From a virus (lineage: Duplodnaviria > Caudoviricetes), in the IMG/VR virus record IMGVR_UViG_3300014205_000170, positions 224,001 to 288,000 of that record: a DNA stretch of 64,000 bases. One strand, given 5' to 3'. A model generated the notes under the pieces. It did not search any database. It was not told the origin of the DNA and saw only the letters and a program-made list of their open reading frames with translations. Below are positions 1 through 64,000 of the stretch, piece after piece. Within the stretch, counting starts at the first letter, position 1; every line of letters begins with the position of its first letter. Both the position numbers and the translations under genes were made by a program.

Positions 1-185
1 GGCCCCAAATTTTGTTTGAAATATTTTCCAACAAAAGAATTTAAAAATATATTTTCGTTTTTACGTTTTTCATCGTTTATTTTTTGTCTAACCTCTTCCA
101 ATTCGGCTACGAGAATTGCTTCTTTATCTTTTAAAGCATGAAATCTTTCAAGTAAATTTTGGAATGTTTTGTCTTTTTTAGTCAT
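1..185 (-). CDS. hypothetical protein (partial, runs off left edge)
   Basis: Hand translation from ATG at 185 gives MTKKDKTFQNLLERFHALKDKEAILVAELEEVRQK..., open to position 1; directly downstream of primase. Confidence 0.6.
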   Translation of the reverse strand, partial: MTKKDKTFQNLLERFHALKDKEAILVAELEEVRQKINDEKRKNENIFLNSFVGKYFKQNLG

Positions 186-200
186 TTAAATTTTAGTTTT

Positions 201-1259
201 TCATTCATTAAAAAAATCTCTGTTAAGTAAATTCCATTCACGCTCAATATATTTTTCATCTATTTTTCTTTTCTTTAAAGCACCTTTCCCTTCCTTCAAA
301 ATTAAAGAAATAATATATTTTAAATCAAGTTTTCTATGAGTTTTTAAAAGTTCTATTAAACCTTCCTTACCATTTTTTTCATAAAACTTTGCAATGTCAT
401 CTTTAATTTCAACAAAATAAACATCCAATCCACATTCAACAAGCTTATTATACATATCTATTGAATCTTTTAAGGCATCCTCATCCAAACATAAGATAAT
501 CTTAGTTTTGTGCTTTACGAGCTTCTCTAAAATAATGTCTGGCATTTCCTTTCCTAATAATGGGAGACAATTATAGAGAGGAAGCATATCAAAAGGACCT
601 TCTACAATATAAACCGGTAAATCGAAGTTTATATTCAAAGCATTAAAAATAACAGCGCTTTTTGAAGGTTCATCTGGTTTATAATAATTGGGTTTAATCC
701 AAGGAAGATAAGACCTTGCTTCATAATAATTTATGTCACCATTTTTATTGTAAGATGGAATAATAATTCGAAATTTTCTGGGCCCGGATTCTGTATAGCC
801 GATTTCATATTTCTTTATTAGCTTATCATCAATACCTCTAGAACGAAGATACTCTAAGGCTTTATAATAATATTTGGAGTTCCACTTCTTTGTTAAAATA
901 CGATACCCCTCTGGTAGTTCGCATGTAATGTACTCATCAAATTGCTGCTTTTGTTTTTCCTGGTTCTTGTATTTCTTTAATTTATCAGAAGGAACCAGTT
1001 CTTGAATACGAACATAATCATCTTCTGTTCCATAATCTTCAAATACTCTATGAACAAAACCCTTGTAATTACACTTCCAACATCTGAAAATATTTAATTC
1101 AGGAGAAAAATTGAGATTATACTTACCCCTATCGTGTTTACAAGTGTTTGAAGGACAATTGAACTCATACTCATCCAGATTATCAAAGTCTTTCTTGGGG
1201 TCTCTTAAGACCTTTTTAAGCATTGAAATAATAATGGATTTGATGTCAAGTTGATTCAC
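201..1259 (-). CDS. phage DNA primase (Zn-finger + TOPRIM, DnaG/gp61-like)
   Basis: N-terminal CPxxxC...CWKC zinc ribbon, YLRSRGI, RIIIP, TOPRIM motifs VEGPFD and LDED. Confidence 0.9.
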   Translation of the reverse strand: MNQLDIKSIIISMLKKVLRDPKKDFDNLDEYEFNCPSNTCKHDRGKYNLNFSPELNIFRCWKCNYKGFVHRVFEDYGTEDDYVRIQELVPSDKLKKYKNQEKQKQQFDEYITCELPEGYRILTKKWNSKYYYKALEYLRSRGIDDKLIKKYEIGYTESGPRKFRIIIPSYNKNGDINYYEARSYLPWIKPNYYKPDEPSKSAVIFNALNINFDLPVYIVEGPFDMLPLYNCLPLLGKEMPDIILEKLVKHKTKIILCLDEDALKDSIDMYNKLVECGLDVYFVEIKDDIAKFYEKNGKEGLIELLKTHRKLDLKYIISLILKEGKGALKKRKIDEKYIEREWNLLNRDFFNE

Positions 1260-1263
1260 TTAA

Positions 1264-1294
1264 CAAATATACAAAAAAGTACTTGTTTTTCAAT
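1264..1294 (-). promoter_or_regulatory. Bacteroidota sigma70-type promoter upstream of primase
   Basis: TATATTTG (-7 box TAnnTTTG) at 1271-1264; ATTG 19 nt further upstream approximates the -33 TTTG box. Confidence 0.55.
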
Positions 1295-1316
1295 TAAGAC
1301 TAGAATAAAAACTTAA

Positions 1317-1440
1317 CGCACACCCTCCTATGTCAGGGGTAAATCAAATTACCCCCTCCTAGATAAGGGGGTAAAGCTTTTCTTTTATACTAAGCTACAA
1401 AAGGATTTTCAAGAAGTCAAACTGCCCTAATTAAGGAGTA
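1317..1440 (+). repeat. left terminal inverted repeat (~124 bp)
   Basis: CGCACACCCTCCTATGTCAGGGGTAAATCAAATTACCCCCTCCTAGATAAGGGGGTAAAGCTTTTCTTTTATACTAA, 12-nt variable spacer, then TTTTCAAGAAGTCAAACTGCCCTAATTAAGGAGTA; matches the reverse complement of 2001-2121. Confidence 0.9.
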
Positions 1441-1487
1441 ATTCGTTTTCTGCAAAGAGTTCTAAAAATTTGGGTTCTAATGTTTTT

Positions 1488-1778
1488 TTAAAATGGGTGT
1501 TCTTCTTTTTCTGTAAGAACCTGTGCTTGTGTTTCAAACCAATTACCCATTTCTACAATTTGATTTGTCTCTCCATCTTCAAATATAGCTTCTAATATAG
1601 AAACAAATTGTAAAGTTGTATCAAAATCTTTAATAATCCATTTTGGATTACGCTCTAAGTTACCATATTTTTTTTTGAAGGCTTTATAGTTCAACATATT
1701 TATGTCCCAAGCTAGAGACATATCAGTTAATTCTCCTGAAAATATTACACCTTTTTTATCTTGAATTTGATATCTCAT
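1488..1778 (-). CDS. hypothetical protein with C-terminal VLxEK motif (cassette cargo)
   Basis: 96 aa, ends AQVLTEKEEHPF; ATGA overlap with upstream ORF. Confidence 0.7.
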   Translation of the reverse strand: MRYQIQDKKGVIFSGELTDMSLAWDINMLNYKAFKKKYGNLERNPKWIIKDFDTTLQFVSILEAIFEDGETNQIVEMGNWFETQAQVLTEKEEHPF

Positions 1779-1915
1779 TTATTTTCTTTTGGTGGATTTT
1801 TAGTTTGTTCTGCTGGAGGGTTGTTAATGGGCTTATCTGGTGATTCGCAAGGTCTTCCTGGTTTCATTGGTCCTTCTTTCGCAGGTTCTGTAAAAATTTC
1901 TTTTCCTTTTGACAT
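1775..1915 (-). CDS. 46-aa Pro/Lys/Glu-rich hypothetical peptide (cassette cargo)
   Basis: Hand translation MSKGKEIFTEPAKEGPMKPGRPCESPDKPINNPPAEQTKNPPKENK*; stop overlaps next start (ATGA). Confidence 0.55.
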   Translation of the reverse strand: MSKGKEIFTEPAKEGPMKPGRPCESPDKPINNPPAEQTKNPPKENK

Positions 1916-2000
1916 TAATAGTTATTTTAATAATAAAATTAAAATTTTAGAATATAAAGTAAAGTACAATCTTAATTTTAACAGAAAAATACATTGTTCA

Positions 2001-2121
2001 TACCTCTTAATTAAGGTAGTTTGCTTTCTTGGAAACTACTGTATATTTTAGTATAAAAGAAAAGCTTTACCCCTTATCTAGGAGGAGTAATTTGATTTAC
2101 CCATGACATAGGAGGTGTGCG
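2001..2121 (-). repeat. right terminal inverted repeat (~121 bp)
   Basis: Reverse complement reads CGCACACCTCCTATGTCATGGGTAAATCAAATTACTCCTCCTAGATAAGGGGTAAAGCTTTTCTTTTATACTAA, 12-nt spacer, TTTCCAAGAAAGCAAACTACCTTAATTAAGAGGTA. Confidence 0.9.
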
Positions 2122-2125
2122 AAAC

Positions 2126-2401
2126 TTAAACAAAGTTTGCTACTCCATTAGTTATTATATAATGAGACTTACATTCGAATCTATGTGCCAATGATGGTGC
2201 GATTGTTACTTTGCCATCATTTTGAATTAGCGACCATTCTCCTTGCATTATAGGAATATAAACTTTTTGACCACACCCACACAAACAAAGGTGTCCGGAG
2301 CCATGATATTGTTCAGAATAATATATTATATTAGGCTCATAAACTTCTGGCATTGTTTCAACAAGCACTAAATCAACACTTACTTTTTTTAGTGTTTTCA
2401 T
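2126..2401 (-). CDS. DUF6527-like Cys/His protein
   Basis: HLCLCGCG...W...PS...CKSHYII pattern. Confidence 0.7.
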   Translation of the reverse strand: MKTLKKVSVDLVLVETMPEVYEPNIIYYSEQYHGSGHLCLCGCGQKVYIPIMQGEWSLIQNDGKVTIAPSLAHRFECKSHYIITNGVANFV

Positions 2402-2403
2402 TT

Positions 2404-2946
2404 TTAAACTGCTTTTAAAGTTTTCTGCTTAATTTTAGAAACAACATGCGCCATTCCAACCACATAAGCATCAGTAGAATCATAAGTACCTTCAACCAAT
2501 TTACCCATTTTGGTATACTTCCAATTAATAGTCGGTTCTGCTTGCATAACCGCTTCCCATACAAGGTTTTTTTTGTTGGGATGCGATTGAGGAATGGCCA
2601 AATTTGGAAACGTTAACTTCCTGGCTGTTTGAACATTATAATAGATTGGTTCAACCTTATGTTTTCTATATAAAAAGCCAGATATTAAACTATTCATCTG
2701 GGTCAACTTTTGAATTGTTTGAGCATTAGAAAATTTACCTTTAAATCTCAATAATGGCTCTTCAATAACGATTTCTTCAAAATTCAGATTGTATTTCTCT
2801 AAAAATTCGATAAAAATATCTAGTTTTCTAAACAAACTCTTTTCTTTTGCATTGAATTTTAAGTAAGTTAATTCATGTAGTTTATAATTACCATCAAAGA
2901 TGGCTAAACCAATTACAGAAGTGGATATATCTAAGGCTAATAACAT
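2404..2946 (-). CDS. RuvC-like Holliday junction resolvase
   Basis: Likely start MLLALDISTSVIG; IVIEEP and DSTDA motifs of the RNase H/RuvC fold. Confidence 0.85.
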   Translation of the reverse strand: MLLALDISTSVIGLAIFDGNYKLHELTYLKFNAKEKSLFRKLDIFIEFLEKYNLNFEEIVIEEPLLRFKGKFSNAQTIQKLTQMNSLISGFLYRKHKVEPIYYNVQTARKLTFPNLAIPQSHPNKKNLVWEAVMQAEPTINWKYTKMGKLVEGTYDSTDAYVVGMAHVVSKIKQKTLKAV

Positions 2947-3014
2947 AATCCTACTAATATAATTAGTATCCTTGAAAAAGGAAATATTAAAGAAATATTC
3001 TTTACCTTTACAAG

Positions 3015-3293
3015 GTGAGTGCAATTTTCATAGATAACAATCAACAGTTGGGTAATACAATTTTAGTTACCGGTTTTATACGACATGAATATATTTCTTT
3101 AAAAGGATATATAAGCAGTATAGTAAACATGTCTAGTCTTCGTACGTTAAACTCCCATTTAGAAATCAATTTTATTGCAAAAAATAAACGTTATAAATGT
3201 GCGCGAGGGTTTAATTCTCTTCTTTTAATAACTAGAACAGTATTAATTGAAAAACAACATAAACACTATACAACAAAGAAAGTGGAACGGTGA
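3015..3293 (+). CDS. small array protein (GxT...KG...VLxEK family)
   Basis: LGNTI, LKGYI, TRTVLIEK; close paralogue of next ORF. Confidence 0.75.
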   Translation: MSAIFIDNNQQLGNTILVTGFIRHEYISLKGYISSIVNMSSLRTLNSHLEINFIAKNKRYKCARGFNSLLLITRTVLIEKQHKHYTTKKVER

Positions 3294-3547
3294 GCCATAA
3301 TACATCGCAAATAGAAAATAATCACGAGTTAGGTAGTACCATATTAGTAGATGGTATTCTTAATCATCAGACTATTTTATTAAAAGGATGTATAATACAT
3401 GTTATGACTAGAGTTGCTGCTGTTTCTTATAATGAAATTTTTTTTGTGACAAAAAATAAAAATTATAAAATTTCACGCGAATTAGATTATTCCTTTAGAA
3501 TAACCAGAACAGTATTGTTAGAAAAAAATATAATAAGAAATGTATGA
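3290..3547 (+). CDS. small array protein (VLxEK family)
   Basis: LGSTI, LKGCI, TRTVLLEK; 4-nt overlap. Confidence 0.75.
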   Translation: MSHNTSQIENNHELGSTILVDGILNHQTILLKGCIIHVMTRVAAVSYNEIFFVTKNKNYKISRELDYSFRITRTVLLEKNIIRNV

Positions 3548-3785
3548 TATAGGTACTACATTTATAACCCAAGAGAAGAACGGTCCTTTAATAAAAGGAC
3601 ATATAGATAAAATTCAACTTATGCCACACAATTTACATGGTAAATGTGGTTATACTGCAATTTTTTGTATGCTAGGTAAGGATAAATTTACTACATTAAT
3701 ACATAAACATGGGAAAAAACGACCATTTCAATATGCTAAAATAGTATTACTAGAAAAATTATCTTTGAAATACAAAGTAACATAA
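3540..3785 (+). CDS. small array protein (VLxEK family)
   Basis: IGTTF, IKGHI, AKIVLLEK. Confidence 0.75.
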   Translation: MYDIGTTFITQEKNGPLIKGHIDKIQLMPHNLHGKCGYTAIFCMLGKDKFTTLIHKHGKKRPFQYAKIVLLEKLSLKYKVT

Positions 3786-3798
3786 ACAAACTTTTAAG

Positions 3799-4032
3799 AT
3801 GTTCCAGTTCATTATAAACATATTTGAACGTTTAGATAAAGAAAGAGATGAAAAACTTTATCAACAACGCCTTAAAGAATACTACCACGATGTAGCAATG
3901 TATCACAATAAATGTACAAGAAAAACTTTGATAGAGAAGAACAATAATGAAAGCAATAATAGAATTTTACCAATTATCCATCCTAGTGCATTTAAAGTAG
4001 CTGTTGGCACTCATAATAGAAGAAATAAATAA
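3799..4032 (+). CDS. small hypothetical protein carrying TRKTLIEK
   Basis: Lacks the GDT/KG core of its neighbours but has the EK motif; 3' end uncertain. Confidence 0.55.
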   Translation: MFQFIINIFERLDKERDEKLYQQRLKEYYHDVAMYHNKCTRKTLIEKNNNESNNRILPIIHPSAFKVAVGTHNRRNK

Positions 4033-4036
4033 CAAA

Positions 4037-4327
4037 ATGACTTTAGGTGATACAGTAGAAATATATTTTATAATACATAGCACAAACCATTTTATAAATT
4101 CTATTAAAGGATATGTTGTTGAAAAAAAAGGTACTGTTGCAAATCAAAATATTAATATAATATGTAACAATCAATTGTTTGGTATTTTATCATATGATAC
4201 TCAATTTTATGTTTATCAATGGCATAAAAACAAAGCTTTTCCAATACTTATTTATTACTATAATACTCCTAAGTTAAATTATAAATATAGTAGTGTGGTT
4301 TTAATAGAAAAAAAATATCGTGTATAA
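4037..4327 (+). CDS. small array protein (VLxEK family)
   Basis: Start moved to MTLGDTVEI; IKGYV; SSVVLIEK. Confidence 0.75.
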   Translation: MTLGDTVEIYFIIHSTNHFINSIKGYVVEKKGTVANQNINIICNNQLFGILSYDTQFYVYQWHKNKAFPILIYYYNTPKLNYKYSSVVLIEKKYRV

Positions 4328-4652
4328 TTTTCAAATCGGAGATACAGTAGAGATTTTTTTAACTAAAAACAACATGCCTGAATTTTTAAAACATCAGCAG
4401 GGATGTGTTGCGTATATTTTTCAAGATAACGAAGAATCGTTAGATTTACGTTTAGTGAAAAATAATAAAATTTCTTATAAAGTTATAAGAGTTTATATGG
4501 ATACAACTTCCAAGAAAAGAGCAACATGTTTTGAAACATTTTCTGATAATTATGATGTAATTATTTGGAATTGTGAAAATGGTGATTTTTTCACTGTTCA
4601 TGTACAAGGAAAAAGAATACCGTTAATCGAAAAAAGCTTATTATGGTATTAG
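4320..4652 (+). CDS. small array protein (VLxEK family)
   Basis: FQIGDTVEI; QGCV; KRIPLIEK. Confidence 0.75.
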   Translation: MYNFQIGDTVEIFLTKNNMPEFLKHQQGCVAYIFQDNEESLDLRLVKNNKISYKVIRVYMDTTSKKRATCFETFSDNYDVIIWNCENGDFFTVHVQGKRIPLIEKSLLWY

Positions 4653-4939
4653 GAAATACAGTTAAAATATCTTTTTTTAACGCAGAGAAAAATTATAAAA
4701 AATCTTTTAAAGGATACATTTTTAAATTACCTAGACATAATAAAGAAAAAGTATGTGATGTTTATTTAGCTTTAAATAACATTAAAAGAATAAGACTATT
4801 TAAATGGCCTTTTGAAAAAGAAGTTTATGTTTTTACGGCTAACGAGGCATATGCCAAAAGAATAGATAAGTTTGATGCTAGTTCTTTTAAAATAAAAGAA
4901 ACAAAAATAGTATTATTAGAAAAATTACGTTATGTATAA
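4643..4939 (+). CDS. small array protein (VLxEK family)
   Basis: LGNTVKI; FKGYI; TKIVLLEK. Confidence 0.75.
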   Translation: MVLGNTVKISFFNAEKNYKKSFKGYIFKLPRHNKEKVCDVYLALNNIKRIRLFKWPFEKEVYVFTANEAYAKRIDKFDASSFKIKETKIVLLEKLRYV

Positions 4940-5258
4940 TTTTATAGAAGGAGACACAATACAAATTAGATTAATTAACAGAAGAAAGAAACGTCAGTCT
5001 ATTTCATTTGGTTCAAAAGGATATGTTGTTATAAATAACAACAATGAAGAATGTGACTATACAATAGCAAAAAATTCTAGTAGTCTACATAGATATGTAT
5101 ATTTTAAAGAAAAAAAAATATTTGTTGTATATAAAAGTTGTTGGGATAGAAAACTAAAAAAAGCGACGGTTACGCAAGAAAACTCAGATATATTTAAAAA
5201 TTTCTTTATAAAAATCTCATTAGCAAAAACTGTTTTAACAGAAAAAACATGGCTTTAA
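4932..5258 (+). CDS. small array protein (VLxEK family)
   Basis: EGDTIQI; SKGYV; AKTVLTEK. Confidence 0.75.
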   Translation: MYNFIEGDTIQIRLINRRKKRQSISFGSKGYVVINNNNEECDYTIAKNSSSLHRYVYFKEKKIFVVYKSCWDRKLKKATVTQENSDIFKNFFIKISLAKTVLTEKTWL

Positions 5259-5596
5259 ATTGTCAATTAGGCGATACAATTGAAATTTATTTTTTCGATG
5301 AAACTTCAACATTATTGTTAGGTTGTGACAAAACTTACATTGTAAAATGTTCGAACAAATATAGTCCAATAAAAATTTATAATTTTATAAATAAAAAAAA
5401 TTCTTTTATAGTAAGAAACGGATTTACTATTGAGCCCCTTTATCTTTCTGGATATAGCATCAACAAAGCTGATTCGACCCAGTTATTAGGGCTTTTAAAA
5501 TGTACTAATCATACAAAATGTAAATTACATTTCAAAAACATTAGAATGGTTCTTACAGAAAAAGAAGAATCTTTTTTTAAGCCTTTTTATGATTGA
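5249..5596 (+). CDS. small array protein (VLxEK family)
   Basis: LGDTIEI; KTYIV; IRMVLTEK. Confidence 0.75.
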   Translation: MALNCQLGDTIEIYFFDETSTLLLGCDKTYIVKCSNKYSPIKIYNFINKKNSFIVRNGFTIEPLYLSGYSINKADSTQLLGLLKCTNHTKCKLHFKNIRMVLTEKEESFFKPFYD

Positions 5597-5612
5597 GTAA
5601 TACTATCAAAAT

Positions 5613-6776
5613 TTACATCTCTAAATCAATCGTAAAATTGAATAGATTTGTATAAGTCTTTTGGTAAGGCTCTGATAATTTTGCCATAGCAATTAATTCT
5701 CCTAAAGTATTATATAAACCAACAGTACTAATATATACTGGGTCATAAGAAATAATAGTTGAATTCTCATCTTGGGCAGCAATTGCTGCTTCTCTATTCC
5801 AAGTAGAGTTGTTTGAAATGTAAAATTCTTTTGGCAATGCTAAACATACCGCAGTTTGTTTGAAACTCGTATTGATGTCTTCAAATATAAGTTCCGCAGC
5901 CGGCTCAGATGTTATCGTAACACCTGTAAAATAAATTCCTGTTTTACCTGACACTTGACTATCATCAACATAAGGAACAGCATTTTGTGTAAGTCCTGAA
6001 CTCCAAGGAATATTTGAAGTAATAGCACTATGAGTAATAACAGCATATCCTTTATCTAAAACAACAAATCCACAAGGAATATCATAATTATATCCTGGTC
6101 TGTTATTTGGATAAAAGTTTCCAACGTTATTTGAAAAATTAATATTGGTTCTTAAATCGCTTGCTACATTATATGTATCAAGATATCTTTTTACTTCTTG
6201 ATATTGTACTGCAGAAGGTCTCTTTAAAAAATTAGTTGGGTCTGGATTCCAAGTTGTATTGGCTGAGTGCGATATTAACACACCGATTTCATTAATGGTA
6301 TGACCTGTATATGGTTTATTAATAGAATCAGAAAATAAGAAAACAACATTATCTCCAAGTAATGGATTAGTTTCAGACTTTACAATTTTATCACTCGTAT
6401 AAGTACTAGAATATAATGTTATTGCTGATAAAGTTGGAAATGTAGTTCCATTTTGAGGTACATTCATTTCAATGGTACGACCATCAATAAATTCAGAGTA
6501 TTCAGATGCTGGAATTGGAACTATAACGATTCTGTCTACGTTCAATTGTTGCAATTCAGGGTACAATAATGATAAAGTTGAACCTGTTGTTAAATCAGAT
6601 TCTGCTGTTGGCAAATTGAAAGAAACAAAATAGTTTCCTTTCTTATCTGATAGCAAATCTCTATCACATAACGTAAAACCTAAGCTACCGCCAAAGACAT
6701 CTTTAACGTCACTTTCTTCTGTTTGAACGCTTAATACTGAACTTACAGCTTTCGTATATTTTGGGTCTACTACCAT
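5613..6776 (-). CDS. virion structural protein (baseplate/fibre attachment type)
   Basis: C-terminal YISTVGLYN..GELIAMAKLSEP motif as in myophage tail-collar/baseplate proteins. Confidence 0.65.
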   Translation of the reverse strand: MVVDPKYTKAVSSVLSVQTEESDVKDVFGGSLGFTLCDRDLLSDKKGNYFVSFNLPTAESDLTTGSTLSLLYPELQQLNVDRIVIVPIPASEYSEFIDGRTIEMNVPQNGTTFPTLSAITLYSSTYTSDKIVKSETNPLLGDNVVFLFSDSINKPYTGHTINEIGVLISHSANTTWNPDPTNFLKRPSAVQYQEVKRYLDTYNVASDLRTNINFSNNVGNFYPNNRPGYNYDIPCGFVVLDKGYAVITHSAITSNIPWSSGLTQNAVPYVDDSQVSGKTGIYFTGVTITSEPAAELIFEDINTSFKQTAVCLALPKEFYISNNSTWNREAAIAAQDENSTIISYDPVYISTVGLYNTLGELIAMAKLSEPYQKTYTNLFNFTIDLEM

Positions 6777-6792
6777 GATTGATTAATTTTTA

Positions 6793-7209
6793 TTATTGAG
6801 TTGATGTATTTGTTACTGTTGTATTTTGACTTGCAATATTTGGAGGATAAGAAAATATAATTCTAAAAGTTCCAATTTCAGAAGGCTTAATTGATTTTGT
6901 TGCTGTTCCTGTAAAATAAAAATTCATAATTTTTGTTCTACCTCTAAAGTCTTGGGCATATTTAACACCTTCCATAGTTGTATCAACAAAATCTTTCAAA
7001 GCAGTTTTTAAACCATCCTCAAATTGTGTCATTGGTGTCCAAACAGCAGCATCTTGAGATTTAATGGGTTGAACCGCATTATTTTCCAAAGATGTATTTG
7101 GAGGCAATACCGGAGTAGGTCCAGTATTTGAATTTATTTGTTGTTCTGAAAAACTTGAATCGGAAGCCGGAGCTTGAGTAGTTGTTATGTTTACAGTTGA
7201 GTTTGCCAT
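6793..7209 (-). CDS. hypothetical protein in structural operon
   Basis: 138-aa ORF tightly packed between structural genes. Confidence 0.6.
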   Translation of the reverse strand: MANSTVNITTTQAPASDSSFSEQQINSNTGPTPVLPPNTSLENNAVQPIKSQDAAVWTPMTQFEDGLKTALKDFVDTTMEGVKYAQDFRGRTKIMNFYFTGTATKSIKPSEIGTFRIIFSYPPNIASQNTTVTNTSTQ

Positions 7210-7233
7210 TTTATGTCTTTTTATATTTTATTA

Positions 7234-7980
7234 TTATCCACCAAATCCACTTATCATTGGAGAATTACCACCACCTAATGAATTAGGATTTATATTTGCT
7301 GTTGCAGTTCCAAAATCAGTTACAGAGAATACTGCAGTACTTTTAACTACAACTGGTTTTAATGGCTCAGCTTTTTCAAATTGAAAAGTCATTTTGTTAT
7401 AATTTGAACCTGTTTTTGGAAAGAAAATTCTCAATCTATATCCCGGAACAAACGCAGTTGGTGCTTTAATTGGAATAATTAATTCTTGATTTTGAGATTG
7501 GATTTTGCCGTAATTATTTGGAGTTACATTATAAACACCATCACTAACCAATAGTCCATCAATAAACGTCATTAATTGTTGAGTAACGACTGCTGGAAGA
7601 TTTGCGGTTGCAGTCCCTAAATTCCAAGTAATATCATTATATGTTGTTTTATATTCTACAGTATCAACAGTATCTTTAACTAAAATAGTATCGCCTGGAG
7701 AAATTAAGTTCTCTAGAGTTCTACCTTTTGCTCCTTTAACAGCAGTTTCGTTCTCTCCTGATAAATCCGGAACATCTCCAGAATCTAATTGATAAGCTAA
7801 ACGATAATTTACATCTGAATCACTTAGTGAAAAGCGTTCAATTTGCAATCTATCGATTGTTTGACCATTTGCCAAAGTAATATACCTTGGATTATCATTA
7901 CTATTGAATAAGTATTGTCTTCCAATCTCTGTAAGATAAGCTGTTGCTGTTATTGTCGTTCCTGAAGCTATTGCACCCAT
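7234..7980 (-). CDS. virion structural protein
   Basis: AYLTEIGRQYL...FSLSDSDVNY N-terminal motif, paralogous to the N-terminus of 7994..10024. Confidence 0.65.
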   Translation of the reverse strand: MGAIASGTTITATAYLTEIGRQYLFNSNDNPRYITLANGQTIDRLQIERFSLSDSDVNYRLAYQLDSGDVPDLSGENETAVKGAKGRTLENLISPGDTILVKDTVDTVEYKTTYNDITWNLGTATANLPAVVTQQLMTFIDGLLVSDGVYNVTPNNYGKIQSQNQELIIPIKAPTAFVPGYRLRIFFPKTGSNYNKMTFQFEKAEPLKPVVVKSTAVFSVTDFGTATANINPNSLGGGNSPMISGFGG

Positions 7981-7993
7981 TTTGTTTTATTTT

Positions 7994-10024
7994 TTAAAAA
8001 TCTATTTCTAATTGAAAGGCTAAGAATCGACCCAAACTTTTTCTAATTGGGTAGGTTGGTTTACCTACTGCAACTAAATTACTATCTTGGTCAAGTATTC
8101 CTATTTCTGTTATGTATGTTTGTGAATCTAATTCTGAATCAAATGTATAATTGGTTGTTGAATTCAATTGGTCATTCTTCGCAGTTGCAACAATAGATGT
8201 TTTATAAGTTGTTGCCAAAATACTCACATCGATATTACCATAGAAAATTGCTTCATTACCAAAATATAAAGTTTCAGATGCTCCAGTAAAATTAGAAGTC
8301 AAATTATATGTTGAACCTGAATCAAAATCTTCTTGAGAAACAATAAAATTATAACCTGCCAACTTAAGTGGGTCAATAGTTAAATCGCCTCCTCCAGTTG
8401 TTTCTCCGGAATAAACTCCATTACCTCCAATGCTTTTATCCGATACTCGTTTCCAGTCTGTTGCCGGAACATTACCTTTATTATAAGCTGCTGAGGTTAA
8501 TTGTTCATTAACCAATAATTGAACGCTATTTGCATTCCAGCCGGTTCCGGAATATGAAGAAGATGGTATTGTGTTTGAACTACTTCTTAAATAAGGGAAT
8601 GACCTTGATGGAAATGATAAACTTAAATATTGTGCATTGCCATTTGTATCTGTTTCTCCATTAATTACAACAACATTTTCAGAATGTAATGCTGTACTAT
8701 AACCAAATGATGCTCCTGAAATATAACTTTGATGATTTTCAGGAAGATATGTAACAAAATATGTATATCCGCTTTTACATAAACCGGTTGCTTGAGAAGT
8801 CGTAAGTGGAAACTTAGGATTTGCTACTAAAGTAACTTGTGGTTCTGGTAATGTATAACTTCTGTTTGATTTATAAGATAAAGCAGTCAGTAATTCTTGG
8901 TCAGTTATAACTGCCATCTTTAATTTGTGATATACGCGTCCAACAACTTTACTTGTAGAACCAATTCCATCTCTTAAAAACCTAAAAGTAGTATTAGCAC
9001 TTACATCAAAGTAAGAATCTCCATAATAATCATAGGTTGTAAGACCATATTCAACACCTTGTCCATTATCTGAACCGATGTTGTGCCACATTACTGTTGG
9101 CATTGTCATTATAAATGTTCTTTCTATGAATTGTTCAGCATATGTATTCCCGGAATATTCATTTGTAAAATGGATGATTCCAATTGCTTTTGTATCAGAT
9201 GAAAAACCAAAATAGTGCTTTGTGCCACAATATTCCACAGAACCATAAGTAGTATAACCACTTTCAATATTCAATGTACCTTCAACGTTATTTGTTCGAA
9301 CAATATTCATGTTCCAAACCCTTGTTGCTTGTGTTACAGCAGAACCATAATAAGATTCAACGCCGTTATTTGGATAAAAATAGCAATTAATTTTTTGTGC
9401 TGTGTTAATTGTACCTCCAAAATTTGGTACATTTCTATCTAAAGTAACGTTTAAAGCAGATGTGCTTGCCGAAACACGATACCATAAAGAATTAGTAGGA
9501 TTACCAGAAGCCAACATTGTGTTTGTAACAAATGTTTTACCACTATTTTGAACTGGTTCCCATGGAATAAAAATTAAATCTCCTGTTTGAGCTGTGTATC
9601 CACCGGCATCAAAAACTAATGTATTACCACCATTCAAACTTGTTGAAGCTGAATAGGTAAAAGTTGCTTTTCCTAAATAACGATTTTGGTCTACTGCATA
9701 AGCGTTTGTAGAACCTGTAAAGAAACCAGCAGTTGTTGTTGTAGCCGTTGCTAATTGTCTTGCTGAGGTTACTTGATTGCCTTCTAATAAAAACCCATCT
9801 GAACCATCAAAATTGGTTGCAAATGGTGGTTGAGAATCTTTTGGAGCTAAAACTCTATTATTTGATAAATTAAAAGATGGAGTTCGACCAACAGAATAAT
9901 CCATTTCTCGGTCAGAAAATACAGCTTTTGTAAACACAAGTTTACCCAAAGACAATTGTCTCCTACCTGCATCAGTGAGCTTAATATTTATAAAAGTTTG
10001 TGGCTCGTTTGTTAAAAAACTCAT
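7994..10024 (-). CDS. virion structural/baseplate protein
   Basis: KLTDAGRRQL...FSDREMDY N-terminus and YITEIGILD...LVAVGKPTYPIRK C-terminus (tail-collar-like halves). Confidence 0.65.
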   Translation of the reverse strand: MSFLTNEPQTFINIKLTDAGRRQLSLGKLVFTKAVFSDREMDYSVGRTPSFNLSNNRVLAPKDSQPPFATNFDGSDGFLLEGNQVTSARQLATATTTTAGFFTGSTNAYAVDQNRYLGKATFTYSASTSLNGGNTLVFDAGGYTAQTGDLIFIPWEPVQNSGKTFVTNTMLASGNPTNSLWYRVSASTSALNVTLDRNVPNFGGTINTAQKINCYFYPNNGVESYYGSAVTQATRVWNMNIVRTNNVEGTLNIESGYTTYGSVEYCGTKHYFGFSSDTKAIGIIHFTNEYSGNTYAEQFIERTFIMTMPTVMWHNIGSDNGQGVEYGLTTYDYYGDSYFDVSANTTFRFLRDGIGSTSKVVGRVYHKLKMAVITDQELLTALSYKSNRSYTLPEPQVTLVANPKFPLTTSQATGLCKSGYTYFVTYLPENHQSYISGASFGYSTALHSENVVVINGETDTNGNAQYLSLSFPSRSFPYLRSSSNTIPSSSYSGTGWNANSVQLLVNEQLTSAAYNKGNVPATDWKRVSDKSIGGNGVYSGETTGGGDLTIDPLKLAGYNFIVSQEDFDSGSTYNLTSNFTGASETLYFGNEAIFYGNIDVSILATTYKTSIVATAKNDQLNSTTNYTFDSELDSQTYITEIGILDQDSNLVAVGKPTYPIRKSLGRFLAFQLEIDF

Positions 10025-10171
10025 TATTAGATTCTTTTTGGATAAATATACTTTAAAAATAAAATTAAGTAAATTCTAAACCATATTTTACCTATTCAAC
10101 AATCTTAAAAAATACCTGAATTAATTTTACTTTGCTTTTTTTTGGTTGAATATTTACATTAAACCAATATT

Positions 10172-12733
10172 GTGGCTGAAGTTCTAATAAATACCGGAAA
10201 TACACTATCTATTTTTTCTAGCCCAGGACAAGATAAACGTTTTCCAATCACAAGTTCTGATTCTGTATTCACATTTGGTGATTTTAGAATTGAACGTCCA
10301 AACATTTTTGATAATCTAGAATTATCATCAAGTGCCGTTTCTTTTTCTAATTTTTCAACTTTAGATAACTTCTCAGGAGATACATCCACAGAGATTCAAC
10401 CTTTCGGAACAAGTGAAAATGAACTTAATCCAGATGTAACCAATCCACAATCTTACGCTTATTTTGGTAGTTTTTACACAAAGGTTTCAAGAGCTATCAA
10501 TACATTAATAGAAACATTTCCTTACGCTATATTATCTTATACTAGTGGTTCTTCAAATACAGTTTTTGGATATACAACAGATACAGTAGCCGGAACTTCT
10601 ACTTTTAAATTAGCTTTATCCGGAATTTCAAATCAAGGCAATGTTATATTTGCTTCCGGAGTAACAGAAACAGACACAAAAACCTTATACAACAATTATA
10701 ATACGTATGGTATACAGTTTAGCGGAACTGCCAATACTCATACATATAATATAATAGGGTATCAATATACTACTGGTACAACCGGATATATGCAATTTAC
10801 TGTTGAGGGGTATATTTTCACAGGAAGTACTTCTGCAACCACAGAACCAATTTATGTTCGACCAACAGTTAATGATTATAGTCAATATCAACGAACCATA
10901 TCAAATTTAGAGTATCAATTGGCTTTTGATGGAACATTTAAAATTCCAGATATAGACAATGAAACTTTATCCACATATGAAACATTTACATGGCCAAGAA
11001 GTATCGATGGATTCAATTTAGATACATATGGAGATGATTATGATGATTATGTAGAATCAATTTTATTAGCAGCAACAAGAGTAGATGACGTAAAAACCTC
11101 TTGGATGACTCGAACCATGATTCCGGAACAATTCACGGAATTGGATACAGATACTCAAATTTATCAAAAATTAATTTCGACATACGCAGAAGAATTTGAT
11201 AGCATCAAAGGTTATATCGATAACCTTGCTTTTATGCATACTGTTGATTATGATAGAATTGAAAGTGTTCCTGATAAATTCATGTACAAGCTCTCAAGGT
11301 TATTAGCTTTTGATTTTCATGATGCCTTTACAGATACCGAAATCTTTGATTACTTTTTAACAGAAGATGAAGATGGTAAAACCCTACAAGATTACAACTT
11401 CGAATTGTGGAGAAAGATGCTTGTAAACATTGTATGGCTTTATAAGAAAAAAGGAACAAGAGATGCCATCATGTTCTTATTTAAATTAATCGGTGCACCT
11501 GAATGTTTGGTTAATTTAAATGAATTTGTTTACGAAATTGTAAAAACTGCTAGTGCACAAAATGCAGAAGCAATAGACCCTGCTTCGGCAGAACAAGATA
11601 CTCTTAGTAACAAAATAGATACTGATGGATATATTAATTTTGATGCTTCAAAATATATTTTTCAAGAAGGTGGGATACACAGAGGTAATGGTCAATCATA
11701 TTTAGACCAATGGAGTCCTGAATTTACTTTAAAGAAAATAGTTGATAATGTAAAAGTTTATACTGGAGACACAGAATTTGGAACAAGAAATTTAGTAAAC
11801 TCTAAAGAAGTCGATTTGTCTTTAAATCCAGCTTCTGCTATTGAATGTGATGTAAAAGATTGGTATACTTTAGGATTTGGACTTTGGAGTTGGGGCACAA
11901 CCGGTTTAACAGCAAGTCCATTTACAGTATTGGCTTTCTCTGGAATGACAGTACCATTCGAATGGACTCCAGACCCATATTCTATACTTAATATTCTTCC
12001 AAATAGCATTACTGCTATGACTATCTCACAGTGGATTGATTTTCTTTATGCTTCAAACGTAGACCCTACAAATCGAAAGACGGTCAGTAACTATTCCAAT
12101 CATATGGGACAATATATGTCTTTGAAAAAGATTTATATGACTTATATGTTATGGACCAATAACCAAGAATCCAATAGATTAACTTTTGGAAAAATGGAAA
12201 GGTTATTGGAATTGTTAGAGAGAAATTTCTTTGGTTATATGGAAGATTTTGTTCCAGCCACAACCATTTTAGAAAACATTTCTACTGTTTATAGAAATAC
12301 AGTTTTTGAAAGACAAAAATTTATCTATCCTACTGGCCTCAATGATGGGTCTGAATTTCAAAAAGAATTACCTCCTGAGCTTGAAAAAACTCTTGAAGTT
12401 GCTATTGTACAATCAACAGTTAATAATAATATTCAACCACAATCTCTTATTTTTTCAATAGAGAATTCAGTTGTTAATAATATTATTGCGCAAAACCCGG
12501 CAAATACTGTTGTGGCCACAACAGCAGCTCCGATAAACCCAAGTAATTTTAGCTTTACAGTAGTTTCTAATTTTTATCCTGAGACTGACCAGGATTTTAC
12601 AACAGCAAATATGTACACAACGCAAATTAGTAATTATTTCTCCGGAAATACAGTAGTTGCGTTTTATGGAGAAAACTCTATATTTAACACCGGCCTTACT
12701 ATAGGCTCAATAGCAATAGATAATATATCATAA
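10172..12733 (+). CDS. baseplate wedge protein (P2 gpI / T4 gp7-like domain)
   Basis: WRKMLVNIVWLYKKKGTRDAIMFLFKLIG and FVPATT motifs. Confidence 0.7.
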   Translation: MAEVLINTGNTLSIFSSPGQDKRFPITSSDSVFTFGDFRIERPNIFDNLELSSSAVSFSNFSTLDNFSGDTSTEIQPFGTSENELNPDVTNPQSYAYFGSFYTKVSRAINTLIETFPYAILSYTSGSSNTVFGYTTDTVAGTSTFKLALSGISNQGNVIFASGVTETDTKTLYNNYNTYGIQFSGTANTHTYNIIGYQYTTGTTGYMQFTVEGYIFTGSTSATTEPIYVRPTVNDYSQYQRTISNLEYQLAFDGTFKIPDIDNETLSTYETFTWPRSIDGFNLDTYGDDYDDYVESILLAATRVDDVKTSWMTRTMIPEQFTELDTDTQIYQKLISTYAEEFDSIKGYIDNLAFMHTVDYDRIESVPDKFMYKLSRLLAFDFHDAFTDTEIFDYFLTEDEDGKTLQDYNFELWRKMLVNIVWLYKKKGTRDAIMFLFKLIGAPECLVNLNEFVYEIVKTASAQNAEAIDPASAEQDTLSNKIDTDGYINFDASKYIFQEGGIHRGNGQSYLDQWSPEFTLKKIVDNVKVYTGDTEFGTRNLVNSKEVDLSLNPASAIECDVKDWYTLGFGLWSWGTTGLTASPFTVLAFSGMTVPFEWTPDPYSILNILPNSITAMTISQWIDFLYASNVDPTNRKTVSNYSNHMGQYMSLKKIYMTYMLWTNNQESNRLTFGKMERLLELLERNFFGYMEDFVPATTILENISTVYRNTVFERQKFIYPTGLNDGSEFQKELPPELEKTLEVAIVQSTVNNNIQPQSLIFSIENSVVNNIIAQNPANTVVATTAAPINPSNFSFTVVSNFYPETDQDFTTANMYTTQISNYFSGNTVVAFYGENSIFNTGLTIGSIAIDNIS

Positions 12734-14292
12734 TGGCAATAGAAAAATACATAACTTCGAGAACTTCCGGAAGTGGTACTAGCATGTCACAGGTTTTTTT
12801 ATCTAATACCATTGTTAAACATAATGAAGTTGTTTCTTCGCCATTCAATTTTGATGTTCCTGTTTACTCTTTAAATGGAGCCACATTTAATTATTACCAA
12901 CAAACAACAGATGGTATATCAGCAAGTTTAAACAATATAAAGACGGTTACATTTTCAATATCTGCAAATACTAATTCTCTTACAGGTACAACAAAAATGA
13001 AACACGATATCTATAAAATAGATTATGAAATTTATACAGCATTCACATCCAATCCAACTGTTTTAAGTTCAACTACAAATCCAACTATATTTTCGAGCGC
13101 AACTTTGAGTCAAGTTATATCTCCAACACTTGTTGTAAGTACTGGGACAACATCTGCTTTAACTCAAGCGACAATTAATATTATTTCGGCAGTTACAACT
13201 CCATTTTATACAGTTTATGAAAACGTAACAGGAGCTACTTTTTTAATAGTTTCAGCACACACCTTAACTTTACCTCAAAAAATTAAGCCTGTTGGACAAT
13301 ATACACAAGATTTCTTTTTAGATAAATCACAATATTTTATTGATTCAAAATTTGTCTTTGAAACAAATGTTAATCAAACAATTGGAGATATACAAAGATA
13401 TAGTGGAGACCAAATAGTACAAATATATGACATGCCATATAGTGCTACCACATATTTGGAATCTGCTTCTGCTACACATACAATAACTGGAGGAACGTTT
13501 AGTGGTGTTACTATTAGTGGGGCTACATTTACTTATTTTGTACCACCAAAAAAATCTGATATTTTTGTTGTAGATGGTCAACCATCAGTCCAAGGAACTT
13601 TAAATACCTTTGCTCCCATTTTTAGTTTTAAAAATGTAGAAGATGGTGATTATTATAAAGTACAAGTAAATTATAGTACAGGAGACACAACTTTCACAGG
13701 TGAAACAACTGTTTTTAAATTTCAAAGACAACTTGGAAATGCTGAATATGTAAGAACGGTTGCAGCAGCTCTAACTCCAAATGCAGATTTTATTTACAGG
13801 ATTGGAAATACAAAAGAAATAATAAATCTCTTTAATATAAAGCAAAATGTAACCACATGGAGTGAATTTACATATGCTAGAACTTCCAATGATGGAACAT
13901 TTACACTATCTGGTCATACATGGTTAAATCAGATTAACGGGTCTCCAGTTCAAAATGTTATATTAACATTAACAATTTTATCTACTAATTCAACTGTTGA
14001 CCTAGGCTCAGACACTCCAAATGACCCAAACACTATAAGTGAAGTGACAAATCCATTAGGAGGAGGAGTTGGTTCTACAATTACTATAACATCAGATGCA
14101 AATGGGTATTTTACATTTGGTAAAATAAATGGTGGACAATATACATTAACTGCTCAACACACAGACCCTTTAAATTTCCCAACGCAAACATTTAACTTTT
14201 TTTTAAGTACAGATACTAATATTGATATTGTTTTCAGTATTTTATGGGGTAACACTAATATTGACTTTCTTCAACCATATACATTCCTATAA
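12733..14292 (+). CDS. Ser/Thr-rich structural protein with Ig/FN3-like and carboxypeptidase-regulatory-like domains
   Basis: TSDANGYFTFGKINGGQYTLTA; DYYKVQV...YRIG; structural context. Confidence 0.55.
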   Translation: MAIEKYITSRTSGSGTSMSQVFLSNTIVKHNEVVSSPFNFDVPVYSLNGATFNYYQQTTDGISASLNNIKTVTFSISANTNSLTGTTKMKHDIYKIDYEIYTAFTSNPTVLSSTTNPTIFSSATLSQVISPTLVVSTGTTSALTQATINIISAVTTPFYTVYENVTGATFLIVSAHTLTLPQKIKPVGQYTQDFFLDKSQYFIDSKFVFETNVNQTIGDIQRYSGDQIVQIYDMPYSATTYLESASATHTITGGTFSGVTISGATFTYFVPPKKSDIFVVDGQPSVQGTLNTFAPIFSFKNVEDGDYYKVQVNYSTGDTTFTGETTVFKFQRQLGNAEYVRTVAAALTPNADFIYRIGNTKEIINLFNIKQNVTTWSEFTYARTSNDGTFTLSGHTWLNQINGSPVQNVILTLTILSTNSTVDLGSDTPNDPNTISEVTNPLGGGVGSTITITSDANGYFTFGKINGGQYTLTAQHTDPLNFPTQTFNFFLSTDTNIDIVFSILWGNTNIDFLQPYTFL

Positions 14293-14349
14293 AAAGAATG
14301 AGTATGGGTTAATTTTTATTAAGATATTTATACAAAAAAGCATTAGATA

Positions 14350-16299
14350 ATGGCAATTGGAGAACTTATTTATGGAGTAGACACCTTGAATCAAGGTAGA
14401 ATAAAGATTAATAATTTTTATTCCGGTCAAACTATTATTTGGTCTTCAAGTACAGGAACTTATTCTGTTATAAGAAATAATGTGGCTGAAAATTTAAATA
14501 ACGCCGCATTAGGATTTAATTCATTCGCAGCTGGAGCTTCTAATACAGCATCAAATAATTTTAGTATAGCATTTTGGGGAACAGGAAATACATCATCGGG
14601 TTATTTTTCTAGTGTTTTAGTTGGTAAAAACAACACAGCGTCAGGAAATTTCACAACTATTTTAGCCGGTACAAACAATACAACAAATTCAACTGCAGTA
14701 TATTCTGTAATCATAGGAGGTTCTGGAAATACTATTTCCAATGGTGGAAGTTATGCTACAATATTAAACGGAAGACAAAATAGTGCATCCGGAAGTGATT
14801 CTTTAGTATCTGGTATAAAAAATACTGCTACAACAACAAATTCAGCCATAATTTCAGGACAACAAAACGTTGCCTCCGGTATTCGTTCATTTATGGGGGC
14901 TGGATACTTAAATTCAGCTGCAACATCTACAAATATTGCTATTTTAGGTGGAACAAGAAATGTAATTTCTGGCGCATCAGCAGCATATTCAGTAGTTATT
15001 GGTGGAGTACAAAATAATGCTACCGGACCATCTTCAGTAGTGTCAGGTGGTTATAGAAATAGCGCAAGAGATAATAGAAGTTTTGTAGGTGCTGGTAGAC
15101 AAAATTCAACCGCTAGTGGTGCTATAAGTTCTGCAATTTTAGGAGGTAGTGGAAATAGTATTTCTACTACTTATGCAACAATTGGAGGTGGACAAACAAA
15201 CAGAATACAATCTAATGGTAATTATGGTTTTATTGGAGGAGGAAAAAATAATTTAATTAGCTCAACTTATGGTGTCGGCTCATCAGGTATTGTTGGTGGT
15301 AGTGGAAACACAATTAACTCTTATGGTACATTTAGTTTTATAGGTGGTGGACAAGGAAATAGAAGTGCAAATAATCGCGGTGCGATTGTTGGAGGTTCTA
15401 CCAATTATATTGGCGGTTCCAATGCTGGTATTCTTTCTGGATACAGAAATAGAGCAGTTGGTAGTAGTAGTGGTGTAATAGCCGGAAAAGGATGTTATGC
15501 AGCAAATGCATATGCTGCTGCAATGGGTGGAGGTGCACAAACAAGAGCATCTTTCTCTTTAGTTATTGGAAATCAAAATACCACAACTCCAAACGTAGCA
15601 AATAATACAATTTCATTATCAGGTAGTGTTGGATACGTTGTTGCAGAAGGTGGTTTTCAAACGGCAACTGCCGATTATGCCGAGTATTTTGAGTGGGAAG
15701 ATGGAAATCCTTCTAAAGAAGATAGACGCGGATATTTCGTTTCTTTGGTTGATGATAAAATTAAAATTGCAAATGATGATGTACTAGGAATTATTTCATC
15801 AGCTCCTGGATTTATTGGAGACACAGCTGAACATCGCTGGTCAGGTATGTACATTAAAGATGATTGGAATAATACAGTGTTTGAAACATATACAAAATAT
15901 GATTGGTTAAGTGAAGATAAAGAAATAAACTACATAGTATTCAAAGATAAAGAAGGAAATTTATATAAAGAATATCCACACGCTTCCTTTCCTAAAGGTT
16001 TGATTTTTGAAGGAGTGGTTCCTGAAAATGCTAAAGTAGAACAAATTATGGTTCCAAAAATGAATCCTGATTATAATCCATCATCAGAAGCATATATATC
16101 TCGTGCAAACAGACCAGAATGGTCTCCAGTAGGTTTATTAGGAAAGTTACACGTAAGAACCGCAGAACCTATTACAAGTAAATCTATTGATGTGAATAAA
16201 AAAGGTTTAGCTATAAACGGAACTAAATACAGAGTTTTAAATACTATTAGACCTCATACCGAAAGTCAATATGGTATAGTAAAAGTTTTCTTTAAGTAA
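14350..16299 (+). CDS. tail spike/fibre with beta-helical GGxxN repeats and C-terminal peptidase G2-type autocleaving chaperone
   Basis: DTLNQGRIKIN N-terminus; many (S/A)xIxGGxxNxx repeats; ADYAEYFEW ... RPEWSPVGLLGK. Confidence 0.85.
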   Translation: MAIGELIYGVDTLNQGRIKINNFYSGQTIIWSSSTGTYSVIRNNVAENLNNAALGFNSFAAGASNTASNNFSIAFWGTGNTSSGYFSSVLVGKNNTASGNFTTILAGTNNTTNSTAVYSVIIGGSGNTISNGGSYATILNGRQNSASGSDSLVSGIKNTATTTNSAIISGQQNVASGIRSFMGAGYLNSAATSTNIAILGGTRNVISGASAAYSVVIGGVQNNATGPSSVVSGGYRNSARDNRSFVGAGRQNSTASGAISSAILGGSGNSISTTYATIGGGQTNRIQSNGNYGFIGGGKNNLISSTYGVGSSGIVGGSGNTINSYGTFSFIGGGQGNRSANNRGAIVGGSTNYIGGSNAGILSGYRNRAVGSSSGVIAGKGCYAANAYAAAMGGGAQTRASFSLVIGNQNTTTPNVANNTISLSGSVGYVVAEGGFQTATADYAEYFEWEDGNPSKEDRRGYFVSLVDDKIKIANDDVLGIISSAPGFIGDTAEHRWSGMYIKDDWNNTVFETYTKYDWLSEDKEINYIVFKDKEGNLYKEYPHASFPKGLIFEGVVPENAKVEQIMVPKMNPDYNPSSEAYISRANRPEWSPVGLLGKLHVRTAEPITSKSIDVNKKGLAINGTKYRVLNTIRPHTESQYGIVKVFFK

Positions 16300-16501
16300 T
16301 TTGTGCATCATAATATTTTTCAAACAACACTATTTTTGCAGGAATAATTATTTTTCCTTCGTGAAAAAATAAAAACATACTTTCAACTTTTTTTTCTTTT
16401 AATACATAAAAATGTATATAAGCAAAACTAATACGTACACAAAAACCTTTTTTTGACTGCCCTATATTCGTGTTAATTATATATGTAGAACCTATATTCA
16501 T
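16292..16501 (-). CDS. small array protein (VLxEK family)
   Basis: IGSTY; KKGFC; AKIVLFEK. Confidence 0.7.
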   Translation of the reverse strand: MNIGSTYIINTNIGQSKKGFCVRISFAYIHFYVLKEKKVESMFLFFHEGKIIIPAKIVLFEKYYDAQIT

Positions 16502-16695
16502 AAATAACTTTTCTCAAACAACACAATTGTACAATGAACATATTGTAATTCAATTGCATAAAATATTTCTTTTTGATTTGGTCTCATTACAAAAAGTTCA
16601 AATGGCTTCCCTTCATTAACAACGAATCCTTTTCTATTTTCTTCTTTAAAGCGACATATCGTATCTCCGATTTTTATAGAATAATTATAACTCAT
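16498..16695 (-). CDS. small array protein (VLxEK family)
   Basis: IGDTIC; RKGFVV; CTIVLFEK. Confidence 0.75.
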   Translation of the reverse strand: MSYNYSIKIGDTICRFKEENRKGFVVNEGKPFELFVMRPNQKEIFYAIELQYVHCTIVLFEKSYL

Positions 16696-16704
16696 TGAAT
16701 TTTT

Positions 16705-16953
16705 TTAAAACGGAACAACATTCTCTTCTGAATATACTACTTTTTCAAATAAAACTATTTTACTTGGTATAAATAAATAAGGACTAGAATTAATGGTGTT
16801 ATTACCGCTAGGTGAAATGACTGACAAATTATAATTACTTGTACAATCTACTACAATTCCTTTTATTGCTTTTTTATATATTGATACATATATAGACGTT
16901 GGAGAATTACACACAGTGTCTCCATTTTTAAATTCAAGTTTCATCGAGGCCAT
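16705..16953 (-). CDS. small array protein (VLxEK family)
   Basis: NGDTVC; IKGIVV; SKIVLFEK. Confidence 0.75.
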   Translation of the reverse strand: MASMKLEFKNGDTVCNSPTSIYVSIYKKAIKGIVVDCTSNYNLSVISPSGNNTINSSPYLFIPSKIVLFEKVVYSEENVVPF

Positions 16954-17141
16954 CTAAAAGTTTTTTCTATTAAAACCATTTTACTTAATTTGTAATGCGC
17001 TTTATAAGTATTAAGACACAATTTAATATTTGATTGAATGTATTCCACAAATGTGTCATTGCATTTTAAAACAAAGCCTTTACATTCTCCAATTTTGGTA
17101 CAATCATAAACATTACAAATTGTATCACCTATCTCAAACAT
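16941..17141 (-). CDS. small array protein (VLxEK family)
   Basis: IGDTIC; CKGFVL; SKMVLIEK. Confidence 0.75.
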   Translation of the reverse strand: MFEIGDTICNVYDCTKIGECKGFVLKCNDTFVEYIQSNIKLCLNTYKAHYKLSKMVLIEKTFRWPR

Positions 17142-17353
17142 ATTTTTTCTATTAATACAATTCTAGCATTTATGAAATTTACATCTGGATTTCTATTATT
17201 ATGAAACTTCAATTTATGTCCTATTAAAATTAATTCTCGTGTTTTAATTCCAGTAATTAAATCTTTCATATTAAGAATAGCAAGTACATAACCTTTAATA
17301 CGTTTCCGTGTAAATCTATCAAATCCTATTACTGTATCACCTAATTTAAACAT
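17129..17353 (-). CDS. small array protein (VLxEK family)
   Basis: LGDTVI; IKGYVL; ARIVLIEK. Confidence 0.75.
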   Translation of the reverse strand: MFKLGDTVIGFDRFTRKRIKGYVLAILNMKDLITGIKTRELILIGHKLKFHNNRNPDVNFINARIVLIEKICLR

Positions 17354-17355
17354 AT

Positions 17356-17583
17356 TTAAAAAACTACTATTCGGTCCTCTAATCTAGGTTTATGTTTTTC
17401 TAACAAAACAACAGAACTAAGAAAATAAATTCTATTATATGAATTAATCACTGTTTTTATGTTAGTTTTAATTAAAGAAATATTATCAAAGTCACAATAA
17501 ACAACAAAACCTTTATCAAATCCTGGTTTATTATGAAGGTAATCAAATTCACATACTGTATCTCCTATTTCAAATTCAATCAT
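17356..17583 (-). CDS. small array protein (VLxEK family)
   Basis: IGDTVC; DKGFVV; SSVVLLEK. Confidence 0.75.
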   Translation of the reverse strand: MIEFEIGDTVCEFDYLHNKPGFDKGFVVYCDFDNISLIKTNIKTVINSYNRIYFLSSVVLLEKHKPRLEDRIVVF

Positions 17584-17636
17584 TAAATTCGTTTTTTAAT
17601 ATATCTTCGTATCCCAATATTAAATGAATTAGACAT
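17583..17636 (-). pseudogene. collapsed remnant of an array gene (17-codon mini-ORF)
   Basis: MSNSFNIGIRRYIKKRI*; DNA AATATTGGGATACG reads N-I-G then D-T one base out of frame, like the family N-terminus. Confidence 0.4.
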
Positions 17637-17640
17637 TTTT

Positions 17641-17973
17641 TTACCAAGGATATACTAATTTTTCAAAAATCACAAATGAATTTTCAATAGATTCATATTG
17701 TCTATCCTGAAAATAATATTTATCTATATCTACTTGTAATTTTTCTTTTGAAATAGATATTTTTTCATTTAAAACAATTCTTCTATTCTTTATTTTTCTA
17801 ATTTGTATCCAAGAATAAATTTGTCCATTATTAGACAAAATATCCATATTATAATTAAGTCCAGTTGGTCGCAAGGAACTTTGCGTTTGAAAAATGTTTA
17901 AAAGAATACCCTTTATTGTTTCGCCTTGTGCATTTGGCAAACCATGATAAGATATTGTATCTCCAACATTCAT
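17641..17973 (-). CDS. small array protein with two EK motifs
   Basis: VGDTI; IKGIL; RRIVLNEK and NSFVIFEK. Confidence 0.75.
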   Translation of the reverse strand: MNVGDTISYHGLPNAQGETIKGILLNIFQTQSSLRPTGLNYNMDILSNNGQIYSWIQIRKIKNRRIVLNEKISISKEKLQVDIDKYYFQDRQYESIENSFVIFEKLVYPW

Positions 17974-17977
17974 TGGA

Positions 17978-17985
17978 CAAATATA
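17978..17985 (-). promoter_or_regulatory. Bacteroidota -7 promoter box for array 2
   Basis: TATATTTG 4 nt upstream of the first array ATG. Confidence 0.5.
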
Positions 17986-17987
17986 AT

Positions 17988-18018
17988 AAAAAAAGGGATA
18001 CCTTTTTATGTATCCCTT
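17988..18018 (-). terminator. intrinsic terminator after T9SS cargo gene
   Basis: AAGGGATAC-N8-GTATCCCTT hairpin followed by a T-run on the minus strand. Confidence 0.75.
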
Positions 18019-18039
18019 CTCTTTAATTTAGACCGTATT

Positions 18040-19338
18040 TTAACGGCTAATAATGATGTTTTTTGTCGTTTTAAACGTATTTGATACTACTTCTAATATG
18101 TAATAACCATTTTGTAAATTAGAAACATTTAAAGTGATTTTATTCATATTAGATTCAAAATTTTGTGAAAGAATTTTTCGTCCATCTAAAGAATAAACAT
18201 TAATGATAGCACTTGAATTATCATTTAAATTTTTAAATTCAATATTCAAATTATCATTTGCTGGAACCGGATAAACACTATTAATAATATCATTAAAAAG
18301 TTTATTATCTAATCCAGTACAAATACTAACAACTTGCGTAAACAAAGTTGATGCAGTACAGGTATTAGCACTTTCTCCAATAACGGTATAAGTTGTATTT
18401 GAGGTAGGACTTACTGTGTATACATTAGTGCTTGGACCGGCAATCCAAGTATATGTATTGGCACCAGAAGCAGTCAAAGTAGAAGAAAATCCTGAACATA
18501 AAACAGAGTGACTTGAAACGGCAGAAACCACTGGAACTGTATTTACAACAACAGCAATGGTGTTGGAAACAACAGAACCACAAGCATTAACAGCCGTTGC
18601 ATAATAATTACCGGAATTCATCGCAATAGACACTGTACCATTTTGAGCATTACTCCAATTAATAGCCGTATAGCTTGACGCAGCTGCATTCAAACTAACA
18701 CTTCCACATCCAATGGTAGACCCAGAAATAGCTATTGTAGGTGTTTGAATTTGAGTAATAGTAATTGTGTTAGATAGAGTAGTACCACACACATTCGTCA
18801 TTTTTAAATAAAAATTTCCTGGAGCATTCACAGCTATTGTTGAAGTGGTCTGACTATTACTCCACGAATACGTTCCTACACTACTAATGGTTGAAGTAAG
18901 TTGCACACTTGTAGAAGGACAAATAGAATTTGAACCAACAGATGAAATTGTTGAAGTTGGTATATTTAAAACATATATGGTGGTATTTGAACTATTACCA
19001 ACTGCAATTGAACTATGTTTAACAAACATATAATATGTACCATTTGGTACAGATGGTACTGTGGCCACAATAGTTCCTTGAGAGCTAATAGAGTGCCAAC
19101 TAGTTGTTAATATAGTTGGTGTTATAGGTGCAGCTGTACCTATTGTAGGTCCAAACCAAACAGCATAATTTCCATAAGGAGCCACTGTTCCTGTACCAGT
19201 AACATAAAAACTCATAGTAACTTGAGCTCCCACACAAACAGTGTTTGGCGATACAGGACTTGTGTGCATAAATGCTTGCCCATTAATAGCGCCAAAAGCG
19301 AATAAACTAAGAATTGTAATTAAAATTGACTTTTTCAT
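18040..19338 (-). CDS. secreted Ig-like repeat protein with Sec signal peptide and T9SS type A C-terminal sorting domain
   Basis: MKKSILITILSLFAFGAING/Q signal; YxWSN repeats; VYPVPA...VYSLDGRKI...LNVSNLQNGYYILEV...KNIIISR. Confidence 0.9.
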   Translation of the reverse strand: MKKSILITILSLFAFGAINGQAFMHTSPVSPNTVCVGAQVTMSFYVTGTGTVAPYGNYAVWFGPTIGTAAPITPTILTTSWHSISSQGTIVATVPSVPNGTYYMFVKHSSIAVGNSSNTTIYVLNIPTSTISSVGSNSICPSTSVQLTSTISSVGTYSWSNSQTTSTIAVNAPGNFYLKMTNVCGTTLSNTITITQIQTPTIAISGSTIGCGSVSLNAAASSYTAINWSNAQNGTVSIAMNSGNYYATAVNACGSVVSNTIAVVVNTVPVVSAVSSHSVLCSGFSSTLTASGANTYTWIAGPSTNVYTVSPTSNTTYTVIGESANTCTASTLFTQVVSICTGLDNKLFNDIINSVYPVPANDNLNIEFKNLNDNSSAIINVYSLDGRKILSQNFESNMNKITLNVSNLQNGYYILEVVSNTFKTTKNIIISR

Positions 19339-19440
19339 GTTTTTTTGTTTTAGTATATCTACTTAAACGGTGTTTTGGGCTAAAAGTTACAATAAAATTT
19401 GGATATTTCAAAATTCTTTATTGGCTATTTATGTGTAAGC

Positions 19441-20850
19441 ATGAATGGTATAGATTTTGAGAACAGAAAAGGTTCAAATTTAGGTGACCCCAAATTTGGA
19501 AAAGATGCTGTTAATTTACAGACTTTACAAAGATATGTTGCCGTAATTTCAGGGAATACAGTTTCAGCCGTTGTTTCAGGAATAACAGCTGGAAATAATA
19601 TTGCCATATCAGGAACCACTTCTGCTATTACAATCAGTTTAAACCCAACTATAACAGTTAATTCCATTAACTCCGGAATAATGTTATCTGCCGGAACCAA
19701 TCTATATAACATATTCTCTACTACTGATAATAATGACCTTACTAGAGTACGAAATGGTATTAACACTTTTACCGGTGGAACCGTAAATGGTCCATCTGTT
19801 AATATCACAGGTCTTTCAATTAACAATTTAACAGTTTCAGGAGATACATCTTTATCAGCGACAACAATTAGTTCATTATCTGCTTCTACAATATTTAGTG
19901 GAAGCACAAATCTATATTCTATATTTCAACAAATAGGAGGTGGTTCTCAAACAGCAGTACAACCAGGAACAAATATCACAACGGCTGGAACAATATCAAC
20001 TCCAATAATTTCAACAGTTGACTCTCCAGCATTTAATAATTTATCAACCTCTGGAACAAGTATTTTTAGTGGAAATAGTACAAATGAAATTTTTGTTATT
20101 AGAAATCCTGATGTTTATCCATCAGGTCAAGATAGTTTTCAAGTTTGGGATGGTACAAATGCAAAGCAAATATTTATTGATAGTTCAAATCAAATTGGTT
20201 TTACTGCTGGCACAAATGGTCCACTTTATTTTGGAACATTCGCCAATCCATCTGCTGGATTAGGTGGATTCAGTTCTCCTAATCAAGTTATAAATTGTTA
20301 TTCTGTTAACACCATAAGAATGGGTGTTGGAGGGTCTGGTTCATATTTTGCAACTACTGAACCAAAGGCACTTTTTGAAGCAAGAGGTAAAACTGACGAA
20401 ATACAATTAATTGTTCAAAAAAATAATTCACAAACTGAAAACATAATAGAAGTTAGAGATTCTTCCGAAGTTCCTCTATTGATTGTGGATGCTACGGGCA
20501 AATTAACAGCTTCCACAGCAACAATTGTAGGTCTTTCAGCAACTACACTAAGTGGTGGTACTGCTAGATTAGCGGAAAATGTTGGAACTGTTATATATTC
20601 TGCTGGAACTGATTTGTATAATATTTTTTCTGTAATCAGTAGTGGTATAAGCTCTTTTTTTTCGACACAAATTTTAAGTGCTAGTAATATAACTACAATA
20701 ACACATAATTTAGGTACGAAATTTATCACTGTTAATTTATGGAACTCTAGTGGTGATTTAACAGAAGCAACAATAAACAGAACCGGAACAACGTCAGTAA
20801 ACATAACAGTGGCAACAACTGATACATATGACATAGTTATACATGGATAA
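19441..20850 (+). CDS. tail fibre-associated protein
   Basis: Start moved to MNGIDF; NLGDP...DAVNLQTL stalk motif; three SxxTNLYxIF repeats; C-terminal ITHNLGTK. Confidence 0.7.
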   Translation: MNGIDFENRKGSNLGDPKFGKDAVNLQTLQRYVAVISGNTVSAVVSGITAGNNIAISGTTSAITISLNPTITVNSINSGIMLSAGTNLYNIFSTTDNNDLTRVRNGINTFTGGTVNGPSVNITGLSINNLTVSGDTSLSATTISSLSASTIFSGSTNLYSIFQQIGGGSQTAVQPGTNITTAGTISTPIISTVDSPAFNNLSTSGTSIFSGNSTNEIFVIRNPDVYPSGQDSFQVWDGTNAKQIFIDSSNQIGFTAGTNGPLYFGTFANPSAGLGGFSSPNQVINCYSVNTIRMGVGGSGSYFATTEPKALFEARGKTDEIQLIVQKNNSQTENIIEVRDSSEVPLLIVDATGKLTASTATIVGLSATTLSGGTARLAENVGTVIYSAGTDLYNIFSVISSGISSFFSTQILSASNITTITHNLGTKFITVNLWNSSGDLTEATINRTGTTSVNITVATTDTYDIVIHG

Positions 20851-20865
20851 ACAAATTAAAAGAAA

Positions 20866-23800
20866 ATGAAACCGTTTGAAAGTGGTATAAATATAAGACC
20901 GTTAACATCTGATACATATAGTATCTTAGCTAGAACTTCTGGAAATACGGATGCTTTTGCTGTATTTTCTAATGGGACAGTAAACATTGGTACTGCGACT
21001 ACAACTAGTCAACGCTTATTTAGAGTTGGTCAAGATACAGCTTTTGTAGATATAGGTAGTTTAATAGGCGCACCATCCAATGCTGCATTATATATGAATG
21101 CTGCAACTCCTTCTTCTATAAATTATACGATTAGAACCAATACTTCTGATACTTATTTTAATGCCCAAGGTTCAATTTCTTCTAATGCGAGAATACAAGT
21201 TAGTGGCAATGATAGAATTTTTGTTGGCGGGGCAAATCAAAATCTTAGACGTTTTGAGTTTAGTCCTGCAAATCAAACATCTAACGCAGCTTCAACAGAA
21301 CTAAATGGATGGCTATATAATAACTACACTAAATCTTATGTAGTTGGAACAATGCCTATTATAAGAGAAAATTATTGGAAGAGTACGTTAATTGATTTTA
21401 CAGCTCCTTCTGTTGTATCTAATGCTTATGCTAATTATTATGAAGCTTTAAGTGGAACTACCGCAGTAACATTTACTACAAATTACGTTGCTGGATTTAA
21501 TGGCGGAGATGGTATTAGTATTAGTGCTCAAACAGCTTCTCAAACTTCAATTCAAGCATTGGTTGGTACACCAACACAGCCTGCTTTATATTTAGGTGTT
21601 GCCAATCCATCATCAACTAACTATACATTAAATTGGGATGGAAATATAAAATTAAATTCTCAAACTTCAACGAATGGTATTATATTGCTTGCAGGTGGTT
21701 CTGCTAGATTAACTATTAGCAGTAGTGATAATAGTTCAAGTGATTCTTTTTCATTCACTCCGAGGGCAAGAACAGGTATACCAACTGGAACTAATACAAA
21801 ATTATTCAGATTAGTTACTTCAACACAAACTTGGGCAGGAGGAAATGTTGACGTTATATCTAGCGCTGTTTTTGAAGCGCCGACCATTGCTTTTGCATCT
21901 GCATCTACAGCTACCAGCGTTTATAATTTAATGGTTAATAGTACTATTGCTGGTTCTAATGCATTTATTCAAAATAATTTTGCTGCTGGATTTGTTGGCG
22001 ATGTTAGTATAACAGGAACTACTACTACAACTGGACTTTCTGTATCTGCTTTAACTGCGAATACTTTATATATAAAAGGAATAGATACTTTATCTTCTAC
22101 TACAAATACTCAAATTACAAATAGTGGTAATACAAATATTGTTAGAATTTTTAATAATGCTAATGTTCTTATTGGTACTGGCTCAACTACTAATCAACGT
22201 ATTTTAAGAGTTACTCAAAACACAGCTACTTTAGATATTGGTTCTTGGGTTGGATTAACAGCTAATCCAGCATTATATTTTAATCCCACAACTCCAGATG
22301 GTAATAATTATGGATTAGCAGGCTCAAATACAATTACCTATCTAAATGCTCCGGTATTATCTGGTAGCGTAATTATGCGTGTATTTGGTAATGACATTAT
22401 TGTTGGAACAAATACTGGACTTACATTCACACCAACAGTAACTAACACAGGTGCTGTTACCAACTTTACATTTACAAAACCTAATAACACTTTCCAAAAC
22501 ATTAGTACGCCAATTAATGGATTTTTATACAATTTAGGAACACGTTCATGGTTACAAGGAAATATTACATCCAATCAAAGTGAAGTTTATTATACACAAC
22601 CTGTTTATTCATTTGGTGGAGTAAGTACAGCAAGCAATGTTTCTACAATGGCTATTGCAGGTGCACCATCAGGTGCTTCTAACACTTCTTTACTTGCAAC
22701 TAGTGCATTCTTAATTGAAACTGGTGTTGTAGGAACAGGCGTTACGACTTCATATGGTGCGTTCATCAATGCGCAATCAGGTGCATTAACAAATATAGCA
22801 CTAGCAGTTAGTGGAGGAACATCTTTTTCTTCAAATACTTTAACAGGATTTACTGTTACTGGCCCTACTGCAATACCAGCGTTTGTTGTAGATACAAATG
22901 TTTCAAGAGTAGGTATTGGCGGTATTTATCCTGCATTTGCTTTAGATGTTATTGGAAAATCAACAACAGATGTTGTTGGAAGATTTGTTGGTGATAGTAA
23001 TAGAGGCTCAAGTTTAAGACTCACAAGAGGTGCTTCTTATGAATGGGCATTAGGATGTGGTGGTGGAACTGGAATTATTCCTGCCTCATCATTTGGTATT
23101 CACGATGTAGGTTTAGTTGCTACAAGATTTTTCATTGCTCATTCAACAGGACTTGTTGGAATAAATACAATTGGACCAATTGAAAGATTAGATGTTAATG
23201 GTAATGCTTATATACGTAGTGGAATAACTGCAACAACATTAACTATTAGTGGAAACACCATTATTAATAATTCTAATGCTACATCTGAATTGTTTTTAGT
23301 AAAAAGTGGAACAAACTTAACTATTAGAAATACTGGAGCAGGTGCAGCAATTTATACTGATACTGTAAGTCTTGGATTGGGTTCAAATAGTACGGTTATT
23401 TTTTCTTTGCAAACTAATGGTAGTACAATGCAATTTGCAGATGCAAAGGACATAGGGTTTAATGCAACTACTGGTACTAAAATTGGACTTTCCACAACAC
23501 AAAAATTTGCTTTTTGGAATAATACTCCAATAATTCAACCAGTAAGTGGAACCTCTATTAATAAAGTATTAAGTGAGACTGGTTTAATTGCTACAGGTTT
23601 AACTTCGTATTTTAGTCATCCACTTGGAGTTGGAACTTCTGCACCTAATGGACAATTACATGTAAGTGGAAATACAAGCGGTACGCTTTTTAGAATAACA
23701 AATTCTGCTGGTAATAATGGTTTTGTAATGGATAATGGTGATTTAAAATCACAATTTTATGGTGGTGGTGGAATTAGTTATCCATCAGTTTGTTCAACAG

Positions 23801-24267
23801 CATCAAATCAATTTGGAGTTGGATTTTCCAATACAGGTGTTGCATTAGTAGCAGCTTCAGTTGCAAGGTTAGTGTTAAGTGGTTCTAGTGGTATTTTATT
23901 AAATGGAAATCAAAATGTTGTTGGTGGAATAAATGTTTATTTTACTGGTAATACTGTCCTTGAAAATCTAACAGCAACAACTGCAAATTTCACTGGCCTT
24001 ACTTTAGGATACAGAGAATTAAATTCTGATTATGCGATTACAGCGAATGATTATACAATGAATATTACTGCTAATACAATTACAGTAACATTACCAACAG
24101 CAGTTGGTGCAACTGGAAGAATTTATAATGTAAAAAATATGGGCTCTGGAACTGTAACATTAAGTGGTACAAGTAGTCAAACTATAGATGAAAACACAAC
24201 ACAATCAATTATAAAACCTAATTCAATTAAAGTTCAAAGTACTGGAGCAAATTGGATAATAATATAA
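20866..24267 (+). CDS. long tail fibre protein
   Basis: S/T/G-rich; VGIGxxxPxxxLDVxG repeats; C-terminal ITVTLPTAVGATGRIYNVKN...IDE...GANWIII domain. Confidence 0.8.
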   Translation: MKPFESGINIRPLTSDTYSILARTSGNTDAFAVFSNGTVNIGTATTTSQRLFRVGQDTAFVDIGSLIGAPSNAALYMNAATPSSINYTIRTNTSDTYFNAQGSISSNARIQVSGNDRIFVGGANQNLRRFEFSPANQTSNAASTELNGWLYNNYTKSYVVGTMPIIRENYWKSTLIDFTAPSVVSNAYANYYEALSGTTAVTFTTNYVAGFNGGDGISISAQTASQTSIQALVGTPTQPALYLGVANPSSTNYTLNWDGNIKLNSQTSTNGIILLAGGSARLTISSSDNSSSDSFSFTPRARTGIPTGTNTKLFRLVTSTQTWAGGNVDVISSAVFEAPTIAFASASTATSVYNLMVNSTIAGSNAFIQNNFAAGFVGDVSITGTTTTTGLSVSALTANTLYIKGIDTLSSTTNTQITNSGNTNIVRIFNNANVLIGTGSTTNQRILRVTQNTATLDIGSWVGLTANPALYFNPTTPDGNNYGLAGSNTITYLNAPVLSGSVIMRVFGNDIIVGTNTGLTFTPTVTNTGAVTNFTFTKPNNTFQNISTPINGFLYNLGTRSWLQGNITSNQSEVYYTQPVYSFGGVSTASNVSTMAIAGAPSGASNTSLLATSAFLIETGVVGTGVTTSYGAFINAQSGALTNIALAVSGGTSFSSNTLTGFTVTGPTAIPAFVVDTNVSRVGIGGIYPAFALDVIGKSTTDVVGRFVGDSNRGSSLRLTRGASYEWALGCGGGTGIIPASSFGIHDVGLVATRFFIAHSTGLVGINTIGPIERLDVNGNAYIRSGITATTLTISGNTIINNSNATSELFLVKSGTNLTIRNTGAGAAIYTDTVSLGLGSNSTVIFSLQTNGSTMQFADAKDIGFNATTGTKIGLSTTQKFAFWNNTPIIQPVSGTSINKVLSETGLIATGLTSYFSHPLGVGTSAPNGQLHVSGNTSGTLFRITNSAGNNGFVMDNGDLKSQFYGGGGISYPSVCSTASNQFGVGFSNTGVALVAASVARLVLSGSSGILLNGNQNVVGGINVYFTGNTVLENLTATTANFTGLTLGYRELNSDYAITANDYTMNITANTITVTLPTAVGATGRIYNVKNMGSGTVTLSGTSSQTIDENTTQSIIKPNSIKVQSTGANWIII

Positions 24268-24288
24268 AATAAAAAAAAAAAAAAAGAT

Positions 24289-25257
24289 ATGAGTTATTTT
24301 GGAAATTTATACGATTCAAATTTTGAAAAAAATGTTGATATAAACCAATTCAGAGGTTTAAAAACATACGAGGTTATACGTTTAGCAGGTTCTAATCTAG
24401 CTGGCGCTAGTGGTAGTTTAGATGTTGGTACTTGGATAACTGGTGGTACCAATAATGGAGCACCATATCTTAGTGGTGGTCAAGTTACTTTCCAAACAAA
24501 TACTACTGCAAATGGAAGTGCTAGTCTAAGAAGTGCAAAAATAGCAAGATTTGTTGGTGCATCTGGAAATTTTTTTAGAGGCGCAATGAGATTTGGAGAT
24601 ACTGGAACCACTAATAACTGGAGAAAATTTGGAGCTTATGATATTGATAATGGTTTTTATTTCTTTTTATCTGGAACAACTTTTGGCGTAGGCTCTAGAA
24701 AAGGAACTATTGACACTCATGTTAATTCAGGAAGTTTTAATGGATTATATGGAAATTCATATAGTATAGACATTGGAGTGCATACTTATGAAATACATTA
24801 TTCAAATACTTTTACTTATTTTTTATTCGACAATAAATTATTACACAAATTATCTTCAAGTGGTACTACCAATATTAATACAGGACATTTATATATTACA
24901 GCTGAAAACGTGAACACAAATGGTTCTACAACAAATGTAATAATGGATGCTAGAGCTATGACAATAAATAGAGCGGGTGTTGAAAATACAAAACCCACGT
25001 TTTATAATATTGCGACAAACGAAACAAGAGTTCTCAAAACAAGTCCAGGTACATTACATGTCATCAATGTAAATAGTAAAGGTTCAGGAGGGGGTTCAAT
25101 AGCATTTTATGACGGATTAAGTGCAGCTGGCACAGCTATTTGTTCCATTGATACAACAACAGTACAAGGATACTTTGAATATCATTTAGATTTTAATTCA
25201 GGTTTAACTTATGTATCAACATCAACTCTTGGAAACGTAACTGTAATTTGGGAATAA
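24289..25257 (+). CDS. tail fibre/receptor-binding accessory protein (lectin-like beta sandwich)
   Basis: Follows fibre gene; HTYEIHY...YFLFDNKLLH resembles a concanavalin/laminin-G strand pattern. Confidence 0.55.
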   Translation: MSYFGNLYDSNFEKNVDINQFRGLKTYEVIRLAGSNLAGASGSLDVGTWITGGTNNGAPYLSGGQVTFQTNTTANGSASLRSAKIARFVGASGNFFRGAMRFGDTGTTNNWRKFGAYDIDNGFYFFLSGTTFGVGSRKGTIDTHVNSGSFNGLYGNSYSIDIGVHTYEIHYSNTFTYFLFDNKLLHKLSSSGTTNINTGHLYITAENVNTNGSTTNVIMDARAMTINRAGVENTKPTFYNIATNETRVLKTSPGTLHVINVNSKGSGGGSIAFYDGLSAAGTAICSIDTTTVQGYFEYHLDFNSGLTYVSTSTLGNVTVIWE

Positions 25258-25262
25258 TAATA

Positions 25263-26144
25263 TTACGTAGCCAATCCTTGACTTACAGAAGCAAAATCTT
25301 GATTTAAATTAATGATACTACGTTGTTCACGTATATCAATATTTCCCTCACCAAATTTCTTTTTAGTAGTATATAGATTATATTGTCTGTAAATACGATT
25401 TTGGTCATCAAAATAACTTAATATAGAAGTTTCTAAATCTCTAGTTGAATTTCCAAAAATACCAAATCCTAAAGTTTTAATTGTCATATCAGTCATTTCA
25501 ACTTCCATACATACTGGGTCAAAAAATGTATTAGACATAAGAATTTTTTGACCTTTTTGACCAATATCAACAGTTGCATTAGAAGAAATTATACTTGGTT
25601 CATCTGGAGTTAACGTTAAAAATAAATTAGTTCCGCCTGGGTCAAGTGTATATGCATTTGCACCTTGATTTATAGTATTGTTATTAGTAGAAATAGAAAC
25701 TAATTCAGATGAAGTTACTATTCTATGAAGATTTTTAATCTTAACATCATTTTTGTCAAAATACTCTATTTGATATCCAACAATACTTCCTGCTTTTTGA
25801 AATTGTGCAGAAGGTATTACTATACCTTTTTTAGAAATCTTTATACTATTATCATCACTTGATACAACATATGAACAATCTTGAATAACCGTCTCAATAG
25901 TTTTAGGTTTAATCAATATTGAATAAAATCCAATTTGATTGAATTTTTCAGCTGGTAATCTTAACTTATATATACCATCAGCACCTAATAGTTTTTTTAA
26001 ATCAGCATCAGTAATATTAGAAAATAAAGGTTGAAAAGCTACATCTCCCAATTCTTCTCTACTAGCACTAAAAGCATATAATACGTCAACTTCATCGACA
26101 CCTACACTTGAAAGGGTTTTAGTTCCAAAAATTCCTATACTCAT
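25263..26144 (-). CDS. structural protein, unknown function
   Basis: 293-aa ORF in tail module; GIYKLRLPAEKFNQIGFYSILIKP. Confidence 0.6.
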   Translation of the reverse strand: MSIGIFGTKTLSSVGVDEVDVLYAFSASREELGDVAFQPLFSNITDADLKKLLGADGIYKLRLPAEKFNQIGFYSILIKPKTIETVIQDCSYVVSSDDNSIKISKKGIVIPSAQFQKAGSIVGYQIEYFDKNDVKIKNLHRIVTSSELVSISTNNNTINQGANAYTLDPGGTNLFLTLTPDEPSIISSNATVDIGQKGQKILMSNTFFDPVCMEVEMTDMTIKTLGFGIFGNSTRDLETSILSYFDDQNRIYRQYNLYTTKKKFGEGNIDIREQRSIINLNQDFASVSQGLAT

Positions 26145-26164
26145 AATATTAAATAGTTTATATT

Positions 26165-27853
26165 TTAAAAGTTTTGTATTGGAAACGGTGCAAAAAATTG
26201 ATTTAACGTTTCCAAAATTTGTAATGTTTGAACAGAATCAGTTGCATCAAAAGTTATGGTATCATATCCTCTAACAATATATTCCGCCTTTTTTTGCTTT
26301 GATTTAGAAGGAGGACTAAACGTAACATTAAAAACAAAATCAAGTGCAGAATTAGCTGCTTTCATTACGACTACACTACCAGAAGGTCCACTTTGAGACT
26401 TGATAGCATAACCAAGTTTCAACAATAAAGCATATAAAGTGTTTTTTGTTATATCAAATGATGATTGCGATGTTCCGGAATGCTGTTTTGGAGGAGGAGG
26501 TATAGGAGGCGGTGGTGGCGGAGAAGCAACTACCAATCCCGGAATAGCTCCAGAAGTAGATGGATTTAACCAAAATTCAGATTCGCTATCATTAAAATTA
26601 AGATTAACAAAAGACTGTAAAAATATTTGAGGTGATATCTTATGATTTACCTTAACATAATCAATAGAAGTATTAACGTTAAAATCTAATGTTGCAGATT
26701 GTTCAGAAATTATTTTAAACGTTTTTTCAGAAACCGTATATAATTGTAGGGGAGCATACTGATTAAAATCTAAATTACATTGAGATAATAATTTTAAATT
26801 TATTTCTAAATTATTCATCTCCATCAATCTTTGAGATTTCAATTCAACAATAGCATTAATTGAGGTTTGACCTGAGTTAATTACAAAATTTTTAAAAACT
26901 AAATTTTGATTATTGCCATCCACTAAAGATATTTCACTTCCAATAGAAGCAGGCATGCTTTTACCAGTTCCAGAGTAAGCATTATCAATACCTGTTGGCG
27001 TTTCAGCAGATGCATCACTTCCAAAAGCTGATTCAATTAACAGTTGGAAAAATTGTCCATTTATAGGAGCTGCTTTATCAAACACAATCTCTATTGGAAT
27101 AAATTTATTCATATTATTTTTTTTAATAATATGTTTATCTTTTTTAAATTGTATTTTTAATTTAGTGTCATTAAATGGTAGTGGATATAAAGGAAAATAA
27201 TCATCAAAAGAATTAGTATTAATGATTACATTAGGATTTGATATTGTAGTTCCTTTTTTTACAGCATATCGAAATTGCTCCGCTGTTTCAGCACTTACAG
27301 TTGGTCCTAATGAATCTCTTCTGTATTTATCATAATTAGAATTATCTAATATATTTGAAGAAGTCCAAATAGGAACATTAATATAATAACTATCTCCAGT
27401 ATTATATCCAAGTACAACTGTAATTTTTTTATTACTTCTTAAAGTAGGTGTAACAAAAGTCGTATTTGTATATGTAATCGCTGTGGTTGCAGTTAATTGT
27501 AATTTTGCTGCTGATAATGTTGGTTTTGTATTTTTATTAATTATTTTATCATAATAATCATTAAATACATTTGCTAACTTTGTATTGTTATAATACAGTT
27601 CATTAAATTCAGGTTTAGAAAAATTGCTTTGTAAATAATTAAAGAACTGAACAGCTATATTTTCATTATTAGGATTATCTAAAAAATCCCTTACAGTAAA
27701 TTCATTAACCGTACCACCACCTATAGAGGATGTGTAAACTAAATAACCACTTCTAAGCTTTAGTTCACTATCATCAATTTCTGTTTGTCCAGAAAACTGT
27801 GGTATTATTCGTATTTCATTAGTTCTTAACAAATTTTTATTTATTAATATCAA
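26165..27853 (-). CDS. hypothetical structural protein with polyproline linker
   Basis: 562 aa; SPPPPPPIPPPPK separates a small C-terminal domain. Confidence 0.6.
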   Translation of the reverse strand: MILINKNLLRTNEIRIIPQFSGQTEIDDSELKLRSGYLVYTSSIGGGTVNEFTVRDFLDNPNNENIAVQFFNYLQSNFSKPEFNELYYNNTKLANVFNDYYDKIINKNTKPTLSAAKLQLTATTAITYTNTTFVTPTLRSNKKITVVLGYNTGDSYYINVPIWTSSNILDNSNYDKYRRDSLGPTVSAETAEQFRYAVKKGTTISNPNVIINTNSFDDYFPLYPLPFNDTKLKIQFKKDKHIIKKNNMNKFIPIEIVFDKAAPINGQFFQLLIESAFGSDASAETPTGIDNAYSGTGKSMPASIGSEISLVDGNNQNLVFKNFVINSGQTSINAIVELKSQRLMEMNNLEINLKLLSQCNLDFNQYAPLQLYTVSEKTFKIISEQSATLDFNVNTSIDYVKVNHKISPQIFLQSFVNLNFNDSESEFWLNPSTSGAIPGLVVASPPPPPPIPPPPKQHSGTSQSSFDITKNTLYALLLKLGYAIKSQSGPSGSVVVMKAANSALDFVFNVTFSPPSKSKQKKAEYIVRGYDTITFDATDSVQTLQILETLNQFFAPFPIQNF

Positions 27854-28154
27854 TTCTGTATAATGGAGCTTTAGTCACAATATTATGTGCTCCACTAGTA
27901 CTAGCTGAATAAGATTCTATATTCTCAAAAAAACCATAATCCACAAAATAAGGATTCACTAATTGTCTTGGCATAAAAGTTCTGAATGGGTCTAAATAAG
28001 TATAAACATAATCATCAACTAAACTTAAAGTTCTATTCAATGGAACAGTAACATACCAATCACTATGATTTTTAGTTTTATAAGTACCATCAGGTTGTAA
28101 AATACCCAAATCCCTTTTATCTAAAAACAGGCTTATTTTATATATTGGTTCCAT
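27837..28154 (-). CDS. hypothetical protein
   Basis: 105-aa ORF preceded by TATTTAT motif. Confidence 0.6.
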   Translation of the reverse strand: MEPIYKISLFLDKRDLGILQPDGTYKTKNHSDWYVTVPLNRTLSLVDDYVYTYLDPFRTFMPRQLVNPYFVDYGFFENIESYSASTSGAHNIVTKAPLYRIDINK

Positions 28155-28182
28155 TTAATGTATAAATATCAAAATCTAAATT

Positions 28183-31107
28183 TTATAATTGTTTAAAAGG
28201 TATCCTCACTGAATTACTATTTGTACATGTATATATTATATCTCCAGATAATGGAGTAAAATATCCGCGTCTAAATGAGCTTTTAGAATTAGGAAGCAAA
28301 ATACCTTTTATGGACACATCTGTCAATTGAATGTGACCATTATATGAAAAATCCACTGAAGAACAATCAACAGTAGCACCGGTAGAAGCAACGTTGCTTA
28401 ACACTCTTGGTACATACATCTGGTTATATTCAGTGACTGCATAATATTCTGGTATTCCACTTAATGCTCCTGAACCTAAGTTATTTGTTGCTTCGAATGT
28501 CATTGTCATTGGTGCTCCTGACAACATACCGTTTGGAGAAAAATAAGAGATATTTTCAAGAGATAAAATGTAATTAGAAATAGTAAAAGAAGAATTTGAT
28601 TTTTTATAAGATTCATTTGTTGGTAAAACAATGGAAGATTTATTTAAATCTTGATTAAGTCCTCTAATAAAATATTTTTCTCCTGGATTTACAGTAGTAC
28701 CAGAAATTGTAACCGGTATTTCTCCATTATTCAAAACAGACAACATCATAGTTTGTCTTGTGTTTTGAGATGTTTGATTCCATTTAAAAAATCCAATATT
28801 AGATTTGTTATTTGTACTATCTAATTTGAAATTGTTATATGAATTCGATAACTTAACATTGGATTGTGGATATATATCTCTTAAATTAACTTTAATATAG
28901 TTGAATTTATATGGTGGTCCTGGCAATCTACCAAATCCAAATGATAAAAATTGCGAACATGCTACAGATACTATACTATCTTCAAAAGTGGTTTCTATAA
29001 GACTGTCTTTAGTATTTGGAGCCGGTATGACATTACTACTAAGTGAATTATTAAATGGGTTATACCCCATAAAAATTAAATTATTAGTAAAAGCTTCTGT
29101 AACTTTGTCAAAAAATGCATTGTTTTGTCCTAAAGTATTTAATGTACAGGCACTATTAAATTTATCATAGTTTAAATAAAAATTCTTTAATTTAGTAGTT
29201 AAATAATATTTTTTACTTCCAGAAGGTCCAGAGTCTTTTTCTGATTCAAAAATTACATTAGAATAAGTGTATTGAGTGCTTACGCTAAATCCAACAGTCT
29301 GAGCCGGTTGTAAAGAAAAAGTTTCCTTTGTAGAAAAGAAAAATGAGTATCTTGCCTTTGAATAACTTTTGTTTGGTTTACTAAAGTTTTTGTTTGATGG
29401 TAATTCAATTACAATATCAGATAAAGGTTGAGCTGAAATAGTTATAGCAGTTAAAGGATTATTTTTTAAAATTAACTTATTATTATAAACGACAGTATCT
29501 CCTTTGTTGACAATAGTAAGGTGATACATTCCCACATTTGGAGAAAATCCTTCTGTAGCATCTAAATTCCATTTATATACATTTCCATATCCTTGGGTAG
29601 TTTGAACTGATTTTGGTGATTTGTTTGCCTTAACAGCTCCAATTTTTTTATTTTGATTATTCATCAAAATAAAAGAACTAAATTTAGTAATTAAACTATC
29701 TTGAATATTTATTCTTGAAACTGGACCTAAATTTGGTACTGCTCCGACATTGCTTAAAGCAATATTTTGTGTAGGAGATTTAAAAGCCAATTCAACTACT
29801 TTCTCTAAATCATAAACATCATTATCTAAAATAGTTACAAATGTAGAGCCTGAAATATCTCCCTCTTTAAATGTTAATGTTATTTCAGAAGATGTTGTTG
29901 TTGTTTTATTTAAAATATAATCTGTTCCTACTACCGCTGTACTATTAGATGTTGCATATAAAACAATAGATTGTCCTGGAACTTCTATTGCTTTATCAAA
30001 GAAATAAGAAATAAGAACTCCAGACTGATTGCTTTTTAAAATAACCGCATCAGAAGTAAATTGTATTTTAGAAGGCACATCGTTATCAAAAATATTAACT
30101 GTCAATTTTGAATCTGAATCACTTTTTGGTGCACAAAATTTTAAGTCAGTTAATTTAAAAGAAAGAGTTTCCGCACTTTCTACAAATTTATCATCAAAAA
30201 TATTTAAATTAACAGTTTTAACCTGCTCTCCAATATTCCATTTGATATTTTGAGCAGCATAACTAAAATCTGAATTTGGATTACGAATAGTATTATCTAC
30301 ATCTAATACAACAGAAACTTCTTCAAGTCCATATGCACTAGGTTCATCTAACGTTACATCTATTTTAACATTCCCGTCTGTTTCTTGGAGATTTAAAGTA
30401 GTTTGAGGAAAAGATACTGATAAAGGCGCTTTTAAATCAAAATATTTTTTTATCCAATGTCTATCGTATAAAAACGGAAAATCATTATCAATTTCTATAA
30501 CATTTCCATCATCATCAACATCTGCTGTTTGAGAACCAAATTTAACAATATTTCCATCTAAATCATAAAATAAATAAGGAACTCTTTGAACAAATAAAAT
30601 ATTACGTTCAGTATCTATTGTACTAAAATCAATATATCTAGTTTTTGGTACTCCATTATTTTGTCTAATTAAACTATCTGATTGTTCTAATTCAGATTTA
30701 TTAACTTCAAACATAAAAGAATAAGCAGATTTATTTTTACCATATAAATTTCTAGACATTCCATTTGATTTTTGTGTCATTTCAAATGTTTTAACAGCAA
30801 ATGTTTTTCCAGTTACATTATCATGTGATATTTTTGGTAAGTTTAATGTCAATCCTTCTGACTCTTTAATATCAAAAATAACATTTTCTGTATTGACAAA
30901 TTTAGATTCAACTAATCCAAAAATACAAAACTTTAAAGAGTCTTGACGCTCTTTATTATATTGTTCTGTAATATTGAATATATTATTAATTCGCTCATTT
31001 TTTATATCCTTTGAAGTTCTACTTAACTCAATAGATATAAATACATCTTCATCATTTGCTAGTGCAAATGAACTTTTAGGTAATAATATTTTTCTATTGT
31101 TATACAT
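28183..31107 (-). CDS. structural protein with two Calx-beta-like domains
   Basis: VSF...ETDGNVKIDV...KTVNLNIFDDKFVESAETLSFKL...VNIFDND and TILDNDVYDLEKVVELAF...INIQD. Confidence 0.7.
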   Translation of the reverse strand: MYNNRKILLPKSSFALANDEDVFISIELSRTSKDIKNERINNIFNITEQYNKERQDSLKFCIFGLVESKFVNTENVIFDIKESEGLTLNLPKISHDNVTGKTFAVKTFEMTQKSNGMSRNLYGKNKSAYSFMFEVNKSELEQSDSLIRQNNGVPKTRYIDFSTIDTERNILFVQRVPYLFYDLDGNIVKFGSQTADVDDDGNVIEIDNDFPFLYDRHWIKKYFDLKAPLSVSFPQTTLNLQETDGNVKIDVTLDEPSAYGLEEVSVVLDVDNTIRNPNSDFSYAAQNIKWNIGEQVKTVNLNIFDDKFVESAETLSFKLTDLKFCAPKSDSDSKLTVNIFDNDVPSKIQFTSDAVILKSNQSGVLISYFFDKAIEVPGQSIVLYATSNSTAVVGTDYILNKTTTTSSEITLTFKEGDISGSTFVTILDNDVYDLEKVVELAFKSPTQNIALSNVGAVPNLGPVSRINIQDSLITKFSSFILMNNQNKKIGAVKANKSPKSVQTTQGYGNVYKWNLDATEGFSPNVGMYHLTIVNKGDTVVYNNKLILKNNPLTAITISAQPLSDIVIELPSNKNFSKPNKSYSKARYSFFFSTKETFSLQPAQTVGFSVSTQYTYSNVIFESEKDSGPSGSKKYYLTTKLKNFYLNYDKFNSACTLNTLGQNNAFFDKVTEAFTNNLIFMGYNPFNNSLSSNVIPAPNTKDSLIETTFEDSIVSVACSQFLSFGFGRLPGPPYKFNYIKVNLRDIYPQSNVKLSNSYNNFKLDSTNNKSNIGFFKWNQTSQNTRQTMMLSVLNNGEIPVTISGTTVNPGEKYFIRGLNQDLNKSSIVLPTNESYKKSNSSFTISNYILSLENISYFSPNGMLSGAPMTMTFEATNNLGSGALSGIPEYYAVTEYNQMYVPRVLSNVASTGATVDCSSVDFSYNGHIQLTDVSIKGILLPNSKSSFRRGYFTPLSGDIIYTCTNSNSVRIPFKQL

Positions 31108-31109
31108 TG

Positions 31110-33971
31110 TTATTTATAATATCCATGATACTCTGATAAGTCATCACCATATTGTTCAAAGAACATATTGGTTACTTTATTATCTTTATCTCTATATGTT
31201 GTTCCGTTATAATCAAAATCTCTACTAATACCATCATGCACAACACCTTTGTCGCCGCCTTCGCCTTCTGTTCTTACCCAATATGTAGGAATGCCTGTAT
31301 CTGCTCCAACAGAAAAATAAAATTCATAATTACCACTTCCGTTATTAACCGGTGCATCTTTATAAGATACATTAAAAGTATAATTAGCAACTGTGTATCT
31401 ATTCAAGTCGGTATTGAATGCAGCATTACCTGGTAAAGTTAAAGCTACTCCCCACAACATTCCAGCGACATTACTACTAGAATGTTCTCCATCTCCATTT
31501 AAAAATATAAGTTTTCCAGGATGTAGTTCTATAATTTCATTTCTCTCTGCATATTTTACATTACTATCTTTATCATAATAATACATACCAGCTCCAAATC
31601 TATTTTTTAATTTTACGGGTATTTCACCATCATTTCTCAAACGAACACCATAAGCCAAAGGTGCTCTGTTGATTTTCAAACGTGCATATGTTGGAATAAC
31701 AAAATTATAAGGTTTAACGATATTTTCATTACCCGATTTCATAATTCTGTATATATCAAGTCCACCTCTTTTGATGAAATTTTGTGTACCTAATGCTAAA
31801 GATAAATTTTGATTATCAATATTATATATATCATTAAACCAATCTTTTGGTGTATACATATCTCCTACCATTCCTTTAGGAGTAATTCTAGGACTAGACA
31901 CAGAATTTTGCCCATTTTGAATATCTTGTGTAGGAATATCTGCACCCCAAGGAGCACGAACATATCTTGGCCATCCTTGTGGTTTCATAAAATAACCATA
32001 ACCACATTCAACTCGTTGATATTTTTCGCCGTTGTTAACTTTTGAATATCCTGCAAAAGGTCTTGTTAAAGTAGGCTCAGTCCAATAAGGTTCAAATCCA
32101 TTTGCATAAGTTTCATTCCACGCAACACCAGATTCATATTTATACATAAAGTTTTTAGAAGCAACTAATGATATACGATTCCCAAAAAAAATACCAGGAC
32201 CATCTCCGGCTGGGTCCGGAACATATTGTATTCCAAATCCACCGGCTACCCCATCAACTTCCATACCCAACAAATCTCCATCTTCATAAGCTGGCTCTTC
32301 CATGTAATATCTATCAGTAGAATATTTAATTCTTTCTGACCCTGACACAAATCTTTGTATAATAGGTTTAGAAGGCACAGAATATGGAACTGGATAATTT
32401 AAAGACCAAGGTTTTTCATAAGGGAATTGACCTAATTCTGCTGGAGCAGGATAACTTGGATGTTCAACATCATTGCCGGCAACATAATTTAAATCAAAAT
32501 GACTTACAAGATAAAATGCATTATTCATCCAATATGAATAACTTCCAGTTGTTCTTGTTGCTAATGATTCATCAATAAATTCTTTAAATTGATAAGAACT
32601 TAACCAAAGACCTTTATTTAATGTTTTAAAACCATTATCATCTGTTTTATAACCATTGGGGTCATATAAATTCGCAGGTAACTTTAATACATAACATCCA
32701 AATTCTGTGTATTCAACTTGTCTTCTGTTTTCAGCAAATTCATTGTACCAAACATATTGAGAACCATCATCTCTATCTAAATCGTTATCTATTCTAGATA
32801 CTGTTAATGTTCTAATGGGAAAATTTTGAGCGGTCATATCTCTGACTTGAATCTTTAATTTTCTATTAGCATTTTTAGCAACTGTAACTTCTAATTTTTC
32901 ATTTGGCGCAAAAGCTACTGGTGGAAATATATAAGTGGCCCATTTTCTTAAATCTAATGGTGCAGAAATATTCAATTGAGTATATCCACTTTGAAAATCT
33001 CCCCAAGATGGAACTACATTAATAGCAAATTGTTGAAAATATAAATGGGGTATTGTTGATACGTTTGGACTTTCAGTAGTAGGATAAGGAAAGAAATTCA
33101 ATGCAATTTCATCTTTAGTCATACCTTGTTTTAACAAATCAACTTCCATCATAAAAGTTTGTGTACCAGTTGGAACATCATAAATGATGAATTCTCCTTT
33201 TTCATTTGTTAAGGCTGAATATCTGTATTTGTCCGGAACATTTTTTAATTGCTCGGTTGAAGTTAAAAAGTTTTGAGCAAACTTATAAGTTTCTTCATTA
33301 AAGTATTGTCCTTTAGAAGAATTTTCTTTTAAATTTAAAGTTATTCTATTTCCAGAATCATCAACAGATGCTATATCAGGAAATTCATCCGTAGCTTTAA
33401 AAATTGCTACTGGAACATTAGATAATGGAATTCTAATTTTATTACCATTCTCATCATTTATTTTTTGTATTGCTTCTAATTTTCCAAAAACAACGCCTGT
33501 TGGAGATTCTTTAAATACAGTTTCTCCCTCAACACTATTTATAACACTTAGAGTGTTTAATGAATTATATGTCTTAATGAGAGTAACACTAGCATACATG
33601 TCATCAACAGAAACATTTTGAAATTCAGTCCAAAAAGTATATTGATTTCCAAAAGTAGTTTGATTTATACTAATAAATTTCTGTCTACTTGAACCTCTTT
33701 GATTTTCGTCCAATTCATAATTTAACGTTTGAACCGAAGTTTTACCGGTAATGAATTTTACAGAAGGATTGTGTTTAAAATTATTATTAGGGAGCCTAGT
33801 ATTATTAACATCAAATTGATTATCTACTATTTTGAAAGGTTTTCCTAATGCATCAAATATAAGATACCCTAAAGGCAAATCTTTGAAATCAGGGTGGTCA
33901 ATCCCAAAGAAGTTCGTTACTCTTGTACCTTTGGTAAAATTTTTTATCTCTATAACTTCACTCTGAATCAT
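31110..33971 (-). CDS. large structural protein with carboxypeptidase-regulatory-like domain
   Basis: GVVFG...IPLSNVPVAIF...LTNEKGEFIIYDVPTGTQTFMMEVDL. Confidence 0.65.
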   Translation of the reverse strand: MIQSEVIEIKNFTKGTRVTNFFGIDHPDFKDLPLGYLIFDALGKPFKIVDNQFDVNNTRLPNNNFKHNPSVKFITGKTSVQTLNYELDENQRGSSRQKFISINQTTFGNQYTFWTEFQNVSVDDMYASVTLIKTYNSLNTLSVINSVEGETVFKESPTGVVFGKLEAIQKINDENGNKIRIPLSNVPVAIFKATDEFPDIASVDDSGNRITLNLKENSSKGQYFNEETYKFAQNFLTSTEQLKNVPDKYRYSALTNEKGEFIIYDVPTGTQTFMMEVDLLKQGMTKDEIALNFFPYPTTESPNVSTIPHLYFQQFAINVVPSWGDFQSGYTQLNISAPLDLRKWATYIFPPVAFAPNEKLEVTVAKNANRKLKIQVRDMTAQNFPIRTLTVSRIDNDLDRDDGSQYVWYNEFAENRRQVEYTEFGCYVLKLPANLYDPNGYKTDDNGFKTLNKGLWLSSYQFKEFIDESLATRTTGSYSYWMNNAFYLVSHFDLNYVAGNDVEHPSYPAPAELGQFPYEKPWSLNYPVPYSVPSKPIIQRFVSGSERIKYSTDRYYMEEPAYEDGDLLGMEVDGVAGGFGIQYVPDPAGDGPGIFFGNRISLVASKNFMYKYESGVAWNETYANGFEPYWTEPTLTRPFAGYSKVNNGEKYQRVECGYGYFMKPQGWPRYVRAPWGADIPTQDIQNGQNSVSSPRITPKGMVGDMYTPKDWFNDIYNIDNQNLSLALGTQNFIKRGGLDIYRIMKSGNENIVKPYNFVIPTYARLKINRAPLAYGVRLRNDGEIPVKLKNRFGAGMYYYDKDSNVKYAERNEIIELHPGKLIFLNGDGEHSSSNVAGMLWGVALTLPGNAAFNTDLNRYTVANYTFNVSYKDAPVNNGSGNYEFYFSVGADTGIPTYWVRTEGEGGDKGVVHDGISRDFDYNGTTYRDKDNKVTNMFFEQYGDDLSEYHGYYK

Positions 33972-34016
33972 TGATGGTTAAATTAATTAAAAACACAAAA
34001 AAGTCAACTATAACCC

Positions 34017-35441
34017 TTATATTGTAATAGGATTTATAACTTTAAATCTAAGAGTATCAGATATTAATCTTTTTGTGCCAAATTCTGATATTCTAAATTC
34101 AATTTTATATGTTTGTAAGTCTAATAACCATGACGTGTCCAAGTCAAAAAAACAAGATAAACAATCATCAACAATAGCATTATTCATTGCAGTCCAAGGA
34201 ACTAATTCATCTAATCCCATGGAAATTCTATATTCTAAACCAAAATCAGTAAATGGTTTTTGGTTTGAAAAAGACATCCTAACATCCGCATAAACACGAT
34301 ATATTTCTCCAGACACCAATGGTGCATTATTTGGCACACCATAAATATCAACAGCATAATCATTAACGCGTTTCGAATTATTATTATAATAGTTATCTCT
34401 AATGTCAAAGTAATTTGTAAAATCCGTACTATCTCTTCCTGGAACAAACGTTACACCTTCCCAAATATCTTTATATTTTTGTCCTTTAGTTGCAGCCGAC
34501 ATATTAATGTCAACATAATATACACCTTTAGAATGATGAGTAGGAGTTAAACCACTATATACCATAGTATTTGAACTATTTCTTATAGTAACAGTTCCTG
34601 CTGAATAATAATTTGTAGCTTGATTACCACTAAACAAATAAAGGAATAATCTTGAAATTCTATTGTTGGTTACCCAATGTCTATCATCGCGTATTACTTG
34701 ATTATAAGTTACTTCGATATATGGTTTAAAAGCATAGTTTGTTTTGTGTGAATAAAAAGAAGAAATATACCTAGTATCTCCAGAAATCAACTCAAAAGGT
34801 CTTGTATATGCAATACCAATACCATAGTTTGTTGAGCCTCCACTTAACCATCCGTTTACCATACTAGAAATATCTACTGATATGTCCTCAGAACCTATTG
34901 GGAAATTTTGTGTTACATAATTAGTTGTTTGTGCAGAAGGGTTAGTGAAAACACCTGGATTATCCCAACCTACAAATGTAGTGGCACTTAACCAATTGGA
35001 ATAGCCACTTAAAATACTTGATGTATTTTTAAATGTAATTGCTTTTTGGTCATCCAACGAACCTCCTCTTCCTTCATTCCAATCCTTGTTTATAGGAAAA
35101 AAAATAAGGTCAAAACCAGCGGCAATATTTTTATTCAAAACATCATATACAAATTCCGGTTCTAACATCTTATCAGACGGAATTGCATTCTTGTATTTCA
35201 AAACATAAGATACAGTATAAGCACTATTGATGGTCAAATCCGAATATTTTACTTGTAAATCAGCTAAATCAAAATAAGCTAAATGTCTAGAAATTGAATT
35301 ACGTTTAGCTAAAGCAGTATCTGTTCCACCTCCACCATATACAAGAGAAAATACGTTCTCCTGAGAAGCATTTAAGTTCTCATATATAAGTCCACTTTGA
35401 ATTGTATTCTCCTTGTTAGGATATATTCGATATTTACCCAT
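34017..35441 (-). CDS. structural protein with DNRLRE/CBM96-like beta-sandwich
   Basis: Start moved to MGKYRIYP; SRHLAYFDL, DWNEGRG, VDISSMVNGWL, FYSHKT...PYIEVTY. Confidence 0.6.
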   Translation of the reverse strand: MGKYRIYPNKENTIQSGLIYENLNASQENVFSLVYGGGGTDTALAKRNSISRHLAYFDLADLQVKYSDLTINSAYTVSYVLKYKNAIPSDKMLEPEFVYDVLNKNIAAGFDLIFFPINKDWNEGRGGSLDDQKAITFKNTSSILSGYSNWLSATTFVGWDNPGVFTNPSAQTTNYVTQNFPIGSEDISVDISSMVNGWLSGGSTNYGIGIAYTRPFELISGDTRYISSFYSHKTNYAFKPYIEVTYNQVIRDDRHWVTNNRISRLFLYLFSGNQATNYYSAGTVTIRNSSNTMVYSGLTPTHHSKGVYYVDINMSAATKGQKYKDIWEGVTFVPGRDSTDFTNYFDIRDNYYNNNSKRVNDYAVDIYGVPNNAPLVSGEIYRVYADVRMSFSNQKPFTDFGLEYRISMGLDELVPWTAMNNAIVDDCLSCFFDLDTSWLLDLQTYKIEFRISEFGTKRLISDTLRFKVINPITI

Positions 35442-35528
35442 ATTATAATGAAGTTTTTCATAAATATATAAGATAATATATTTTAGCTTAATATTATTAG
35501 GTAGAAACACTGACTTTTTTTCCATTCC

Positions 35529-35535
35529 TATTTAT
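35529..35535 (+). promoter_or_regulatory. putative phage late promoter core TATTTAT (representative copy)
   Basis: Same heptamer lies 7-22 nt upstream of at least seven late-module operon starts (see findings). Confidence 0.55.
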
Positions 35536-35551
35536 CTTTAATTCAATTAAA

Positions 35552-35965
35552 ATGGCTCGAAAATCAATAAATATTAGATTTCCATTTGAGGAAACTCAAG
35601 ATGGTGGAGTATTTCAAACAAATACCACCACAGAAAGAGCTTTACGAGACGATTTAGTATCATTATTAACCACAAAGAGAAGACAAAGAGTAATGAGAAA
35701 TAACCTATTTTCTCCCATTTTTGACTACTTAGATGAACCTCTAGATACAATAATGCAGCAACGTTTGGAAACAGACATCAAGACTAAGGTAGGTGAATTT
35801 ATACCGCAAATTGAAATACAAAGAATACAATATACTCCTAAACCGGAAGAGAATTTGTTGGGTATAAAAATCATATTTAGCATTTCAGAATTATTTGACA
35901 CTGTACAAACAGTGGAACTTAACATTCCAACAAACGATAACCCAAATTTAGATACAACAACTTAA
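35552..35965 (+). CDS. baseplate wedge subunit, gp25/GPW-like
   Basis: LVSLLTTKRRQRVMRNNLFSPIFDYLDEP...FIPQIEI pattern; directly upstream of gp6-like gene. Confidence 0.85.
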   Translation: MARKSINIRFPFEETQDGGVFQTNTTTERALRDDLVSLLTTKRRQRVMRNNLFSPIFDYLDEPLDTIMQQRLETDIKTKVGEFIPQIEIQRIQYTPKPEENLLGIKIIFSISELFDTVQTVELNIPTNDNPNLDTTT

Positions 35966-35971
35966 TAAATA

Positions 35972-37846
35972 ATGGCAACGAGTAGTAATAGAAATACCAT
36001 AGCAAAAAATCAAACTTATCTAAATAGAGATTTTAATAGCATTAGAGAGGATTTGATGAACATATTAAAGGTTTATTATCCTGAACAATGGCAAGATTTC
36101 AATTCTGTAAGCATTGGAATGTCATTGGTTGATTTAATGGCTTATGTCTCAGATTTACTTTCATATCATACAGATAAGAGATTTAATGAGATGTTTCTTG
36201 AAACAGCTCAGGAAAAAACATCTTTATACCGTCTTGCAAAAAATTTAGGTTATAAAGCTCCAGGTTTTAGACCAGCAATAACAATAGCAGATTTTTCAAT
36301 AGAAGTTCCTCCAACAGCAAATGGTCCTGACGAAACTTATTTACCTTTATTCAGACCAGGAGTTCAAATTAAAGGAGCAGCACAAATTTTCGAGACAACA
36401 AATGAGATTGATTTTTCTAGTGACTTTTCTGAAAATGGAATAGCAAATAGAAAAATAGAACCTATTTTTAACTCTAATCAAGATATTTTAAGATACAGAA
36501 TTACAAAAAGAGAAATTGCCAAAGCTGGACAAACAAAAACATTTTCTTTAACAATTGATGTTGCTGATTCTCAAACACCATTCTTTGAAGTGTTTTTACC
36601 AGATACAAATGTTTTAGAAATACTTAGTGTTATAGCAAAACCAGGAACTGATTTTGCAACTGAACCAACATACGATGAATTTAATGATATTGATTTAAAA
36701 TATTGGGAAGTAGATGATTTACCAGAAGATAGAGTATTTGTAGAAGACACTTCTATAGCTGCGGTTAATGGTATTAGTTCCGGTGAGTATATAAATGTAA
36801 CACAAAGATTCACAAAAGAATTTATGGCAGATGGAACTTGTAAGTTAACTTTTGGCGGAGGTACAGCTTTCAATGATTCATATGAAAGATATTTAGAAAG
36901 TATTCCTATTGGTCAAACAGGTCAAATCCAAATTAGAGATATGTTAGACAATGGCTCTTTAGGAGTTATGTTACCAGCAACCTCAACTTTATATGTAAAA
37001 TATAGAATTGGTGGCGGAAATTTATCTAATGTTGGGTCTAATGTATTACAACAAATTTCCAATATTAACTCCGTAATAATGGGGTCTAGTGCTCAATTAA
37101 ATCAACAAGTTATTGGCTCTACTACTGCTACTAACGTTGTACCGGCAATTGGTGGAGCTGACCTGCCAACAGCTGATGAATTAAGATATAATATTTCTGG
37201 AAATTTTGCTGCACAAAGAAGATGTGTAACATTACAAGATTATATTACTAGAGCATATCAATTACCAGGAAAATTTGGTGCACCATTTAAAATACATGGT
37301 GATACACAAGATAATAAAATAATACTTTATATTCTTTCTAAAGATGCTAATGGAAAATTATTAACAAACTCTTTAAGTACTGTAAAGAGTAATTTGGTTA
37401 CTTATATAGAACCTTATAGAATGTTAAATGATTTCGTGGAAATAAATGATGGAAAAGTTATTAATCTTTCTGTTGAAATCGATTTATTTACTGATAAAGT
37501 ATTTAATGGAAACGAAATAAAATTAAATGCTATTAATGCTGTTAAAGATTTCTTTGATATAAACAAATGGAATATGAATCAAAACATTTATGTTTCACAA
37601 GTTGTTGATGTATTAAGAGAAATACCTGGAGTTGTTAACGTTGTAGATGTAAGATTTTACAACATGGATGGTGGAGCTTATTCAAACACCTTAATTGCTC
37701 AAGCCAATGGTCAAAGAACATTAGTTCAAGCACCTGGTACTTTTAGAACAGTTATCAATTATTTGGACAATTGTATATATTCAACTGCTATTTCAATGTT
37801 TGAAATTCGTTATCCAGAGCGTGATATCCGAGTAAGAATCGGTTAA
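35972..37846 (+). CDS. baseplate wedge subunit, gp6/baseplate-J-like
   Basis: YLNRDFNSIR, AYVSDLLSYHTD, LAKNLGYK, YRIGGG, AQRRCVTLQDY. Confidence 0.9.
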   Translation: MATSSNRNTIAKNQTYLNRDFNSIREDLMNILKVYYPEQWQDFNSVSIGMSLVDLMAYVSDLLSYHTDKRFNEMFLETAQEKTSLYRLAKNLGYKAPGFRPAITIADFSIEVPPTANGPDETYLPLFRPGVQIKGAAQIFETTNEIDFSSDFSENGIANRKIEPIFNSNQDILRYRITKREIAKAGQTKTFSLTIDVADSQTPFFEVFLPDTNVLEILSVIAKPGTDFATEPTYDEFNDIDLKYWEVDDLPEDRVFVEDTSIAAVNGISSGEYINVTQRFTKEFMADGTCKLTFGGGTAFNDSYERYLESIPIGQTGQIQIRDMLDNGSLGVMLPATSTLYVKYRIGGGNLSNVGSNVLQQISNINSVIMGSSAQLNQQVIGSTTATNVVPAIGGADLPTADELRYNISGNFAAQRRCVTLQDYITRAYQLPGKFGAPFKIHGDTQDNKIILYILSKDANGKLLTNSLSTVKSNLVTYIEPYRMLNDFVEINDGKVINLSVEIDLFTDKVFNGNEIKLNAINAVKDFFDINKWNMNQNIYVSQVVDVLREIPGVVNVVDVRFYNMDGGAYSNTLIAQANGQRTLVQAPGTFRTVINYLDNCIYSTAISMFEIRYPERDIRVRIG

Positions 37847-37866
37847 TTAATTTATACTTTTTAAAT

Positions 37867-38433
37867 ATGCCAATATTCGTTACAATACCTAAAATACTTC
37901 AATATTTACAAACACGTCTTGTTTTAATAGAAAAAATAATTAAATCAAAGCCAAAAACAGTAGCAATTCCACGACTAATAGAAGAACCAAGACCAAATAG
38001 ATTTAGACCAGTTCCTATTGAACAAGAACCAAAAAGAAATAATAGATTTATTGTAATATTACCGCCTGAGTTTGGAATAGAATCATATTTTATTCAAAAA
38101 ATCAATAGACCCAAAATATCTTTTACACAAAATAAATATGAATGGGCAAATATAGAATTGGAATTATTCGATGTAATTGGTCCATCTACAACAAAAGCAA
38201 TATATAAAATAATTGATTTTTGTCAAGAACATAAAAATTTAAATGTAAAAGAAAATTTTTTATTTAGTTTATCAATTCAATCTTTAGACCCTGTAGGATG
38301 TGTTGTAGAGGAGTGGGTTATCGATATAAAAGAGATATTAAATATAGATTTTGGAGATTGTGATTACAGCAATGATGATGTTCAAAAAATAAAAATTTTG
38401 ATTAAACCCTATAATTGCGAATTAGTTAATTAA
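37867..38433 (+). CDS. tail tube (gp19-like) paralogue with N-terminal extension
   Basis: EPKRNNRF, INRPK, YEW, LDPVGCVVEEW, DFGDCDYS; extension contains TRLVLIEK. Confidence 0.75.
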   Translation: MPIFVTIPKILQYLQTRLVLIEKIIKSKPKTVAIPRLIEEPRPNRFRPVPIEQEPKRNNRFIVILPPEFGIESYFIQKINRPKISFTQNKYEWANIELELFDVIGPSTTKAIYKIIDFCQEHKNLNVKENFLFSLSIQSLDPVGCVVEEWVIDIKEILNIDFGDCDYSNDDVQKIKILIKPYNCELVN

Positions 38434-39454
38434 TCCTTACAACATTTGAAATTAAATCTTGTAATTTAGTACCAGTTAGATATGGTTCTAATTGCAGGGT
38501 TAAATTATTTGGAACCGCTGGACTTTGAGGAGTGTGTACATGTGTAATTAAAAATCTTAATATCAATCTTAAAAGTATAATTAATTCATCACCAAATACT
38601 GTGGGATGTAATGAATCAGCTAAACTGCCAAAATCTTTCAATCTTGTACTAAGCTCAACATCTGTTCCTAAGTTAGGTTTTTTAAATTTTCCTTCTGGAG
38701 AATATATATTAATATTAGTAGATTGAAAATTTATTTGAGAATAAGGAACAAATGTACTTTCAGATAATGCTAATCTGTCAAAAATTCTAATTGAATTTGG
38801 ATTCACATTTTCAGTTTCTACTTGTTTAATTTCTATTTGACAAGGAGTGTTTGTATTTAAATCGGTAGTACCTTTTTTAAACCTTCCAGCTCTAATCAAA
38901 ACAGACCTAGGAGAAAATGTAATATCAGCATCTTGTCTTCCTTGTAAAGCAATATCACTTGGTTGAGGGTAATAAAAAGCAGCTTTATTTAAATTATTTG
39001 TTGTTGGGTTTGAAGCAGTATTTTTTTGAGAAAAATTATTGATGTTAAAAATCTCAGATGCATCTGTATAGGATTGATAAGGTAATTTTGTTTGTTGACT
39101 TATTACAGGACCTAACCAATATCTAGTTGACGTTAAATCCAAAGGATTTTCACTGATAACAAGAACCATTTCACCAACTTGAGGACGTATGTGAGAAAAT
39201 TCAGACAGTAATGGTATACAAATTGGAAGTTTATCCGTAGGGGTATCTCTATCTTTTCCGGGTTTAATAGCTCCATTTTCATCTAGAGTTACTATTTCAG
39301 CTTTTAAACGATTAAAGCCGGCATAATCATCAGTACTTCGAACAACAGCAGCATAGATAATCCTCAAAGATGACGAAGGGTCACCTCTGTAATTATCTTG
39401 ACCTCCCATAGATAGGAGAGATTCAGACATGCTGGTAAAATCGTTCTTGCCCAT
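38426..39454 (-). CDS. baseplate central spike (gp5/gpV-like)
   Basis: OB-fold D...RLKA...PLL...PQVGEMV...YWLG; LQGRQDADI; C-terminal VFGDEL...THVH (HxH tip). Confidence 0.75.
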   Translation of the reverse strand: MGKNDFTSMSESLLSMGGQDNYRGDPSSSLRIIYAAVVRSTDDYAGFNRLKAEIVTLDENGAIKPGKDRDTPTDKLPICIPLLSEFSHIRPQVGEMVLVISENPLDLTSTRYWLGPVISQQTKLPYQSYTDASEIFNINNFSQKNTASNPTTNNLNKAAFYYPQPSDIALQGRQDADITFSPRSVLIRAGRFKKGTTDLNTNTPCQIEIKQVETENVNPNSIRIFDRLALSESTFVPYSQINFQSTNINIYSPEGKFKKPNLGTDVELSTRLKDFGSLADSLHPTVFGDELIILLRLILRFLITHVHTPQSPAVPNNLTLQLEPYLTGTKLQDLISNVVRIN

Positions 39455-39630
39455 TATTTTGAGTTTTGTTTCACTTCCTCTATTAAAGTATAATAAGTCT
39501 TTTCCAATGAATCAATTACATTTAATAAAGTTTCAACTTCTTCTTTCTTTTTATTTATATCATCAACAATATCTTGGATATCTCTAAGAAGTTGAGTGTT
39601 AGTTTTTTTATTTACGTTAACGTTATCCAT
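39454..39630 (-). CDS. 58-aa coiled-coil hypothetical protein
   Basis: Hand translation MDNVNVNKKTNTQLLRDIQDIVDDINKKKEEVETLL...; fills gap; TAATG coupling to next gene. Confidence 0.65.
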   Translation of the reverse strand: MDNVNVNKKTNTQLLRDIQDIVDDINKKKEEVETLLNVIDSLEKTYYTLIEEVKQNSK

Positions 39631-39636
39631 GCTCTT

Positions 39637-40053
39637 TTATGATGCAATTCCGGTTGCTGTATGAGGTGTTGGATTTGCTCCTGTACTTGTCACAGGACCT
39701 CCAGAATTGGCTCCGGCTGATGTAACTATCATTCCACTATCAACAGCAACATCCACTCGCATTTCACTTTGTAAAGAGTCATATATCTCCTCAACCATTA
39801 TACGAGTAAATGCTTCCATAACATTTGGTTTCCCATTTTCTAATGGACCGGTTGGTATTCCAATTTCTGTAAATCTTGAAATAATACTTGTGGCAGTAAC
39901 TTCACTATCCAAACCTGGTCTAGCTTTCCCCAACAATATTTTTTTAAGATTTAATCTAGGTATTCTCAATCTATGTTCTGACAACAAGAAAGAAAAGAAA
40001 TCTGCAATTTCTTGAGATTTTTGTAATTTTTTATCAATTTTTATACAAGCCAT
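39637..40053 (-). CDS. hypothetical baseplate-region protein
   Basis: RPGL, GIPTGPL, GANSGGPV; operon context. Confidence 0.6.
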   Translation of the reverse strand: MACIKIDKKLQKSQEIADFFSFLLSEHRLRIPRLNLKKILLGKARPGLDSEVTATSIISRFTEIGIPTGPLENGKPNVMEAFTRIMVEEIYDSLQSEMRVDVAVDSGMIVTSAGANSGGPVTSTGANPTPHTATGIAS

Positions 40054-40055
40054 AA

Positions 40056-41297
40056 TTATGATACTCCTTCATCAAATTTAAATATGTCATTTAAACTTTT
40101 TGTAGCTGTTGCAAATTTCGCAGCTTTATCAAGTTTTTGCAGTTCTTCATTAGAAGCAAATTGCTGTTTAGCAATTTTTCTCTTAATTCTATCTTGTGTT
40201 TTTTGTACAAAGTATTTTTTAACTAAATTCTTTAATTCTTTTATAAGGCGTTGAATTATAATAGAAAGTAAATAAGCATAAATAGAATTCATTATAGCAC
40301 TAACAAATGATGTTCTTTTTTGAAATTCTGAATCACTTCCCACACACATCGCTCTGACATCACAAGGAGAAGGTAAAAAATCATCATGTGAAACACCTAA
40401 GTTTCCATTTGGTCCAGAATTAATTTGAGACATTACTCCTGTTAGATGCGGCGAAATAGCAGTTGGAATCAAATTAATGATGTTTTCAACCAATATTTGT
40501 AAAAAACTTTTTCTTACTGCGTTTGCATTTTCTTGAGAGTTAATTCTTTGAGTTTCAGATGTTACTACATTACTGATTTGCTCAAACATAATCGATGGAT
40601 TTATTTTAGTCTTACTAGGATTTGAATTATTTGCTATAACATCATTAGCTTGATTTAAAATTATATCTGGTAATTTAATTTTAACGTCTTGACAAGAGAT
40701 GGTAAAAATCATTTCACCTTTTTCTAATCTTTTTCTTAATTCTACTTTATTAAATTCAAAATCACCTTCTGAATCACTTGTAGGATTTGATACTGAAAAC
40801 ATATCTGATGAACACACTGCATAATTTAATAAAACAGATTGTTCTGCAGGATTATCACTCATCTTCTCTTTTGGGCCAAACATCATAGTTATAATACGCT
40901 TAGCCATTTGTGCTTTAGCAACTCTAAAAACAATATTTAATGGTATTAAAGCATTGTCTAACAACCACTCTTGATTAGTTTGAGAATTACTGATTTTTTT
41001 ACCATTACTATCTAAGGATTTTGCTAAAGATTTTAAAACCATTTTTTCTAGCTTGTTACTGTTTGGGTCGAACAATTTATCTATAAATGTTTTTAAAAAC
41101 AAATCCATAGTTGCTGCACCTAAAGTAGCTTCTGTTATTTTTTTAGCATAATCAAAAGTGCTAATTTGTTGGTCAATATCTAAAAACTTTGGTTTTTTTA
41201 ACTTAAGGGAAAAAGAATTTTTTAAAGCTGATAATTGTGATAACAGCTTTTCTTGTTGCTCTGTAAGTGGGTTTTCTATTGGTTTTTGAAATGCCAT
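40056..41297 (-). CDS. helical hypothetical protein
   Basis: 413-aa ORF in operon. Confidence 0.65.
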   Translation of the reverse strand: MAFQKPIENPLTEQQEKLLSQLSALKNSFSLKLKKPKFLDIDQQISTFDYAKKITEATLGAATMDLFLKTFIDKLFDPNSNKLEKMVLKSLAKSLDSNGKKISNSQTNQEWLLDNALIPLNIVFRVAKAQMAKRIITMMFGPKEKMSDNPAEQSVLLNYAVCSSDMFSVSNPTSDSEGDFEFNKVELRKRLEKGEMIFTISCQDVKIKLPDIILNQANDVIANNSNPSKTKINPSIMFEQISNVVTSETQRINSQENANAVRKSFLQILVENIINLIPTAISPHLTGVMSQINSGPNGNLGVSHDDFLPSPCDVRAMCVGSDSEFQKRTSFVSAIMNSIYAYLLSIIIQRLIKELKNLVKKYFVQKTQDRIKRKIAKQQFASNEELQKLDKAAKFATATKSLNDIFKFDEGVS

Positions 41298-41309
41298 TTG
41301 ATAATGATT

Positions 41310-41678
41310 TTACTTAGTGTCCGCAGCCTCATCTTTAGGATTTTCCATATCCTTAAGTAATTTCAAAATTTCAGATTTTTGGGTGTCTCCCATGCCGGGC
41401 CCAGAAGTTCCTTTTCCACCAGCAGAAGAGTCATCTTTGTGAACAATATCCTTAACTAGTTTCGCTAAATTGAATATAGCATTTGAACGGTCGGCAGCTA
41501 TTTTTAAATAATCAACAGCAAACTTACCTTGTAGAACGAAATCATCTGCACTAGTCATCATTTCATCTTGTCTTCTATACCTTTCTAATGCTAAATCGCG
41601 CTCCTCCTGAAATCCATCCAAGGACTTTTCTAGGAGTTTTTCTAACCCATGTGCAGAAATATCAACTTTTTTTTCCAT
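41310..41678 (-). CDS. hypothetical protein
   Basis: 122-aa ORF preceded by TATTTAT motif. Confidence 0.65.
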   Translation of the reverse strand: MEKKVDISAHGLEKLLEKSLDGFQEERDLALERYRRQDEMMTSADDFVLQGKFAVDYLKIAADRSNAIFNLAKLVKDIVHKDDSSAGGKGTSGPGMGDTQKSEILKLLKDMENPKDEAADTK

Positions 41679-41729
41679 ATTAACTCTAATAAGTGTTTAT
41701 ATAAATAGGAGTTACAAAAAAAACAGAAT

Positions 41730-42620
41730 CTATTCCAAGGATTTTAAAAAATCGTGTTTGAAAATTTTATAGTAACTTTTAAATCGACTTAAGGAATATG
41801 TTATCTCCTTTGTTTGTAAACCGGTTCTTTCTTTTAATAAATGATATACTAAATTTTTATTATACACCTTTAACATATCGTGGTTTTCAAAAATATAAAT
41901 TATTGCTTCTGCAACTTTTTTATCATTTGATAACATTTTAGGTTTTTTCATCTCATCCTTAAGTTTTTTGACAATACCATCAAAAACCAAAGAATTTGTA
42001 TCTTTTACTTCTTCAACATCATTTAATTCGTAGTGATTTTCTGGTTTAGCACTTGCTGCATCCACATTTTCATCAATATCAAGAGTTGCTTTAGTCATTT
42101 TGTAAGCACTTCTCTTTTCTCCCATCAAATAATGCTTTGCTATTGTTCCAAGATAAGCAAAAGCTTTTGCTCCAGTATTTGGGTCGTATTTTTCTAATTT
42201 AGTAGCAAGAAAAGACATACAATCTATTTGTAATTCTCTTACTTCAACATCTGTACGGAAAAGTTTATAAGTAAAAATAATATTTTCTACCAATTTCTTT
42301 AAGGGATTATAAATTTCTTTATTAAAAATTTTATCTCTAGTAATTTGATTGGTTTCTTTTAAGTATTCTACAATAGCTTTTTCTTGTTTATCAGACCAAT
42401 AAATAGAATTTTTCTCATACCTCTGTTTAAGTTCATCATCATAATTATCTTTTTCGTCTGAAACAGATTTATATAATTTTCTTAAATCTTCTATAGTGGG
42501 CTCATACCCATTACTTTCTTTATCTAAATCATTGGCTAAAGTTTCGTATAAATAAATATACTCCTCTCCAATAGAATCAAATTTAATATCTTTTAAAGAT
42601 TTTAATTGTCGTTTTGCCAT
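41730..42620 (-). CDS. phage late sigma factor (gp55-like)
   Basis: KLVENII, DCMSFL, KYDPNTGAKAFAYLGTIAKHYL resembles the region-2 FDPxKxxxxFAY motif of T4-like sigma factors. Confidence 0.7.
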   Translation of the reverse strand: MAKRQLKSLKDIKFDSIGEEYIYLYETLANDLDKESNGYEPTIEDLRKLYKSVSDEKDNYDDELKQRYEKNSIYWSDKQEKAIVEYLKETNQITRDKIFNKEIYNPLKKLVENIIFTYKLFRTDVEVRELQIDCMSFLATKLEKYDPNTGAKAFAYLGTIAKHYLMGEKRSAYKMTKATLDIDENVDAASAKPENHYELNDVEEVKDTNSLVFDGIVKKLKDEMKKPKMLSNDKKVAEAIIYIFENHDMLKVYNKNLVYHLLKERTGLQTKEITYSLSRFKSYYKIFKHDFLKSLE

Positions 42621-42638
42621 TATAGATGAAATTGAATA

Positions 42639-42668
42639 AGAAAGAAACTTATAATTAAGTTTCTTTCT
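42639..42668. terminator. perfect 13-bp hairpin between glycosyltransferase and sigma genes
   Basis: AGAAAGAAACTTA-TAAT-TAAGTTTCTTTCT. Confidence 0.55.
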
Positions 42669-42674
42669 ATTAGT

Positions 42675-43628
42675 TTAAGCGACAACCCTAGGTTCAAATT
42701 TGATTTCTCTGTCATGTCTGCTGATAAAATATTCTTTTTTAGCAGATTCATTCCAGAATTTTATTTCTTCCTGACTCATTCCACCTTTATCTTCCGGAAA
42801 AGCTGTTAGGTTTCTTGGTACTTTTGAAGAAAAAGGGTCAACCATTTCTGTTGGAATATCAATTCTGTGTTCATATCCTAAGCGAGGAATTGTAAAGAAT
42901 TTCACATCATCATAAATCATTCTTAAAAAGAATTCATATGCATAAGATACTTTAAAATTCTCTTTCATCGCTTTGTATTGACCGTCAATCAAAGTAGAAT
43001 AATTTTTTATAGAATCAGTTTTAAAAACTGCACCCGTTGTATTGATACAATTAAAACGCATTAATAATTGTAAATCAAATACACCAGCAACTTCTGCATA
43101 ACCATCTACCCAACAAGCTTCATTGAAAAATCCTAAGAAATTACCATTAGAAACTTCTCTTAATAAAGGTAAAAATCCATCTTTATCAATATGTTTTGCA
43201 GCAAATTTCATTGATGTTTTATACCAATCCACATCAATAACATCTTCTGATTCTACAACAGAGAAAAATTTATACTTATTAACAATAGAATAATTTAATG
43301 CCTCATTAAATAATTGTTGAAAAGTATGACTAGATGTATTTTCTAATACATAATTTAGTTTTTTCTCAGATTTAATTTCTTTAGTTTCTGTTGTACCGTC
43401 TTCTTTCTTTTCAGTCACTGTTATAGATGGGCTATCTAATATCGATTTGATTTGCGACAATTCTGTTGCATTATCTCCTCCGTACAATACCAATACATCA
43501 ACTGGTTGATTTTGTTGAGAAAGTGAGTAAGCACATTCTTTTACAAAAACATCTACAAATTTTTTGATTGGTAAAACAACAAGAATATTCTTATCGTTTA
43601 AGCTGGTTAAGTTCTGTAATTCTTTCAT
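42675..43628 (-). CDS. GT-A fold (GT2-like) glycosyltransferase
   Basis: ILVVLPI, VESEDV (DxD-like), TGAVFK, YEFFLRM, IPRLGYEH. Confidence 0.7.
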   Translation of the reverse strand: MKELQNLTSLNDKNILVVLPIKKFVDVFVKECAYSLSQQNQPVDVLVLYGGDNATELSQIKSILDSPSITVTEKKEDGTTETKEIKSEKKLNYVLENTSSHTFQQLFNEALNYSIVNKYKFFSVVESEDVIDVDWYKTSMKFAAKHIDKDGFLPLLREVSNGNFLGFFNEACWVDGYAEVAGVFDLQLLMRFNCINTTGAVFKTDSIKNYSTLIDGQYKAMKENFKVSYAYEFFLRMIYDDVKFFTIPRLGYEHRIDIPTEMVDPFSSKVPRNLTAFPEDKGGMSQEEIKFWNESAKKEYFISRHDREIKFEPRVVA

Positions 43629-44781
43629 TTTTATATTCGTTTATAATGTTAATAAATGACTCCTTTTCTTTTTCAGGAGCGTATTTCAATAATGTATCTT
43701 CGTATTCTTTAGTAACAGCTTCACCATCTAATTTACCGGTTAACCAACGTTCAGCAGCCATACCTAGTAATTCAGCCAATTGAAATATATCACCATTTTG
43801 TGCCCAAAATCCATTAGTTTGTTTCATGTATTCTTTTCCTCCTAATGGAGTCCAACCAACAACATGAGTTCCTGATGCCATCGCTTCTAAAGGCATAGTA
43901 CCAAATCCAGCAATTTCATCAGTATATAAACAAAGAGCAGCAGCACCTAATCTTTCAGCATATTCCTCTTTTGATAAACCTTTTAATTCATCAACGCGAA
44001 TCCATGATAAATGAGGGAAGAATGAATAGAAAGTTTTAATTACATTATAACTTTTCAATACTGCATCTTGACTTCTTCCTGGCATAAAAGCAATTACAGG
44101 ATTTTTGTCAACCATATCTACCGACTTAAACAAACTTCTATCAATTGATTGAGAGTATTGTTTAATTGATAAACCTGGCATAACGGCATTTAAATATTCT
44201 GTAATACCATCAGAAACACTAATTACATCTTTAATTCCAAAATGTTGCCATTTTTGATTAATGTTTAAAGAATTAAGAATGTAATACCAGCTTTGTACTA
44301 AAACAATTCTTTTACAAGGTAATTGAGCTGTCTTTTCCATAATATTTGGAAAACCTTCCGGAATAAAAAAGAAATCTTCTGCATTTAATGTTAAAGGAGT
44401 ACACTCAACAGTTTTGCCGTCATTAAATTTTATTTCACCTTCACCCAAACATTGTAATTCAACGCTTTCAGCTAGATTGCCTAACCAACTAGGATTAAAA
44501 GGCTCATAAATTTCAATTCTCTTTTTTGCTTTAACCGAAGCATCATAAGATGCTTTTTGGTCAACTCTTGGTTCATATACAACCACTACGTTGTAGCCGG
44601 CTTCTTTTAAAATTTGTGCATTTTTAAACAATACACTAACTCCACCACTAGCCACATTCATTGGCGGACAATAAATGTAATATTTACATTGATTGTTTGC
44701 TACTTTTTGAACAACCTCTTCCACAAAATTATTGTGTTCGCTTTTGATTTGTTCTTCTGATTTTAATTGCATTTCTGACAT
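43591..44781 (-). CDS. GT-B fold (GT4-like) glycosyltransferase
   Basis: SGGV, IAFMPGR, GFGTMPLEAMASGTHVVG; start moved to MSEMQ. Confidence 0.85.
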   Translation of the reverse strand: MSEMQLKSEEQIKSEHNNFVEEVVQKVANNQCKYYIYCPPMNVASGGVSVLFKNAQILKEAGYNVVVVYEPRVDQKASYDASVKAKKRIEIYEPFNPSWLGNLAESVELQCLGEGEIKFNDGKTVECTPLTLNAEDFFFIPEGFPNIMEKTAQLPCKRIVLVQSWYYILNSLNINQKWQHFGIKDVISVSDGITEYLNAVMPGLSIKQYSQSIDRSLFKSVDMVDKNPVIAFMPGRSQDAVLKSYNVIKTFYSFFPHLSWIRVDELKGLSKEEYAERLGAAALCLYTDEIAGFGTMPLEAMASGTHVVGWTPLGGKEYMKQTNGFWAQNGDIFQLAELLGMAAERWLTGKLDGEAVTKEYEDTLLKYAPEKEKESFINIINEYKNERITELNQLKR

Positions 44782-44799
44782 TGCTATTATATTTTTATT

Positions 44800-44807
44800 C
44801 AAATTTA
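44800..44807 (-). promoter_or_regulatory. Bacteroidota -7 promoter box
   Basis: TAAATTTG upstream of the GT4 gene. Confidence 0.4.
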
Positions 44808-44855
44808 TATTGTATTGTAGTAAAGTAAACTATTATAGAATAATAATTAAAAAAA

Positions 44856-45479
44856 TTATTTTTCAATTAATACTTTTCTTACAATAGGTTTTGGTTTATA
44901 ATATTCAAACACTTCTGCTAATTGCTTTGTATCTTTTGCATACATTTCCCAATCATCTGGTGCCACTTCTTCTTCTATCACATCAATATAAAATGTTTTT
45001 GGCTCAAAAGGAAAACCTCTTATTAATTGACTACCATGAATTTTCAAATCTGAATTACCTGATAAAAAATCTTTTTTGCTTGCCCAAAAACTTCCATTCC
45101 AACAAGAACCATTCGGTGTTCTTTTAACAATAGCATCTATATATTTTACATTTCCATCTTTATCTTTAAATAAAGCCGAACATCTTTTATTTTGCCACAT
45201 TGGTTCGTTTTCATTTCTATCAGTAATATCATGCCACTCCTCTTCTATTCCTGTAATAGGAGAAATAGGTTCTTGTAAACATAATTTTTCTATGGTATTA
45301 CATAACACTGCTGCTGTCAATGGAGCAGAAGAACCACTTTGACCTGACTGTCCAAACTTTTCAACTAATGCTAAAATTTCTGGAATGAATTCCTCTACGA
45401 TTGCCGTAGTATTTTGTTCTCTATAATAGTTAACAAGAACATCTAATTCTAATTTTGCATGTTTAAAAGTATTAGTCAT
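44856..45479 (-). CDS. conserved-looking phage protein ending in VRKVLIEK
   Basis: HAKLEL...SGQSGSSA...PISPITG..EEW...QNKRCSALFK; motif is the last 8 residues. Confidence 0.7.
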   Translation of the reverse strand: MTNTFKHAKLELDVLVNYYREQNTTAIVEEFIPEILALVEKFGQSGQSGSSAPLTAAVLCNTIEKLCLQEPISPITGIEEEWHDITDRNENEPMWQNKRCSALFKDKDGNVKYIDAIVKRTPNGSCWNGSFWASKKDFLSGNSDLKIHGSQLIRGFPFEPKTFYIDVIEEEVAPDDWEMYAKDTKQLAEVFEYYKPKPIVRKVLIEK

Positions 45480-46200
45480 TCTTGTCTTGTGTTTTTTGTT
45501 TAGCAATAACTTCTTCGTATTTTTCTAAATTAAAAATTTTTAAAAGAAACATTTCATTATAAACAGCATTAACTGATTCAAATGAATAATCAACATCACT
45601 AAAAGCATTATATGGATAAGAAATTTTAATTGAAGTTTTATCAATAGGTTTACTTTCAAAACTCTCTGGACTATCATCTATTAACACATCACAATAATTC
45701 CATTTATCAACATCTTGATTTACAAAAACAACTTTATTGATTTTACACCCACCTTTGGCTAAAAAATGATATGTTGAATTTACAACCTTATCATCTCCCT
45801 TAATAAGAAGCACAACTTCAAATAAACCATTAGCTTTTCCAAAAGCCTGGATTCTATTAATAGTATCAAATGAACGCGGAAACTGATTAGCAACTCCATA
45901 CAGTTCAAAAGCGTAATTTTGGAAGAAATCCTTAAAATCATCTTTAGAATCAAAATAATAATGATTCATTAAATCATATGTATCTACTGGTAAATGAATT
46001 TTTTCATCAACTAATTTTTCTAATTTATCCAGTTGATTTTCAGCAGTATGTTCTGGTAAGATATATTGAAAATTTTCATCAGCACTAACCAATGAATCGT
46101 TTTTAATAAAAAACTTTCTATAAGTTTTATCAAATTGAGAATGAAAATCTCTAACAACACCGTCAAGAGAAATTCCAAGAGTTTTAATTTTTTTGTCCAT
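45472..46200 (-). CDS. HAD 5'(3')-nucleotidase-like protein
   Basis: GISLDGVVRD (motif I variant), DVLIDDSP, PYN; start moved to MDKKIK. Confidence 0.7.
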   Translation of the reverse strand: MDKKIKTLGISLDGVVRDFHSQFDKTYRKFFIKNDSLVSADENFQYILPEHTAENQLDKLEKLVDEKIHLPVDTYDLMNHYYFDSKDDFKDFFQNYAFELYGVANQFPRSFDTINRIQAFGKANGLFEVVLLIKGDDKVVNSTYHFLAKGGCKINKVVFVNQDVDKWNYCDVLIDDSPESFESKPIDKTSIKISYPYNAFSDVDYSFESVNAVYNEMFLLKIFNLEKYEEVIAKQKTQDKND

Positions 46201-46253
46201 TAGAATATAATTGTTATAACAAAAATATCCATAATGACCACAAAGTAAACAAT

Positions 46254-46283
46254 AAAAAAACCCCACCTACAAGATGGGGTTTT
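46254..46283 (-). terminator. intrinsic terminator
   Basis: AAAACCCCA-N9-TGGGGTTTT hairpin with T-run on the minus strand, after 46303..46773. Confidence 0.75.
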
Positions 46284-46302
46284 GAAATATATTATTTTAT
46301 TT

Positions 46303-46773
46303 TTATGCTTTTGCAGCAGCTTCTGTCACCGGTACATCCTCAGCAAACGAGGATTCGTGAGCCCAGATTAAATTAAAGCCATATAGCTCATAATCATCCT
46401 GAACAATTTGATTTTTAACAGCACCTTTTCCTTTAGGAACAAGAGCACACTTATCAAGGAATCCTTCTTCGTTGTTGATTTTATCAACATATGGAGAATC
46501 GCCTTCAACCTTAAATTGAGATACTCCGAAAAGTTTTTTACCTTCCATTTCCAAACGTACAACACGACCAATGTTGAATTCGTCTTTTAAGTATTCATAA
46601 TCATATTCATCATCTTCGATTGCACACTCAATATCGAGTCCTTCACCGTTTTCTTTTAGCTTATCAGAGTTAAGCCAAGTCTTTACAAGTGCATCTGTAA
46701 AGATTCTGTGATTCTTGTTTTTTTTGTCTACTTCTAGGATGAAGAAGCGTTTTTCTTTGATTTTTTGCGCCAT
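46303..46773 (-). CDS. prohead protease (gp21/S77-like) homologue, apparently catalytically inactive
   Basis: KKNKNHRIF (NxNxRxY), LEMEGKKLFG, VPKGKGAV (for SSRGxGS), VQDDYELYGFNLI (for VQxDFxLxxFDxV). Confidence 0.65.
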   Translation of the reverse strand: MAQKIKEKRFFILEVDKKNKNHRIFTDALVKTWLNSDKLKENGEGLDIECAIEDDEYDYEYLKDEFNIGRVVRLEMEGKKLFGVSQFKVEGDSPYVDKINNEEGFLDKCALVPKGKGAVKNQIVQDDYELYGFNLIWAHESSFAEDVPVTEAAAKA

Positions 46774-46810
46774 GGTATTAGTTTGTTTGTTTGTTTATTA
46801 ATTTATAATA

Positions 46811-46818
46811 CAAATATA
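46811..46818 (-). promoter_or_regulatory. Bacteroidota -7 promoter box
   Basis: TATATTTG upstream of 46773. Confidence 0.45.
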
Positions 46819-46879
46819 GATTATTTTATTGATTTAAACTGAAAAAAACATAAAAAGTTACACTTTTTTAAAAAAAAAT

Positions 46880-48205
46880 TTAATGTCTCCTTGCTCTTCT
46901 TAATATAGTATCAAAATCTGCCGGTTGAGCCACCTCATTCATTGGGAAATCTGCTGGGACATCTGCATTACCCTCTACTACAATATTCTCATCTCCTATA
47001 TCATAACCCTGTTCAAGCACTTCTGCATCAACCGGAATTTCTTCAACTTCTTGAATTTGAAGTATTTCCCTAGCTCTAGCCCTAGGGATTTCGGCATTTA
47101 AATTTACTGGTCTATTTCCAAAAATTTCTTCTCTTGGGGCAGCAGCAAGGTCTTCATTTCTTACCACTCTATCTATTGCTTGAATCATCTCTCCGAGTCT
47201 GGCATCTTCCATTGCTCGTACAGCACCTTCTTCTGTAGGTGTGGTTTCATTTAATTCAGAGAAATTATAATCATTTCCTTTCATTAAATAATTTCCTTTT
47301 TGAGAACCGAAAATTCTTTCTTTTATATTATCTGAAAGATATAAATTAGATGCGGAGGTATTTGTTATTTCAGAATACAACTCATCATACATCTGTATAG
47401 CTTGTTGCTTTCTTTGAGTTATCCAATCTAGCATCTCTGCTTTAGAATTAATTCTCACAGAAGCTTCTTTATGTCTTTCTAAAAGTATAAATCTTTTCAT
47501 TTCAAAACCTTGTATTTGCTCTGTCTTTTTACCTTTATTACTTAAAGAAATATTAATTGATGTTGGAACAGATAAAGAAATTTCACTAATATAACCGTCC
47601 ATATTAGTTGCTACATATGACTCACCAAAAAATTTAGAAAAATCTACTGTTTTAGAATGTTGATTAAAAAATTCTAAAATCATCATCCAACTTGAATGAT
47701 TCATTTTTGTATTTGCTTTTGCATAATTTTGGCCAATCATTCCATTCTTTTTAATTTCAATGTGAACAACTGTTTTTCCAGAAGGTTGTTTTAAAGCCAA
47801 AATTCCTACTGCTTTATGTAAAACTCTTTTTTGATAACCTCCAACGCAATTTGACATAAGAACACCTTCTTCAATTAAGTCATTTGAATTTAAAAGAGAA
47901 ATATAATACCCATTTTTAAAAGTATATAATATATTCTTTTGTTTTCTTTCTTCGTCTTTTTTGAAAAGATATGCTTGTTGTAGCATTTCTGGATAACTCA
48001 AATCCATAGAAACATTTTTAGAACGTTCTAAAAAATGATTTACGATTTTTATTTCTTCCGTATTCATATATTCAATACCACCCTTTTTGTGAGCTCCTAA
48101 AAACCACAATAAGTGTTTGTATATCCCACAATTGATAAATAAATCTATTACATTTTTATCAAAGCCTTGAGTAATAAAAAAGTTTATTTTTTTCTCACTA
48201 ATCAT
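46880..48205 (-). CDS. PcfJ-like domain protein with acidic C-terminal tail
   Basis: LIEEGVLMSNCVGGY...HIEI...QNYAKAN. Confidence 0.75.
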   Translation of the reverse strand: MISEKKINFFITQGFDKNVIDLFINCGIYKHLLWFLGAHKKGGIEYMNTEEIKIVNHFLERSKNVSMDLSYPEMLQQAYLFKKDEERKQKNILYTFKNGYYISLLNSNDLIEEGVLMSNCVGGYQKRVLHKAVGILALKQPSGKTVVHIEIKKNGMIGQNYAKANTKMNHSSWMMILEFFNQHSKTVDFSKFFGESYVATNMDGYISEISLSVPTSINISLSNKGKKTEQIQGFEMKRFILLERHKEASVRINSKAEMLDWITQRKQQAIQMYDELYSEITNTSASNLYLSDNIKERIFGSQKGNYLMKGNDYNFSELNETTPTEEGAVRAMEDARLGEMIQAIDRVVRNEDLAAAPREEIFGNRPVNLNAEIPRARAREILQIQEVEEIPVDAEVLEQGYDIGDENIVVEGNADVPADFPMNEVAQPADFDTILRRARRH

Positions 48206-48215
48206 ACAATATTGC

Positions 48216-57522: not shown

Positions 57523-58793
57523 TAAAATATTTTAAAATAATCAAATTCTTTTTCGTTTTCGAAAAAATCTAGCACTTGTTTAATGCATTGGTCTGTATTA
57601 AAATATTGCCATTGTCCCCATCTTCCTAAGCCAAACAAATTATAATCTTTAGAAAACTTTAATATGTTTTTCATAGATTCTTTATAAACTTTAGTTGGTA
57701 AAGGATATGAATAAATATTTTCATGCTCATATAGAGGAGTACCTGCTTTCCACTTTTTACCATTTGCTAACCATCTCTTTCTATTAATATCCGTCATTAC
57801 GCCTCCGGGTTTACTATATGGTGCAAAATTGCAGATATAGAACTCTCTATGTTGTTCAACATCCGGACTTGGTATATACATCCAATGTGCTTTATGTGTA
57901 TATGGTTCGCGTTCCCATAAAGAAATTACATCACTTAAATATTGTAAATTGGCAAATTCTTTTTTGAAATCAAAACCTTCAATCTGAATATCGAACTTTG
58001 TCCAAGGTGCAGTATTGATGATTTTTTTCGTTACATATTTTTCATTGATAGTCCATAATTTTTCTTCCGGAATATATCTAAGTGTTTTCACATCAACATT
58101 TAATTCAATAGCAGATTCCATTGGTTTTTTAATAGCATCAAATACCGCTTGAAAACCACCGTATTTAGGATAATAAAAAGATTTGTGACTTACGACCTGT
58201 TCGGTAAAGTTTGGATTTTTTTCTATGATTGACCTTAACACTAATTTCATATCTGTTTCAGGTATCTTAACTAACCAATCGGTATTAAGTTCAGAAATAT
58301 CCATACACCATAACTTTTGATTGTATGGAATCATATAATTATCAGCTATCTTATCTCCTAAATAATTTCTAATCCAAGATTCAAAATTTTCATACTTAAT
58401 ATCTTTACTAGCAGCGTTAATATATGAATATAAATAATCAACCTGCATATCCGTTGGTAATTGCCAAAGATTTAATTCAATTGGAAATTGTATTGGATGA
58501 CCTTCTAAATCAATTAATACTTTCGTATCAAATTTATTAAAATCATCTTTTGGAATATGGTCAAAAATCCAATCTAAAACTTCTGGAAATTTGGAATGTA
58601 AAACATGCCCACCACCAATATCTAAATAATGACCATCAACAACTTTGGTTCTACATAATCCTCCACTTTCATTTTCACTTTCCAATAACAGAAAATTATT
58701 TTGACCTTTTTGTTGCAATCTTCTTGCTGCAGCAACACCTGTAATTCCTCCGCCTATGATTATATAATCATAGATTTTTTGTGATTCTTCCAT
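57522..58793 (-). CDS. FAD-dependent oxidoreductase (UDP-galactopyranose-mutase/HemY-like)
   Basis: IIGGGITG, GGLCRT, GGHVLH, PYNQKLW, YPKYGGF, GRWGQWQY. Confidence 0.8.
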   Translation of the reverse strand: MEESQKIYDYIIIGGGITGVAAARRLQQKGQNNFLLLESENESGGLCRTKVVDGHYLDIGGGHVLHSKFPEVLDWIFDHIPKDDFNKFDTKVLIDLEGHPIQFPIELNLWQLPTDMQVDYLYSYINAASKDIKYENFESWIRNYLGDKIADNYMIPYNQKLWCMDISELNTDWLVKIPETDMKLVLRSIIEKNPNFTEQVVSHKSFYYPKYGGFQAVFDAIKKPMESAIELNVDVKTLRYIPEEKLWTINEKYVTKKIINTAPWTKFDIQIEGFDFKKEFANLQYLSDVISLWEREPYTHKAHWMYIPSPDVEQHREFYICNFAPYSKPGGVMTDINRKRWLANGKKWKAGTPLYEHENIYSYPLPTKVYKESMKNILKFSKDYNLFGLGRWGQWQYFNTDQCIKQVLDFFENEKEFDYFKIF

Positions 58794-59625
58794 AAAATTG
58801 TTCTATTGTTGGTATTTCGTTTATATATTCTATTTTAACTTTTGAAAAATTAATACACTCATCATAAAAAGATGGGTCTCCGCCATGTTTCGCCATCAAT
58901 TGAGTATTATCAATTAATGTCATGTCTATATTTGAATTGCCAAATATTAAACAAGGATATACTCCTCCAGTCATGGTACTGGCAACATGTTTACAATTTT
59001 CATGTTGCACAATCGTGCACCAATCTTGATAATTAGCTATGTATTGTACATTTTTTCCATTAGCCCAAGTATTTGTTTCTTTTCCAAAAACAAAAACTGT
59101 TTTTTTGTTTTCTGTTAATTTATTAATTAATTCTGTCCAAAACCCATCAGACATATTTTTTTCAGACCATGCTGCCCTTTTTCTTATCACTAATGCGACA
59201 AAAGGTTGTGATAAATCGTAACCGTCTAAAGAACTACAAGAAACATTTTTTATTAGTTCTTTATCTCTTTCCCAATTTTTATAAAATGGTTTATAAGGTA
59301 TTAATCTACTATCAACACTACCAGCGGACAATCTATCAAATAAACTATTTTCCAAAAAGTCTATAATTTGTTCTGGCTGAATACCCAATTGAATAAATTG
59401 CTTATAATCCAATACGTTTTTAAAAATATTAGTATATAAACATTTTCTTTCTTCTGTTGTAACTATACAATCATCCGTTGAAATTGCACCTTCTTGTAAT
59501 AACATTATTAAATACAATCGCGTTATCACTAATTCAGTAGCAATTTCTGTTATAGCCAAAGGATTAGGAACATCATTCGTAGATGTACCATCAAAAATAT
59601 TTTTAGCTACAATTATGTATTTCAT
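58768..59625 (-). CDS. hypothetical protein, possibly glycosyltransferase-like
   Basis: 285 aa in glycan operon; FVALVIRKR...KN. Confidence 0.5.
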   Translation of the reverse strand: MKYIIVAKNIFDGTSTNDVPNPLAITEIATELVITRLYLIMLLQEGAISTDDCIVTTEERKCLYTNIFKNVLDYKQFIQLGIQPEQIIDFLENSLFDRLSAGSVDSRLIPYKPFYKNWERDKELIKNVSCSSLDGYDLSQPFVALVIRKRAAWSEKNMSDGFWTELINKLTENKKTVFVFGKETNTWANGKNVQYIANYQDWCTIVQHENCKHVASTMTGGVYPCLIFGNSNIDMTLIDNTQLMAKHGGDPSFYDECINFSKVKIEYINEIPTIEQFYGRITKNL

Positions 59626-61202
59626 TTCTTTTTAAAAATTTTATTATTTGTTACAACAAAATCTAACTCTGTATTATCTAAAACATAAAAAGCATCTTCT
59701 AAACTAGTTAAAATAGGAAATCCTCTTACGTTAAATGATGTATTTAAAATAACTGCTGTTTCATTTCTAAGGTTCAATTCTGTCAATATGCCATAAAACA
59801 TTTTATTCTGTTCTTTCGTAGTTGTTTGTAATCTAGAAGAGTTATCAGCATGTACGATTGAACACAAACTATCTTTAAATTCAGATTTCACCAAAGGAGC
59901 ATAACTCATATATTGTGATTCGCATGCATTTTCAAAATACATATCTTTATCTTCTACTCTGCAAACCGGTGCAAAAGGTCTATACCACTCTCTGAATTTT
60001 ACTTTAGCATTTAAAATATCTTTCATTTTTGGGAATGAGGGGTCACAAATGATACTTCTATTTCCTAAAGCTCTTGGACCCACTTCTGAATGGCCATGTA
60101 GAATGCCTATAATTTTTCCTTTTTTCAAGTAATCTACAATTTTATGAAATGAAAATTCTTCACTCTCATATACGGCTTCATATTCACTCAGCTTATCATT
60201 GTCTAAAATTTCTAAGCCATTATAAACAAATTCTCCAAAATTTTCATTAAAAAATTTACTTAAAAACATACCGCATGATTGACCACAATCATTTGGATTT
60301 GGAGGAACAAATAAATTTAAATTTTTTGTTTTTAAAATTTCATATAATTTTTGATTATACAATACATTTAAAGCACACCCACCAACCAAGATTACATTTA
60401 AATGATATTTAAAAACCAAAGGCAATACAAGTTCATTCATTTTTTTCTCAAACACAAATTGTGATGTTGCTGCTAAATCATAACCAACTTTTTCACTTAC
60501 AGAATTGTAACCATAAGGAATATTAATGTTCGAACATAATTTTCTTAAATCTTTATGGTTATAATACTCATCAAAGGCCGCTACCCAATCTTGACGAACT
60601 TCTCCATAAGCACAAAGACCCATTATCTTTCCAGCATAAACAAGAGAATTTTCACAACCTTCACCTTCTGCTCCTGGTTTTATTTCAGAAATTAAAAATG
60701 CAACCGCTGAATAAGGATTGCCATAATCAGGATTGTTACAATGAATTTCTTCTAATTTCTCATTGTCTGTTTTGTAAATTTTAGTAGTAGTAACAACATT
60801 ATTGTCTACGCCACCACCATCAACAGAAAACAAAAGAGATTTTTTAAACCCCGAAGAATATAAACCTGAATATGCATGTGAAAAATGATGGTCCATAGCT
60901 TCAAATTCAGCATTTGGAAAATATTCTTTTAATAAATTAATGTCAGACGTATTTAGTTGTGCGTATAATATATGTTGAATATTTGTATCTATTAAATTTT
61001 GTTTTAATAAATTTAAAAATTGTCTTCTTTCTGTATCGTTAGACCCCATACCACTCCTATCATCAAACATAGATGAGAACATTGCATATCGTTTTTTTGT
61101 AAAACGTTCGTATTCATAAATACGTAATTTACCGGTCTTATCCACAAAGGTAACAGACGCATCATGAGAACCGTATATAGCTATTGTATTATGTGAGGTC
61201 AT
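59622..61202 (-). CDS. carbamoyltransferase (CmcH/NodU family)
   Basis: HDAS, ERF, HHFSHA, DGGG, GKIMGL, GGCALN, EVGPRALGNRS, KFREWYRPFAP, LNTSFN. Confidence 0.93.
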   Translation of the reverse strand: MTSHNTIAIYGSHDASVTFVDKTGKLRIYEYERFTKKRYAMFSSMFDDRSGMGSNDTERRQFLNLLKQNLIDTNIQHILYAQLNTSDINLLKEYFPNAEFEAMDHHFSHAYSGLYSSGFKKSLLFSVDGGGVDNNVVTTTKIYKTDNEKLEEIHCNNPDYGNPYSAVAFLISEIKPGAEGEGCENSLVYAGKIMGLCAYGEVRQDWVAAFDEYYNHKDLRKLCSNINIPYGYNSVSEKVGYDLAATSQFVFEKKMNELVLPLVFKYHLNVILVGGCALNVLYNQKLYEILKTKNLNLFVPPNPNDCGQSCGMFLSKFFNENFGEFVYNGLEILDNDKLSEYEAVYESEEFSFHKIVDYLKKGKIIGILHGHSEVGPRALGNRSIICDPSFPKMKDILNAKVKFREWYRPFAPVCRVEDKDMYFENACESQYMSYAPLVKSEFKDSLCSIVHADNSSRLQTTTKEQNKMFYGILTELNLRNETAVILNTSFNVRGFPILTSLEDAFYVLDNTELDFVVTNNKIFKKK

Positions 61203-62002
61203 TTGGCTAATAATGTATTTATTTTATCTTGTAATCTATCTGCAATAGTTAAGAATTTTTGGCACTTTTCAAAGTTTTCTTCCACAAATTTTAACTTTTC
61301 ATTATAAGTATTTTCAGTTAAGGAATTACACACGTTGATTATATCCTGAAAAGTATCTACCATAAAAAATCCTTCTGTATTAAACCAATTTCCTATGTTA
61401 GGACATCCCCAATAAATTGGAATTGTTTTTGTACGTAAACAATCAATCAATTTTTCTGTAAACCAATTATTTCTCTTTGTATTTTCAATACAAATATGAA
61501 ATTGACTATTAAACAAAGGATGTTTAGTGCTTCCTAATACTGGATTGTTATTAATATTAGAAATGCCACCAAGATTTCCACTTAAATAAAAATTTCTTGG
61601 AATAGATTCGATTCTTTCTTCTTTAAACCATACCTTTTGTCTTAAAGTGTGTCCAGGAGTAATCAATTTACCGCCAACTAAAGCCGATACACTGAATTTC
61701 TTCTTTGGAAAATCATATTCTTTTAACCAAGTCGTTCCAAATTCAAACAAATGTGCAGTTTTACATCTTTTTAAGATATTCTCATCATGGGTCAAAACAT
61801 AATTATATGTTTTATTTTCTTCTCCAAATAATAATCTAGCCTCTAAATTTAAAATTTCTGGCGGCTCTATAAGCAAAACAAAACGAACAGTATCAACAGG
61901 AATAGAATTCATAGGAACAGAATCAACATACACTTCTACTTGTTTATCATGAAACATGTCTACTCCTAAATCCCAAGAACAAAATACTTTAACCTTTTTC
62001 AT
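61199..62002 (-). CDS. GT10 fucosyltransferase-like protein
   Basis: FHICIEN...WFTEKLIDC...IPIYWG. Confidence 0.85.
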   Translation of the reverse strand: MKKVKVFCSWDLGVDMFHDKQVEVYVDSVPMNSIPVDTVRFVLLIEPPEILNLEARLLFGEENKTYNYVLTHDENILKRCKTAHLFEFGTTWLKEYDFPKKKFSVSALVGGKLITPGHTLRQKVWFKEERIESIPRNFYLSGNLGGISNINNNPVLGSTKHPLFNSQFHICIENTKRNNWFTEKLIDCLRTKTIPIYWGCPNIGNWFNTEGFFMVDTFQDIINVCNSLTENTYNEKLKFVEENFEKCQKFLTIADRLQDKINTLLAK

Positions 62003-62885
62003 TTAAAAATTCTTTAATTTTTTTATACGCAGGTTCATCATAAGAAACCCCAATTTCAATATCATAAAAAATCTTCATATATAATGAATACCTTTTTTTT
62101 GCCCATTCAGCATAAGAATCAGGAACTGAGCCATTCCCATTGTTAACAAAGTTTTGTCCAGAACCAACCCCTGCAAAATGTATGAATTTTTCACCAAAAT
62201 CAAATAAATTATTTAATTCTAAATAACCATTATCCCAACTACCATTTTCATCAGAAGAACCATAAAATTTATTATCAAGATATTTGATTGTACCTTTGTT
62301 ATGTAATACATCGAATGATACTGGGTCAAAGAAATCCATAATTGGATGGTTAAAAGGATTGTAATATCCTACAACCATACGATGTAATGTTGCAAAGTCA
62401 TAATTTGATAATTTACTTAAATCCAAACCAAAAAAACAAGTACCCACAACATCCGGAAGCCCAACTAGGTCATTTCTATTACATTTATTTTTTTCATAAC
62501 TTCTTCTTTGACCTACTAAAGCATAACCAGCTTTAAAACTATCAGTAATATCTGAAATCGATTCTTGCATAAACAAAACATCACTATCAAAATGAATTAC
62601 TTTCGTATAATCACCATATTCTTTTTTAAGAACTTTTGTAAAAATATAAGCAGTACCTAAATGACCATTTTTATAAAGTTCTTTTAATGTATCGTCTGCG
62701 GACAATTCAATAAATTCAACATTCTCCTGAAATTCTCTTAATTCTTTAAAATCTTTATATGTACCAAACACATGAACTTTTTGTCCAGGATGATACTTAA
62801 AAAAACTTTCTAAGGCTTTTTTCAGAATTTTACCACAATTGTATGCAATGGTAAAAACAAATATATCTTTATTATGACTCATCAT
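61989..62885 (-). CDS. GT-A fold glycosyltransferase
   Basis: VIHFDSDV DxD motif, IHFAG. Confidence 0.65.
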   Translation of the reverse strand: MMSHNKDIFVFTIAYNCGKILKKALESFFKYHPGQKVHVFGTYKDFKELREFQENVEFIELSADDTLKELYKNGHLGTAYIFTKVLKKEYGDYTKVIHFDSDVLFMQESISDITDSFKAGYALVGQRRSYEKNKCNRNDLVGLPDVVGTCFFGLDLSKLSNYDFATLHRMVVGYYNPFNHPIMDFFDPVSFDVLHNKGTIKYLDNKFYGSSDENGSWDNGYLELNNLFDFGEKFIHFAGVGSGQNFVNNGNGSVPDSYAEWAKKRYSLYMKIFYDIEIGVSYDEPAYKKIKEFLNEKG

Positions 62886-63632
62886 AAAGTTTTTCTAAAG
62901 TTTTATAAGATTCTTTTGCGCGTAACATACCTTCTATCCTATTAATTTCATCTTGACTTTGCTTTGATTCATTCAAAGGATTTTCTCTATTATAAACATA
63001 AAGAATATCAGGAATATACTTGCTTTATCAACCCCACACATTTCAAGCATCGGCCATTGAAAGCTTAAATCCGGAGCATATGAAACATAATTACCAGTTG
63101 TAGGGTCTTTCATATCTTCTGGATTAATTTTCAAAAACAACTCTCTTCTAAAAGTTCTCAAATGAGAAGCCAACCATGCATGTTGTCTAAACGTTTTATT
63201 TTGTCTAACCTCCAAAGGATATTCATGATAGTGCCATCTTACATCTCTATAAGGATATTCTTCATAAGTACCATATGTCATCCAAACATCGCTTTTTGCA
63301 TACTCTGAATTTATTCTGTGCAAAACCATTTCATGAGGAAACCAATCATCACCATCCAGAGTAATAATTATACTTTTTTCAGGAGACATTTCAGTACCAA
63401 TTCGAATATTTTCACCTTGATATTTCCTTACATCATTTTGAATAACTTTTAAATTCTTATATTTTTCTTCGTAAGATTTAGCCTTTTCGAAAGTACCATC
63501 AGTTGAACAAGCATCAATGAAAATAACCTCAAAATCAGGATAATCTTGAGTTAAAGCGCTTTGTAAACATTTGTCCACATAAACGCCAGCATTTCTTGTA
63601 CTTATAACAATTGATATATGATTATTTTTCAT
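62872..63632 (-). CDS. GT2 glycosyltransferase with single-base frameshift near 63025
   Basis: IDACSTD, LDGDDW, SHLRTF; adding one A to the AAA run gives ...KSKYIPDILYVYNRENPLNE...LEKLYDES*, overlapping the next start. Confidence 0.8.
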
Positions 63633-64000
63633 GTAAAATATTTTCTTTCATTGTATCATAAGTTTTTTTCAACCCATCATATAATGAATGTTTTGGTTCC
63701 CAATTCGTTAAAGATTTAATTAACGAAATGTCTGTTTTAAATTTCATAACTCCGGTTACATCTTGATTTAAAGATTTAATCTTTTTACCGGATAACTCTT
63801 CAATAATTTTTACAATATCAGCAATGGAATACATTTCTCCGCTACCCAAATTCAAATGACCCGTAAAATCCGTATCTAAAACTTTTACAATAGCCTCAGC
63901 AGCATCTGTTGCAAAAATAAAATCTCTTGCTGGTTTCAAACTCCATACAGTTGGTTCTTCCTTAGTTAAAACATCATTAATCAATGTTGGAACTAAATCA
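63622..64000 (-). CDS. NAD-dependent epimerase/dehydratase (C-terminal part, runs off right edge)
   Basis: RDFIFATD, NLGSG, WEPKHSLYDGLKKTY. Confidence 0.85.
   Translation of the reverse strand, partial: DLVPTLINDVLTKEEPTVWSLKPARDFIFATDAAEAIVKVLDTDFTGHLNLGSGEMYSIADIVKIIEELSGKKIKSLNQDVTGVMKFKTDISLIKSLTNWEPKHSLYDGLKKTYDTMKENILHEK

Follow-up and report, generated by a model that had tools for sequence, protein, structure and literature searches.

A transposase-less two-gene cassette between the resolvase and primase genes of a half-megabase phage: a probable non-autonomous insertion

Results

Genomic context and sequence data

The window analyzed in this work is a stretch of 64,000 nucleotides that corresponds to bases 224,001-288,000 of a 518,809-bp phage record, which carries direct terminal repeats and has a GC content of 30%. 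All the genes found around the locus described here lie on the minus strand: a gene encoding a RuvC-like resolvase, a DUF6527 gene, a cassette of 805 bp (1317-2121) enclosed between two direct repeats, and a gene encoding a DnaG-type primase (Table 1). The short spacer that separates the cassette from the primase gene carries a promoter-like sequence (TTGAAA-16-TATATT, 1293-1266) as well as TATATTTG (1264-1271), which is kept before the primase gene in all relatives.

The sequencing data consist of the assembled contigs of one landfill metagenome run, which is probably that of the source sample. Two independent assemblies are identical across the cassette region (depth of about 146). Since these two assemblies agree and since the arms of the cassette differ from each other, an assembly artefact is unlikely and was rejected. 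A single contig spans the cassette, in one orientation and with no joint indicative of excision or inversion, at the resolution of the assembled contigs of one run, in which rare variants are hidden.

Table 1. Features of the cassette and of its surroundings (positions in the window)
Feature	Position	Strand	Remarks
DnaG-type primase gene	1259-201	-	PHROG 47
Spacer between cassette and primase gene	1260-1308	-	49 nt; promoter-like TATATTTG near the primase end
Left direct repeat AAACTTAA	1309-1316	.	abuts the left arm (offset 0); putative target-site duplication
Left terminal inverted repeat	1317-1440	+	starts with CGCACACC; outer 79 nt well conserved, inner 45 nt looser
Direct sub-repeats CCTCCTA-N5/6-GGGGTAAA, left arm	1324-1343, 1355-1375	+	motif match
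Cargo gene 2 (ORF96)	1488-1778	-	96 aa; alpha/beta domain of about 65 aa and disordered tagged tail
Cargo gene 1 (ORF46)	1775-1915	-	46 aa; Pro/Lys-rich, low complexity; putative coding sequence
Right terminal inverted repeat	2001-2121	-	more degenerate copy
Direct sub-repeats CCTCCTA-N5/6-GGGGTAAA, right arm	2066-2085, 2096-2115	-	motif match
Terminator-like hairpin, inward-facing, right arm	2067-2090	-	stem TTACTCCT/AGGGGTAA
Right direct repeat AAACTTAA	2122-2129	.	abuts the right arm; holds the DUF6527 stop codon (2126-2128)
DUF6527 gene (PF20137, shown as 'BubE')	2401-2126	-	starts 2 nt past the stop codon of the RuvC-like gene
RuvC-like resolvase gene	3024-2404	-	PHROG 159

Inverted repeats and flanking direct repeats

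The cassette is bounded by imperfect terminal inverted repeats, called arms below. In their global alignment, 72 of the 79 outer columns are identical (three 1-nt indels, two substitutions), compared to 34 of the 46 inner ones. The same pair is retrieved by a self-BLAST of the whole genome (119 nt, 85%, E = 1e-26). The longest run of identical bases shared by the arms (26 bases) is, by our estimate, about what chance produces with seven differences over 79 columns and carries no weight. The GC content reaches 44% in the left outer arm and 37% in the right one, compared to 28% in the cargo and 30% in the genome as a whole.

Two copies of AAACTTAA are found immediately outside the arms, in the same orientation and with an offset of 0 at both ends. 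This direct repeat is exact and cannot be extended either way. An exact 8-mer match at the same spacing is observed at 48 of 517,901 positions of the genome (9.3e-5), and the AAACTTAA word is not over-represented (10 occurrences in the window vs 14 expected). A chance origin of the repeats was rejected on the basis of both the E value of the self-BLAST and this 8-mer frequency. The initial annotation, made from the same letters, had described the inverted repeats, an exact 8-bp direct repeat outside both ends, the presence of the DUF6527 stop codon in the right copy of this repeat and two coupled ORFs inside, one of them bearing a VLxEK tag; the alignment, the position of the flush copies and the examination of the ORFs (see below) bear out each of these points.

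The arms contain direct sub-repeats, CCTCCTA-N5/6-GGGGTAAA, that occur four times in the 519-kb genome, always in the arms and twice in each of them. This motif is likely a candidate transposase-binding site, since its confinement to the arms in two copies per arm is the pattern expected for multiple binding sites. The GGGGTAA, TTACCCC and GGGGGTAA runs allow two mutually exclusive pairings. The left arm can thus form either a GGGGTAA/TTACCCC hairpin or the stronger TTACCCCCT/AGGGGGTAA hairpin (1349-1374), whose stem has 9-10 bp and which precedes a T-rich tail on either strand, so that it is terminator-like inward and also outward. In the right arm, the stem of the inward-facing hairpin has lost one C and one G together and one of its pairs is now G.U. 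This stem has thus been kept, the C and the G having been lost as a pair and another pair having become G.U, which is a faint hint that the hairpin may matter. The inward hairpins are likely candidates for insulators of the cargo.

Cargo genes

ORF46 and ORF96 are carried by the same strand and are coupled through an ATGA overlap. No homologue of the protein encoded by ORF46 was found, nor any family match in Pfam, PHROGs or Atlas. The ORF96 protein has no match in these three collections either, and a word-indexed search returned nothing. An exhaustive HMMER search retrieved 14 remote homologues of 63-112 aa, with an identity of 32-52% that is confined to residues 1-65; the members of this homologue family are also devoid of any Pfam match. 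The fold predicted from the alignment has a pLDDT >90 for residues 1-60, is good up to residue 64 and ends with a disordered tail, whereas the fold predicted from the single sequence is poor. This predicted fold has no match in PDB or BFVD. Judging from this alignment, ORF96 is a conserved small domain. Neither of the cargo ORFs displays any transposase, nuclease or DNA-binding signature.

The tail of ORF96 (...QVLTEKEEHPF) includes VLTEK nine residues from its end. Among the 802 ORFs of a crude gene set built for the genome, 69 carry V-[LIVMF]-x-E-K within their last 25 residues, compared to 2.4 in shuffles. This tag is absent from all 14 homologues of ORF96. Therefore, this cargo gene is adapted to this phage lineage and not freshly imported.

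The same junction in related phages

Many relatives of the primase were found (72-77% aa identity), and seven distinct loci showing about 74% nucleotide identity to the window, with primases at 73-77% aa identity, were compared. The end of the RuvC-like gene and the primase gene are separated by 17-65 nt in L004, L005-L007, L008, L022 and L024-L026. Other relatives carry small genes at this junction: a single one of 63 aa in L027 and a pair of 95 and 134 aa in L023, with no inverted repeats flanking these inserts. As the interval between the RuvC-like gene and the primase gene holds varied small genes or a short spacer depending on the relative, this junction is, judging from the compared loci, a hot spot of gene gain.

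Neither at the nucleotide level nor in translation does the region 1272-2418 of the window resemble any of the seven related loci. The segment of 1.15 kb including DUF6527 and the cassette thus corresponds to a lineage-specific gain, as it is absent from all of them. The initial annotation had called for an empty-site allele retaining a single AAACTTAA. No such allele was found among the relatives examined: they lack the whole 1.15 kb, and no exact empty site could be found because none of them carries DUF6527 at the junction. The nearest homologue of DUF6527 (81% aa identity, in L009) is located elsewhere and the similarity stops at its stop codon, which makes it uninformative as an empty-site test. 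In L005, which belongs to a related phage of 503 kb, a gene for an ISL3-type transposase lies about 2 kb past the primase gene; L005 has no similarity to the cassette arms.

Search for related elements and for a mobilising enzyme

No further copy of the arms was found in the 519-kb genome. The scans of public collections required exact motifs and may thus miss diverged copies. With this scope, four exact patterns gave no match in the viral contigs of IMG/VR; the scan of JGI metagenome contigs gave seven matches, of which six come from an unrelated tandem repeat of 34 nt and the seventh from chance; and three exact patterns gave 1, 2 and 15 matches in 185,579 species genomes (one each), none of which extends beyond the seed. 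BLASTN searches with the arm as query against GenBank phages and PLSDB plasmids gave no significant match. The 5-kb neighbourhood of the cassette had no match in GenBank phages, and a search of viral contigs for related loci with the primase and ORF96 returned nothing. Overall, an autonomous insertion sequence that shares the ends of the cassette and could act on it in trans was not detected in the viral, metagenome, genome, phage and plasmid collections, the public ones being scanned by exact motif. The initial annotation had anticipated a second copy, a copy with other cargo or an autonomous partner; none was present in any collection searched.

Eleven families of transposases and recombinases (IS1595, ISL3, IS66, IS256/Mutator, DDE_Tnp_1, rve, serine recombinase, tyrosine recombinase, TnpB, MULE, Y1) were searched for in the 519-kb genome. 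They gave zero matches, while the control genomes were positive. The genome holds no Resolvase or Phage_integrase domain. Only two inverted pairs of at least 30 nt located within 6 kb of each other were detected in the genome, namely the arms of the cassette and one other pair (G000 37589-37640 / 42781-42832). The latter consists of promoter-plus-leader copies that point inward and precede convergent genes, and it has no target duplication. The same arrangement in related phages, together with the lack of any other inverted pair with a target duplication, had been named in the initial annotation as telling against an insertion: the genome holds no other such pair, but the relatives differ in arrangement.

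Discussion

A probable insertion cassette mobilised in trans

We consider that the segment 1317-2121 is probably a non-autonomous insertion cassette that was mobilised in trans, i.e., a MIC or a cargo-bearing MITE, now present as a singleton and probably old. A non-autonomous element mobilised in trans had already been proposed in the initial annotation. The anatomy of an insertion devoid of transposase and the absence of the cassette from relatives agree with this proposal, but neither a second copy nor a partner was found in the collections scanned. Because the cassette is the sole copy detected and because no mobilising enzyme was found, we see it as a mobile element that is probably old or has been left stranded, and not as an active system of gene spreading. 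It may now be immobile; the arms have become different from each other, and ORF96 carries the C-terminal tag of the phage itself.

The formation of this locus could be described as follows. DUF6527 would have been gained first in the hot spot located between the RuvC-like gene and the primase gene, and the cassette would later have landed on the last codons of DUF6527. A transposase acting in trans, provided by the host or by a co-resident element and not by the phage, would have bound the paired CCTCCTA-N5/6-GGGGTAAA sites of each end of about 120 nt. The cassette would then have been joined to a staggered 8-bp cut made at AAACTTAA, at the 3' end of DUF6527, and the repair of the gaps would have generated the duplication of AAACTTAA; the scars at the locus and the absence of the segment from relatives are observed, and the chemistry is what we infer. 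The ends of insertion sequences often insulate from outside transcription. Judging from its sequence, the inward hairpin followed by a T-run at each end of the cassette would probably insulate the two-gene cargo in this way.

Likeness to known elements

MICs, such as MIC231 from Bacillus cereus and the mic elements carrying qnrD or qnrS2, have inverted repeats and a target duplication, with no transposase nearby (PMC3913671). The cassette fits this definition since it shows these three features. It also resembles MICs by its passenger genes located between the inverted repeats, by its size of about a kilobase and by its presumed trans mobilisation. However, the parent insertion sequence of MICs is known (IS231A in the case of MIC231) and their repeats are short (24 bp, for example), whereas no parent was found for the cassette, whose 120-nt arms contain sub-repeats. 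Furthermore, MICs are carried by plasmids or chromosomes, whereas the cassette is present as a single copy in a lytic-type megaphage. MITEs are non-autonomous elements that have terminal inverted repeats, duplicate 2-10 bp and reach about 800 bp in prokaryotes; they occur in phages occasionally but rarely (PMC11602168). The cassette stands at the upper end of the size range of prokaryotic MITEs. Unlike MITEs, which are non-coding and multi-copy, it carries two ORFs and is unique. The viral MITEs that have been reported matched cellular MITEs (PMC11602168), whereas no host or viral relative of the cassette was found.

The association of an 8-bp target duplication with terminal inverted repeats is also reminiscent of the IS1595, IS66, ISL3, IS256 and IS4/IS6 insertion sequences. 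However, none of the family-specific DDE transposases of these insertion sequences is present in the genome carrying the cassette. Their repeats are roughly 15-40 bp long and their terminal sequences are other than those of the cassette. To our knowledge, no family of insertion sequences generating 8-bp duplications has CGCAC ends or repeats of 120 nt.

Alternative explanations

The alternative that survives best, although it is unlikely, is an entry by recombination of a small circle or fragment (a PeSL mini-circle or a T4-type moron exchange), a single crossover at an 8-bp microhomology leaving the direct repeats and the arms being two inverted copies of a promoter/terminator module. The PeSLs of T4-type phages are promoter-plus-stem-loop modules that flank non-essential small genes in hyperplastic regions (PMC2839356, PMC4122927). 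Their likeness to the cassette lies in short promoter/terminator composites placed beside small genes in large myoviruses, where they mediate gene gain and loss: each arm associates a terminator-like hairpin with a sigma-70-like box, as PeSL composites do (PMC2839356). Moreover, the unrelated small genes that the hot spot holds in L023 and L027 are devoid of inverted repeats, and the phage has an inverted duplication of a promoter module elsewhere in its genome. However, PeSLs are direct repeats present in many copies that act via homologous recombination and have neither flush target duplication nor long inverted arms. No PeSL-type direct motif was found at many intergenic sites of the phage, the arm motif being confined to the two arms and found nowhere else in the 519-kb genome. 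Furthermore, microhomology does not predict 8-bp repeats flush with the ends of inverted repeats of 120 nt, and the arms do not contain the promoter motif of the phage itself (GTGTAAC class).

It is still less probable that the repeats are purely regulatory or structural, as paired inward terminators or attenuators or as an RNA stem of about 120 bp within a read-through transcript, from which RNase III would free the cargo mRNA by cleavage; the 8-bp repeat would then be fortuitous. The terminator-like hairpins of both arms and the compensatory indel that preserves the stem are in line with such a role, as is the folding of the full-length minus-strand RNA with its arms paired (z = -11), but a long RNA stem is trivial for any inverted repeat. 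A search of the region 1100-2500 against Rfam gave no family match, and the relatives are devoid of any such structure at the junction. This explanation also leaves aside the exact and flush 8-bp direct repeat (expected at the frequency given above) and a similarity over 120 nt that reaches beyond the hairpins.

There is also a small chance that the cassette belongs to an undescribed and still active family of giant-phage transposons that picks up and moves accessory genes, including tagged ones. Its long ends with their hairpins would then be recognised by a transposase missed by current profiles, encoded by the host or located among the unannotated genes of the phage. The cassette had been seen in the initial annotation as one possible route for the spread of tagged genes. 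The genome contains at least 69 tagged ORFs and its sole other inverted pair of at least 30 nt is a duplicated promoter; moreover, the homologues of the tagged cargo gene are untagged and occur without flanking repeats, as seen in L031. The spreading of tagged genes by such cassettes is thus not supported.

An autonomous element similar to MPMEs, in which one of the two small cargo proteins would be an unrecognised miniature transposase or would recruit one, is very unlikely. Each MPME carries one small ORF and has inverted repeats of 11 bp. MPME1 and MPME2 from mycobacteriophages are ultra-small phage mobile elements (439-440 bp) with short inverted repeats, whose insertion brings 6 bp of unknown origin and no target duplication, and whose presence at different sites in near-identical phages proves their mobility (PMC3029335). 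The cassette recalls them as an ultra-small phage-resident element devoid of recognised transposase and inserted into or beside phage genes, and ORF96 is a conserved small domain with no fold match. However, MPMEs are shorter, with short repeats, recurrent sites and no target duplication, none of which applies to the cassette. The ORF96 homologue examined at the DNA level (L031) has no flanking inverted repeats, and the cargo proteins of 96 and 46 aa, as reported above, lack any nuclease or DNA-binding signature. Since its tag is shared with dozens of unrelated phage proteins, ORF96 looks like ordinary cargo.

Equally improbable is the invertible segment envisaged in the initial annotation, which would be a phase-variable switch with arms used by a site-specific recombinase to flip it: the locus does have the appearance of a small expression unit bracketed by inverted repeats, but the genome is devoid of serine or tyrosine recombinase (the neighbours encode the primase, DUF6527 and the RuvC-like protein), both cargo genes already run in the direction of the operon so that flipping would switch nothing on, the arms are 9-26% diverged, target duplications are not a feature of invertible segments, and only one orientation is seen in the assembled contigs, in which rare variants are hidden.

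Significance

Phage genomes seldom contain transposable elements, and phage cassettes that carry cargo but no transposase are hardly documented. As presently known, the cassette, which is probably a non-autonomous insertion, represents one well-formed insertion scar; its kind is known but the genome that hosts it is unusual, and neither a sign of activity nor a partner was found. A single scar does not amount to evidence for a general mechanism. It marks a hot spot of gene gain between the resolvase and primase genes and can serve as a seed for further searches. If it were proven, such a case in a half-megabase phage would reveal a further route by which huge phages obtain accessory genes; it would also indicate a transposase and, through it, a host or a co-resident element.

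The resolvase-primase spacer

Comparison of the short spacer separating the RuvC-like resolvase gene from the primase gene, in the window and in related loci, revealed no gene in five relatives, one small unrelated gene in L027, two small unrelated genes in L023, and the DUF6527 gene plus the cassette in the window. This spacer is therefore a hot spot at which phages of this clade gain genes. A promoter-like box (TATATTTG) is conserved immediately before the primase in the window and in all the relatives compared, 4 nt before the listed GTG start in the window. Because this conserved box sits directly 5′ of the GTG, transcription of the primase gene probably starts at or near it. The primase itself probably begins at an ATG 36 nt past that GTG; the resulting protein has 340 aa, in agreement with the collection's call.

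In relatives, GIY-YIG/NUMOD homing-endonuclease genes lie just ahead of the RuvC-like gene; at this place, the window carries an array of small tagged paralogues.

Coordinates of the features discussed
Feature	Location	Strand	Remarks
Primase	window 201-1259	-	listed start GTG
ORF96	window 1488-1778	-	family proteins P0185-P0198
Solo DUF6527 gene (PF20137)	window 2126-2406	-	Pfam matches label BubE
Spacers compared	window 1260-2420; L004:4940-5040; L008:4940-5040; L022:1440-1560; L023:3240-4020; L027:3720-4020
Tagged paralogue array	window 3015-5596	+
GIY-YIG/NUMOD genes	L004:3612-4379; L005:3576-4334; L023:1672-2681 (split); L024:2548-3321; L027:1930-3162
Genes just beyond primase	L005:6697-10501 (503-kb relative, GCA_902731165.1) and L006		Cas2, Cas1, ISL3-type transposase, TnpB/Cas12f-like gene
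52-nt inverted repeat pair	G000:C1:37589-37640 and 42781-42832 (whole phage genome; = L030:590-641 and 5782-5833)		outside window

Genes occupying the spacer in the window

The DUF6527 gene starts 2 nt past the RuvC-like stop codon. Its homologues (60-81% identity) have very different gene surroundings, whether in other phage contigs or in the genomes of Flavobacterium and Mucilaginibacter, so this gene behaves as a moron. ORF96, the second cargo gene of the cassette, defines a small unannotated protein family, whose core of about 65 aa has no Pfam entry. The core has a confidently predicted fold (two hairpin strands, two helices and one strand), with no match in PDB or BFVD. Within the family, the VLxEK-tagged tail is found only in the copy from this phage.

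Other repeats and insertion sequences

Six JGI metagenome contigs (L015, L016 and L018-L021) matched in the exact-motif scan for the cassette arms were rejected as arm relatives: they carry a 34-nt tandem repeat (AAACCTCCTACAGAGCGGGTAAAGTGGGCTCATC-like), a chance motif match unrelated to the cassette. Beyond the cassette arms, the sole inverted repeat of at least 30 nt in the phage genome consists of two promoter-plus-leader copies (AAGTGTAACACC...TATAGTACC...ATG) placed face to face and devoid of target duplication, driving convergent blocks of genes 5.2 kb apart.

The L005 and L006 loci display no similarity to the cassette arms, and their ISL3-type transposases (271-279 aa) are possibly truncated. 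The presence of such a gene just beyond the primase in a related huge phage shows that this clade does host insertion sequences, from a family making 8-bp duplications.
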